Source: Lingula anatina (taxonomy: Eukaryota > Animalia > Brachiopoda). Taken from it: 64,000 nucleotides of DNA. Where the stretch lies: positions 10,474,587 to 10,538,586 of the forward strand of contig CM120648.1 in assembly GCA_051362555.1 (NCBI GenBank), read 5' to 3'. Below, in pieces: positions 1-64,000 of this stretch (positions within the stretch are counted from its first letter, which is position 1; each line of letters begins with the position of its first letter). The notes beneath the pieces are model-generated. The model searched no databases. It was not told the DNA's origin and saw only the letters and a program-made list of their open reading frames with translations. The position numbers and the translations under genes are program-made.

Positions 1-158
1 CAGAAAATCAAGGAAGCATACGACTTGAAAGACGGGGACCCCCTATTGCGTGCCTTCGAGATGGAATTCGATGCACACTGGCAAAAAATGCTGAAGTTTA
101 TGGACGAAAACAAAGACGGACAACTTTCCATAGATGAATGGCTTGACTATTATCCAAG
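1..158 (+). CDS. Calexcitin / sarcoplasmic calcium-binding protein-like gene, internal exon (5' part lies before the window)
   Basis: Frame 1 is open: QKIKEAYDLKDGDPLLRAFEMEFDAHWQKMLKFMDENKDGQLSIDEWLDYYP. It contains a canonical EF-hand loop, DENKDGQLSIDE, and ends at donor AG|GTAAGA (phase 2). Confidence 0.9.
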
Positions 159-845
159 GTAAGAGAGAGCATTGGTGTGGTCAGATGCTTAACTAATTGG
201 AATTTTTTAAAAATATGAATTATTAAACTGTTGTTCTTATTAAATTATTATTATTATGTGTGTGTGTGCGAGAGAGAGAGAGAGGGTAATGCTCTTTTAG
301 TTCGAATTTGGCTTAAGTATCGTGGTGATTTTACATCGTTTTGCCAGGTTCCAAACCTGTCACTGCTTTAGTTCACAATGTGGATTTGTCTACAATTATC
401 CAGTACCGCAGTAGTAATACAGAAACATCGCCTGTCTTTCTGTTCATGTTATGTTGTAAACAAAATTCGCTTTGTATGTTTAGATCAGGGTTTGTTTTTT
501 CTGGTTCTTTTACACGACAGTATTGGAATTTTTTATCAAGATTTTACTGTGACAGATAAAACGTTCAACGTATGCCGACTAAGTCTTTAAATGTAGCATC
601 ATTTGATGCTTATTTTTTACCAGAAGCTTTTGATAGGGAAAATAAAGTTTTTTCCCCATGCATATTACTATATTTCGTTACAAGAATGCTTATCGTGATC
701 ACGAAACTGAGACTTGTCTGTGTGTGCACTGTCAGTGATATTTGTAGATCTCAAACTTATTGGTATAAAATAGACAAAAACATGTTGATAGAATTGTCAA
801 ATGAACTTGTCCAACATTCAGCGTTACTTATTATTCCAATTTCAG

Positions 846-940
846 CATCACGTCAACTTCGAAGGCCAAGACCCCTGAAAATCTGCCCACTTTCCTCCTT
901 ACGTTAGCAGACGCTTTTTTCGCGCTGATGGACACTAAAA
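846..940 (+). CDS. Calexcitin/SCP-like gene, mutually exclusive exon A (95 bp)
   Basis: Acceptor TTTTCAG|C and donor A|GTAAGC; phase 2 in, phase 1 out. Encodes (S)ITSTSKAKTPENLPTFLLTLADAFFALMDTK, in frame with both flanking exons. Confidence 0.88.
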
Positions 941-1586
941 GTAAGCCCAGACGCATGGATGGAGGGATCTTCACTTTCGTTTTTCACTTTCATTTTGTTT
1001 GATTTCAGTTCAGACCTTTGGTTACGCATGCGCAGTATGATGATAGTTATCTTGTCCTTTACAGGGTTTTTCTGGTTGCTCATTTATGTTTTGTTCTAAA
1101 ATTTGGTGTGGGTGCTTTTTGCCAAAGCGTGGTGGATGCTTCGTGAACTTTGGTGACGCATATTGCATACACTATGTATCATTCTTCTATGAAAAAGGCA
1201 CTCAAAAGAGACGCAATTTCTTTGTAGAAGAGCAAAAACCTTTCATGTAATGTAACATTGACAGGAAACGGAAATTACCATTACCATTACTATCAGGGAG
1301 AGGAATTGTTCCGAGGATCCGAGTGCCAAACCGGAAACTTGCATTCATCACACACCGCTGTAACAATCAATTTCGCACTTCGCTCTGCTAAAAGCGCCCT
1401 ACACAACTTAAAAATTACCTTTGGTTACTGGTACTAACCTTGCCATGTTGCACTAATACATTTTCTTTTAGTTTGCACCTAGCCTTGTTATAAGAGCGTG
1501 CAGGCGATGCAATTCACCAGGTTGCTTCGTTATAAGCCGCTTTTTGTTTCCACTTAACACCTTCGTCTTCTGTACTTTCTCTCTAG

Positions 1587-1681
1587 CATAACTAGTACAA
1601 CGAAAGGAAAGTCTTTCGACAATCTTCCGACATTCTTACAAAGTCTTGCGGATGCCAAGTTTATACTTATGGACAAGAACA
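1587..1681 (+). CDS. Calexcitin/SCP-like gene, mutually exclusive exon B (95 bp)
   Basis: Acceptor CTTTCTCTCTAG|C and donor A|GTAAGC; same length and phases as exon A. Encodes (S)ITSTTKGKSFDNLPTFLQSLADAKFILMDKN, clearly paralogous to exon A. Confidence 0.88.
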
Positions 1682-1738
1682 GTAAGCAGTTTGCGCTATT
1701 ATAATTCTGCACGGGGTTTTACGCTATGTTGAGATTAA

Positions 1739-1851
1739 GACCCCGTTCCCATACTTAGATCGATCTAGCAAACCCATATCCGAGGGGTTTCTCGCTAAAT
1801 TGCGGAGGTGGGTCGATCCTGCTAGATCGATCTAAATAAGGGAATAGGGTC
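1739..1851. mobile_element. Palindromic MITE, GATCGATC family (PIF/Harbinger-like)
   Basis: Inverted ends GACCCCGTTCCCATACTTAGATCGATCTAGCA ... TGCTAGATCGATCTAAATAAGGGAATAGGGTC, flanked by TAA on both sides. Confidence 0.8.
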
Positions 1852-2061
1852 TAAGATAATTCTAGACTGGGCATCGGTCTCAGGTGTTATGAATACCTGT
1901 CAATAACCGACGTTGCATGAGGTGTCAAAACCTGGTGGAATGTAGTGACAACTATGACCGATTTTCAGTTCGAATTGTTAAATCTGGCGTTGCTTCTTGG
2001 GTGCGTTAACATCGTCTGTTGTGGCAGGGTTGTGATAGGGTTTTCAAACAAAGATTTCTCA

Positions 2062-2236
2062 GAGCGCATTCGGAACAACGGACTAAAAGATCCGCAGATC
2101 AAATATAGCGACCCCATACAAAGCTTTAGAGATTCGACACTGAACAGATTACCCGCGGGAATTATGTAACAAGCACTCGAGTGGGTCGGGCAAATATGAT
2201 CCGTGGATCTGTTAGACCGCTGTTCTGAAAGCGCTC
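2062..2236. mobile_element. MITE, ATTCAGAAC family (PIF/Harbinger-like)
   Basis: Ends GAGCGCATTCGGAACAACGGACTAA ... TTAGACCGCTGTTCTGAAAGCGCTC. Homologous to the copies at 14390, 28021, 53089 and 55944. Confidence 0.8.
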
Positions 2237-2712
2237 TTAATGACTGAACAGCATCAATTTGTAATGTGTACTAGGTGTGCCATCACTTTTTGTACGAGAT
2301 GATTTAAAATATTCTTGTAGAAACTGTATATGTCACTGATACATGAAATTTTAGTCTGTTTTGGTCTATCCTCACCAACTTCTGCCGTAGAAAGGTGGTA
2401 TTAATGCTAACACCCGGTTACTTCATTTCTCTAGCTGTCTTATTTTCATTGGAAAGAAGATTAACGTCTTTCCCCAGTTACAACAAATTGTATTAATTCC
2501 CGTTTTTAACAAATTTGCTAATATTTGACGGGAGAAGAGCCGATTTAAACAACCATTTAACGCTTTTTGAAACTTGTATACTATCATTAACTTACAAGTA
2601 GTATTATCATATGAATAATATTTAGTAGTTTCTGGTGTGACCAAATACAGATGTATGTATGTGCTTTTCAAAAATTGTACATCATTCGACAACTTCTTCA
2701 ATGTTATTTCAG

Positions 2713-2822
2713 AGGACGGGTTCATTGATGCCGAAGAGTACAGTGAATTTTGGACCAAATTTGACAAACGCGCTCCTGTAGATCTCGCCACAGCAAAAGA
2801 GCACTTGGCACATTTAACCAAG
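2713..2822 (+). CDS. Calexcitin/SCP-like gene, penultimate exon
   Basis: Acceptor TATTTCAG| and donor AAG|GTAATG. Encodes (K)DGFIDAEEYSEFWTKFDKRAPVDLATAKEHLAHLTK and completes the EF loop begun in exon A or B. Confidence 0.9.
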
Positions 2823-3109
2823 GTAATGAAGGTCTTTTATTGTGCGATCATGATGAGGAAAATGTCGTCCCATTCTTAACGTTATACTAAACATGTTTGT
2901 GCGACAACCACTGTTACTTATACAAGGAATCGCGGATGAATAATCTTGAAAATTACGTATTGAAAAATCGTTGCATTGCAGATGCTGTGTCGAGATGAAA
3001 GCTGCTACGGTATTTAAAGATACGTGTTTAGTTTAAAATGTTGAATTTTGAACGTTAAAACATCAATAGGCCTATTAGTTGTAAATTGAATCGTTGGTGT
3101 TTTTTCCAG

Positions 3110-3256
3110 AATGGAAAGTATGGTATGGACCTTGCTCACTTCCGGGAAGTTTACGCCGACTACACGTGGTCAAAGGATCCCGATTCTTTCGGTCGTTATG
3201 CATATGGACCTTTAGACATTGCAGATAATAGTGGAAGCGACAGCGATAGCGATTAA
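3110..3256 (+). CDS. Calexcitin/SCP-like gene, last coding exon
   Basis: Acceptor TTTTTTCCAG|. Encodes NGKYGMDLAHFREVYADYTWSKDPDSFGRYAYGPLDIADNSGSDSDSD*, matching the S-x-D...G...(F/Y)GPL C-terminal signature of the SCP/calexcitin family. AATAAA lies at 3280-3285. Confidence 0.88.
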   Translation, partial: NGKYGMDLAHFREVYADYTWSKDPDSFGRYAYGPLDIADNSGSDSDSD

Positions 3257-4266
3257 CCTTTTGAGACACATCAAAAGGAAATAAACTTGTTGGAGAGGAA
3301 ACACGTACATGTACTACAAAATTGGTGGATTATTCAACGGAAATTGAAACATTACATAACTACGCCTTCCAAAGGACTTTTGTGATTTTACTTCGATTGC
3401 AACTTTTTCATTTAAAGATAGGGATCAGAGAATGTCTCGTTTTATCTCGCCCTTTCGAGAACATGATGCAAAACCATATATTTAAAGTAGATGCACGTTG
3501 CGCATGTCAACGCAACCTAATTTTCCTACCTCCGCTCGAGCCGCACACAAAGAACTTGTATTAAAGCACATGTCGCCTATGGTACAGGGACATATCACGA
3601 ATCATTGATTTTTCTTGCGGATGTGATTAAAAAAGAAACTGTAAATAGTTTGCGTGCAAGAAAAAAAACTTGTTTTTAAAGGTTTTTATTCTGACATTGA
3701 ATATGGTACGTAGGTACCTTTCGCCGTTTTCATCGGGTAGACTGATTCAGCAAGATGTACCTCATCTAATGGATGTTTATATTTCGCTGGTAACGTTTCA
3801 GAACTTGGAATACCGGTGTTAAACCAATACAGTATACCTCAATTTTACTGTTACACGTACACATAAAATAAATTCTGTTCTGAACTTTAGGAAACGAAAA
3901 ATGGGAGGCGGTTACCAAGGACGTGTCTTTGAGTGAAAATCCCCCCAAACATACTAAGTAATATTTACCGTTTGTCTGAATGTCTATGCACATGGTGGAA
4001 TAAAATTTCATTTACTTTTTAACTTGCGTTGCTTTTTTGCCTCCAAAGAGTAGGTGGAATCTAAAATTCAATCTTTGTTATAATATGATGGATGTGGCGG
4101 TCGATGGCAGACTGGTAACCGAAGGTCGCACAGATCATATATGTTGCAAACTTAGACGGTAAAAGCGTGTTTTAATTCTTAACATATTGTAACGTGGCAG
4201 AGAGTCCCCCCTGGTAGAGAGTCCGCTTCCCATTAATTTGCACAGGTAAGCCTCGCTCTAGATCCC

Positions 4267-4355
4267 GACCCACTTTAGGTCAGGCTAACCCTAACCATGG
4301 TAACTAAGTGGAGTACGATCTTCCTGTTACAGGGACCTTCGGTTTCGTTACACCT
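4267..4355 (+). repeat. Dispersed repeat fragment (copy 1)
   Basis: GACCCACTTTAGGTCAGGCTAACCCTAAC...CTGTTACA...TTTCGTTACACC recurs at 47420-47508. Confidence 0.7.
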
Positions 4356-6011
4356 GTCTTCGGTGCATCAACGACAACCCCCAGGCTACCGAAAAACCTA
4401 TGTGGTATCCACCCGGTTGCCAATAGGTCCCTTATTGATATGCAAATAATTGTGCGGTTTTCCCTTTGTCCCTTAGCATCAGGCGTTTACCACTTACAAA
4501 ACAACGTAATTAAATCGTGACAGGTCGTGCGCATACTTTTAACAATATCATCCTTGTGGTGAGGATACCAAGCACTGGAAGGATGTTAAATTGTATTTCC
4601 TGAAACTACTTTTTATTAATGGTTCTTGGACCTTTTTGTACCTATTATTTGTAAGTAATTTTAATGGCTGAAATATGAGAGTAAATTATATAATACATTT
4701 CCGATTAAATTATTTTTTTACTTACCGTTTACTATGCATCCTTCTTTTCATTAAATTGTTTACTCAGAAAACATGGCTTTGCAAAATTTAAATGAGTGAC
4801 AGTGATGTAACATTATGGGTTTCGACATTTTTACCAATGATTTAAACATAGCGTCAAAAATTAGCACATTGGTACTTAAGCCCCAAATGGAAACAAATTC
4901 AGTCTCGTAAACCTAAAATAAGTGCAAACCTTTTCAATTAGTGTTAAATCTTGGCATAAAATACAAATTGTTCTTGGAAAATATTATAATTTTACGTGAT
5001 ATTTTTAAGGCATTAAACAAAACATGAAAAAAAAGTCAACGCCCATACATGCCACCATCCTACGCCTATCTTATAATCTTCCAGCGACATGATTGCGATC
5101 GGTAAAATACTTGTTAGCGACCAACCGACTAAAAGCTGTCTATCGACAATGCAGATACATCAACAACCTTTTAGCGTTATGGTTCTTACTCCTTGCGACC
5201 GGTAAGAAACTTGTAAGCGTCCAAGTCATTTAAGTCCGTCAATGGCTCATGCAGTTACAAGTGATATGCGACCGGTTTTAGTCTGGTTATAGCGACCCAC
5301 TGGCAACAAAGAAGAGACCGATAGGCAACCTTTGGGATACCGATATTTTTCACCTTTAGTCGCACTGGTTGTTGGTGCACTAAAAAATGGTTTTTATCTG
5401 TCAAAGATGGTAACCTGTTAGCAACCTTATGCAACCACTTCAAAACCTATGACAACCTCCTTGCGTCTGAGGTTCCTAAAAGGTTGACAAAAGGTTGCAA
5501 GCGCAGTGTGACCCAGGGTTTCCATTCACTCAACACTGAGTTTGGGAATTAACAGCTCAATAAAAGACGGTGTATAATTGTCTCGATAAAACCAGTTCTT
5601 AACCGTGCATTTCTTCCCGTTTCTTTCCGTCTCTACCAATGTTATCGATCCAAATATTTCGCTCTGAGGGGTCCGTATGGACCTTGTAATTGCCCAAGTG
5701 TCTGTCTCGCTCACTGTTTCTGAATCGAAGCCGTGAGCCGCACAACAAGTAAGACAAGACATGGCTCTCAAAACCTCTACACTTTGTGCTGACAATATTT
5801 CGGAGATGGACTTCTTCTCCTGCCATGCTAAACCTTAACGGCCCATCTGAAAGGTCTTTGTTGATAAAGAACGGGTGGGGGTGGTCTTCGGATGAGATCA
5901 TTACACTGCAAAGAAAGAATTTTAGCCAATTTTTTTTTTACCAATTTACTTATTTTCTTCAACGCTGAGATACATCCTATTGGAAAGCTCCAAAAATGTA
6001 GCGATGTTTAA

Positions 6012-6349
6012 AGGGATAATAACTCTTCGTTTCGGCCAAAAAATGAATTTTCCTAGAGCAAACAACAATTTTCCCATACTTACCAATGGTTAATGAATCC
6101 ATTTTTACATTCAAAGTTACTCCCTGTTTTTTTTTTCTAAAAAGTTTGGTTTTTGTTAAAATCTCTTAAGAGATTTTAACAGAGTATAGGCATCAGTGGA
6201 GGTCACGTGGTCTAAAGACAAGCTCAGATATCAGAATAATAGCTTTAACTGCCGTTTTTGTGGTAAAAAAGAAAATATTATATTTCTATGAGCTATTCAC
6301 AATGTTTTAATTGTGAAATATAAATCTCATACGAAGAGTTATTATCCCT
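6012..6349. mobile_element. Non-autonomous DNA transposon, Kolobok-like
   Basis: Perfect 19-bp TIR AGGGATAATAACTCTTCGT (6012-6030 / 6331-6349), TTAA on both sides, AG...CT termini. Confidence 0.82.
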
Positions 6350-7211
6350 TTAAACCTGTATTTTAGCTTAATTTTTATCTTTTCTCAAATTTCATTTGTA
6401 GTTTTTTAATTTATTCATTTATTTACTGTCGTTACAGCAATTCGTCAGTTTCAATTTACAGTTTATGGGTGCCTTGTCTCTGAAACGTCGAAGTTGAAGC
6501 TAAAGAAAAGACTGTATTTTTAAAGATATACCTTGGAAATAAAGAAAAAAAAGTGTTGAAATGTCTAGTAAAGTAGAAATTTTATTCTTTATTAGGTAGA
6601 CACTTAGAAACAATCTAGAGAAAGCCAACGAATGGTCTGTTTTCTAAGTCAGTCATGCAATAGTTAAAATAGTGCTGAAAGTAACTTTTTGTGCTAAGAT
6701 AAATCAAACGCCCGATAAGTAATGCGGATATGAGGAAGACGTCGTCTTGCGTTCTATGGAGAGCGATGGGTGGTCGGCTTTGTGTGGGACAGAGATAATA
6801 CGTTTCTGCTCCTTATGTGACTTTGATTCAAACCTTCAATATGTGTTTTTTTTTCTAAGGCTCATGAAACCTGTTATCAGAACATCTCTCCGTGTAGCTG
6901 TGGTTTTGTGATCTTTACCTTTCTGGGGTTTGTCTCAGACGTACTTGCTCGAAAACAACTGATTTCTACTTGACAAAATAGAGCAAAAAATGGAAAACGG
7001 AGAAGCTTTTTGTTTCTACTTGTTTCCACTGCTAAGAAAACAATTACTATCCCCAGTAGAATATCTTTGGTTTTTAGTAAGATATTTAATAAAATTTCTG
7101 ACTATATACAGCACTTTTTTTGTTTGTGAACAGAAAGAATGGTACATAGTACTAATCAGAAGTGTGACGAGGGCGGAGAGAGGCCAAAATAAATATTGCC
7201 ATTAATATTAA

Positions 7212-7575
7212 AGGTACATACAAACTGAGCAACGGTGGAGCGTGGATTCCCAGTAACACATGTAAACCACTTCTTCTAGTTTCCTATACGACTCAAATAA
7301 ATTTGACATGCCAAGGGATAAACTGAATAGATAACTCTATCAGCCATAAAAGAGCTGAAGACTGCTCCTTTCTTAAAATTTTTGGTCGGAAATTAATCCT
7401 TCTTTTCTGCCCCATTGACATACAGCAGAGAATGCTAGCAGAAAAATCTGTTCAAACATCATTTTCGGGTAAATTTAAACAACGCCTTTTGGTAATTCTC
7501 TTAGTTATACTACTTGAAACTATATGCTGGCATTTGGTCGATTTTTGTGGCAAAAAATTGACTTTGTATGCATCT
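7212..7575. mobile_element. Non-autonomous DNA transposon, Kolobok-like (older)
   Basis: TTAA-AGGTACATACAAA ... TTTGTATGCATCT-TTAA; 13-bp TIR with 2 mismatches. Confidence 0.55.
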
Positions 7576-7941
7576 TTAAGGTGAACGGTTTGACCAGCTG
7601 ATTAGAACGTACGTACATGTACGCATTTGAACAAAATAGACTATAAAAAGGAAAACGAAGTACCAAATTATGTTAGATAAAATATTCAGGGACCAGAATA
7701 TTAATAAACAAGCCAAGCGTCCATCCCTTTTTTTTATTAAATTTTATTTATAAATTCATATTAAAGACCTAAACGTATTAATACAGATTAATAATAACTG
7801 TAACGTTATATATGGTTTCTATAACTTAGAATGTATCTCAGTTGCTCAACTGAGGTTTTTGATCTAGACCTATCCAAAATAAATCCCTTCTTGCGAATAT
7901 ATGTTGCCAAAATGTATACTGTGCTCCCATATGCTTGATGA

Positions 7942-8867
7942 TTAAACGCTTGTAACGAGGCAGAGAGGCGGGCTGCGAGGTAGGCGCCTGTGCGTCGGTA
8001 AAATAGGTGGCGCTGGGTTTGAAAATATCAGGCCCGCACTAGCTTCCGGTCTCCTGCCTCTCAGTTGCGAAAAACGTCTGTCTGAACGGGTAGCAACGGT
8101 AGCGTAGGCGAACCTTTCCGACCGACCTCTCCATCTAAAATAGCCATATCTCTGCTCGTGGAGCAACACCCTGCGGCGGCGTCTGCGGCGCTTGCAAACG
8201 AACACGGTCGTAGCAAACGCGTGCCGAAAATTGGACGAAAGCATATTGTAAAGTACCGGATTTACTGCACTGTTCAGGTAAAAAGCCATCCGGACGAAAG
8301 ACAGCAAATTGAGCTGGGAGTCGATTGATAACCACTGCTTCGAATCGGATGTGCCAAATATAAGCCAAAGCGTAAAAATACGAACGGGAAGCACACACAC
8401 AAAGAACATCACTATAATTCCAACAAGAAGTCCCACGAGCTGTCTCCGCTGTTTTGTCCTTCTACCATTCGCCTTGGTCAGTGTTACCCCCTCGGCAACC
8501 AGAACTGTTCCTATCCGTATATATATTACCATTAAAACAAGTATTGGTATACAGAAATACAGCAAGAACAGCAGAACAATATAAACTTGTTTCCAGTTAG
8601 TGTCTATGGCGGTGGAACAGATCTTGACTGCCTCTTGATTGACAACGTACGTGGCATCGATCACTTTGGCAATGGCCAAAAATGGCGACGAGGACACGAG
8701 GGCGATGACCCACGTGACCAAGATCATCTTCACGGTCCGAGGAGTGGTGCACATTGTCTGAGCGTGAAATGGCCGACAGATGGCGCAGTATCTCTCGAGA
8801 CTGATCAAAGTAATGGAGAGCACTGACGCATGCGCCGTGGTGTTTTCAAGAAAAGGTTGGAGTTTAC
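7942..8867 (-). CDS. Class A neuropeptide GPCR, ecdysis-triggering-hormone-receptor (ETHR)-like, coding exon 2 (TM3-TM7 and C-tail)
   Basis: Minus-strand acceptor TTTCAG|GT AAA. Encodes (C)KLQPFLENTTAHASVLSITLISLERYCAICRP...FFVCVLP...YLNSAVNPVLYNMLSSNFR, with ERY and NPxxY motifs. AHASVL and YLNSAxNPxLYNxxSSxFR are characteristic of the ETHR/TRHR/GHSR-NMUR group. Confidence 0.93.
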
Positions 8868-9931
8868 CTGAAATGTAGTTCATTGCAGTGAATAAATAAA
8901 AATAATCAACTTGGGTTTAAAGTACACGAGTAAGAAAAATGAAAACCCGAGCCAAACATTAAGTGAAACAAATTTATCTCCTCAACCAATGGTCTGTACA
9001 TTCGTTTGCCTGTTTGTCTATAAGGCAAGATCTTGTTTGTAAGTACGACAGTCTGACCAATATTTAAAGAAACGGTGCAAATGTTTAATCATATATTTGG
9101 CATAGTAAAATAGAAAAGGATATATTCTTACGATTTTAAGAAAAACTGTGGCGTAAAGGTCCCCAAGGTGAAACCTGTGAACTAATTTGGCTGAAGACGA
9201 ACCCAGTGAACCATTTCATTTGGAAAATTTATAGATGGGCGACGTGGAGGAAATCGGAGATGTTCTAGTCTAGCCAATTGCACTGAAATGTCTTCTCGAT
9301 ATGAATAAAGTAATATATATTTCTGGGAGGAGAAATTGGAAAAGCGGCTTCTTTGCAAGAATTTTCGATTTCATCTCCGGGAGACATTATATTGCGCAAA
9401 CCTAATAGGGTGATGAATATATTAAGATTAATGAAAAGATAATTTTTTGATGAAGCTTGAGAGTTCTTCATGTCGTTGAACTTATCAAAGCGACAAAGCT
9501 TGTTAAGTGAAGTGCCTAGACGTTTTCCGCAATTAATATATGGTGCAATTTCCTAGACTATTATGTCGTTATCATCACCTTACCTTCTGTCTGGAAAACC
9601 CAAAAACCTTTTAATTTCTTCATTTTAGGCATGTATTACGTGGGATTTTCTATTATCAAACAAAATCTAATAACTTATTTTACGCTGCAGAAAAGCTGTC
9701 AAAACGAAAGAGATCTGACTTGAAGAATCCTTGCCTATAGCCCATTGTCTTTAAGGGGAAACCCACTTTCTAGAGTCTAGAATGAATATAACTATAGTTT
9801 CTTATCGTTTGTTGTCGATTTTGATCACGTCCAGGAAGAGGGAGTGGTCAACAGGGTATATTTCGCGGATAGTACAATTCAAGGGGGAATATGTACGGGT
9901 ATTGATTTAGACCATTTTCATGTTTCACTAC

Positions 9932-9979
<48 letters not shown>

Positions 9980-11778
9980 GAGACGCGTTAATACGGAAGC
10001 TGGGTTGTTCCGTATGATCATCTTTAGTGGAGTGCGAAAAACTGCGAAAAGATGCAGAAAAAAAAAAGATAAATTTATCGTTCAAGTTGTGTGGAAAATT
10101 GTTAGCCATATGGAAAATCGGTGATGTTCATAATCGAGATAAAATTATAAACTAACAAAAATATAATAACAGGTACAGCTTGACCCACGGACAGTTTCTA
10201 AGTGATATTTGAAAACAAATGTGATTACGTGCTAAAACAATTTTAATTTAATTAAATGTCTTATTGGTCATGGCTTGGCCGCCAAGGAACAGTTTTCATG
10301 AAGAAAAAAGTCGGGTGTTTCGTTTTGTTTTGAAAGTGCTGGGGAGTGAGAGTTGGGTGCTCAGGACGCGTATTTAAAACCGAACAACGCACAACACTTT
10401 TGAAAAATGAAAACGCCCCCTTTTGGCAGTTGGTCGTTCAGGACCATGAGGCGATGGCATGGGCGTACTAGTAAACGGTATTCAAGCCTTTATTAGGATT
10501 CAAAATCTGGAAGACCAACCTGAAGCTGTCAGAAACTTAAGAATGTCAACGTTAAGTACAAGTAAGGAAAAATTGTTGCAAATGCTGAACATCGTAAGTG
10601 TCAAGCAAGAGGAAACCACTTTAGAACAGCATTAACCATTGACTAATTCAAAGCCAAATTACCGATCACTTATAGTTTAGATGTACCGATCACTTATAGT
10701 TATGACAGCTCTTTTTCTATTACAGGAAATCTTGAAAAACACGTTTTTCTGAAGATTTCGCATCACGGTGTAACTTGTCTGTCTGTTTTAAAACACTTAT
10801 CCTGTTTTCGTCTATAACCAAACGACATTCCCGCTATTGTATTAACATTCGCTTGCAATGCATCATAAACATCAAATACAGGGTTAATAAGCTTGGGGTG
10901 TAGAACGTAATTCAAGACCTCTCTCTCTCTTTTATCTTCTCTCTCTCTCTCTCTCTCTTTCCTGTCCTGGTTCAGTTCGCAACGGGCATTTCTGTATAAA
11001 GCACGCTACAGGCGGCAGCAGCTTTCAACACAGAAGTCGGTACTTGTTACCCAATGCCATTATCTGACTATATTCGATCTATTTACACACGTCATATACA
11101 TGTATAATAGTAAGAATTAGTAAGAATCAAATAGCAAATTTTGTCCCTAGAGTAGTTAAATTTGCACATGCTTCTCACTCATTTAGAAATGACAATTAAT
11201 CACCAATGAGATATTCACCGAGTCTGTAACTGATCTCCGCATATTTTGAAAGCACGGGAAGAACGAAGGCGATGGGAAGAGAAAGATAAAAAAATAGGTA
11301 TCAATTTGTGAAATATATAAGCGTGTTTCCAAACGCCAAATTAATATCGTCCTCGGTAAGGTCGTTCCGTGACATTACACTGAGGAAATGAAATTCCTAC
11401 AGGCATATCAAATGACTTTAACGCTACTGGTTGTTGTATCACGAGGTTACAACAGTAGCTTCTTCATCCAACAGTTAATTTCAGGGTTATCACTATAAAT
11501 AATAATAATTATTATATTAAAAAATATTTTTAGTCTAAAATCCAAATTTGTAAAGTAGACTTTACAATTCAACGTAAATAATTAATAAAAAGGCCAGAAA
11601 AAGAAAAGAAAATGATTAAAATTGGAAAAATTGATTAAAACAAATAACGTAGAAATTAAAAATGCTACTTCATCACTCACTTCACTCCATTCCAATACTT
11701 CGTAGTCATACAAGGCTAGAGGTTAAAAAATACACGTGTTACATGTACCTTACTTGCAGTGTTAGAGGTGTCGTGTAA

Positions 11779-12010
11779 GGGACCATTCCCATAACCCTGT
11801 CGTACTTGCAGGATCGATCTATCTCCGAGTGGATTCTCGCTAAATTGCATTCAGTTTAAGCGTGCACGAAAGTTAATTACCCCCCCCCCCCCCCCAGCAG
11901 CTTCAGTGGGCGTGACGGACATTAAAACCGCTTGAACTGGATGCAGGTTAGCGAAAATCCTCTCGGAGTTAGATCGATCCTGCTAGTGCGAAAGGGTTAT
12001 GGGATACAAG
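11779..12010. mobile_element. MITE, GATCGATC family, in the GPCR intron
   Basis: Long imperfect inverted arms: TTCCCATAACCCTGTCGTACTTGCAGGATCGATCTATCTCCGAG ... CTCGGAGTTAGATCGATCCTGCTAGTGCGAAAGGGTTATGGGA. Confidence 0.8.
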
Positions 12011-12675
12011 TACAAGTAGATACAAGTACTGCAACTGTGGAGTTGAAATTAAAACCTGAGTTAAGCTGTTAATTACAGAATGTAATATTGTAACTTTCAG
12101 TGTATAACACAGCTGAATGGCGTATTTGCTAGTTCCACAGAGAAAAGACTGCCACCGTACGTGGAAGGCAGATAATTGATAAGTTTGTTAAGGGACATAT
12201 GATATTTCAAGAGCATAAAAGCTTAATTCCTTTTTTCTTCCGAAGAAATGTCAGATCTAGACAGACTTGGTGGTTTCAGACCATGAATAAATAACATTTA
12301 GATTCTTTTCTAGCGTCAATAGCAAATTTCCCCACGGACCAAACCAGTATATTAATTTCTTTTCATTTGAAAAAAAAATAGGTGCAATATCATTCTAATA
12401 CCTCAAAATAAGGGTCGGTCGTGTCCGTTATTTAAGCCATCAGATTTGTTTGGCCTAGCGTTCAATCAATCATCCACGGATCAGGTTTTAGATGTCATAT
12501 GGCAAGTGCCATTGAACCAGTTTAATGTTCCGTGCAAATAAGTAAGTCCAACATCAATCCGGAAAAAGACCCGACGTTTTGCCAATTATACATGTACTAT
12601 ATTTAATACTGACCTAAAGCTTCGGTTTATAAATCACCTGTGCTCTACCAGCACACTATAATAAATAGAGAAAAA

Positions 12676-12718
<43 letters not shown>

Positions 12719-12916
12719 AGAGAAAAACATGGTATTTTAATTCAGGCACTTGAGGGGTGGGGGTGGGGGTGGGGGTCATTGATGGAGCCAGGATTTTGCT
12801 AGGGGGAGTTCAAAGATGCAGAATTGTTAAATAGTAGAAGAGAAATATTACTATTAATTTCTAGGGCACAGAAATCCACTTCGGTCCAGTTTTGCTCCTT
12901 TTTTATTATTGATAAA

Positions 12917-12969
<53 letters not shown>

Positions 12970-13322
12970 GAGGGGGCTCTCAGATACTAAAGGACAGCAG
13001 GTACTGCCCCACCCCCCTAGGGATCCACCTTTGTAATAAGACGATGGCATTCACCGACAAAAAACCCTCGTTAGAAATGGGAAAACGGATAGACAGACTT
13101 CATTCGACTCCCTGCGCTATATATCGGGTTACGTTTCAATATTTTCTGCCAGGGATCATTAATTATGAAAGGACATGAAAAAGAAACGCTCCGGCTTCCC
13201 TAAGCTAGTAAATAAATACGTGTTTGATATAAAACTACCCAAGTTGCCTGTATAGTACATGCATGTATAGTACGTATCAAGTATATAATGTTTTTGTATG
13301 TGATATTATTTAATATGAGAAC

Positions 13323-13345
13323 GTGTGTGTGTGTGTGTGTATGTG

Positions 13346-13441
<96 letters not shown>
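13323..13441. repeat. Compound (GT)n(GA)n microsatellite
   Basis: Read directly. Similar simple repeats occur at about 9933-9978 (A), 12674-12719 (TAAA), 12920-12968 (GA), 14891-14935 (CA), 32372-32428 (C/CA), 34981-35010 (G), 37728-37814 and 42088-42157 (CT). Confidence 0.95.
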
Positions 13442-13443
<2 letters not shown>

Positions 13444-13577
13444 TTGAAACACGGAAGTAAAAAAAAGTTTCAGAACAATTTATAACTCTTGCATTTTAGA
13501 TCGGTACAGACTTTGCTCGATAAAATAAACATTCACCAGTACAGTAAGGGGTATCATTTGGATAAACTACTGAATAT

Positions 13578-13696
13578 GCGAGCGTTCCCATAAACCCATC
13601 GTACTAGCTGGATCGATTACACTGACAGCATTTAGCTACAAGCCCCGCAGAGTTTGATCGATCCATCTTGTACGATGGGTTTATGGGAACGCAGTC
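13578..13696. mobile_element. Short MITE, GATCGATC family
   Basis: GCGTTCCCATAAACCCATCGTAC ... GTACGATGGGTTTATGGGAACGC (perfect 23-bp inverted match), with TAT on both flanks. Confidence 0.82.
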
Positions 13697-14389
13697 TATA
13701 TCTCTCTGTCTGAACTCAAGGCCGATATCCAATGGCCTTATTCTACCGCAGAATTTTCGATTTATTGACAGAGATGACTTTTTTAATTTCCTTTATGTCA
13801 TTTTGACTAGCGGAGAGAGAGAAAGAGAGAGAGATTGCCTTTGAGTGCAGACATAAATACTCGTCTCGACTTGATATTTCCTTGACGACAATGCTAAATT
13901 TGGGGAGTTGTAATTTTTATTGCACATTTGGGCACTAGTAGCAGTTTCACAAAAAAAAATTTGCCGAACTTGCAATTGAAAATACCTTTACTGTTCAGCC
14001 ACCCGATCGCTTATTGGATTTATAGCTAACCTCGATTATCATTTACATCACTTTGTTTATTTTATTTCTGAAATTTTCAACAATTGCACAAGGAAACAAC
14101 ATCGTTTGCGATCACCTCAGTCCCTTCCAGAGTCAGTCCTGTGACCAAGGTACGCAGATGAAGAACTGACATGAAATATGAGGAAATCGGAAATCGATGA
14201 TGAGGTTCATAAGTCCTTGCGGAGATGAAATAGCGAAATAAGCATTGTGCATTGTTTTAAAAAAAATGGGTCCACTCCTTTATCAGCTGTCTGGTTCTTA
14301 CACTGAAAACCTTTTTTCTCCTCGAGAATTCTATCTGCACCAGTTTGGTTTAAGAGATTTTTGTATGTAATAACGTTAAAAGTGACTAA

Positions 14390-14671
14390 GAGGGCATTCA
14401 GAACTTGTTGATCCGCGGACTAGCAGATCCAAGGACAAAATATGGCGGACTCACTTAAAAGCAGCGCCGACCAATCCCCTGATGGCCTCCGCGCTTCCAC
14501 ACGCACTGTCGCTGCAGGGGTCTTGGGAGCCGAGATTTAATCCGTTTAATGTCTCATGTGGAGGCAGCGAGACCATTAAGGGGTTAAACGGCGCTGCTGC
14601 ATTTAAGTGGGATCGGCCATATTTATCCGGTGGATCAGTTAGTTCACGGATCATATGTTCTGAATGCGCTC
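14390..14671. mobile_element. MITE, ATTCAGAAC family (long variant)
   Basis: TAA-GAGGGCATTCAGAAC ... GTTCTGAATGCGCTC-TAA, with internal AAATATGGCG / GGCCATATTT arms shared with the other copies. Confidence 0.82.
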
Positions 14672-15082
14672 TAACTCCCTTTCATGAGTTCTCTATATGT
14701 TGGTTTTCTGCTGTTTAGTTAATAGGAAGTTGATAAATTAGCTTATCGTGCGTGGGGACGGGGTTCAGATGGCTCTATTACTTAAAGACTGGGTTTTTCA
14801 TTTGTCAATTTCTCTAAAGCTACCAGTGCTTATACTTCGCTAAGATGTAGAAAAGCCTTAAGTTGCTTCCTTGAAGATGAAGCGAGAACAGCACACACGC
14901 ACACACACACACGCACACACACACACACACACACGAGAAAATCACTCATGTCTCAAATATGAGGGTTCTACTTATATTTCAGGACAACTCAAATCAAATC
15001 ACATCACATCACGACTACAAGACATGCCACTGATTAACACAAAAAAAAAAAACATATATAGCACACGGATAACTTCACTTAC

Positions 15083-15488
15083 ACATAACTTCACCCAAAT
15101 GCCACGCCTCGTTGGCGTAAAACTCGGCCATGGCGGTGGACATACAGATGACCAGAAGCAGGAGGTCAGCCAAACTGAGATTGGCCAGAAACACGTCCGT
15201 TGACCGCCGCATCTGCTTGGTCCGCCAGATGACCACCAAGACCATCGTGTTGCCCACGACCCCCAGGATGAAAATCGCCACGTGGCACACGGAGACCCAG
15301 ATGAGAATATAAGGAGGTGTGGACACCCCGGCCGTGATGACGTCACTGATGTTGTATCCCCTGTTGTTTACACTGCTATTGCTGCTGATGCTGTTGTTGA
15401 AAATGACACTGTCATTCCAGGTATCAAATTCACCGGTAATGCTGGTACTGTTAATGTATTCGCTGTTATTATTGCTAAGCGTTTCCAT
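15083..15488 (-). CDS. ETHR-like GPCR, coding exon 1 (N-terminus, TM1, TM2, ECL1)
   Basis: METLSNNNS... with several N-x-S/T sites, TM1 GN, TM2 FLANLSLADLL and ECL1 WHLGEVMC. Donor T|GTAAGT; the split codon T+GT restores the conserved TM3 Cys in frame with exon 2. There is an in-frame stop upstream of the ATG. Confidence 0.93.
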
Positions 15489-16215
15489 CGCTTTTATACA
15501 AGTAACATCCGAGTTCCCTGCAAAGACGAATGGCCCCGGCGTCGCTCTTGTGGTAGATGTAAGCGTCTACGGCATCGTACTTTATGTGGTAGACGCCAGT
15601 CGCAATGCACTCTGTGTCTTCCCGTCTTGACAAAGTATCTCAGTCGGTAACGTTGCTTCAGCTGTCAAGCATCCAGGTCTTATTTCTAGTGTGGGTTTCT
15701 ACGTCTCCGGTTTGTTCTCAAATCACCAATGACATAGTGCCGTTAGTCATATCCTCGAATCCATCAAATCAATTTGCCTAACATTATTCAATATTACCGC
15801 TATACATAGTTATATAAGCACCGTTTTTTTAACACAGAGATATATAACTGGCTATTAAGATATTACTCTTATTGCGTTCCAACGTATCATGACGTGAATT
15901 CAAATAGGGTATGCATACGACGCACGGTCGCGGAAAAGTTCGGTAAGGTGAGAAGGTCTTGTAACAAATTTGTCTCAGAAAAACAAAGGCTGTCTTTGAG
16001 TGGGGATTTTGGGCCTGGAGTCTTGCGATGTTTCTTGAATTTGTTCTATAGACATTTTAAGTTATGTCTAGAAGACAATGAAAACCATACGCGTTGACCT
16101 AGAACTCAGTGACGCCATATATGGACTAGAAAGGGTTTCCGCAACATGCAGGGTGACAATTTCAGCGATAAAAGAAAAACACTATATCGTGTATTGAGAA
16201 TCTCGTCTCGTATTA

Positions 16216-16453
16216 GGGTGCATTCAGATAACCCGTCGGACTAACTGGATCGATCCAACTCCGTGGGAGATTCTTCCTAAGTGCAATCACTGTAATCGGC
16301 TTATATGTCTAACACCACTCCTCAATTAATTAACTAGCAACTCAAGGGGCCGGGCGGGCAAATCAGCTAATTACACTAAATGCACTTTAGCGAGAATACC
16401 CTGCAGAGTTGGATCGATCCAGCTGGAATTGATATTTGAATCTGAACGCAGCA
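16216..16453. mobile_element. MITE, GATCGATC family
   Basis: GGGTGCATTCAGAT...CTGGATCGATCCAACTC ... GAGTTGGATCGATCCAG...ATCTGAACGCA. Reverse-complement homolog of the outer element at 62737-63196. Confidence 0.8.
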
Positions 16454-19049
16454 ATACAAAAGTGACACGCAAAATGTGACGGATTCGTTCTGTTGCGCAA
16501 TCCACTACACGTTTAATTCGACAGAACGTAAGAGAAAAACAATCAGGAAAATATTAGTGTATAAACTACGTCTGCTTTTTTCGCAGCAGAACGGCACCCT
16601 CTAGTCAGTTATTATTTCTGACTTTACTTCCCTCGCTTGATTTTACACTAGGTCATCATGCCCTGGGCTGTCTCGGGTAATTATTTTTCGAAATATTTCT
16701 GTGGAAGGTCAACAGCAATGGAACTAAGGTCACGAGCGATGAAAGTCAAAAGACTGAGGAGGTCAACTGAAAACACGCAGAGTATCGTGTCTTGTCTCCA
16801 TGTTTTTATTTAGTGACTCCGTCATCTAGGGCTCGCAGTGAGGGTTATATATTTATGAATAGCAACACTGTTTTTATTATTATTAATATTTCATTTTAAG
16901 TGGGGGGGGGGGGGGGTCTCTGAATTACCAGCAGGGTAGAGCATATCTTAAACCCTAAACAGAATTTTAATCCATAATCCAGCATTTGCGTTTCATGTTT
17001 CTTGTTTTTTAGTCACTCTCGTAATTTGAAAAGAGATTTGTGAATTTCAGTCATAACCTTTTTAAAAAAGAACCATGAAATGAGATTATTGCTATACAGA
17101 TCGTTAGGTCTATAATATTTCCTCTATTCCAAATGTTGCTTAGTCCTGATCCAATATTTTAATACAAAATGCATCAAAACTGATGTGGTAGATTGAGCAA
17201 AGGAGGCCTGGTAGGTCCCAATACTCTTTACATTAAATGAAGTAAAAAATGATACGTAACATATTAAGCAAGTCATTAAAATGCTTATCTATAACAGATC
17301 GTCTTGTATCTTGATACAGAAATTGCCCTTATGTCTTAAAGTCAATGTTTTTTTAATGTTTTTATTGCTATTCAGGCTACTTTCATAGAGGATATTGTTG
17401 GGCTATTCAGTAATAGTCCATATTTTAATGTCTTTAAAAAGACACGTATGGATTCGTTACAGAAAAATAAGAGAATGAATGTATATTGAGTTCACTCTGA
17501 GACGAAAAATAATCTCATAGTCAAGAAACACCACTGACTAAAATGCATCAAGACAGATTGCATTTTCCGACTTTCACATCAAAATTTGACGTAAATCACA
17601 GGCCCGAGAACCAAACTAATCATTGCGTTTTTCAATCTCACCTGTAGCATTCTTCACGTATATGCTATCTTTTCTTCTCCCCCAGAAAAATATATATGCA
17701 TTCAGTATCGATTTCATTCACTGCACTGAGATATCCGCGTTATAACAATCCCAGGTTCACAATCTTATCTCTGACTTGGATCTCCTCCGGAGAACCTCTC
17801 TTCTGGTTCGTTACGACCTGTATGGGAGGGTGTATTCCTCTATTTTGATAGGTTACGTCACTCACGCTGAGACTCAGCGGGGCTGGACCAATGAAGGAGG
17901 TCCACCCATTCACTGCATCAGAACCCGACTCTAGCAGCGGTCAGGTAAGGGGTATTTGAGTCATAGGTCACGCTACTGAGAGTCCAGTGGTCATAAGGAA
18001 GGGAGTGACCGCTAGATCACGGGGGAGTGACCATTACGGTGATTTGCAAGAGGTGACAGAGTTTGAGAGGAGTGACTTTTGTACAGTGGAGTAAGAATAC
18101 CATTTGGTAAGATTGACAAGGAAATACTTCACCCATAATTAGCCGGACAGCAACAAATCACGTACATAATCTCGCTCAGCAGGTGAGTAAAACACTTTCG
18201 CCGAATTCACTAAAGAAATCTAACGCAATTTATCAGAATAAGAAGTAAAAGGCAGGCTAAGTTGTGTGAGCTTCTAGAGTAGTTCAATATTTAGACTCGG
18301 CCCCTGCAACTACGCATGCAGCAGTGCAAATAACATGTATTCGAGGTTAAGTGAATAGTGTTCGAGCTACCTGATGTCGAATAACGTGTTGTTTGAGGGT
18401 GTTTGTACAATAGTTTCTGCGTTGAAAGGACCGTGCGCTATAACGAATGGTTTGATAAAAGAACGGTTGATCGCTTAATACATACGGAATAGAACTTACA
18501 TATATAACGGCTACTAGGACCGTGTTCCATAATATAGCATAATTCGAACACTGACATTGACTTTAAGACTGGACATTTTGGTTCAATCCAATCCTAGATA
18601 AATATGTAGAAGTATATCAGAATGGTTCGAAACAGTAGCTACATGTGCACCCGTTACTTTTTGCGGTGCAGGCTGAATGTCACAATTAACATGGAAGAAT
18701 ACTGATTTGTGCTGGTCAAAATACACTGACATCTGTGATCTTAAAGTTAACACAGGCTCTCGATAAAACTCCTTACGTAAAACTCGACTCTGGCCGCGTG
18801 CTGTTCCATCGCCATATCCTATACAAGTTAAAGACACTGCACGAATGCTCTACGTGTTCCTGATATCACTGCAGGTCGTAGATCGATAGATCATAGAACT
18901 CGTAAATGATCTTGGTCCTTGGCAATTGTACGAGACATCCACATACCCTGAGTTAGAGATGTCATACAGCATTTTTCCTGTTGGAATGCCTGTGCCTTGA
19001 TAGGGGAAATGGTGCATTGTTTGATACGGCCAAACACTTTGTTCACCGT

Positions 19050-19120
19050 CCCACCCCACCATACTTCAACCCACCCAACCTTACTTCAACCCACCCTACC
19101 CCTACTTAAACCCACCCCTC
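19050..19120. repeat. Short tandem repeat, unit of about 20 bp x3.5
   Basis: CCCACCC(C/A/T)ACC(A/T/C)TACTTCAA repeated. Confidence 0.8.
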
Positions 19121-22100
19121 CTTTTACGTTTTATGAAATAAGATAACGTTGGTAAAACGTAAGTATAAGCTCTCTTTGCTCTGATTATAAAGTTTTTTTG
19201 TCGGCTATTGACAGGTATAACCCATAAAGGTTTCAATTACATTATTTCATAAAGATGTGCTATCGACTCTGTCACGAAAGCGGCGTTTTGCGTTGGTCAC
19301 TGTCAGAACTCAACCGTGTTTTATAAAACAAACAAACGGTATTCAGGCATTTAATCGTGTTCACTGAATTACAAACAGAACAGTCCGGTTGACCAGTTAC
19401 CGAAAGGCACATTTTGTCGAGGTTTTGACTCGGAGAAAATCCACCCAAAAGGCCGTGTTTATTATGCCTAGTGTTGTAGTCACGAGTTCCCCGACGAGTA
19501 AATAAAGAAAGTATAGAGAGGTGAAATTGGATATAGAATATGAAGTATTACAGCTGAAAGTGGTCATCCGGCTATGACATTAAGTTGCAAGTTGTAAGCT
19601 GATAAAAAAGGGATCAGGGGAATTGTGAGAATGAATTGTACAAAGCCCAAATAATTACAAATGAGATATACAACCGATCCCCCTGCAGCGAGAGAAAATT
19701 GAATTCCAGAATAAACGTCTCGGATTGTCTTCCTTGTCCGAGAGATGGAATTGTTTCTGACGTTATCATCTTTCTGCGGTAAACAGCATTTTCACGTGTT
19801 TGTTGATTGTATCAGTATTATGACTGTGAATACGTCCTTTAACACAGACTACAGTAGATCTAGGGCCTGACAAAGAACACAGAGTGGAGTGAAAATCGTG
19901 CGTTGGCATACAGTAGTATAATATCTTATATGCGAAATCACAGAATTGCAAACAGGTAAGAATTTGTTGTCAAAATATCGCCGATAAACCACTGTTTAAC
20001 CCACGAGTTGGAAAGAGAGAGGGGAGGGGTATATTTCCAGTGGGGGGGGGGGGGGGGGGGAGCATCATTAAATGCAAAAATGCCTCACCTTTCGTCGCTA
20101 AAATAACCTATTAATAGAAAAGAATTGAAATCTGAAAGTAGTCGGGCTATTTTGAATGTAAACTCACCAGCACGCTTTAAATAATATAACATATCAAAAT
20201 ATTGCGATCGATAACGTTACGCTTAAGAGGTCGCTAAATATATCATTGACTTATTTTACCAATCCCTGTAAGCTAAAGGCAGATTTCAGACAAACGGGCT
20301 ACGACGTCGACTTAAACCTACCGGGTGGCTAGCACGTGTCAATTGATACATCGGTATAACGTGAAGACGTTGTGAGAGCACACTGGGGATAGGTTTTACT
20401 GGGGGGTACGTATTACATCTGTCTATACAATTTATCGACATCGACTCTTCTTAGTTTCAACAATGTCAAATAGTCTGTTACTGTCCAGCGATGTTTGGTG
20501 TAAGAGTTTTTGTTATTCACGCTTAGTTTTTTTTATCTGCCTGTGGGGCAGAGCGAAAAGACGCATGTAGACTGAAAGAGGATGTTATACGAATAGTCTT
20601 GAATTATATCATAGTGCATGGTGATGTATCTCAGAGCTAAGTCTAACTCATTTTTTTTCTCTCTGCTAAAGAGAAAAATTAACACACAATGCTTTTAAAG
20701 TATTACAGTCCAAGAGTTCACTGAATAGGAACTATTTTTTCCTTGCGTAGGTAGTCGCATATGACTGGGTACGGCTGTAATTAAATCATTTTTCATAAAA
20801 AAAATTGAGCTGTTCGGTGTTGACTTGGAGTTACGACAAAGAAAAAGGTAACGTCTTACATTGCTAATAGTACTGGCTCTTGTCCAAATAACGAAACTGG
20901 ATCTTACATGTAGGCCTACGTAGCAATACTGATAGAGCGCTTCATTTTGTTGAAATCCATAGGGTCTAATTTGGTATCAGATCGGTAGAGAAGCTGCACA
21001 AAACAGTTCTTAGCTAGACAAAAATATATGCTCTTGATTAATACAGAAGGAAGCTTTTCCAGTATTGCCTTGTGCATTTGTCTGTACAGTTAGGCATATT
21101 TTGACAAACTCTAATATGTGAAATATATATAGATCTTTTTCATAAATGCTTGACATGGTTCAAATGATATTCCTATATTCTTGCCAATTTTCCACTCGTG
21201 ACACTTAATATCTGACCCTCTTGAATTCCACACATAAGTTATATGTTATTGACAAGTGTTCGTCTTGTCAATATATTCTATTCTGTACGAAGCGTGGCTT
21301 TCAAAACGGAGCGCAGAATATGAAAATTGACCTCGCCATTGCATTGTAAGTAGGACGCCTATTATATGAGAGAACGGTACTCATGGAACTTTGACATTTG
21401 ATATAAGTGTGTATGCGTGTGTGTATGTATGTGAGCGTGCAAGGTTGCACCTGTGGAAAAGGGCGTCTACAACAAACGCAGAAACTCTACCCCTTCAAAA
21501 CATCTAACGCAAATCTAGCTATGGCATGGCATCAGATACCCACTCCTTTTCAGACGGCGCCAAGGTAAGTGTCCCAGCCTTACCGTAGAGACGCAAATAG
21601 TAGCGCGCTCACATGTGCGTGCGTGAATTTGTGCGTAGATTCAAATTCGTCGTTTAAAAAAGAGAATCTGCAAATCTGAAAACTGAGACTTTCTATAGGG
21701 CGTAACAACTAGGAATCTCGTCTGTACATCTTTGTGTATAATTTGTCGGTTCGTGTACATGTGGTTGTACAGTACACACAAGCACATATGCATAGTGCTT
21801 AAATAGTTCTTAAATCTCGACTCGAAGTGAACACCTTTCCCAGGTGTGGTGATAACGAGAATTGTAACTAATTCAACACATAATATCCCAACTCTTTGTT
21901 TAGATATATCGTGTGTCAGGAACCAAGTGCCTTTCATACATCTCTCTTTCTCAGTACCCTTAATATAATACCCTTAATATAATGCCTTTAAGAATTACTG
22001 TTAATGAAAAAAGCCAATGATATTCTATCCGGTAAAGAATTTCATCAAATTTTGTTAAACAAGGGGGGGGGGGTAGTGGATGCTCACTCAGGTAGGCGCT

Positions 22101-25100
22101 GTATCAACAAATGGAGCTTCGTTCCCTTAAGAAGACATCTCGACAGAATCCGAAATATCGGAAAACAATGACTTTGATTTTAGCTTATGATTGAGGAATC
22201 TATCCTAGCAGCAAGATACAAACACGTTTTAAGGCGGCGTATTTATGTGGGTTATCATTAATTCACTGTGACACACATGTGTCATGACAAAGTTACAGTG
22301 AGTAGAAAAATACACATTTTTTATTTGTACATCCAGAAAAGAAGGTGACCGTTAGAAAGATTGAGTAATTGTGAATAAAATTATGCAAATTTTGAGAAGG
22401 TGTGAGGTTGATCGCGTCGCCTCCGTCTTGAACTGAAAACACAGGTAGCCTTGTTTAGATTATAATAACGATGATGATGATGATTTTATTTACGTCACGT
22501 TTAAAAATAAAACCGAACCCACACTTCTAAGGGTTATGAGAGACTTAAACCTGTGATATTTAAGTTAAAATTCGTAAAAGTTATTTTAAATAAATAACCT
22601 TTCAATTTAAAACATTAAAAAATATTATATATAAAACTATTTAATCCCTCTCATCTATATTAGATTTGCTTCTTCTCCACATCATTGCTTACACAGGCAA
22701 TTCATGGATTAACTAAATCTCCAAGCGCAATTAGCGTTAGCGTTCCATTTGTACAGGCGTGCCTGGTTGCACCTTTCTAGTCAATATTTTACAATGTTAG
22801 CCTGTGTGTTTATCTCTTACTTGTAGGAGTTCGAGATGCGTTCAAACACAAGTGATTAAGACAAAATATCATTAAAACGCATCAAATGGCGTCATCATAT
22901 GAATTAATAAATAAATAAATAACAAATTCGTGAAATCCACTGTGCAGCAGTAGTCTAAAGCTAGCATATTCTGTATGGGCGTTTGATGACTAAAACTGGC
23001 GCGTTTAGGTCTTTAATCCAGTCTTAATTTGATCCATGTTTGAACAGAACTGTGTTTTTCGTTCCTGTTTAAACGTAACCTTATACCGTGCATACTGTAC
23101 TCTTACATCGCGCAGGTAAGTAAATGGGACATTTATATAGTAGCTGTGATTAGCACGTAGGATTCGATAAATTCTCGTTAAATGCTTACTGCGAGTATTG
23201 ATTCATACGCGGTTAATATGTGTTCCTTGTACTTTTAATGGTGAAGATGGTGGTCAGGAAATTTAGAAACAGAAGCGACGATAGTGAAAGTCTAATGATT
23301 ATACAGGATAGACATTTCTGTAATAAAATGTAATAAAATGTATACACATGGCGAAATTAAATGGTAGGGAAAATTTAAAGAAGACTTTGGTCAAATATGA
23401 ATACGTAGTGCGCATTATCATCCATTTGGAAGGTCTGTAGATGACAAGCATGTTTTAAAAGAGTTAAAAGAGAATTTTAAACATGAAAAGTAAACAGTGC
23501 GCTATGCACATCCCAGACAACGAAAATTGAAAATAAAATTCATCTATAAGAAGAGTAAAACAAATGGAAGTTTGGGAAAAAGCATAAATGCTTTCAGCTA
23601 GCAATATTGAAATTTTCATTATCTTTGAATATAAGGCCTAGCATAGGTGCCCCCTTTTGTTAAAATTGTACTAATAATACGACTTGTAAAAAGTGCTGGG
23701 ATTGCTGTTGTGATAAAAAAAATCACGTAATACAGAGGAGAATAGCAGAGGTAATTAAATTATTTATCTTGTGTTATGGTAGGCTTTAACTTCGATAGGG
23801 GACTGTTTCACTAAGCCATTATTAGGTTACGGGTTTTGTTGTCGTTATTTTTCTTTATAATATCCAAATGAAGATTTGATTAAGCAAAAAAAAAAAGAAA
23901 AATAATAATAATAATAATAATAAAATAGCGTCAAAATTGTAAGTAAATTTTATAAATGCAACACTTGGAAGAGGGAGACGGGTCAATTTGCGCATGCGCA
24001 AAGCTGGGCTACCGTGTCCAAGCACGCACATGGTGTAATAACAAATACCTCACAGGGATATAAGGAAAAACATTGATAAGATCGTGACTTAGCCACAACT
24101 GACACTCTAGGTGACTAAGATTGACATAGAAGTCCTATTTCTGGACACCCGCAAGAATTTGGAAGCCAAAGGATAATAATCTGGTTTGAAATATCAGTAC
24201 ACACCTGGATTTACTTTGTGTAAACTGGGTATTTTATAACGTGAGGACAGTGTAAATGTTTGTGGTATTTGTATTTGGCGTAATTGCGTGTGGGTGTGTG
24301 CAGTGTAGTGCCTGAGCGAATGCGTGCTAGTATATAAAAATCGCTTCAACTTTCTTGTGATAAATTCATCTATTATTGATAAGTTTGACATATTTTATAT
24401 AAGTTTTACCTACCTATTGTTTTGAAGAGAACTTAACTACTAGTATTAAATTTAAAATAATTTAAAAACTTCAACATTTGTACTGTATCGTGCACTGGGG
24501 GGGGGGGTATTATACTCTAAAAAGTATTATTTGGTACTCATTCAAGATTCATAGAAACATGCTAATTTAAATCAGGTTAAAATATCTCATGCAGAATAAC
24601 ACATTAATAGCCTACAAGATGATACTAGTGGTATCGCATTTGTTATCTTCTTGTTATTCTGTGACTCATTGTTTTGGGATGCTACGAGTAGATTTCTAAA
24701 CTTAAAACAATCGGTTACCTTAAGCGACACTCAGATAGTGTCAAAACCAGAACGGTAATGACATAATACTTGGCAAAATACTCTATCAAAAAAAAAAAAA
24801 AAAAAAAAAAAAAACAGCATTAATATGGCGTCTCTCCGGGACGTGAAAAACAGTGGCTTCTAGGCGATTTGCATGCTAACATCTTAATCAAGCAAATGAC
24901 AGCTCGTCACTATGTTTTATATTTTTTTTCATCAACGCAATTTGTGCGAAACCCGTCTTAAAAGATATCAAGATAAGAAAATGTAGACATTTTAGAATAA
25001 TGCTTATGTCATACACAAGGGGGTTCGTATGTAGATGCTAGATTGCGAGATTGCGGGGGCTTCAACAAGATAACATTTCGGGTGGAAAAGTCTATGCTTT

Positions 25101-27445
25101 TTTAATGCCCATAATGGTTGAACATGGAATGTTTTCAGCAATGTCTAAGCAATGCAGGTTAATGCCGACATCAAATAGAATGCCGAAACAAACGACGGTG
25201 TTGAGTAACCCCCCCTCCCCCCCCTTTCTTTTAAACAAAGATTTTTCATGCTATCTCTACCAGCGGAAGCGATCTGTTAAGTGAAGGCGCTACAGACAAG
25301 GCCATATTATTATCTTATCTATTTTCCCACTACTGAAAACGTGTAATGAAAATTACATACGTTTTCATTACTTCAACCTAAATCACTGCGCAACAAAAAC
25401 GAGAAAGATACTCATCTTTGAATTACTGCCATTAGAATCTAATGGGAGGTGGGAAAAACACATTATCATCCAGATGTGGGGCCTAGTGGGAAACAATAGA
25501 AACCCGGTCAGTGTATCGTGGCGTCATTCAGGTATCAAGGTGAGAAATATCACTATTCAGATCTCTGTCATAAGCGTCAAGTACACAGTTGCCCTGCACA
25601 TGTATAAGTAAGCGAAACATACCAATGTGAGTGCTGCCGCCTGAGAAATATGAAATATGCATTATCAAAATACACTTCGGGGCCCCCCGTTAACGAACGT
25701 TGGCAAATACAGGGCCTATTTGCATGGGTAAATATCATTTGATTGATGGTGTGGTCACTGAGGTCCTGGTAAAGGTGTGTTGAAGACATATAGCTAATAA
25801 GACACAGTGCGTTAACAGTATAAACAGTACCATTAGTTGGGACTCTGTAGAAGACATCACTGAGGACACCCCGGATATCGAAAAAAATATCCTAGATAGA
25901 TCCTTCATTGCGATTAAGGAACTTTGGATAATAGGGTGAGTGACACGTCTAGGTTATTAATACTGTGATTAATTCTCGCATTTACCCTAGTTTTCTGAGT
26001 TTTTGGCCTATAGTTGTCATCTGACTATTGATTTCATTTTAAAACACACTAGTTTGTACTTGACTCTAATTCTCAGCGTACAGAGTCACTGTGGAATGTC
26101 ATCCGGGTTTGATTGAATGTCATAATGTTAACATACAGTATATTTGAGACATATTCACTGATAATAGAGTTACTATGCGGCAACCCTGGGCGCCAGACTT
26201 AAGATTTTTTTACCAAGGGACACATTGATCATATAGACCTTAGATTTATATCAGTACGATTCCTGGAGAACAATGTAGTTATAACCCGAAACCTACTCCA
26301 TAACTATAAGCTTCCATATTGGGTTACCCAAACACTGATTTTGAAGAAAGAGCATCGATGTCAGAGTTACTATGGATTTGTATTAGGTGCGTGCCTCTTT
26401 CCTAAGAGAGTAATTAACGATCACTGTGGTCATTGAATTAAGTGGTCAAATCGTGCAATTTATCTGTGAGGTACATGCACAATGGAATATACAGTTTGGG
26501 CTTATTTCACAAAATCATTTACTAGGCCTTAACTTAGGGACTAACATTTTATTCATCTTTGAGCCAAGATTAATAGTAGGCTATGAAAAGTAATTACTAT
26601 TGATTTAAGACGTACGTTAGCCAGATCTTTCTTTTCTTAAGAAAGATACAATAGTCCAATACCGCGTACTACTAAAACTCGCCCATGCCCGCCCCTGAAT
26701 GTTCTGTGGCTCTTTACGTCACCTTCACTGGACTCTAACGACCGTGGACATAGCCCACATTATTGCTGACTGACCAGAAAGTGGACACCACTGACCATCG
26801 CGGTGGATATCACGGGAGTTATTCATACCGTATTATTACCTGCTTTCATCCGCTGATGGACGTTCACGTGTTACATAATCGTGATTATCATCTGAACTGA
26901 TGTGAGACGGAAATCGCCTTGTCCTATCTGATATGTCTATATTTTTGAACACTCTGTACCTTGTAATATTTGAAAAAAAAAAAAGATTCATATTGCTTTA
27001 TTTAGCCTTTTTAAAGTGCGTGATTTAATGAAAATAACCACCATTTCGTTGCTACATCAAATCTATAGTGGCACTGATCTGGAGAGTTTCTTGATTTTAT
27101 ATTGAAATGTCTATAACAAAAGGCGCCATTTAGTACGTGACTCGTCAATCTTACTGAAGGCCAAACCAGGGAATTATATCCCGATATAACTTCCTGGCCA
27201 AACCAAGCATGAGTAAATAACCAGACTTAGGTAGCGTTATTGAACTGATGTGCTTATGATAGTTGATAATGTAAAAATCACAACACAAAAATCTTTATAT
27301 TTATTTAATTAAGCCATTATGTAACGGCATGTGATATTTATAGGTTGATTGCGACATGTATTCACAGCAACTCTGCACGCAGGGTGGGGCAGGTACACAT
27401 TGTTGACGTAAAGAAACACGAGGTACGAGTAGTTTTGTAAAAGTA

Positions 27446-27708
27446 GGGCCTGCTGCCACAAAACGGGATTGGTCCTAAAATCGGTCTAAACTTTAGCACT
27501 CAAAATATAGCCGACTTCAGTTCAACATAAATCCATGTTCGTCTTTAGTATTTGTCTTAAGCCAGTGTTTCTCCTGTCGTAAGCTAGTGTTTCTCCTGTT
27601 TCATTTGATTGAACTACTACCTATCTTTCAGGTGTCAAAGAGGACAAAAATTGTCTTAAAGTTCAGACACGTTTTCGGTTTTTAGATTTTTTCGTGGAAA
27701 CAGGCCCC
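27446..27708. mobile_element. Degenerate MITE with GGGCCTG termini
   Basis: GGGCCTGCTGCCACAAAA ... TTTCGTGGAAACAGGCCCC, plus inner TCT(A/G)AACTTTA inverted arms. Confidence 0.55.
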
Positions 27709-28020
27709 AGTACTAATACAGTCAACAGTGTTTAAAAACGTATCACGATTTTTGGGTAGATAGGTAATGCGTATACTGTCACCTTTTAAGTGTCTTGTCT
27801 TTACATTTGGCAGTTGGGAACGCCCTACTTATATTTGTCTTTTAAAGACATTAACCTAGTAGTTAAGATCCAATGCTATGCACAAGGGCATGCGTCCTCT
27901 TACGCCTGGAGGCTGAAACTTCTGACATGTTTACATATATGACTTATTCTTTAAACAAAAAGCTGACTGGGCATACTCCAGTTTTTTTTTTTTTTTTTTT
28001 TTTTTGACACAGGGCTCATT

Positions 28021-28195
28021 GGCCTCATTCAGAACAGTGGACTAACTAGTCCGTGGATCAAATATGGCGACCCACTTAAAAGCTCGCCGTCTAATCCGCT
28101 TATAAACACTGAATAGATTCCCCGTGGGAAAGTATTCAAGTGGGTCGGCCATATTTGACCCACGGACCAGTTAGCCCACTGTTCTGAATGCGGTC
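28021..28195. mobile_element. MITE, ATTCAGAAC family
   Basis: CATTCAGAACAGTGGACTAACTAGTCCGTGGATCAAATATGGC ... GCCATATTTGACCCACGGACCAGTTAGCCCACTGTTCTGAATG. Confidence 0.85.
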
Positions 28196-28284
28196 TTGTT
28201 TTTTTTAACAGAAAGGTGACTGGACGTACTCCAGAAAAGAGGGCGAGTTTGTCTCACACATAGAATATCTGCTTTATTGTTTAA

Positions 28285-28499
28285 AGCTGTATTCCCAGAG
28301 CTGTTAGATCGATCTATCCCCGCGGGGAGTCTCACTAGATTACTGTCAGATAATCCGGCTTAAATGTCCCTCCCGCCTACTACAAGCTGTAAGGGGGTAA
28401 TTAACTTTCGTGTCCGCTCGGCTGACAGCTATTTAGCTTGAACCCCCATGGAGTTAGGTCGATCTAAAGTAGATCGATCTAATCTCTGGAAATGGGGTC
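28285..28499. mobile_element. MITE, GATCGATC family
   Basis: TAA flanks on both sides; TTAGATCGATCTA arms. Reverse-complement homolog of the inner element at 62887-63087. Confidence 0.85.
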
Positions 28500-30983
28500 T
28501 AAGTTTATGATGGATGTATAGTATAAGTAAGCACAATCAGAATAGTAATTTATATACTTGTTACTATACAGAGCGCTAACAGGTACTACAAGCTAGAATA
28601 GAAGATAACGGTACAAGAAATTGTTGGGAAAGTGGCGTCGGTTTGCAATATGTTATCTAGAAGATTAAGATTAAAAAAGAAAGATTTTAATCTCACATCT
28701 ATTTTATCATATTAAATTCTGCCACCTACAGGCCTTGAACGCAACGAAGGTAAAAATGATCTACGCTCTGAGAGTAAGCTCACAGAGTAGAATCCAACTC
28801 GGCTACTATTTTAATAGTACAAACATGGCTAACACCCTGTATCAAACACAGAACTTGACTACGTGATGTAATGCAACCATTATTGCCCTTTGAAATCCCA
28901 ATCTCCCCAGGCACCCGATTTCGAGATTGTTTTCTGCTGTTTTTTATGCATTTGACCCTCTAATTAACATAGAAATCATGACTTATGCGTACAAATGAAA
29001 AAAGATATCAGCAGACACTGAGGATTGCTATGATGTAGGCCTAAATAACAGAATGGGAATGCCTAGTCTTGTCCCAATGCTATATTCGAACCTGTCTTTG
29101 TACGAAATAGAATCGATCTCACAGAATTAAGTCCTTGTTGGCTTATAGCAGATCAGTTTCCATTCTCTTTTCCGTCTACACGTCTCCTTGCTCTGAGAGA
29201 CCGGTGCTGGTGCGGTTCAATGCAAAAACTTTCATATGACGAAGGGAGTCGTTTTTGCATACCAGATAGCAGAAACATTATACATCAGACCCCTTCATGC
29301 AATTTATATAACAGAGTGAATGCCGACCAAAATAAAACATGTTTCAATATAATTTTTGAGCCGTATTATCTAAATGTCTGTTCTGTCTTGGTTCCATGGC
29401 CCATCTGCTTCAGGTAAAGCAATCAATCGGCAACTACACTGTATCATTGCTCAAACTATATGCAAACCAAACCTGCATTTTTATGCAATATTTTTGAAGC
29501 GCGTTTCCAAAAATGAAGTTGGTCCGAATCTTAACACGTGTAAACAGGTCTCTTCAGCTCTAAGAATATGGATATGCAAAACAGTTTCCTACTCAAATGG
29601 GAAAATGCTGTACGATATAAAATTGCCTTTGGGACGTAAGAGAGTTTACACGTGAGCATATACCCAACAATATTCTCCATCCTTGGGCTAACGATTTTCC
29701 CCGTGGCATACCTTCTGAGGGGTTATACTATTCCAAAAGTTATTTCCTGAACTAGCGCAGCGGTTTCCGTTTATGGTAATTTTTCGATTTAGTATATAAT
29801 TACTCTTTTGAGTTTTGAAAAATTTATCGTGAGTCAGGTAATGGTGTTAAGGTTCAGTTGTCTGGAATGGGTGAAAGAGAAAATTAATCACGAAAGAATT
29901 ATATCTCATGCGATTCGGTGACAGAAGTTGTTATTTTGCAATGTTAATAGTTTCTTTTTGCTCAAATGGAAATGACCATTTGATTTATATTTACCATTAG
30001 GAATTACTCCGTGATCACTGAAAAAGAAACTGAGTTAATAAAAATTGAAAGATACTATGGACGACTCTCTTATTGTTTGTGTTCATTGATTTTCCAACGA
30101 AACGCCAATAAAACCAACGCCATCGAATGGTCGCATACTAAATCAACACATTTATTGAAATCGGTGCCTCATAAAGATCAAGGCAATAACACGTATAACT
30201 GTCTTTTATGGATAAAAAAATACTGCAAAACGTAAGAAAAATGGCATACAAAATAACTTTGCACAGTTCAGTTTCGTGATGAGGATGCTCTGGGCAACAT
30301 ATCTCATAAGGTATAATCGTTATTCATTATATCGCAATGCCATATTATTATAGTGTGGCCGTGTCCCATCACGTGAATCTACACTACACCTGGTGCAATG
30401 CGTCGCTTTCTTGTGTTAGGCTACTTTTAAATCATGATCACTTTAGGAAAAAGAATGATTCCTTTTACCGACACAGGGATGCCATGAGTGACCAAAATAA
30501 TTAAAATATGATATTGTAATAATGATGTGTATAGTGTAGCTAGGTAAAATGTGAACCGCAAAAATTGATATCAGTTTAATTGACTTTGACGTAAGAAAGC
30601 TTAACTCTACTGTCTCCTTCAAAGCTTTGGTATGTGGTGTTATGGCATCATTTTCTCTCGTATAGTGCATATTTGTAATTAGATACGTTATGCTGTACGT
30701 TATATTTCCAATGTTACACCATGATAGGACATTGGAATCTATTGCTGTAACATTGCATGGTTCTGGTATTTAGATTGTTGTCATTGATATGCCCGCTAAT
30801 GTTGCGTTGTCGTGTTATATTACTGTATCATATATAAATAATTACCAACACACAGAGATCAATGCTATGTCTTCCCGAGATATCTATTTCTATCATTTGA
30901 TGGCATCTGGGAGCTGCTTTGTATCAAACTTTTTCTGTCAGTGGTTATAAAATATCCTTCTCTGTTGGGTGACTTGTGTTCTT

Positions 30984-31151
30984 CAGGGGCGGATCCAGAG
31001 ATGTTTTCTGACAGGCTTCCAAATTATCTTTATTGATCCGTCCTCTATTTTTGAGGGTCTTCCGACAGAAAAAATTAGATACCCGTCAATGTAAACATGA
31101 AAATCTGACCGTCTACCGGAGGACCCTGAAGACAGCCTAAATCCGACCCTG
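30984..31151. mobile_element. Short MITE with CAGGGGCGGATCCAG termini
   Basis: CAGGGGCGGATCCAG ... CTAAATCCGACCCTG imperfect TIR; no clean TSD. Confidence 0.55.
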
Positions 31152-32372
31152 TTTCTCTCTGTAGATGCTCTGCCCTTATTTCAAAATGCGAATCTCTGTG
31201 ATCTAACCCAGTGATTAAACCAATTATTAGTCCATTAAATGACGTACGTCATTGGTCATCGATTATCACATTTGATGATAAGATAAGAGAAGGCGATTCC
31301 AAAGTGTTACATTGTCCGAAGATTTTAATCAAAACTGGACCTTTTAATGTTCACATTGAAAATGAGACAATATAAGGTTTATTAATGGTGTGCTTCTTAT
31401 GCGCGGCACATTAGCAGCGGTCAGTGTTTCAATTAATTATGGGTCATTTTCGGACAGGGTCATTTTTAGATATTGTAATTTGTATAATTAGGTCTGTAGA
31501 TTGGTAATGCAGTGTTCAATTTACGTGTTGGAGAACGGCGGGTATTTTCTTTAGTTTGAAATATGCAACCTTCAGACAATTAAAGGACATACGAAAGATA
31601 TCAAATAAGTGTTTCGTATTCATGGAATTTTATTCCGTTCTAAGGGATGAGGGGGTGTTTTAACAACATTTGCAACAAACGAAATAGATCTTGCCTATGA
31701 CAGACTACAGAAATATGTTGGCAAATGATGAAGATCATTCCCAATATCCTAAGAGTTACAAATATACCTAACATTGTTTCCGGTTTCTAAAACCGAAGGT
31801 TAACAAATTCGGTCTTCCGATGACGTGTTTAAGAACCGAACCGGTATCGAAAAGGAACGGGTTCAAAAAAGGCTTTACGGTCAAAACAGAATTATTAAAA
31901 GACCCTGCGCCTGAGCGTACTTCCCCGTATTTAATATCCCACTGATTGAAGAGAATGACACATCTTAATACGTTTAGTCTTTATGATTTAATAAGTCACG
32001 AAAAGTACAATTAAGCAATCTTGATCTCGTATCTGTCCTAATGGCGTAGCGCTACAACATAAAAGTGTTTCACTTGTATCTTATCACGAAGTATTGTTAA
32101 ACTTTTCGTTGGATTTTATCTCACGCGTGATATTCCCCCCTAATGCAAGCCGCTGCAGAGTGGGCGAACGTCATTTTTTTCTTGTAAAGTATAGTGGTGG
32201 CTTGTTTGGCTTAATGTTTCCATAGCTAACATTCAACTTAAATGAGGTAAATCTCGTTGGTGGTACAATACCTGGCGGCGTTATTGTCACGGTGATCCTT
32301 CAGTTGCCTCATATCAGTACTGTATTGAAATTAATACCTCATAGCATACATTTGTCCGACCTCTCCCCTCCC

Positions 32373-32418
<46 letters not shown>

Positions 32419-34979
32419 ACACACACACGTGTAACGTCTTACTTATCACAGATAAACATACAATTACTGTTGTGGGCAGATAGGAAGTCAAACGCCAACT
32501 TTCATTTTAGTATCTACAAGAACACACCTGGATCCGTTTTGTTTTTCCGTCTGTTTTTTTTTTCTTTTGCTTTCGTTATCAGTAATTGTTTTGAAAGTGT
32601 TCACGCTTCAACAAGATTTTTCATTCTACTTTCAGTTGAACGGAATTTGGAGGAGCGACTGAAAACTGCTGTTTGATATATTGGAATACAGAGGTGAAAT
32701 TGGTTACCAGAGGAAAATAAAAGCAAAAGGTGAGCAAAAAATATAAATGGAATCATTAAATCATCTCATATTTTGAAGGGTCATGTTTTGCAGCAATTAC
32801 AATCGCTAAATATGTTGAAATTTTTCGCTTACAGTCACTCCACTCGTTAAAAGTCATCATAAAACGAAATTTTATTTTACCAATTTGTTGCTCGACCGTA
32901 GATAAGCATAAATGGGTTTTTGAAGAACATATCACGTTTGTCCTTATAATTTTGAAACCCGGCTTCGTAATTGTCCTCAATATTTATATCGGTCTATTTC
33001 GACGCGTGCCAGGGAGGATTGTTTCATTGCTACTACATAAAGTCTACTACAGGTACAGACAGTTGTGGTAAAAATTAGTATGCAGAATACCGTGCCATTA
33101 GCCTACTTTAACAGACTGCTAACTGAACTAGAGTGGGCCGCAGTCTGGCTTTTCAAAATATCACAAGAGGTTATAACAAATGGGCATGTAGAAGGCCGGA
33201 TCTAGAGGAGACATCTTAGCTTTTGAGGTGCCCCTTTTCCACTCGTCTAACTCCAAAGAAAAAAATTGTAACGGTAGTGATTCGATCTTCTCAATGGGGA
33301 AAAATTATCAATCTTTCAGATACGTTATTTGGTTCGTCAAAATGATATTTCTCCATATAGCATTTGTGGTGCTTTTATTGTATTAATCAGAACTATTGTG
33401 TAGCCTGCTTTTTAATTTTGCTGCTATCACAATGTTCTTATTTTGAGAATTTGTGACTTAAAAGTACACTATCTGTAAAATTCACAATTTTTCCCATTGA
33501 AAAGAACGACTCATTTCCGTATAACTAGAGAAATTAAACAAGAGTTGTCATTGTGCCATCAATGTGCCTTACGTATGGTAGTAAAAGAGGCCATTTTATG
33601 TTTGAGGAGAAAAGCATTTAGCAAAATATTGTATTTATCAACCGCCCCCACCTCCAACACACACGCACATTTTTTTTATCAAACTCGTCATTGGCTCGGT
33701 GATATATGGTTTAATACACGATCATGCTAGGGATTGTTGTAATTTACCAGGCTAACCCTCCTTCACTTTATGTTCTGATCGAGAATCGTATCACTTTCCT
33801 ATTTCCTTTATGAACCCCTAAAAGTCTATAATGAAAAACCTAATGTGGCCTCTCGATCCAAGAGTCTGCGCCTCCCGCTTTTCAGCCTCACTTTCACGCC
33901 ATCACTCTAAACCTCATTTTACCCTCTTCATTAAGTCATCCTAGCTTTCCCCATAGCTCTACTATGAAACTAAGATCATTTTCGTGATGTCCTTGAACTT
34001 CACCCTTAGTGGCCTCTTACAGGTTTAAAAGCCCTCTGCGCCCACCTATCAGAAGATCTAACGCGCCCCCTCTCGCGGCCTCTTTATCAGTCCATCAAGT
34101 TGCACGCCCGGCCACTTTCCCCATAGTGACAAAGTACCAATTTAAATGCAACTTATGTATGCGACATGATTAGCCGCCTCGACAAGGAAAAGGAAACATT
34201 ATTTGGGTAACGTAAATCTGGTGAGAGTAGGAGTAGCGAAGATCTGAAAGGACTTGGCGTTTCAGAGGTTCTTGCTGCTTCGTTGGGGGTCGCGCGTGCG
34301 GAAGGAATATGCCTGGATACGGTTATGGCTGGAGGTATGACTTAAGAGAATAGTGTTTACTGTTTAGAGTATTTATTTGTAGATTTTCCATTCTGAACAC
34401 GGTGTATCTATGTTAATCATATTTCCCTTTTCCTTTGTTTGAAAGAATGTGTACGTTCAAATTTGTTATGAGGGTTAGGTAACTTTCTTTCATATGTTTT
34501 AATACATATGTGCGCTTTCATTACAAAAATATATGGACTGAATTATGCTGTAGACTATTTTTAGTGGGGACTGAGATTCAAATGTCTTCTTTGTTTTGAA
34601 CTGTCACACACACACACAGGAAGACTTCAGTTGATAGATTTGGCGCATACACACCGCATTTATTATACTCAAACTGCATCGCACCTGTTCCGCCTTTCGT
34701 GTTTTGGTGTCAGGTAAAGTGAAATAGCAAAATAGGTTTGTTCACGAAAGGTCCTAATTATAATGTATAGCTACACATTTTTCGACCCAATCTGTGCGTT
34801 CTATTTTGGAACACTAATAACTCAGCAGTTACTGCTTACTTTGACATCGGTGATCAGCAATATTGGCTTTATTTCAAGCTAGGAATTGTAATATTCAAAA
34901 AAGTAAGCAGATCTTTGTAACCAGTGTTTTACTACAGTGCCCTGTACGACGCTACATGCCTAGACAACTAATGGTGATA

Positions 34980-35013
<34 letters not shown>

Positions 35014-37743
35014 GGGGAGTGAATGTTAACATTCACACTAGTCAGTATTTACAGGCTATTCGGACAAGAACAAACTCGTTTAACGTCCAAGGCCATCTCG
35101 TCAAGACCTTATTACTAATAATTTCTTTCTGATTATTGTTTATGAACGAAGTAAGTCCGATAGTAGTAGGTCGTGAGGAAGGTGGGTTAAAATAGCTGTC
35201 CCACTGCGCTGAAACTTGATGTAACGTCGGCACTGGCCTTGAAAAGGTCTAAACAGATTGGATGCTGAAATACAACCTTTATATACGGTTTCGTTCTTAG
35301 CACTGTCAAAGATGCACTTTTGGCAATTGCAATTGGCTTTGAACCAAGTGAAATAAGTCGGACAAAATGCATTACGTTTATGTTACTCCTTGGCCTCCAA
35401 CAAAGCGAAAACTTAGCGTTTCAGAGTCGAGTTAGACTACATGCTTTGAACCCAGCATAAAAGCAAAATAAGCAATTAGCACAATGCTGACCATGGGAAA
35501 TGTTTTAGCCCGACACTAAACTTGCAAAGAACCAATCTTGGTTGCAAATAAATATGGCTAGCGTGAACGTGGCCTTGCCTTGGTCATCGTGGGCGAAAAG
35601 AGTCGTGTTCTCTGGCCATTTATAACCCCCTATTTGTCTTGTTATTTCATTCATGGCTGTTTATCGGTGTTCATCACAGTCTTCAAAACTGCCTATTAGA
35701 GTTTATCAACCAATTTTCTTTTCTCGGTTGTCATGTTTCGGTCGGTCTGTATTTTTTTAGTTACGATTTTTATCACGTTCACGAAGCCTTCATCTTTTCA
35801 AGCGAATATGTTGTGTATACTTTATCTGTTAAAAAACTGTACATTTTTAATGTAACAGCTTTCGATTAAGTATAACGTTTTTCACACCTGCGAGCGATTT
35901 TAGGACCTATCACTAGTCTTATTTGCCGTTGCGTTTGTGATTTTATTCCTCTCTTTCTTAAATCATATGTATACATATGAAACTAGAAAAATAAAATTGT
36001 AACAATTTCAAAGTAATTATGATTGAGGACATAGGCTTAGAGTTAGTGATATGATAGTCACTTTGTATATAGACATTGATATATCGGGTCTTGTCGGGAT
36101 ACATCGGGTTACGTAGATTTCTCGCCGAAGCTCTGGACCAAAAAATAATGGACTAGTCACAACATTTTTTTCCACTGTAAAGATTGTACCAGGGAGGTGT
36201 GTGTGTTTTATTGGATTATTGACTAGATATCAAAAGGTATAAAAACATTGTCAGTAAAAAAAGAAAATAAATTTCTGCTCGTTTCACTGCAGCTGAAAGG
36301 TAAAAAGAGCACTTTGGCCGAGTTGCAAATGAACAATATACGGTATCTTGCATGTTTCGAAACACAATGTCAGGTTTATTGAAAGGGAGTTCTGAGCAAT
36401 AGATTGAGGTTTTAAAGATTATTTATATTCAGACTATTACCCTTTTGAGCTAGTACAAACTAGGGCATATGTGAAAGGTACAAAGTGGACAAAGTGGACA
36501 AAATTAAGAAAATCAGTATACACGTCGAAGGCTTGTTAATTGAGGAGTTTGTATCAAGGTATTATAAAATACATTTAATGTACAACCTGTAATTCTAATT
36601 TGATGGATGAAAATCCCCAACTTCTTTCATTTCGACTGCCAACTTGTGGCACATTAAATTTTGTGACACTATCACCTTCATATGTCAATGACAGTGTTTT
36701 TTCTGATCTCAAAGACAGGACAATAGCTTGACATGTTCTACCACCGATGACCTTGTCAACTCTAAGGTTCTTTACAAGAGTTAATGTTTTTTTCTCACCG
36801 TCTCTATTAGCATGACTAGACGACTTATCGTGATTTAGTTTGCATAAAGGTCTTGTCTGTGCGATGACCAACATACATTTTTGCTTATAAAGAAGATTTA
36901 TGAAGGTAAGACGACGCGTATTGTGTTTGAATTGTTGTTATTTTTTATATTACTTTCACTTTCAATTGAATGTGATAGACGGTAGTAGAACGCAAATATA
37001 GGATTCACGTATCAGCATGCTTGCGTTTGCTTAATATATTTGAGATATAGCATTTATATAAAAAAGGCACAGCTAGGAAGGAATTAGTTAAACATTTAAA
37101 AAATGCTGCAAGTTACTTTCTTTACAAATTGGCTATCTAGATACAAGACGATGACTAACGATGTAATTGGTTATGAATATGATGTTTTAAAATCACACCT
37201 TTTTTTGTCGGCCTAGAAACAATGTCCATATACATTTGAGTTCCGCAGTCTCTGATGACTTATATTTTGGGTTCTACACAACTTTCCTTCGTCATTCAAA
37301 ACTTCTGTGAAATTCGACGGAACTCTGACCAACGTGTCATTTGAGGTGACGCCATATGTGTCATATCCCGGTACAAGGAATAACCAAGACCTATCTTACT
37401 GTTTATCCACCACCAAATCCCCATTAGGACATGATAGCGTGCTCAAGGCTTCCTTTGGGCAACCGCCTGGCTGATATTAAGTAACCAAGTCCGCGTTTGT
37501 CGCGGCTCAACCCTGTTACGTAGTGTAACATATTACGATTTAAGTGACATTTTTATTTTCTATGTTTTTAGTTTGAAGTTATTGGAATTAGCCCTTTATA
37601 ATTATAAGTTTTATATGTTGGTGACTCAAACTGGTATTGTGCATCCCTTTACATTAGGCAGTTTTGGGGGCAATAGTTGTTTTGTCATTATATCTGTATT
37701 GTTTAGAATGTGGACAACATCTGTCTTCCCCCCCCCCCCCCCC

Positions 37744-37815
<72 letters not shown>

Positions 37816-40800
37816 TACCCGAGAAAACTTCGTTCGAATGTCATAATTTTTATTCTCAGCTTTGTGTACTAGTAACTTGGACCAGTGTTGGCAAGGGAAT
37901 TAAAGATGGCCAATAGCAGGTGTTGTCGGTTATCATTAAAAATGTATATAGTGCTGCAAATAGCCTTGTTAATTGTGGTAGTTCTTACTTGGGCACATTT
38001 AACAATTAAACACCCATCCTATATCTTGGCCAGAAAATATGATGTACATCTGATAAAATTGGACGAATTTGCATATCATCTATGAGGCACCATTGCGTTT
38101 TGGATGTGAACTTTGGACGTTATAACATATATAAGGCTGGCACAAAATCGCACGGATCTTATCTTGTTCCGTCCCATGTTACTTGGGATTCAGTAACGAC
38201 ATTGTGATCGAGCAAATTTAATCACAGGTTTTGAAATACAATTTGCATAATTTAAAGTCTCGTTTCTATCTGAGAGATGACCACAAACGAGCAACAAGGA
38301 CAAATTAGAGCGAACTATAGTAATTGACTGTGTTCTTAATGAGGCGATTACAATTAAGGAGAATATAATTAGATATATTTGGTCTGATAAAAATCGAAAT
38401 TTAAATAGCCGTAACGATGCTATTAATAAACGTTTTTGAAATTATATCATTTTGTCTCACGGAGAATTGAATTAATGCTTGTTTTGATATATATTTTTTT
38501 CATCACTCATCTTGGGGCTAAATCTGAATATTTCTCGTATAAATGTGAATTTTTCATTGCTGTGTAGGTCCATTATAATAGTTCACTCTATAGCGCGTTC
38601 CACCAAAGTTTTATGTTCCATAAAATAGAGTTGGGAGACGTAAAATACGTTCACAACGGGATAATTATAAACAGAAATGATGTCCTACTTTCGCTAACAG
38701 CAGTGCACGTAAGCATCCTGGGCGTCTGACGATGCATTTTAGAAAGCATTTGGTCTAGGGTATTCTTTTTCTTGTGAGTGTTTGAACGCAACTCTCGCGT
38801 GACCGAGAGCAAGGCTTTCATCCTTACCTCACGCAGAAAAATCATTAAAATTGCACTTACCACAACATTTTTACGCCCCGGTTAGGATCCGAGAAAAATG
38901 GAAAGTACACTCAGTCTTTGCACTACGGTGCACATATACTCTATAACTTCTTTAAAATTATTTTTGGAAAAGTGTCCTCTTTTCCAAAGAAATCGATCTG
39001 ATAAATAAATTATAAATAATTAAGTGAATAAGTAACTATGGACAGCCTTCAAATGACTGGAATTCGCCCTCGAGTCTCGGACAGTTGTAAACAGGACATG
39101 TATATTACCTCATTAAAAAGGTGTGTTAGTGTCTCTTAATGACTAAGGATGAACTTGGGCCTGGAATTGCAACGAGATAACATCAGCATCGCTGTATCTG
39201 AAAATGAACATGTACGATTCATTGCAGCAGCAACGGGTGATCTGTTAGGGAATAAAATTGGCGCCTATCTGAGAATGCTGCCATTGATATGGAGGGTTGG
39301 TGACTTGTAGCACTGACGTTTACTTTGACGCTTCGTGGGTCTTCTTCTTCCTCTCTCTCTCTCTTTCTTTCTCTCGTTTTTTTTTTTAAGTTAATTTCGA
39401 TTCTACTTTACCCTTTGTCGCTTTCACTAAAGATGTGCCTACGCAAAAAATCAAATTCAGCATTTTGAAATGACAAAAAGAAATATATCGCCACGAAAAT
39501 TTCAGTATCGAATGTCTGCCATTCCGTTAAATTGCCAGATGTGTCGCTAAGAACTCTTAATAGAACAACTAATTTCTTCACTGGTTTCCAACTTGAGATA
39601 CATATAAATGGGCTCTGTTTTACATTTAACTGTAAGACACCTAACAGTCTGTTTTCTAGAGCAATGAATAGCCCATCGCGCCACAGGCTTTTAATAACTT
39701 AACAGTCGCATCTCGTAGCGTTCGTGAATCTCAATGTCGAACCCAAAATACCTTAAACACTTAACGTCCTGTCGAAACACGTTCCTTTTGTCAAAATGTG
39801 CACCTAAATGGCGTTTAACACAAATAAAACACCATGGCGAGACATAGATTTGTATGAAAAACACATTTCTCTTAATATTCATGTTAACACCTGCTAATGC
39901 TCGGCGTCACGCGTTTAGACGGCTAATTTTTTAGATGTTTGTATTTTGACTGGTATTGGACGCCGTAGGGTTGCGTGTTTGGCACGTTTTTGATAGGCTT
40001 CGGTCCACGGTTAGAGGTGTATAGCGTAGTCTGATTAATAAGGTGACAGAATAGGGAAACAGGTGAGTAATTTTAGGCATATTGGCTGTAGTATTGGACA
40101 AGAATTGTAGGTACAATAACGGTGTCATGTCCAGTTTGAAAATTCAGCACCATGTTGTAGAGTGAGAACAAATTTATAATAATACGGCAGACTGAATACT
40201 TTAATTGTTTGACTTTTCTTTTTTCGAATGAGACTTTGTTCCAGATCGTCTTTAACTTGTATGTGGATTACCTGGTGTATATGCGCATTGCTTGCGGTTG
40301 AAATGTTAACAATACGAAATGTTGCTAATACGAATTTATATAGAACTTAAAACTTGTATCCGAGTCGCCATAGAAATATCAATTGGAACGCCTTTAATGA
40401 AATAGGGACAAAAATGGCACAGTGGTTTATTTCAAAGTGGACAGAACCTTGATCGCCTGACATTCCTTCATGCTTAGACGACCATGATCTCTTTGAACCT
40501 AAGTCCATAATCAGATGTTACACTCGGATCAAAATACAGGCCACCCAAATTCTGATCGTCCGATAGCGCACGTTATATATAATACCGATGGTAATACAAT
40601 GTCTATACGAAACTTGTGGTATATGTATCGATTTGCATAGTCATCGGTGGAGTTTTATCGCGAAAATCGTTCGAAAACCATTAGTGCTTTCACGGATTTT
40701 AAAAGCAAGAAGATTCAAAGCGATCAAGATAATGACTTGGGTTAGACGTGTTACTGGAAAGTAGAAATTGATGGAAACCCATATGGTGCCTTTATATATT

Positions 40801-42086
40801 ATGTAAGAGGCTGATTTTGGAAAGAATTTAAAGTGAGGAGGCCCCATAAAGCTGTACCCCGGATAGCTGCAGTCGTAACGTTGCTGTGAACTAGAGTACG
40901 ACATTACGGATATACAGCTGGGCGCTTTCTTTTCCGCGTCTCTGCGTTTTCTGTACATTTTTTACTACGAATTAACTCTCCTTCTCAAAAATATCATCCA
41001 TTCATTGCACCAGGGCAAGCAGTAGATCTAGAAATTTTGTGCGTCTGTTCTGTTAGTCAACCTTATCGAGTCAAATAAATGTGTGTCCATGGCAATAAAG
41101 CACATTTTTTTGTCGCGGAAGATCTGCAGCTAGTGTAGTGATGCCCCCCCCTTCCCCCTCAGATTGCGTCTGATAAAAATCACCAAATCAGAACAAATAA
41201 AATCAATGAATTAGGTAAAATAAACCAGTGTATTATGAAAAAATATCACCACCGTGCATTGTTTGGTATATCTCCCGCTCATTTCATAACAAAAGTACAA
41301 ACTCTCCCAGGACGAAGATCAGGGAGATGAGCAAACTAATGAGGGTACTAAACCAGTGGTTTCAAACAAAACGGGGCGATGAAGTATCAGGGGAGTTTGA
41401 GTCGATAAGAGCGTTTTTCTGTTACTCCAAGATAACGAGTTTCCACTATAGATTTATTTCCATAGCTCGTTTTAAATGTAGCTAAATGCACGCCGCTATT
41501 TTGACATGATATCATTACATTTAACTTCATAAAATGACCAGGATAGTGTGATTATTATTAATTATTAATACGTTACTCAACTGGTTTAGCTCAAATATTT
41601 ATCTCAGGTTAATTTCCGTTTTATGATTCTGCGAAATTCCCACTTTTTGCCATGGTTATCCTGAATATTGTGTTAGCGAAGACCGTGGACACGTGGTTCA
41701 CCAGACGCAATTCAACACCAAGACCTTGTTTGTCACCACCAGAAGTTATGTGGATGGCATATTTTAACTAATTATAATGCAAAACGCATTGGATGAGCTT
41801 CAGTTAAAACTTAAGACGTCAAACTAATGCATTTCATATCCCATATCTCTCTGTAGACCATTGTCAGTGTCAATATGCACGGGACTGTGACCTCGAACGC
41901 ACGAAAATAATCAAACGTGCATTTAGCATGTAAACTAACTAGAAATAAAACTCCCGAAAGAAAGCGGCCATATGATGAAATTGTATTGACGGTATACAGT
42001 GGAATTATTGAAAAAGCGATCATGTATGAATATCAGAGTAAGAAACCACGTGCTCTTACATACACGCAGGTACGCACAAGCTCCGC

Positions 42087-42157
<71 letters not shown>

Positions 42158-43505
42158 TTCAAACACATGAAGCACGTGTGCGTGCATGCGCTCGTGTGAA
42201 CAAGCGTACACAAGCATCCGTGTACAAAGCACTTCCCATTACAAGCATACCATGTAGTTAGTAACACCTTTGAGACACATTACACCAATATAAACACACC
42301 TCGCGGTCATGTAGCGCATTCCATACTAGCGAGGACAACGTGGCCGTCGTAACTAAAGAATCGTTAAAACAATGCACTCTCTTTCAAGGGCTCAAGGTTT
42401 TTCATGTTGTTTTTTTTTTTCAAGTATTTTTTATTTTATTTTCCAATATTATTTTGTAATTGTGATTAATTCACGAATACTTTATATTATTTTAAACAAT
42501 TTTACTTGTGCTTGATAATAGTAAATGTATGACACCAGTTACACATGGTAGACATATTTATGTGCACCAGTATATTACGTACATCGAATATTATTTATTT
42601 AGAAATATTCTTAAGCGCAGCACTCGACACAGGAAACACGAACGCTGTCATCTGTCGCATGTCAACACTCAAGCACAGCTTCTCTTACTTGATACGACCA
42701 TCATTCTTATAGCTAAACAGACGGCATTTTATGTGTCTGATTAGGTATTATGTCGACCTCTGCTTGTGAAAGAGAATACTAAGCGAGTTTATATTCGAGT
42801 TTCGATCATAAATGATACAGCAGAATGGAGGTATGAGTTCCGAGGGTCGATCAGCTGTTTGATGTAGCCTGAAGTTATGTGAGTAAAATATATGAGCAAT
42901 GTTGAGCAATATAATAATTATAATAAACATAATTTTAGATAGGGTGTAACGTATTTAGTAAACTTTGTAACACGTGAAATTCTGAGGGTTTAAATAATGA
43001 ATATTTGAAGAACTAGACTTTGTTTAAAGAAATGGTGGGATAAGCAAGTAATATGAAGCAATATAGTTTGGTATAATGTACATATTTTACTTGGATTTCA
43101 CGGTTTATGTGGTGTAGCGTCAGCTAGCGTAACATACCGAATTACATTTGCTCTTTTAATCCTTCCTTCCTTCCTTCCTACACCCTTCCTACATTTCATC
43201 CTTCCTTGCCTCCATACTTTATTCTTTCCCTTTCTTCGTTCCTAGCCTCCGTACTTTATACCTTCCTCCCTCCCTCCCTTCCTTCCTTCCCTCCTTCCTT
43301 CCTTCCTTCCCCCAATCTTTCTTTCGTTCGTTCATCCCTTCATCATGAACATTATGCGTACATGCCATAAGCATGCACCATTTATAACAGATCTAAGCGG
43401 TATAACATTACTACAAGTAAGAAAAGAAATGATCAGTTGAATACTTCAAAGCTCAGGGTGAAAAACTATTGACGATGTAGAGACGATATCCCACTGCACA
43501 GTTAA

Positions 43506-43725
43506 GCCCCCTTTACACTGGACGGCGTCCTTTCTGCGTCCCGTAGTACACCCCCTGTTTGACAGTAAAAAACAGTGATACTTGACGTGCCGACAAATGG
43601 CCGATCACTGAGCATTCATTCTGCAACCAAAGCGATACTTGTGCCTCCTTTCTATGACCACAGCAATGCCAGTTTCATGGTTGCACAAAGGAAGCAGAAA
43701 GGACGCCGTCCAGTGTGAAGGTTTT
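43506..43725. mobile_element. MITE with Harbinger-like CCTTTACAC termini
   Basis: 28-bp inverted repeat with one mismatch: CCTTTACACTGGACGGCGTCCTTTCTGC (43510-43537) / GCAGAAAGGACGCCGTCCAGTGTGAAGG (43694-43721). The left flank is TAA. Confidence 0.78.
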
Positions 43726-43889
43726 TTTTTAGCAAACTAGGTATCGTACTGCAACATATTTTCTAGATTAAAATTGATATGTGACCCGATTGTCATTTCA
43801 TAGATGCTATCCGTTTTGGGTGAAAAGATACGTTGTAAGTATGACAAAGTAGTTGATACAACGGCAGATTTCGCGATGAGGATACTTAA

Positions 43890-43967
43890 GTTCTATTTCA
43901 AATGATAGAAACACAGATAAGACAAAAGTTCTATTTTAAAATGATAGAAACACAGATAACACAAAGG
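43890..43967. repeat. Tandem duplication, about 38 bp x2
   Basis: GTTCTATTT(C/TA)AAATGATAGAAACACAGATAA(G/C)ACAAA occurs twice. Confidence 0.85.
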
Positions 43968-46900
43968 AGAGTCAGTGTGTGAGAGCGAACGCATGATCAT
44001 TTTCGCATGTATGTTGCACGGCATTTATTATGTGGAAAGAAAGAAAGTTTCTTGAGCGACTGTAAATTACCGTTTAAAACGTATAAAGGTTTCCGAAATG
44101 CAACTTACGGTCTTTATAATGGAGTAATTTTCCATTGGAGGTTGCCTTTGCTTTACATTCAGCGTTAGATAGGAGAGTTGAAAGATGACACACACATAGG
44201 AGTTTGTTTCTTCGGAGAATGTGACCGTGATTGACCCTTCTGTGTGTAGGTGAATTGTAAACTGTAGCACGTGTGCTTCGTGTCATGAATTAATTACGAC
44301 CCCAAATCTAAGCACTTCTCTAGATGTTTTGTTAGGCTAAAAATAGAAGAGAAAAACATCTAGTGAAAATACGCTCTCTCTGATTCTCAAATTTAAATTA
44401 GAAAGTGCATCTGCATCGTGGAATTCTTTGATTTCGTTTGATGTCACAATACATTGTAACCGACATTGCAGCATAAGGGCATATTTTATTTTGACACTGT
44501 ATGGCTGATTTATACCTGTGCAGGACAATTCCAAAACTTGATAACAGTAAGCACTAGGGGCATAGTGACTTTTGATGGCCCCTTTATGCGTTATTTATTC
44601 TTATAAACTAAGGTTTGACATATGCGAAAGTGAAATCTTTAGCGAAAAAAATGCTCCGCCCAAATAATACTCCGCTGGAATGTCTTGAGGGCAAAAAGCG
44701 CGAAGAATGGCCTTGTAAGATAAGAAAGGGCTTTATGTTTACTTGTTGTATCTCTCTCTGTCTCATTTGCCTATCTTTGTAAAAGCACGGTGACTTTAAG
44801 TCTAGGTCATGCACTATCTGATGTAGAAATATAGTTATTATTTTGTTTGGGTCATGTTTAAGATTGTTGATTTGAAACAGTTATTTTTTTCTAGAAAAAA
44901 ACAGAAATCTGATGACAGATAGAATAAAGGTTTTGATATTTTTTTTATTTCTCTCACCTTAATAATACCAAAATTTACCTGTCACTTTTTAAATGATAGT
45001 TTGCTTTGCCTAGTTGTTTAAGAAACAATTCGGGTAAGTTGAATGACTTTAAACCTTCCAACGGGCTTACATCCGAGTCCTAATGCGTTATTAAAGGCGT
45101 ATCACGATGATTTTAAAGCACAGATTGCTTTTTCAATTGTAATCGTTAACGCACCTGGCGGTATCTGACTCTACTGACAATAGCATTTACTCCTGCACCG
45201 ATCTACACAATACTAGATACAGAGTCCGTCAAACCACTTTCTGGCTGTGAATGCAACGTTATCACCGCAGTTAAAGACAAAAATGCATCATATTTTTTAC
45301 CCGCACTGTAGGTCATCGTAAAGGTGTCATTTGGAAGGCAATGTCTTCTGACTTGCCTGAGGATAGGTGGTACCTTAACACACCCCTCAACTCTATGCAT
45401 TTCTAATCTCAATGACAAAGACGAGTGGATTTTCCTTAGGTACCCATAGCGTTTTTTAACCGTGGGTATATCATTACCCGAATTCTTCCTTAAACTAAAG
45501 AGGGCGGTACTTCAATATAACCCAGATGAGCCAATTTGGCTAGGACACACGTATTTGAAGGCTGATGGTACTTTAATGCTGTGACACCGCGTACAGAAGG
45601 AAAGTGAGAGGGAAAATAGACATCATTAAGCCAAACAATGCAAGGCCATCACAGGTACAGCTCTATAAATATCTAAGGTTAAAGTCATTGTTTTGGTCTT
45701 ATTTGAAAACCGTGGGAAGTTAAGAGCACCCGGCAAAGCTGCGGGGATTTCAGCGGGTGAATTTTAAGTTGTAGGGTCATGTTCCTCCCGGAAAATGTTG
45801 AAGTGTACCAGATCGGATCGCAAACGTAGGTAGAAAACGCTTGGATTTATTGCGGAATCGTACTTTTTTGGGTTTAGTCTCTATCGAAGCTATTTTTCTG
45901 CAGGGTAGGTACCGAGTGAAAGCTTTGCAGGTAAATTTTAAACGACCAAGGCATTTGGCATAAATAAATGAGATGGGGCATTTTGCTAGGTCAGAAAAAT
46001 ATTCCAAACGCGCACGGGCTTGTACGTTGACTTTAGATTACCCCTTAACGTTAAATTGATTGCCGTTGTAAAACCATTAGATATAAGGTGCGCCGAAAGA
46101 TGTGAACAAGACATCATACGGACCGGACAAGCAATTTTTTATTGTATACATTATCGTATAAATGCTGAATTTATTTTATCCGAACTTTCTGGTATTCGGC
46201 ATCTTTTTAATGGCAGCTATATTTCGGGTCAATATTCGCATTTGCCCGGATTGCTTCCAACGCGGTTCCAAACGATCTCCGTAGTCTAAAACCTAGCTAT
46301 AACCTAAGGTAAAGCATGTCGAAGCTGCAAAAACCGATGTGCTTGCAATTCTGAATTTTAGTCAGATGTCGATCTGTCCAAAGCTGCTCGAGGTATCTGC
46401 TAGATGCACGATTGAAACTTGCGATGTCTAATCTGGCCTTTGGTGTATAAAGTATTTAAGTATTTTCGACTGCAATGAGTTTCAGCATTTCAACCATAGA
46501 TGGTAAAACCAAACAATCGAAGTCATTTTCAGATTTTTTTTTTTTTTTTTTTTTTGAAAAACCGCTGAAATCTGAGAGTCAAAATGGCCGGCAAGTTCAG
46601 TGTTATGTATTACCAGACTGCATGGAATTTTGGCATGTCAGCCGTGACAGACAATTATTTCTGACCTCTCTATTTATCGTTCACATTGAGGTAAGCGCCA
46701 TTAGCTCCGGGGTAATTGAGTCATTTACACAGGTGAAGGAAAGGCTAACATGGGGTCTTGGGTTTTCAACTAGTAGAATGTATGCATTAATTGTTTTGCA
46801 ACTTCCTATATAATTTAAGTTGATAATCTGTTAGTTTGAGTTCTCTTTCTCCATTCTGCGACACGTAAGGAACAGAAGTGACAGTTATATAACTATATAT

Positions 46901-47258
46901 GCGAGGATATATGTAATTTGCTTTCAGACATATATTATAGTGACATGTGCTACAGTATATAATAGTAGTCGCAGAGAATAAATCCATTAGGACGTTAGCT
47001 ACATTATTTTTACGCCCTTATTACAAATGTATATTTGTATTTTTCTTGTAAAACCGATGCCAAGATGACATGATAATAAATCAAATCAAACCAAATCAAA
47101 TCAAAATCGCAAGCATATGGATTTATTGGCGTTATGAGGCTGTCAGTAGACTTTGGCATGTTGGAACAAATTTATCATTGCGATCACTTTTTAGTAGCGG
47201 TGAGACCACACATATACAACTCTGGACCACTTCTGGGATAAAGACGTGATATGGCATA

Positions 47259-47508
47259 GGGACCGTTCCCATAGGCCTATCATACTAGCTGAATCGATCT
47301 AACTCCTCAGGGATTCTCGATAAATTGCATTCAGTTTTAGCAGCTTAAATATCTGGCACGCCCCCTCGTAACTTACAGTACTTGGGTAAAGTCGGGAATA
47401 CTTTGTGATCCATGATTTTGACCCACTTAGGTCAGGCTAACCCTAACTATCATAACTGAATGGAAGGCGGACTTTCTGTTACACGAACCCTCAATTTCGT
47501 TACACCGG
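47259..47508. mobile_element. Truncated GATCGATC-family MITE half abutting copy 2 of the 4267 dispersed repeat
   Basis: 47259-47340 matches the left arm of the 11779 element; 47420-47508 matches 4267-4355. Confidence 0.65.
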
Positions 47509-47862
47509 ATCTATAAAAAAAATTATGGTGGAATATTGGTCTAAACTTTTTTCGCTCATTTGCCTGACCCAGTGGGCTTACAAGTAATATTTTTAACGTG
47601 TACCTTTAAACGCAGACATAACGAGCCTATTTTTAATTTTCATCAAGGTAGCTCAAATAGTAATTTAAAATCATGTTATTCTCTCTTTAAAGATTTCCCC
47701 TTCATTGGAGCTACATCTTCCTGTATTCTGATATAGTTCCTCCTATTAAATAGAACTAAAACTTATTGTTGCCCATTTCCTAAATTAAGTGAATAGTTAT
47801 CAGAATGGGTAGCGTCCACAGCTCTCGGACAGGCCGTAGCATTGTTTACCCCTAGTAACGGC

Positions 47863-47880
47863 TGACTCAGTAGCTATATA
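47863..47880 (+). promoter_or_regulatory. Candidate core promoter of the + dispanin gene (AP-1 site and TATA)
   Basis: TGACTCA at 47863-47869 is followed by TATATA at 47875-47880, about 770 bp upstream of the ATG exon, which itself begins at an acceptor. Motif evidence only. Confidence 0.3.
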
Positions 47881-48651
47881 GCGTGTTGGGTGCAGAACGG
47901 AGAACCGAGCTGTGACAGTGATTAAGTATAAGAGTCCCCCATGCGTAGCCAGCCAGGGTTTACTTAATGTTAATGATATAAATAATTTATGGGGTTGTGC
48001 TCTAGGGGTTGAATCACTGACCAGTGGCCGTTGCGTCCCCTCACTGGTTGAACACTCCCTAAATAGTCAGTCAGCGTCTTTTGGTCAGTCACTGGGTGAG
48101 ACACAGTTTGCTGGTGCCTCACACTTTGACGTGGGAGCACAGACGAGGCGGACGGGAATAGGAGAGAGAGGCGTGGCGCTTTTAGGCGTGAGAATACGTA
48201 CTCTTGAAGGGGTCCAGTATAGAAAATACGCAAAGTGTGTACGGACTACGTAAAACGACAGATCACTCGCTCAGATGACAATATAACTAAGCTCATGGTA
48301 AAACTCTTAAAGAAATAGAGGATTCAACAGAGAAGCGACAAGGAACGAAGAAAACAATATATAGAAAAATCTATACTGCCTTCATAAGGAAATACGAACG
48401 AAACAAAAACCAGAAGTTTATCCATTTTTGTACTCGTGCTAGAAAATCTGGTTTAAATACAGGCAATATCCAAAAATCTTGAAAACGAGCACCAAAAGGG
48501 AACTACATTGCGAAGAAGAAAAAACTTGGAAAGAAAAAAATCGACCCAGTAACCCTCCCTTGGCACGAACGATATCAATTTCAACTCGATGATTACATCT
48601 GACGAGCGTCGAGATATATTTTCTATATACTTTGATTCCATTGATTCTAGG

Positions 48652-48798
48652 ATGTCGTACCCTGCCTATGGATATGAGTGGAGGTCGGGCAGCCGAGGGG
48701 GTGGCTACGATTCCTGGGATAAAAAACACTACGGCACAGACCCCAGGGATATACACATGAATACGTTAGGAAAGGGTTCAGATTCGCATTTAGTGCAG
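48652..48798 (+). CDS. CD225/dispanin-family membrane protein, paralog 1, coding exon 1
   Basis: Acceptor TTCTAG|G just before the ATG. Encodes MSYPAYGYEWRSGSRGGGYDSWDKKHYGTDPRDIHMNTLGKGSDSHLVQ. Strong donor CAG|GTGAGT, phase 0, in frame with 53769. Confidence 0.72.
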
Positions 48799-48824
48799 GT
48801 GAGTTGATTTGGAGCTTTTTGAGT

Positions 48825-48867
<43 letters not shown>

Positions 48868-49460
48868 TTATTATTGTTATTATTTATTTATTTTGAGAAC
48901 TTTGGCTGTTCTGTAGGCCTATTCAATAGTTTCCATCACCATTAGTCTGCCCACTTCTATATCTTTATTCCACCTAAGATCTAATAAACGGAAAGATTGG
49001 ACACTCGGCGATTCTTCAAAGGGTAATCCGATTAACTGTGGAAAGACGTTCGTACGGCGGAAGTAGTCAGTCGCGTTGTGATCGTGCGCAGGTAGAGCTC
49101 TGTTGCATGTGGGCGATTTCAAGGTAGGTAAATTACCTCTTTTAGTCTTGTAGTTTCTCTGAGAATGTATGTGCAGAAGGGAAAACTAACAGGGTTCACT
49201 TGTGTGTAAAATATGCAATATTTTGGAGAGGATATTATCGTGAAAATTTGCCTTCAATCCGTTGTTGCATTCAAATTAGCAATATGGCGACAGACAAGCG
49301 AGTTTGAATGCTTTGTTACCTAAGGTCTAACACGGGGAGTTTAACTTTATGTACGTTGGTTTTTATATTACTGATGACTGAATAACACTGTCGTTTTATT
49401 GGTTGATAATTTAATTTATAGTAGCTTCGTTTTCTATGAAAATTTAAACAATACTTCGGG

Positions 49461-50236
49461 CAATAAAGCAAAATGGCGGTGCTGATCATAATCGCCGGGG
49501 TTAAAATGCACAGCCGAACACGAAAGTGGATCTATACAATGCGTTGGCAGTTTAATTGTGTCCATCTAAAAAAGTAGTGGAAGGTCGTAGGGTCAAACTT
49601 AGCTAAAATTTAGCTTTTTTTCTTAGGAATATTTAACGGTAAAAATGACAATAACACAAGATGGCGGCGACTTTTGTTATCGCTGGGCTTCAAATGCACA
49701 GCCGAACACGAAATTAGATCTGTACTATGCATTGGCAGTTAAACTGTGTTCATCTAAAAAAGTAGTAGAAGGTCGTAGGATCAAACTTAGCTAAACTTAA
49801 GCTTTTTTTCTTAGGAATATTTAACGGTAAAGATGACAATAAAACAAGATGGCGGCGACTTTTGTTATTGATGGGCTTCAAATGCACAGCCGAACACGAA
49901 ATTAGATCTGTACTATGCATTGGCAGTTAACCTGTGTTCATCTAAAAAAGTAGAAGAAGGTCGTAGGGTCAAACTTAGCTAAAATTTAGCTTTTTTTCTT
50001 AGGAATATTTAACGGTAAAGATGACAATAAAACAAGATGGCGGCGACTTTTGTTATCGATGGGCTTCAAATGCACAGCCGAACACGAAATTAGATCTGTA
50101 CTATGCATTGGCAGTTAACCTGTGTTCATCTAAAAAAGTAGTGGAAGGTCGTAGGGTCAAACTTAGCTCAAATTTAGTTTTTTTTCTTAGAAATATTTAT
50201 CGGTAAAGATGACAATAAAACAAGATGACGGGGACT
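49461..50236. repeat. 188-bp tandem array, about 4.1 copies, inside the transposon
   Basis: AAATGCACAGCCGAACACGAAA recurs at 49504, 49692, 49880 and 50068, an exact 188-bp period. Confidence 0.95.
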
Positions 50237-50342
50237 ACAACTGGTGATATTTTTATCCAGGATTTATACCTAAGTAATGAGAAGATTGCGTGAAAATGTG
50301 CCTCACATCCTTATTATTTTTTTTGTTTTGTTTTGTTTTCAG

Positions 50343-51098
50343 ATGCCATTAAAATGGGTCAAGGCCCGCAGGAGAAAAAAATAAAGAGTAAAATCTGGAA
50401 GCAAAATCAAAAGGTAAGCTTTCTGGTCTATAACTAGAACTTTTTAGTTTATGGAGTTGAAAGTAAAATGTCTTACATACATGGGCACTATCAATCTGTC
50501 CCTTGTGTGTCATGCTCAGTAAGATATTTCCACTGTACCGACAACATTATAACAAGTATTGGATTTCCAATGTACCAACAACATTATTACCAGTATGGGA
50601 TACAAAAAGGCAGGTGCAATCACCACAGTGGATTGAGTGGAATTATACAAATGACAAATAATAAGAGACTAGCACATGTCAGAACCTTTTTAACAGTAAA
50701 ATATTATTTTATTATTTCGGGTGAACGTCATAATGCAAGTGTTGCAGATGATTTAGATGCACCATTGTCAAGTTTGCAAAGTGATTGTAAACAATCAAAA
50801 AGACACACAGATGTATTAAATAAGCAAAATGGTAAGCTGCCCGAAATTAAATATTTAATTTTTGCTTGATAGTTTTACAAGTGCACGAAAAGCTAGGTCA
50901 GTGTTGTCCGTACAGTGGACTTTAACATAACATGAGCAATTAACACGTCAGCATCTTTTTAACTGTGTGATAATATTTTTTTCAGATATATGTTGCAATG
51001 GAAGTGATTCTGATGACGACGTACCCCTGTCAAGTTAACTCGGTGCTACTCAAGAACCTGACAGGCACATTGATATTTCAGCAAATGGACCACCTTGA
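50343..51098 (+). pseudogene. Decayed multi-exon gene fragment carried by the transposon
   Basis: Exon-like blocks: 50343-50413 (TTTTCAG| ... AAG|GTAAGC); 50721-50831 (acceptor mutated to CGG, donor G|GTAAGC; ...ADDLDAPLSSLQSD...); and 50986 onward (TTTTTCAG|; DICCNGSDSDDDVPLSS*). Phase mismatch and premature stop. Confidence 0.5.
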
Positions 51099-52513
51099 AA
51101 CTAGCCATATGTTGTTCTTCATGAAAAACAAATATATCACTATAAATTGTCTCCCTTCTGTAAACTCTGAAGTTTAGTTTGCTGTCAAGTCTAGGTTGGA
51201 ATTAGTCAGTAGTGCTCTTAACAATAGATAAATATTATCATCACGTGCATAATTTTTATTGAATGAGATATTAATGTTGAAACAAGTCAAAATAGGGGGA
51301 AAATGCTATAATTCTTTGTCATGTGAAACTAGTACTCCTAAATAAATTACCTATCTGTTGTGATTGTGTAACAGTCAGTGGTATCTAAAGGTGTTAACAT
51401 TTTTATTTGCATTCCAATATCTGTGCCTTATTAAATCTATAATAAAATGCTTATGAACAGAATATGACTTGTATTATGTTACTATATCAGCCAGAAATGA
51501 CTGATCAGTTTTAAATGCTAAATCTGATGAAATATTGATAATTTTTAGCAATCATCTTTTATTTAGTCACTTTTAGTGAGATGGCAAACAAACTTGTTAC
51601 ACATATTATTCTTCCAATACATTCTGTGGAAGATGTTCAAAGACATATGTTTCAAAACAGATTTTGCAGAGTTTAAAAATATGTGCATTATTATGAAGTC
51701 GCAAGGAAACTATAGGCCCTATTGCATGTGTTCTTTATAAATATGAAAAAACGAGTTTACTTTTATTTGATTGTCAGTATAAAGATATGTCTTACCTTTC
51801 ACTATCATTATGAAGTAGGTACCCATATTAGTGTTTGTGAAAGTGAAATTAAAAACTACTTTTTCTTAAAGGATTTTTTTCAGTCCTTTTTGTTTCACTG
51901 ATTTGCTACGAATATTCTGGTGAATTTGAATTGATTATGCTCTAAAAGAATGACCGCTAATAGTGACAAAGTTTTACAAACATGCATAATAGATCAAGTT
52001 TCTGTTTTGGTGTAGCTTCACCATTCAGTTTCTCCCAGTGATTAGCATGACCTTATTGTCCAAAACGGCATCGAATATCACTATCTGTTACGTTGATGAT
52101 CTCGTCACGTTTCCGGCTATATCTCCACGTCGAGTCAATTTCTATAAAATGGCAGCTGTTGTTACAGGTAGTGCGCTATTGGGTATTGCCTCCTCTGAAT
52201 ATAAAGTATTAAGACAACTACGAAATGTAAACAAACTGTACATCTTTAGAACTTTTTAATAAAAAACTCCACGTGTGCCATTGCTTATCCAATATGGCGG
52301 ATCTACTTGACGACGATGTGGCGTCCGCGAGAATGCACGAGAAATCACGCTATTAGCTTAACACGGGTTAGGTACAATGGGGATTAAAATTAAGCCCGGC
52401 TATCAAAACAACTTAAGGGGAACAATAGAGCAATGTTTACCCGTACGAACGTCTGGTCAAAGGGAAAATGCCGCTGTCCAATCTTTCTGTTTATTAGATC
52501 TTAGATTCCACCC

Positions 52514-52550
<37 letters not shown>

Positions 52551-53088
52551 ATTTTTTTCTTTCAGAATCTTAGTAGGGGACCTATACACAGCACATCTTA
52601 ATTAGGGCCTGAAGTGAATTTGAAAACAATTTTGGCGTTAAAGACCGAATTTTCCTTAGAATGGCTTTCATAAATTATTGAAAATAATTTGTTCTTACTT
52701 TCGTTTAGTCACTTGTTTTAACGTAAGCGACAGGCAATTTCAACCCACTTTTACAGTGTGCAAATGAGTACCGTGTACTAACACTTAATTCGGCTACATA
52801 CGCAAATGCGCAGATGCCTGATATTCACGGTTGCGGTTTATCGTCTGCTGCATGGTCATTACTGTGACCTAAAATAGATGGCACTGACACCAAGATGTGC
52901 CGATAAGCATGATACTAGATTGAATCAGGCTTACTTATCAAGTTTGGAATTTGATAATTTGTTGACAAAGTCTATATTCGTTGTTTGTGTATATTTAAAT
53001 GTAACCCCCCCCCCCTTAACATAGTGATTAGTTTCACCAAAATTAACAAATGTCAAAATAAACCCTCTCGCAAAGAGATTATTCCAAT

Positions 53089-53262
53089 GGCCGCATTCAG
53101 AACAGTGAACTAACAAGTCCGAGGTCAAAAATGGCCGACCCACTTGAACACTTCCCCACGGGATATGTATTCAGTGTCTGTTAGCGGATTAGACGACAAG
53201 CTTTGTAGTGGGTCGCCATATTTGACCCACGGACTAGTTAGTCCTCTATTCTGAATGGGGCC
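53089..53262. mobile_element. MITE, ATTCAGAAC family
   Basis: GGCCGCATTCAGAACAG ... CTATTCTGAATGGGGCC; reverse-orientation homolog of 28021-28195. Confidence 0.85.
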
Positions 53263-53728
53263 AAAGACAGCCGGCCGTCCACTTGGACCTGTAGTTATTT
53301 CCAAAATTATCAAAATTAAATGAAGTTCAGAAGCCGTCTCTTCATAATTCTCCTGGTGTGAATGAGGCAGAGGAACAGGATATTTTCAGTCAGTCAACTG
53401 ATAAAGCTCTTGTACTGATGGGCTGTTTTGTCTATTTAAGACATTGTAGATTGTGTGATTATGTAACGATTTGTGAATCCAGATAGTACAACTTCGCTTC
53501 TTATCCACAGTGTAGTTAGACTTTTTAATCCACTGATTCCCTTTAAATTTATTCACATTTTACTTTTTAATGTAGAGCTTTGACTTTAAGGGGATCAAGG
53601 AGCCTTTTATCTACCTGCTTTTTATCTTTTTTAACTACTGAAATGATAATTATATAATTTTTTAAATCACGTTATGTGAAAAAAAAACAAAATTTCTTTC
53701 AATTCTACTCTTGAGACAGGGAGTTTAC

Positions 53729-53765
<37 letters not shown>

Positions 53766-53768
53766 CAG

Positions 53769-54104
53769 ATGCAGCCCAGTGAAATCTTTACTGAGGTGCG
53801 GCCATCTTGGAGCTGGTGTTCCATGGGCTGGGCCGTATTCGTCACCCTCTGCTGTTGGCCTTTCAACCTCCTCGGCGCCTGCGGCGTCCTCTGCTCCATG
53901 CTCAGTTATACCGACCACAAGAGCCAAGACTACGAGCGCTCTCGGTACAAGAGGCGCTGCGCGTGGGGCTGCACCATAGCGGGGCTTATCTTGGGATTTA
54001 TCGTCATCACCCTAGCGGTCGTCCTAGTCTTTGTTGTATATCCAACCCTCATACCTGGATTGAAGGACTCAGAAGCCTACAAAAACTGGGACATCAGGCC
54101 TTAG
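53769..54104 (+). CDS. CD225/dispanin-family (IFITM/PRRT/TRARG1-like) membrane protein, paralog 1, exon 2
   Basis: Acceptor ATCAG|. First hydrophobic segment WAVFVTLCCWPFNLLGACGVLCS, then a charged loop YTDHKSQDYERSRYKRRCA, then TM IAGLILGFIVITLAVVLVFVVY. This is the two-hydrophobic-segment CD225 layout with a CC-x-P motif; GC-rich coding composition. Confidence 0.85.
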   Translation: MQPSEIFTEVRPSWSWCSMGWAVFVTLCCWPFNLLGACGVLCSMLSYTDHKSQDYERSRYKRRCAWGCTIAGLILGFIVITLAVVLVFVVYPTLIPGLKDSEAYKNWDIRP

Positions 54105-55943
54105 TTTTATATACTAGTGATTATATATTATATTTTATATAACCATCGGTCATGGACTTTCAAGTTTGTCTATTTCGCTTCAGTTGGTAAAGTTATTGCA
54201 AAACACGAGGATACCTAGATGCAGAAAAAACACTGAATAGAAGCTGAAGTTTATGATCAGAGTGCGGAGGAGACACCTACCATAGAATTCATTGTCTTCG
54301 TGGGGATCTCATCTCACTAATCCAAAAATTATTCAAGATCACATCATGGAGTGACTAACAGAGCGCAAAGTGTGTAATGTGTCTATAAACTTTTGGACTG
54401 TGTGCCTTTCCGCAAAAAAATCTTATATAGACGGACGACAGGAGGAGCTCATATACGTCAAAAGGAATATCTAGATAATTGTTTCCTATTATAGTCATAC
54501 CTCGTGTTCGTGGAGGGGAATGTAATGGTCAGGTCTTTAATCGATATGGACTTTCGTTTTACTTCGGATTACTTGGGATCCACTTTCGTTTTCATTAAAG
54601 ACAAGGCAATTACAACTGTATTGAAGCTTATGTAAAGTACAAGCTCAAGGAACTCTTCGAAACATTCCTATGCTTAAGTTGACTGACAAGTTTTTTTAGA
54701 AACATTATTCGCGACAAAAGTGTAAGTCGCAGAAACTGGTTTAGACCTGACACCGGAGTTTTTGTAGCTACTGAATGATCATTTACCAGATTTTTATTTA
54801 CTCTATCTTCCTGAACAAACATTGAAAAATGCAAATATTCCCATGCGCAGATTTTGCTACTGTCACACCCAATTTCTTAGAGCACTTTTACAATCGACAA
54901 ACACAACTAGTCAGAAACGTTGTACTGGCTGAACAGATTTGTATGAAAAAGAAGAACCACCCTGGGATGCGTTACCCGTTTTAATGCGTGGGGCTTTCTT
55001 AAAATTGCACTGAAGTCGCACAGGCATATGTATATTCATAGAATTTATCTTTGTGACGTCAGTGTCTGTGACGTCAATGCCAGTTCATTGTGACGTCACA
55101 AAATGATGGCTTCCATTGTCCATTGTTATATTAATGTAGATCTTTATGACTAATATGTTGTACATATTTCAACAAAATAAAACTTTAACTGCCTTATCGA
55201 CAATGGTTCCTTTTCGGGAGACATCGTTTTGTAGAATGTGAAAACTCGACAATTTGAACCCTGATGTAGTATCTTTAGCTGTTATAATCTCTCTAGCTCA
55301 TATTTTACTATGAAAGTCTGACTGACATTGAGTCGGGCGTCTCACACAGTTAGCCAAAGTAGAAAGTTTGCTAAGTGCTTTTAATATTAATGCATACAAT
55401 TGATATTTTTTAATAAAATCAAATATACGGGAATAATAAAATACACTTGCGTTTTATTCTGATTTTAATGTTCTGGAAAAACCGTCGTATAAGGACAGGA
55501 TCAAGTCTGTCGATGAAATCAGTATTTTACATGAGTAGTAATGATTTAACAATGAATCAAAGCTGACAGCATCATTGATATTATTACTAGTATTACTATT
55601 TTTAAACTTCGTTTTTATCTTAAAAAATCTCAGCGTTGTCAACAGCAAGCTATGGTTAAAAACAAGGGCGTACGGCGTACTTGGAGGTTCTCTCTCAACA
55701 AAGAAAAAGAGACGTTACAAGATGACCATTACCGTACCAAAAGGTCTCCATATGGAACAGACCTTGACTTAAAGCGTTACAAAAGATGCATATCTTTTTT
55801 TTTCTTTTTTGCATATCTTAATGGCATCTTTTTAGGGTCATGAGACTGAAAGTCTAGTTACCGCTACAAGCATATATTGATAGTCGCATACATACATTCT
55901 GAAGGGGTCAGTTTGCAGAATAATCGTTTGACAAGGAGCATTT

Positions 55944-56126
55944 GAGCGCATTTAAAACCGCGGACTAACAGCTCGGCGGAGCAAATATGGCGACCACTAT
56001 AAAGCTTGCCTCTTATTCCCCAATAGACACCGAATGGATCCCCCGCAGGTTTTACGCAACAAGCATTCAAGTGGGTCGGCCATATTTGACCCGTGGACCT
56101 GTTAGTCCTCTGTTATGAATGCGCTC
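55944..56126. mobile_element. MITE, ATTCAGAAC family
   Basis: TTT-GAGCGCATTT ... GAATGCGCTC-TTT; the internal sequence matches 2062-2236. Confidence 0.82.
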
Positions 56127-56246
56127 TTTGCTGCCCGATGTCATTTGAGGCATATTTATGATGATAGGTAACTTAATGATGTCACTGACCCAGATGACCG
56201 ATAAGTGGGCAAAAAGACGTTCACATTAAGACCAGCAGAACATTGA

Positions 56247-56495
56247 GGTCACGTTCACACTCTGGTCTGTCAGATAGAGATTGCTTCGATCCATATTGCG
56301 TACAAAGAAATTGTTTAGGTGAAAAACTGAAAAAAAAACATCATACCTTTCAAAGTTGAAAAATGCCTGAACGCAATAACCGTAATTTGAAGTACTTATG
56401 AGTCAAGGTATTTTATGAACGGGGACTAGTACCCCGTTAGTACGTCATATAAGCTGAAACGATTTGGATCAATCTACAGAGATGTGAACACGGCC
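56247..56495. mobile_element. Possible old Harbinger-like MITE
   Basis: TGA-GGTCACGTTCACAC ... ATGTGAACACGGCC-TAA, with an internal palindrome AACGGGGACTAGTACCCCGTT. Confidence 0.4.
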
Positions 56496-58316
56496 TAAGA
56501 GTACCGATACTGGACAAGGAAATCTGCTAAAAGAAAATTTACTGATTGTTTGGGACATAAATCTCGTGACAGTATACCATATTACATTAAGAACTCGCCC
56601 ACATAGTTTATCATGTCAGTATTTTATCTGTGTCCCGGTCAAAAGCTTTTTTTTTTAAATTTTATGTGAACGACCTCCTTCAACGGGTAACTGGAAAAGC
56701 AGCATTCGGGACACTTCGGTTAATTCCGTAAACTTGAGACACGAGTTCAGCCGAGGTGCTTCAAATGGCAAAGACAAGCACACTCCTAGACTTTTGAACA
56801 TTTGTCTAAACCACCGTCTTGACTGTATTATTCAGATAACAAGATTCACATTCATTCTCTAAAAATTGAAATGAAAATTGCTTTTTTAATAGGAAAAAGA
56901 CAGAAATAAAACTAATGCAATTTACGTGCATCGAAACAATAATACGGTTTAACGTAGATCTGATTTATTTTAATGAATAGAAAAAACCTGGCGTTTTTTA
57001 CGATCCTTATTATTTCAACACATTCTTCTGGCACATGTAACAATAACTATGCGATAAAAAGTAAATCCTGACACTTCCATTGATTAAACAATTTTTAAGG
57101 AAGTAAAAGTACGATGTGTACTATGTGCCATTCAAGTCATCATATCTAACGTATTCAAATAACATGAATAAATAATAAATATTATTAAAAAATAAACAAA
57201 AAGAAATCTGCATTAAGGCTACACATACTAGACGATATTGAATTGCATTCTTGCCTGAAAGAATTGTAATTAATATGAAAACGTACAGATACAGCCATAA
57301 ATGAGCTAATACTAGTAACGGTATATAGACAATCTAGGATATCTACTAACTGATAGCGATAAGGCAAGCAAAACCTTTTCTCATGAAGGGTTTCGCTTAA
57401 ATATTCAACATCTTTATCTTTAAACTGTTCCCTGCTTAGTGTATATTATCATATAATATCAATAACATATATTTATAATCATTTCCGTCGTAAAATAATG
57501 GAAAAGAATTACATTCATATATTATGCCAATGTTATATTGTTCCAGTATGCGATCTACCATAACTGAATTCTATAAATAACTTCTTATGAGAAAAATAAA
57601 TATAACTTAGTTGAGAAAACAGTAACAATAATACAGTTGTAAAATTGAAAGCATCGGGGCTTATCCTAACCAAGGACGTATCCAAAAACGTCTGTATTGG
57701 GGTTAAAGATTGCCACAGCCTTCTCCTGTCTTTGCGTGATTGTACATAATAAATTATTCTTATACGTCATCGGGAGGTATCTTTCAGGAGACGAATGAAA
57801 TAGGCCTACCATACCAAACCTCCATTTTTTAATACGAGATGTTATAAAATATGGAAAAAATGTATGCATAAATACTCATTTTAGTAACCTGGATATTCGA
57901 AAATCATGTCTAAACAGGACCCGTTACCTCGACTATCTAAAATAAACTATATATACCAGTCTTAAATCATATATAGATAGGTACATCCCTGCTAGAACAA
58001 CACGTGCTTTACGCTTTCTTTCCCTCGCCAATCGTATTTAGTGATCTCACGGTTTCATTTTCCGGAAAACGCTTTTATAAAATTACTTGAGAACGAAAAC
58101 CAGTTGAAGCTTTTAGACTCCAGATAAGCTTTATTGTATAAAATATAAGTACTGTTCAGTATCATTAGCCATGCGTTGCTTGTTTTGAAACAGGTGCAGA
58201 CTTTTTGTTTTATACTTAGATCAAAGTAGGCTTAAAATTTGACTAAAGATTTAGACCATTTCCGATTTGGAGTTTTAATGCCCCCCAAAAAGTATCCTAA
58301 GAGTCAGGAAAACTAT

Positions 58317-58649
58317 TCATTTTGAGGTGGTTGTATTCCGAAAACTGCGAATCCATGTTGGAAGATTTGCATCCACAGGAAGTCCATAAACCACTCCAAA
58401 AAACACAGCAACAAAAATGATAACGAGAAGCGCAGAAATGAGGTTGATGGCCAGTGCCCATCGATTTTTCCGCTTTAGCCCTGCATAGTCCTTCGTCTTG
58501 TGATCCACGTACGCATGGATCGAACAAAGTAGTGCTAGGAATCCACATGGCGGAAGAATACACATGGTGGTGACGACAGACCAAACTGTTGCTAGCCAGC
58601 TCCAACTGCGGTCTTCTTCTTTGCGTTCTATGTTCCGGGAATAAGTGTA
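58317..58649 (-). CDS. CD225/dispanin-family membrane protein, paralog 2, exon 2
   Basis: Minus-strand acceptor CCTTTCCAG|TAC. Encodes YTYSRNIERKEEDRSWSWLATVWSVVTTMCILPPCGFLALLCSIHAYVDHKTKDYAGLKRKNRWALAINLISALLVIIFVAVFFGVVYGLP...*, which aligns with paralog 1. Confidence 0.85.
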   Translation of the reverse strand, partial: YTYSRNIERKEEDRSWSWLATVWSVVTTMCILPPCGFLALLCSIHAYVDHKTKDYAGLKRKNRWALAINLISALLVIIFVAVFFGVVYGLPVDANLPTWIRSFRNTTTSK

Positions 58650-58997
58650 CTGGAAAGGTGTAGGAAAAATTTTGTTATTTTAGTGCTTTATAATTTTGAC
58701 CAGAAACAAAACACATTTTCTACCTACAGCTAGCTGTTTTGAATTCACAGTTAAACGTCTTTGGTAATTATCATCATGTAAATTGTTTTTTTAAAAATCC
58801 TTACGTCGTTTTTAACGGTTCGGATATCAAATGAAATTTCCCGGGGAAAAAACATTGCGTTTTATATAAAAAGTTAAAAAGTCTACCTATATCAAAACTG
58901 CAGGGATGTTAATTACACTCGACAGATTATTTACAAGTCTAAAAAAAGTACATAAATTGAAGATAAATACCCTTTAATCAATTTAATCAAAAAGCAG

Positions 58998-59040
<43 letters not shown>

Positions 59041-59055
59041 AGCGTTTCTTCATAC

Positions 59056-59274
59056 CTGTCCCGCAGTGGACGCACCCACAGATTCCTGAGCATCAAAGCG
59101 GTCAAAGGTCATGTCATTGGTCCTTGCCCTATAGTCGTCCCTATCATCGTAGTCTCTGGTGGGGACGGCGGACTCCGCGGGATTGGCCCCGTACATCCTC
59201 TGAGGCCACTGGTAGGCCGGGTTAGGGGCACGGTGGCCTGCGTTGTAATACGGGTCGCGGGAGTAGTGGTTCAT
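59056..59274 (-). CDS. CD225/dispanin-family membrane protein, paralog 2, coding exon 1
   Basis: GC-rich ORF MNHYSRDPYY...ASTAGQ ending at donor CAG|GTATGA, phase 0, in frame with 58649. An acceptor TTTCAG lies about 46 nt upstream of the ATG. Confidence 0.82.
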
Positions 59275-61038
59275 TTTCTTAGTTGGCGTCTGTGCTTGTA
59301 TTCAGTCTGTTCCTCTGTGGCTGAAATAGCTAGCTGTAATGTTTAAAAAAATATAGTTCTTATTTATCCTTCTTTTATTTATTTCATGTTCACTGTTTTT
59401 TCTTTCTTTCTTTTCATCTCTATTTCGTCTTTTGTCTTCTCTTAGTTTGTTCCTTTCTAGATCTCGTGTTAACATTTTACCGTCTCTCTAAATTATAGTT
59501 ACAAGCATTGTATTGTTAAAAAATGGTTTTTATTTATCCATCGTTTATTGATTCTTTGTCAATCGTTTTTCTTTCTTTCTTTTATCTTTCTTTCATTTTT
59601 TTGTCTACTCTTGATTTGTTTTTCCTTTCTTTAATTCTCCAAATAATTATAATTACGAACATCAAATGCGCTCTATCAATTCATTTGATTTCCTCCATAC
59701 ACCATTACTTTTATTCTTTCTTTCTTTCTTTTGTAATCGACTCCGACCATCAACTTTCGATAATCACAGGACCATTATCTTTTGATATGAACCTTTATAC
59801 GATCTACAATTTATATAAGATCATCTACAATCTACCGAGAATATAAACCTGCATAGTCTTGGACTTCATCGGCTAAAGCACGCCAGGTATGCGGAATACA
59901 AACGCAAACAACGCGTTAGACCATTTCATTTTAAGCTCGTGTTTCATGATACGATTTCTATTCACGGTCTCTTCAGTATATGGATATACAGACCTTTGTT
60001 AGGTCTCTGTACTTTTGTATACGGCTGCGGTACCAGGTCATATCCCTGTGTAACCTAGGTTGTGCTCAATACTATTTTATACAAGGTAGAAAACATTCTT
60101 GAATTGAGAGATATGATAATTGGGCTTGTTGGTGGAAAAACAACGTAAACAGAAAAAAAAAACATCCACCCCCTTCACATGTACACTGTACTCACATAAA
60201 TGCATGGTCATGCAAATTAACAACAAAAATAGTATCGATCCAGAGAGGTTTATTTTAATTGCGTCTCAGACTGAATTGCATTTTTCAGTTAAATTTAGTC
60301 GTTTTCATATTGCCAGTCGCTTCATTAGGCGGGGTCCAATAAGGTGGTGGTTGGGGCTTTGAGGGGGGGGGGGGGGGTAGGGGAGTAGGGGGGATCTAGT
60401 ATTTATAGAACTGTTGACCTCCTAACGCCGTCATTTCATTATAACAATCATCATGTAGAAGTTACACCCTCTTTCAACCGGCGGTGACTAACCGGAGTCG
60501 CATTCACGAGCTACACAAAAATAATATCCTCAAACATAGTCTTGTGTTACATAAATAACGCGCTCAGCTTTGCACACCTGAAGACCTCTAGCTTGATTAT
60601 ACACAGTCAGTGGTCGTTACGTTCTAAAAATTTATCTAATCTATTTCTACACCCCGCCATTCAAGTTAATTTATAAGACTATCTTCCCCAAATTCCATCC
60701 TTACAACGCACTGGGAAGGGGGGGGGGGTTATATCGATCCCAATGAAATCGATCTGCAATGATTCGGTTTCAGGTAACGTCTTTTCCATATGTAGAATAT
60801 TATGCCTTCAGCTTGCTATAGATGTTCACAGCGCTGCCCAACCTCATGGGGACATTATCTGAGCCACTGACTCCATTATTTGGGAGCACCCATACCTTAT
60901 ATCAAAGGCGCCCTACTTTGCCTTATAAGATGCTTAGTGCACTGGGCGTATCTTCGCTGTGATAATATAACATAACATGAGAGTTTTCAATGTTAGTGAT
61001 TATCTTTGGTGTTTCACGTGAATATGTATGAAACTTAC

Positions 61039-61321
61039 CCTGAGAAGAACGCTAAGCGCGGACTTCGCCTTCCTAGATCCCAGCCATACTGTTAAAAAGG
61101 AAGTTTTTAGGCTCAGGTGTATATAACAATTTAACTTCCCCCTCTGTCTGTAAACCCACACCTGTTTATCCGTATACCTGTATTGATCTGGAATTACACA
61201 CGAGGTCAAAGGTCAAGGTCACGCCTATTATCCGATGTCGTCGGTGTAAACGAGCTGGCGATCCCCGTAACAGATTCAGCCCTTCACTGGATTCACACAG
61301 GTTACGGTTATCGTGACGTCA
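61039..61321 (-). promoter_or_regulatory. Candidate promoter and 5'UTR exon of dispanin paralog 2
   Basis: Minus-strand donor AGG|GTAAGT at 61039/61038; TATATA at 61120-61125; AGGTCA-A-AGGTCA-AGGTCA at 61203-61221; TGACGTCA at 61314-61321. Confidence 0.45.
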
Positions 61322-61394
61322 GTTGGTCAAAATCTAGAGTGGGGTTTGTCTATCGCATCATTGAGGACTGGACCCAGCATCATAGACGTCTTTA

Positions 61395-61560
61395 CAGACC
61401 CGTAACCCGGGGAGGGGGTTTGTCGGGAAAAGTCCCCCCCCCCCCCCCCCCCCTTGGTAAAATTTTATCTAGGTACACTACGGTTTCATGGTAAAAGGTT
61501 CACCTTTTCAGAAAAAGCCCCCCCCCCCCCTCCCCTTTAAAATTGCTGGCTACGACCCTA
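61395..61560. mobile_element. Degenerate MITE (CAGGCCCGTAGCCAG-type termini)
   Basis: CAGACCCGTAACCCGG ... CTGGCTACGACCCTA, with internal C runs. Confidence 0.45.
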
Positions 61561-61987
61561 CTTTACCATGAGAAAATAGTGCCTGGACTTGGTGTATGTC
61601 TGAAACAATGCTTTCTTTTTCCTTCCATTACTTTGACCTCCTTCCTTTGGTTATAGATTTCTTTCAAATACATATGCGGTATCCAGAAATGAACTTTAGG
61701 TGCCCCATAATAACGTCAAGATGTAAAAATAATGGAACTACAACTTCATTCGTGTTGACTTTATTTCATATTGAAAGAAACTTGTTTCTTAAAAGACTTT
61801 AAAAGATCAAGCTTTCCATCTTTATCTCATTAAAATAAAATATTGGACCTTTTTTTCAAAGGAACTGAGACAGACGTTTCCATAAATTCATAATTTGATT
61901 TTTGAACTAATTACTGGTTTTATAGTTTGATAGATTCCTAGAAAATCTTTTTCAGATCAAAAAATAAATACATCTAAAGTTGCCACA

Positions 61988-62049
61988 ATATTTACCCTTG
62001 TCATGAAAAAATACATGAATATTTACCCTTGTCATGAAAAAATACATGC
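61988..62049. repeat. Perfect 31-bp tandem duplication
   Basis: AATATTTACCCTTGTCATGAAAAAATACATG x2. Confidence 0.9.
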
Positions 62050-62736
62050 TTGTTCAGTCAAAATACGTTTTGCATTTTACCCACAGCTGCCAAATAAAAT
62101 ATAGTCTTAGTCACAAATAATATTATTACTATTATCAAAACTGACACAAATTTAATTACTTGAGGTTCAAAACAGACATTTGAAAGCTTTGATGTCTAAC
62201 AAAGTATAATTCTGAATAACTTATTTTTACCTGTGGAACCGGCTTTTAGCACGACCGCGTATTTCTCGTAACATTAAAATAATTCTCAAGCCAAACCCTC
62301 GTTTTTTACCCCGTTCCGGTCAATCATGAATTCATTTATACATTTAACTATATAATGAAAAGCAGTAAACTTTTATGAATTCTCACATATTTTACTGCTT
62401 TTCATTCTTGTAAATCGCCAGATCTGACATCACATGACACACGCATCACAAACTTAATCACAATCATTAAAATGAGCTTCTAAAAATCATTAGGCATCTT
62501 GTTAAGACGTCATATACCTGATTATTTCAATAAGAGATACACATCCTTGCTCGAGACTAATAGTGTCCGTTAATATATGATCAATATGACGACGCTTCCC
62601 CTCTCAAAGAGGATTTTCACTAGTCAAGAGATCATACGTAGTCTGCATTACTATTATATGTATGGCACTGGTCTGAATAATTAATTTGCTTTTGTTCCTG
62701 TCACTCATCCTTTTCATTACCCTTAGTTATCCTTTA

Positions 62737-63196
62737 GACTTCATTCAGATTCAATCATCATGCCAGTTGGATCGATCCAACTCTGAGGAGATTCTCGCTA
62801 AAGTGGATTCAGTGTAATCAGTTAAATTGTCTGACATACCTCTCTGAATAGCTAATTAATAAGTTTATTATCCTTAACAACTCTAGGGGTGCATTCCCAT
62901 AGATTTAGATCGACCTAACTCCCTGGGGGCTCACGTTAAATTGCAGTCAGCCGAGCGCGCACCATAGTTAATTACCCCCTTACAGCTTTTAGTAGGCGGG
63001 ACAGACGCTTAAGCCGGCTAAGCTGACAGTAATCTAGTGAGACTCCCCACAGGGATAGATCGATCTAAAATCTATGGGAATGGGGTCTAGGAGGCGTGTC
63101 AGACATTTATATCAATTACAGTGATTGCACTTAGGGAGAATCAACCGCATAGTTGGATCGACCTAGCTAATACGATGGGTTTATCTGAATGCTTTT
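62737..63196. mobile_element. Outer GATCGATC-family MITE interrupted by a nested MITE
   Basis: The two halves (62737-62886 and 63088-63196) together align to the reverse complement of 16216-16453. Confidence 0.82.
62887..63087. mobile_element. Inner nested GATCGATC-family MITE
   Basis: TAG-GGGTGCATTCCCATAGATTTAGATCGA ... TCGATCTAAAATCTATGGGAATGGGGTC-TAG; homolog of 28285-28499. Confidence 0.87.
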
Positions 63197-63274
63197 AAGT
63201 GAGATTAGTTATCCTTTTTAGTGAGATAAGTAGAGGTATATCTGAAGAGAGTGGGCTACGTGCCCTGCCCTCTA

Positions 63275-63390
63275 CCAGGGCGGCAGATATTATAAGCACA
63301 TTTTCCCCCAGCCACAGTTAGAAGATTGACCACATTTAGCCAGAGACACAAACTGTGCATATCTAGTGAAAAATCAATCTGTGGCCCTGG
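63275..63390. mobile_element. Small inverted-repeat element
   Basis: TA-CCAGGGCGGCAGAT ... ATCTGTGGCCCTGG-TA. Confidence 0.45.
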
Positions 63391-64000
63391 TAGAAAGTAA
63401 CATGCCCCGCCGCTCCCACCCAAGATCGGCTATGGTTGATGTAAGCCCAGTCACAGAACACCACTATTGCCCAATATCAGACTCTAAAGCCTGAACCGCC
63501 TGTTTCAGGTCCACTATTGCTCTGTCTATGTCGTCCTTGGTCGTGTGTCGGCCAACACTCAAACGTAACGCGTTGGCGGCTGCGGTGGGATCCACTCCTG
63601 ACGCTAGCAAAATGTGAGAGGGCCTGGAATGGGAAATTTGCATTATAATAACAATGTAATATTAAACAGATAGAAAGAAACAATAAAAACCCGTGCGTAA
63701 AACAATGTAGGCAAAAAAAAAGAAGGTTAAAAGTTTTAAGGTAAAAATTAATCTCAATATTAACCGTTTACCTTGGGGTTCTAATGCTTTGATTATTATT
63801 AAAGCTACTGTTTGTAACAGTTATTTATGAACTTCATGTCAATCTTTAATGGTAATACTAAAATAAATTATTATCGTTATTGGCATAATAACTTACACAT
63901 TTATGTACCTATCTTTTGTTACTTATCTTGATCGATATATAAAAAAAGGATTTCAAGATGTTTAAATATCAATATCACTTAAAGCCTTTTTCTACCAAAG

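Follow-up and report, generated by a model that had tools for sequence, protein, structure and literature searches.

The gene and its duplicated exon

The 64,000-nt stretch of Lingula anatina DNA analysed here, hereafter the window, begins inside a gene of the calexcitin/SCP type on the plus strand, and the exons and candidate regulatory motifs of this gene are collected in Table 1. The first exon seen in the window starts at position 4 rather than at position 1, following a CAG acceptor at 1-3, and the loose ends of RNA reads at position 4 continue into the preceding exon. This exon has deep RNA cover, a donor at 159, a Pfam EF-hand match and 100% identity to XP_023930488.1. At the other end of the gene, the 3′ UTR continues after 3256 to at least 3900. 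A rhodopsin-family GPCR gene adjoins the EF-hand gene and faces it; two of its exons lie on the minus strand at 7942-8916 and 15075-15566 (Pfam 7tm_1 positions 1-59 and 58-260). Two CD225/dispanin (IFITM-like) coding stretches, at 53715-54104 on the plus strand and 58317-58679 on the minus strand, also face each other.

Table 1. Exons and candidate splicing motifs of the calexcitin/SCP-type gene (positions in the window)
Feature	Position	Strand	Content
Constitutive exon	4-158	+	EF2 loop and the helices that follow EF1; XP_013383406.1 residues 81-131
Exon A, 95 nt	846-940	+	Asp-Thr-Lys at EF3 loop positions 1-3, preceded by the EF3 entry helix, the linker and the last part of the EF2 exit helix; major, ancestral
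GCATG motifs (Rbfox-type), at 953 and 1026	953-1030	+	Just downstream of A; candidate enhancers of A
ACTAAY motifs (QKI/STAR-type), at 1433 and 1452	1433-1457	+	Upstream of B; candidate silencers of B
Exon B, 95 nt	1587-1681	+	Copy of A; Asp-Lys-Asn at loop positions 1-3; helix residues Lys(-5) and Ile(-3); rare, derived
Constitutive exon	2713-2822	+	EF3 loop positions 4-12, exit helix, next helix; junctions 940>2713, 1681>2713 and 2822>3110; Pfam match
Last coding exon	3110-3256	+	Degenerate EF4; stop codon at 3254-3256

The gene encodes a Lingula anatina protein of the calexcitin/SCP fold, and the family assignment made in the original prediction was supported by both sequence and Foldseek fold matches. 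Spliced with exon A, the gene corresponds to the L. anatina protein XP_013383406.1 (247 aa), whose alleles at 2784 and 3225-3227 are present in the reads of RNA runs X1 and X2. In the RefSeq numbering of this protein, the alternative exon comprises residues 132-162 and the EF3 entry helix residues 146-159. A second RefSeq copy of the gene, XP_023930488.1, lies on another scaffold and terminates early within exon A; it is either a haplotype copy or an assembly artefact. The best solved relatives by sequence were squid calexcitin (E 4e-15) and amphioxus SCP (E 3e-14), and alignment to these structures (2CCM and 2SAS) showed acidic loops in EF1-3 and a degenerate EF4. D62, D73, D113 and D160 are nearly invariant. 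The model of form A adopts a compact four-EF-hand calexcitin/SCP fold (pLDDT 84.9), and its top Foldseek matches were calexcitin, the juvenile hormone diol kinase of silkworm and amphioxus SCP. An ESM Atlas search likewise returned SCP/calexcitin-like clusters (best 0.90). Squid calexcitin (2CCM, 4NDB) and amphioxus SCP (2SAS) superimpose on the form A model with an rmsd of 2.0-2.6 and TM scores by target of 0.87-0.89 and 0.84, respectively, and share with it three EF loops and a degenerate fourth. They differ from the Lingula protein in being only 24-26% identical, in having Ser at EF3 position 3 and in lacking an N-terminal leader.

Two paralogous 95-bp exons with the same phases and donors had been predicted within this gene, and the sequence confirmed them. 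Exons A and B both have AG acceptors, identical GTAAGC donors preceded by A, and phase 2/1 ends. They are identical at 54/95 nt and 20/31 residues and find each other in a tblastn search of the window at E ~5e-9; the next match was at E 0.28, and no third exon copy or paralogous gene was found within the window by this search. Splicing of A alone or B alone keeps the frame open to the stop codon of the last coding exon. As predicted, inclusion of both exons or of neither shifts the frame, and the resulting stops lie at 1589-1591 and 2726-2728, respectively. The downstream splice junction falls inside the EF3 loop, and both loops read as originally quoted, with Lys (A) or Asn (B) at loop position 3. 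Form B, with Asn, therefore has a canonical residue at this position (Asp/Asn/Ser) and form A does not, whereas at position -5 of the EF3 entry helix, a hydrophobic position, form A has Phe and form B has Lys.

Splicing of exons A and B in RNA

Four of the nine listed RNA runs of the Lingula anatina label (X1, X2, X4 and X7) were analysed, with about 6% of X1, X2 and X4 and 25% of X7 read. The listing threshold for a junction was 3 reads from 2 starts, and junctions with 3-10 reads are present among those listed. All four joints expected of an either-or pair were present in X1 and X2 (Table 2). Neither the both-in joint (940>1587), whose absence the original prediction had named as a check, nor the both-out joint (158>2713) was listed in any of the four runs at this threshold, and the two exons are therefore mutually exclusive in steady-state RNA. 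The junction reads and the frame analysis together bear out the claim of a mutually exclusive pair.

Table 2. Reads across the four alternative junctions in each RNA run
Run	158>846	158>1587	940>2713	1681>2713
X1	4315	17	1751	18
X2	4087	16	1896	29
X4	2	0	0	2
X7	7	1	5	0

Exon B is rare in the deep runs. It accounted for 80 of the 12,129 A and B junction reads in X1 and X2 combined (0.66%), exon A making up approximately 99%, a share that could arise from leaky splicing of an old exon. B was found in 2 of 4 junction reads in X4 compared with the 0.66% of X1 and X2 (P 3e-4 for independent reads, 0.013 for reads of two molecules), which hints, from very few reads of runs with no stated tissue, at greater use of B at low expression of the gene. 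B appeared in 1 of 13 junction reads in X7, and none of the four runs examined was B-dominant. Exon A of X7 (846-940) differs from the window at 6/95 nt, three of them residue-changing, suggesting that a cryptic species or a highly diverged lineage bears the same label. Since the single 158>1587 read of X7 comes from a run with this diverged exon A, B is spliced in the diverged lineage too. The introns flanking B (941-2712) had 1-7x sense-strand cover in X1 and X2, and most of the intron at 159-845 had none, suggesting that splicing removes the 159-845 intron earlier than the two introns around B.

The motifs around the two exons offer a candidate basis for the choice between them. Two GCATG motifs were found in 941-1090 against 0.10 expected (Poisson P 0.004) and two ACTAAY motifs in 1387-1586 against 0.11 expected (P 0.006), both motifs having been picked after looking at the sequence. 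GCATG was absent from the matching 150 nt after B and ACTAAY from the 200 nt before A. In mammals, Rbfox bound downstream of an exon promotes its inclusion and QKI bound upstream represses it (PMC11263117, PMC10202634). By these mammalian rules, the placement of the motifs fits a choice of A in muscle-like cells. MBNL-type YGCY motifs showed no enrichment. The heptamer CTTTGGT occurs at 1016, 1148 and 1419 in the A-B intron, with 10 copies on the plus strand of the whole window; two of the copies in this intron lie next to the motifs GCATG (1026) and ACTAAC (1433), and the heptamer is possibly a further splicing element.

Two other ways of excluding one exon were considered and rejected. The B acceptor has a branch-point-like TTAAC at -30 and 17 pyrimidines among the 20 nt before it, and steric exclusion by a distant branch point is ruled out by this candidate branch point and the 646-nt length of the A-B intron. 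For docking-site/selector pairing, 12 duplex tests were performed; the best duplex, between the B acceptor and an AG-repeat region near 261, reached 3/100 shuffles, which is not significant after 12 tests. The inverted repeats found were short or part of repeat elements. Two inverted-repeat elements lie in the intron after B, at 1738-1852 and 2061-2237 (33- and 44-nt arms), and they are probably small mobile elements, since reads from other loci sit on them with loose ends.

Ancestry of the two forms and selection on exon B

To place the Lys and Asn forms, 121 relatives of 90-310 aa were aligned out of 158, with XP_023930488.1 and longer or shorter proteins excluded. In this set, some rows of which are near-copies, EF3 position 3 is Asp in 65 proteins, Asn in 33, Lys in 12 and Ser in 6. 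In a tree of 58 rows made by a quick method, the 10 Lys rows of at least 150 aa and one Asp row from Pinctada formed a single branch of 11 (SH-aLRT 95). The members of this Lys clade include the Lingula gene, its paralogue XP_023929911.1, an Owenia protein and Mytilus proteins. Because Lys is common to 10 of the 11 proteins, it is ancestral in the clade and in exon A, and the Asn of B is read from this comparison as a reversion to the general EF-hand consensus.

The remaining residues point in the same direction. When the 11 residues that differ between A and B were compared with three outgroups, B was derived at 6 and A at none, with 5 unclear. Nine of the 11 differences lie outside the EF3 loop, five of them in the linker. 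Lys162, at a ligand position and invariant in all three outgroups, is replaced in B by the family-canonical Asn. At helix position -5, 115 of the 121 relatives are hydrophobic and one has Lys, as B does; Ile at helix position -3, as in B, occurs in none of the 121. These two residues, judged against the relatives, could mean a destabilised protein. The original prediction had implied that B is the canonical form and A the altered one. This polarity is reversed, as A is both the major form (~99% in two deep runs) and the ancestral one (by its clade), and the event is therefore a rare gain of the canonical loop in B and not its loss in A. The other parts of that interpretation, namely mutual exclusivity, the gene family and the swap at position 3, stand on the evidence of sequence, RNA and fold. 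No similar switch is on record in the Mytilus members of the Lys clade, where all 15 isoforms read (16 members) share one EF3 region. Three Lys-clade relatives (P0014, P0062 and P0155) are predicted proteins without approximately 19 residues of the EF2-EF3 linker, through either a real deletion or a gene-calling artefact.

Comparison of the two exons by codon position gave identities of 23/31, 23/31 and 6/31 at positions 1, 2 and 3, so that positions 1 and 2 together (46/62) differ strongly from position 3 (6/31; Fisher P 6e-7). Accordingly, pS was 0.94 and pN 0.29. If B had evolved neutrally ever since it arose by duplication, dS would be at most about twice dN and pS at most about 0.47; the observed 0.94 departs from this with a binomial P of 4e-5. 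The exons align without gaps and have kept their length, whereas their flanks no longer align. Within the species, no difference in 1587-1681 was found among the differences listed between the window and the X1 and X2 reads, compared with 5 fixed differences in 156 nt of the intron just upstream of B and at least 16 differences in 294 nt of UTR. The chance of finding none in the 95 nt of B is 0.045 or 0.005 among the differences listed, which is moderate evidence. These patterns show that B was under purifying selection through most of its existence, and it probably remains so, although it may have lost its function recently. The faster change in B would fit relaxed selection equally with a new role. 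No B-type protein was found: a weak search with B scored none of five candidates, and the protein cluster of the gene has two members, both A-type. A metagenome scan with a three-protein alignment gave 359 pattern matches, none of which was confirmed.

The EF3 calcium site, competing explanations and related systems

Plant calcineurin B-like (CBL) proteins offer the closest comparison for the loop of form A. Among solved structures, AtCBL2 matched the A loop region best, and its EF4 is identical to the A loop at 9/12 positions. CBL2 and SOS3 are reported to fill non-canonical loops of the Lys type with Ca2+ in crystals; SOS3 has an apparent Kd with an upper limit of ~100 uM, and CBL loops with a non-canonical position Y bind Ca2+ weakly (PMC3634423). 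The same source describes the Lys loop as typical of plant CBLs and the affinities of these proteins as poorly measured (PMC3634423). AtCBL2 and SOS3 resemble form A in having an EF loop with Lys at position Y, but they belong to another family (NCS-like kinase activators), their loop type is convergent and they have no splice switch. By analogy, the site could still be occupied with Lys at position 3, even though this residue would cost it one side-chain ligand. We infer that EF3 would be weak in form A and tighter in form B, possibly offset by the helix changes of B.

The explanation that we favour, held with about even confidence, is that an old tandem duplication gave two 95-nt exons used one at a time. 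Of these, A is predominant and retains the ancestral Lys, and B, rare and derived, likely has a canonical, tighter EF3 Ca2+ site. In strongly expressing cells, perhaps muscle, Rbfox-type factors acting after A and QKI-type factors acting before B would select A, and some other cell type or stage would use B more. Wrong splices with premature stops would be removed by nonsense-mediated decay, which generally clears such products. The EF3 of A would be a low-affinity, CBL-like site short of one side-chain ligand; B would recover the ligand through Asn, and its Lys(-5)/Ile(-3) pair would repack the entry helix. The protein itself is probably a Ca2+ buffer or sensor, and possibly mitochondrial, given its Arg-rich, acid-free leader.

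Much of the same evidence can be read differently. B may instead be a once-functional duplicate that is now fading, with good splice sites that leak at below 1% into a poorly folded, useless protein. We consider this unlikely, although the 0.66% share of B in X1 and X2, the assignment of all 6 polarisable changes to B, the Lys where 115/121 relatives have a hydrophobic residue and the absence of a B protein from the records found all agree with it. A decaying exon would hardly combine saturated synonymous sites with little amino-acid change and an intact length and frame, and B has no polymorphism among the differences listed, beside a polymorphic intron. The one B read in the diverged lineage (X7) also opposes decay, as does the retention of Asp at loop position 1 together with the gain of Asn at position 3, which is an unlikely outcome of decay. 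Alternatively, both exons could be functional but the point of B could be its changed linker and EF3 entry helix, serving partner or small-molecule binding or core packing, with EF3 affinity little changed because the Lys loop already binds Ca2+. This is doubtful in our judgement. The distribution of the differences speaks for it, as 9 of the 11 lie outside the loop and five in the linker, where the model of the folded domain has its lowest confidence (pLDDT 78), and the Lys-type loops of CBL2 and SOS3 are Ca2+-filled in crystals (PMC3634423). Ligand residues are mostly kept in human duplicated exons as well (PMC9741552). The fold is common to juvenile hormone diol kinase and coelenterazine-binding proteins, which makes a pocket or partner role possible. 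What such a role leaves unexplained is that a Lys at a ligand position (Lys162), invariant in the outgroups, was changed to precisely the canonical Asn.

It is far less probable that there is no true either-or switch, B being an optional extra exon and the A+B and skipped transcripts being destroyed by nonsense-mediated decay. In both wrong products the stop lies over 90 nt upstream of a later junction, no steric block or convincing docking-site pairing was found, and the A-B intron has 1-7x cover. Moreover, exits from B (47) outnumber entries (33), whereas entries into A outnumber its exits. Nevertheless, the 33 direct 158>1587 reads show A being skipped when B is used, and decay may help to clear wrong products but cannot make this joint. 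The 940>1587 joint had fewer than 3 reads per run even though A is in 99.6% of entries.

Both components of this arrangement are already known from other systems, namely duplicated either-or EF-hand exons in alpha-actinin and SCP splice variants in crayfish. In ACTN1 and ACTN4, tandem duplicated either-or exons alter EF-hand residues such that one form binds calcium and the other does not (PMC9741552, PMC9177970). The Lingula gene shares with them the tandem duplicated, mutually exclusive exons that change EF-hand residues. However, alpha-actinin is an unrelated protein and its duplication a chordate-specific event, most ligands are lost in one of its forms compared with one position swapped in Lingula, and the Lingula gene has no distant branch point. 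The original statement that spliced SCP isoforms exist in other invertebrates agrees with reports on Procambarus clarkii, whose SCP1 variants pcSCP1a-c are of equal length and differ in one internal variable region (PMC3927571); the three isoforms, of 193 aa and 5 exons, come from one gene (PMC11791374). The crayfish gene thus resembles that of Lingula as an SCP gene with equal-length variants differing in one internal region, but crustacean SCPs are distant from the Lingula protein (~20% identity to Scylla SCP). The crayfish variable region reportedly sits between EF2 and EF3 and alters affinity. Calcium binding of the crayfish SCP1 variants is the topic of a 2015 paper by Rohrback. Beyond EF-hand proteins, the either-or exons 4a/4b of the mitochondrial protein OGDH switch its Ca2+ sensitivity (PMC9177970), and Slc25a3 has a QKI motif between its either-or exons 3a and 3b (PMC10202634), as in the A-B intron. 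Neither is an EF-hand protein, and exclusion in OGDH works by distant branch points. Searches of the open-access literature found no paper on the Lingula gene or how it is spliced, and none on a calexcitin in mitochondria.

XP_013383406.1 carries a 37-residue, Arg-rich and acid-free N-terminal leader, encoded by exons upstream of window position 1. The leaders of this protein, its paralogue and two relatives are 37-41 residues long, without Asp or Glu and with 5-8 Arg/Lys, compared with other Met-initiated relatives, where the first acidic residue lies at position 20 or later in only 2/115. The leader is unfolded in the form A model, and three Lys-clade members, including Mytilus and Pinctada ones, lack it. 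On its composition, we take such a leader to resemble a mitochondrial presequence. Such a leader would argue against a sarcoplasmic calcium-binding protein in the strict sense, which would be soluble, cytosolic and leaderless. A bolder possibility, which we regard as speculative and rather improbable, is that a lophotrochozoan branch of calexcitin/SCP was redirected to mitochondria, that a CBL-like Lys loop of low affinity became fixed in its EF3 to suit matrix calcium levels, and that Lingula added a QKI/Rbfox-controlled swap giving non-muscle cells a canonical high-affinity site.

The interest of the case is limited by the rarity of B in the runs examined and by a splicing device that is already familiar. 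The analysis adds an exon and an isoform missing from the protein records found, and the two forms are a natural pair for the effect of Lys versus Asn at EF-hand position 3 on Ca2+/Mg2+ binding in one scaffold. If the mitochondrial possibility is true, the exon pair would act as a splicing switch in a calcium buffer of mitochondria, parallel to OGDH 4a/4b. The existence of calexcitin-like proteins with a leader of the mitochondrial type could indicate that marine invertebrates have a matrix calcium buffer not yet described.
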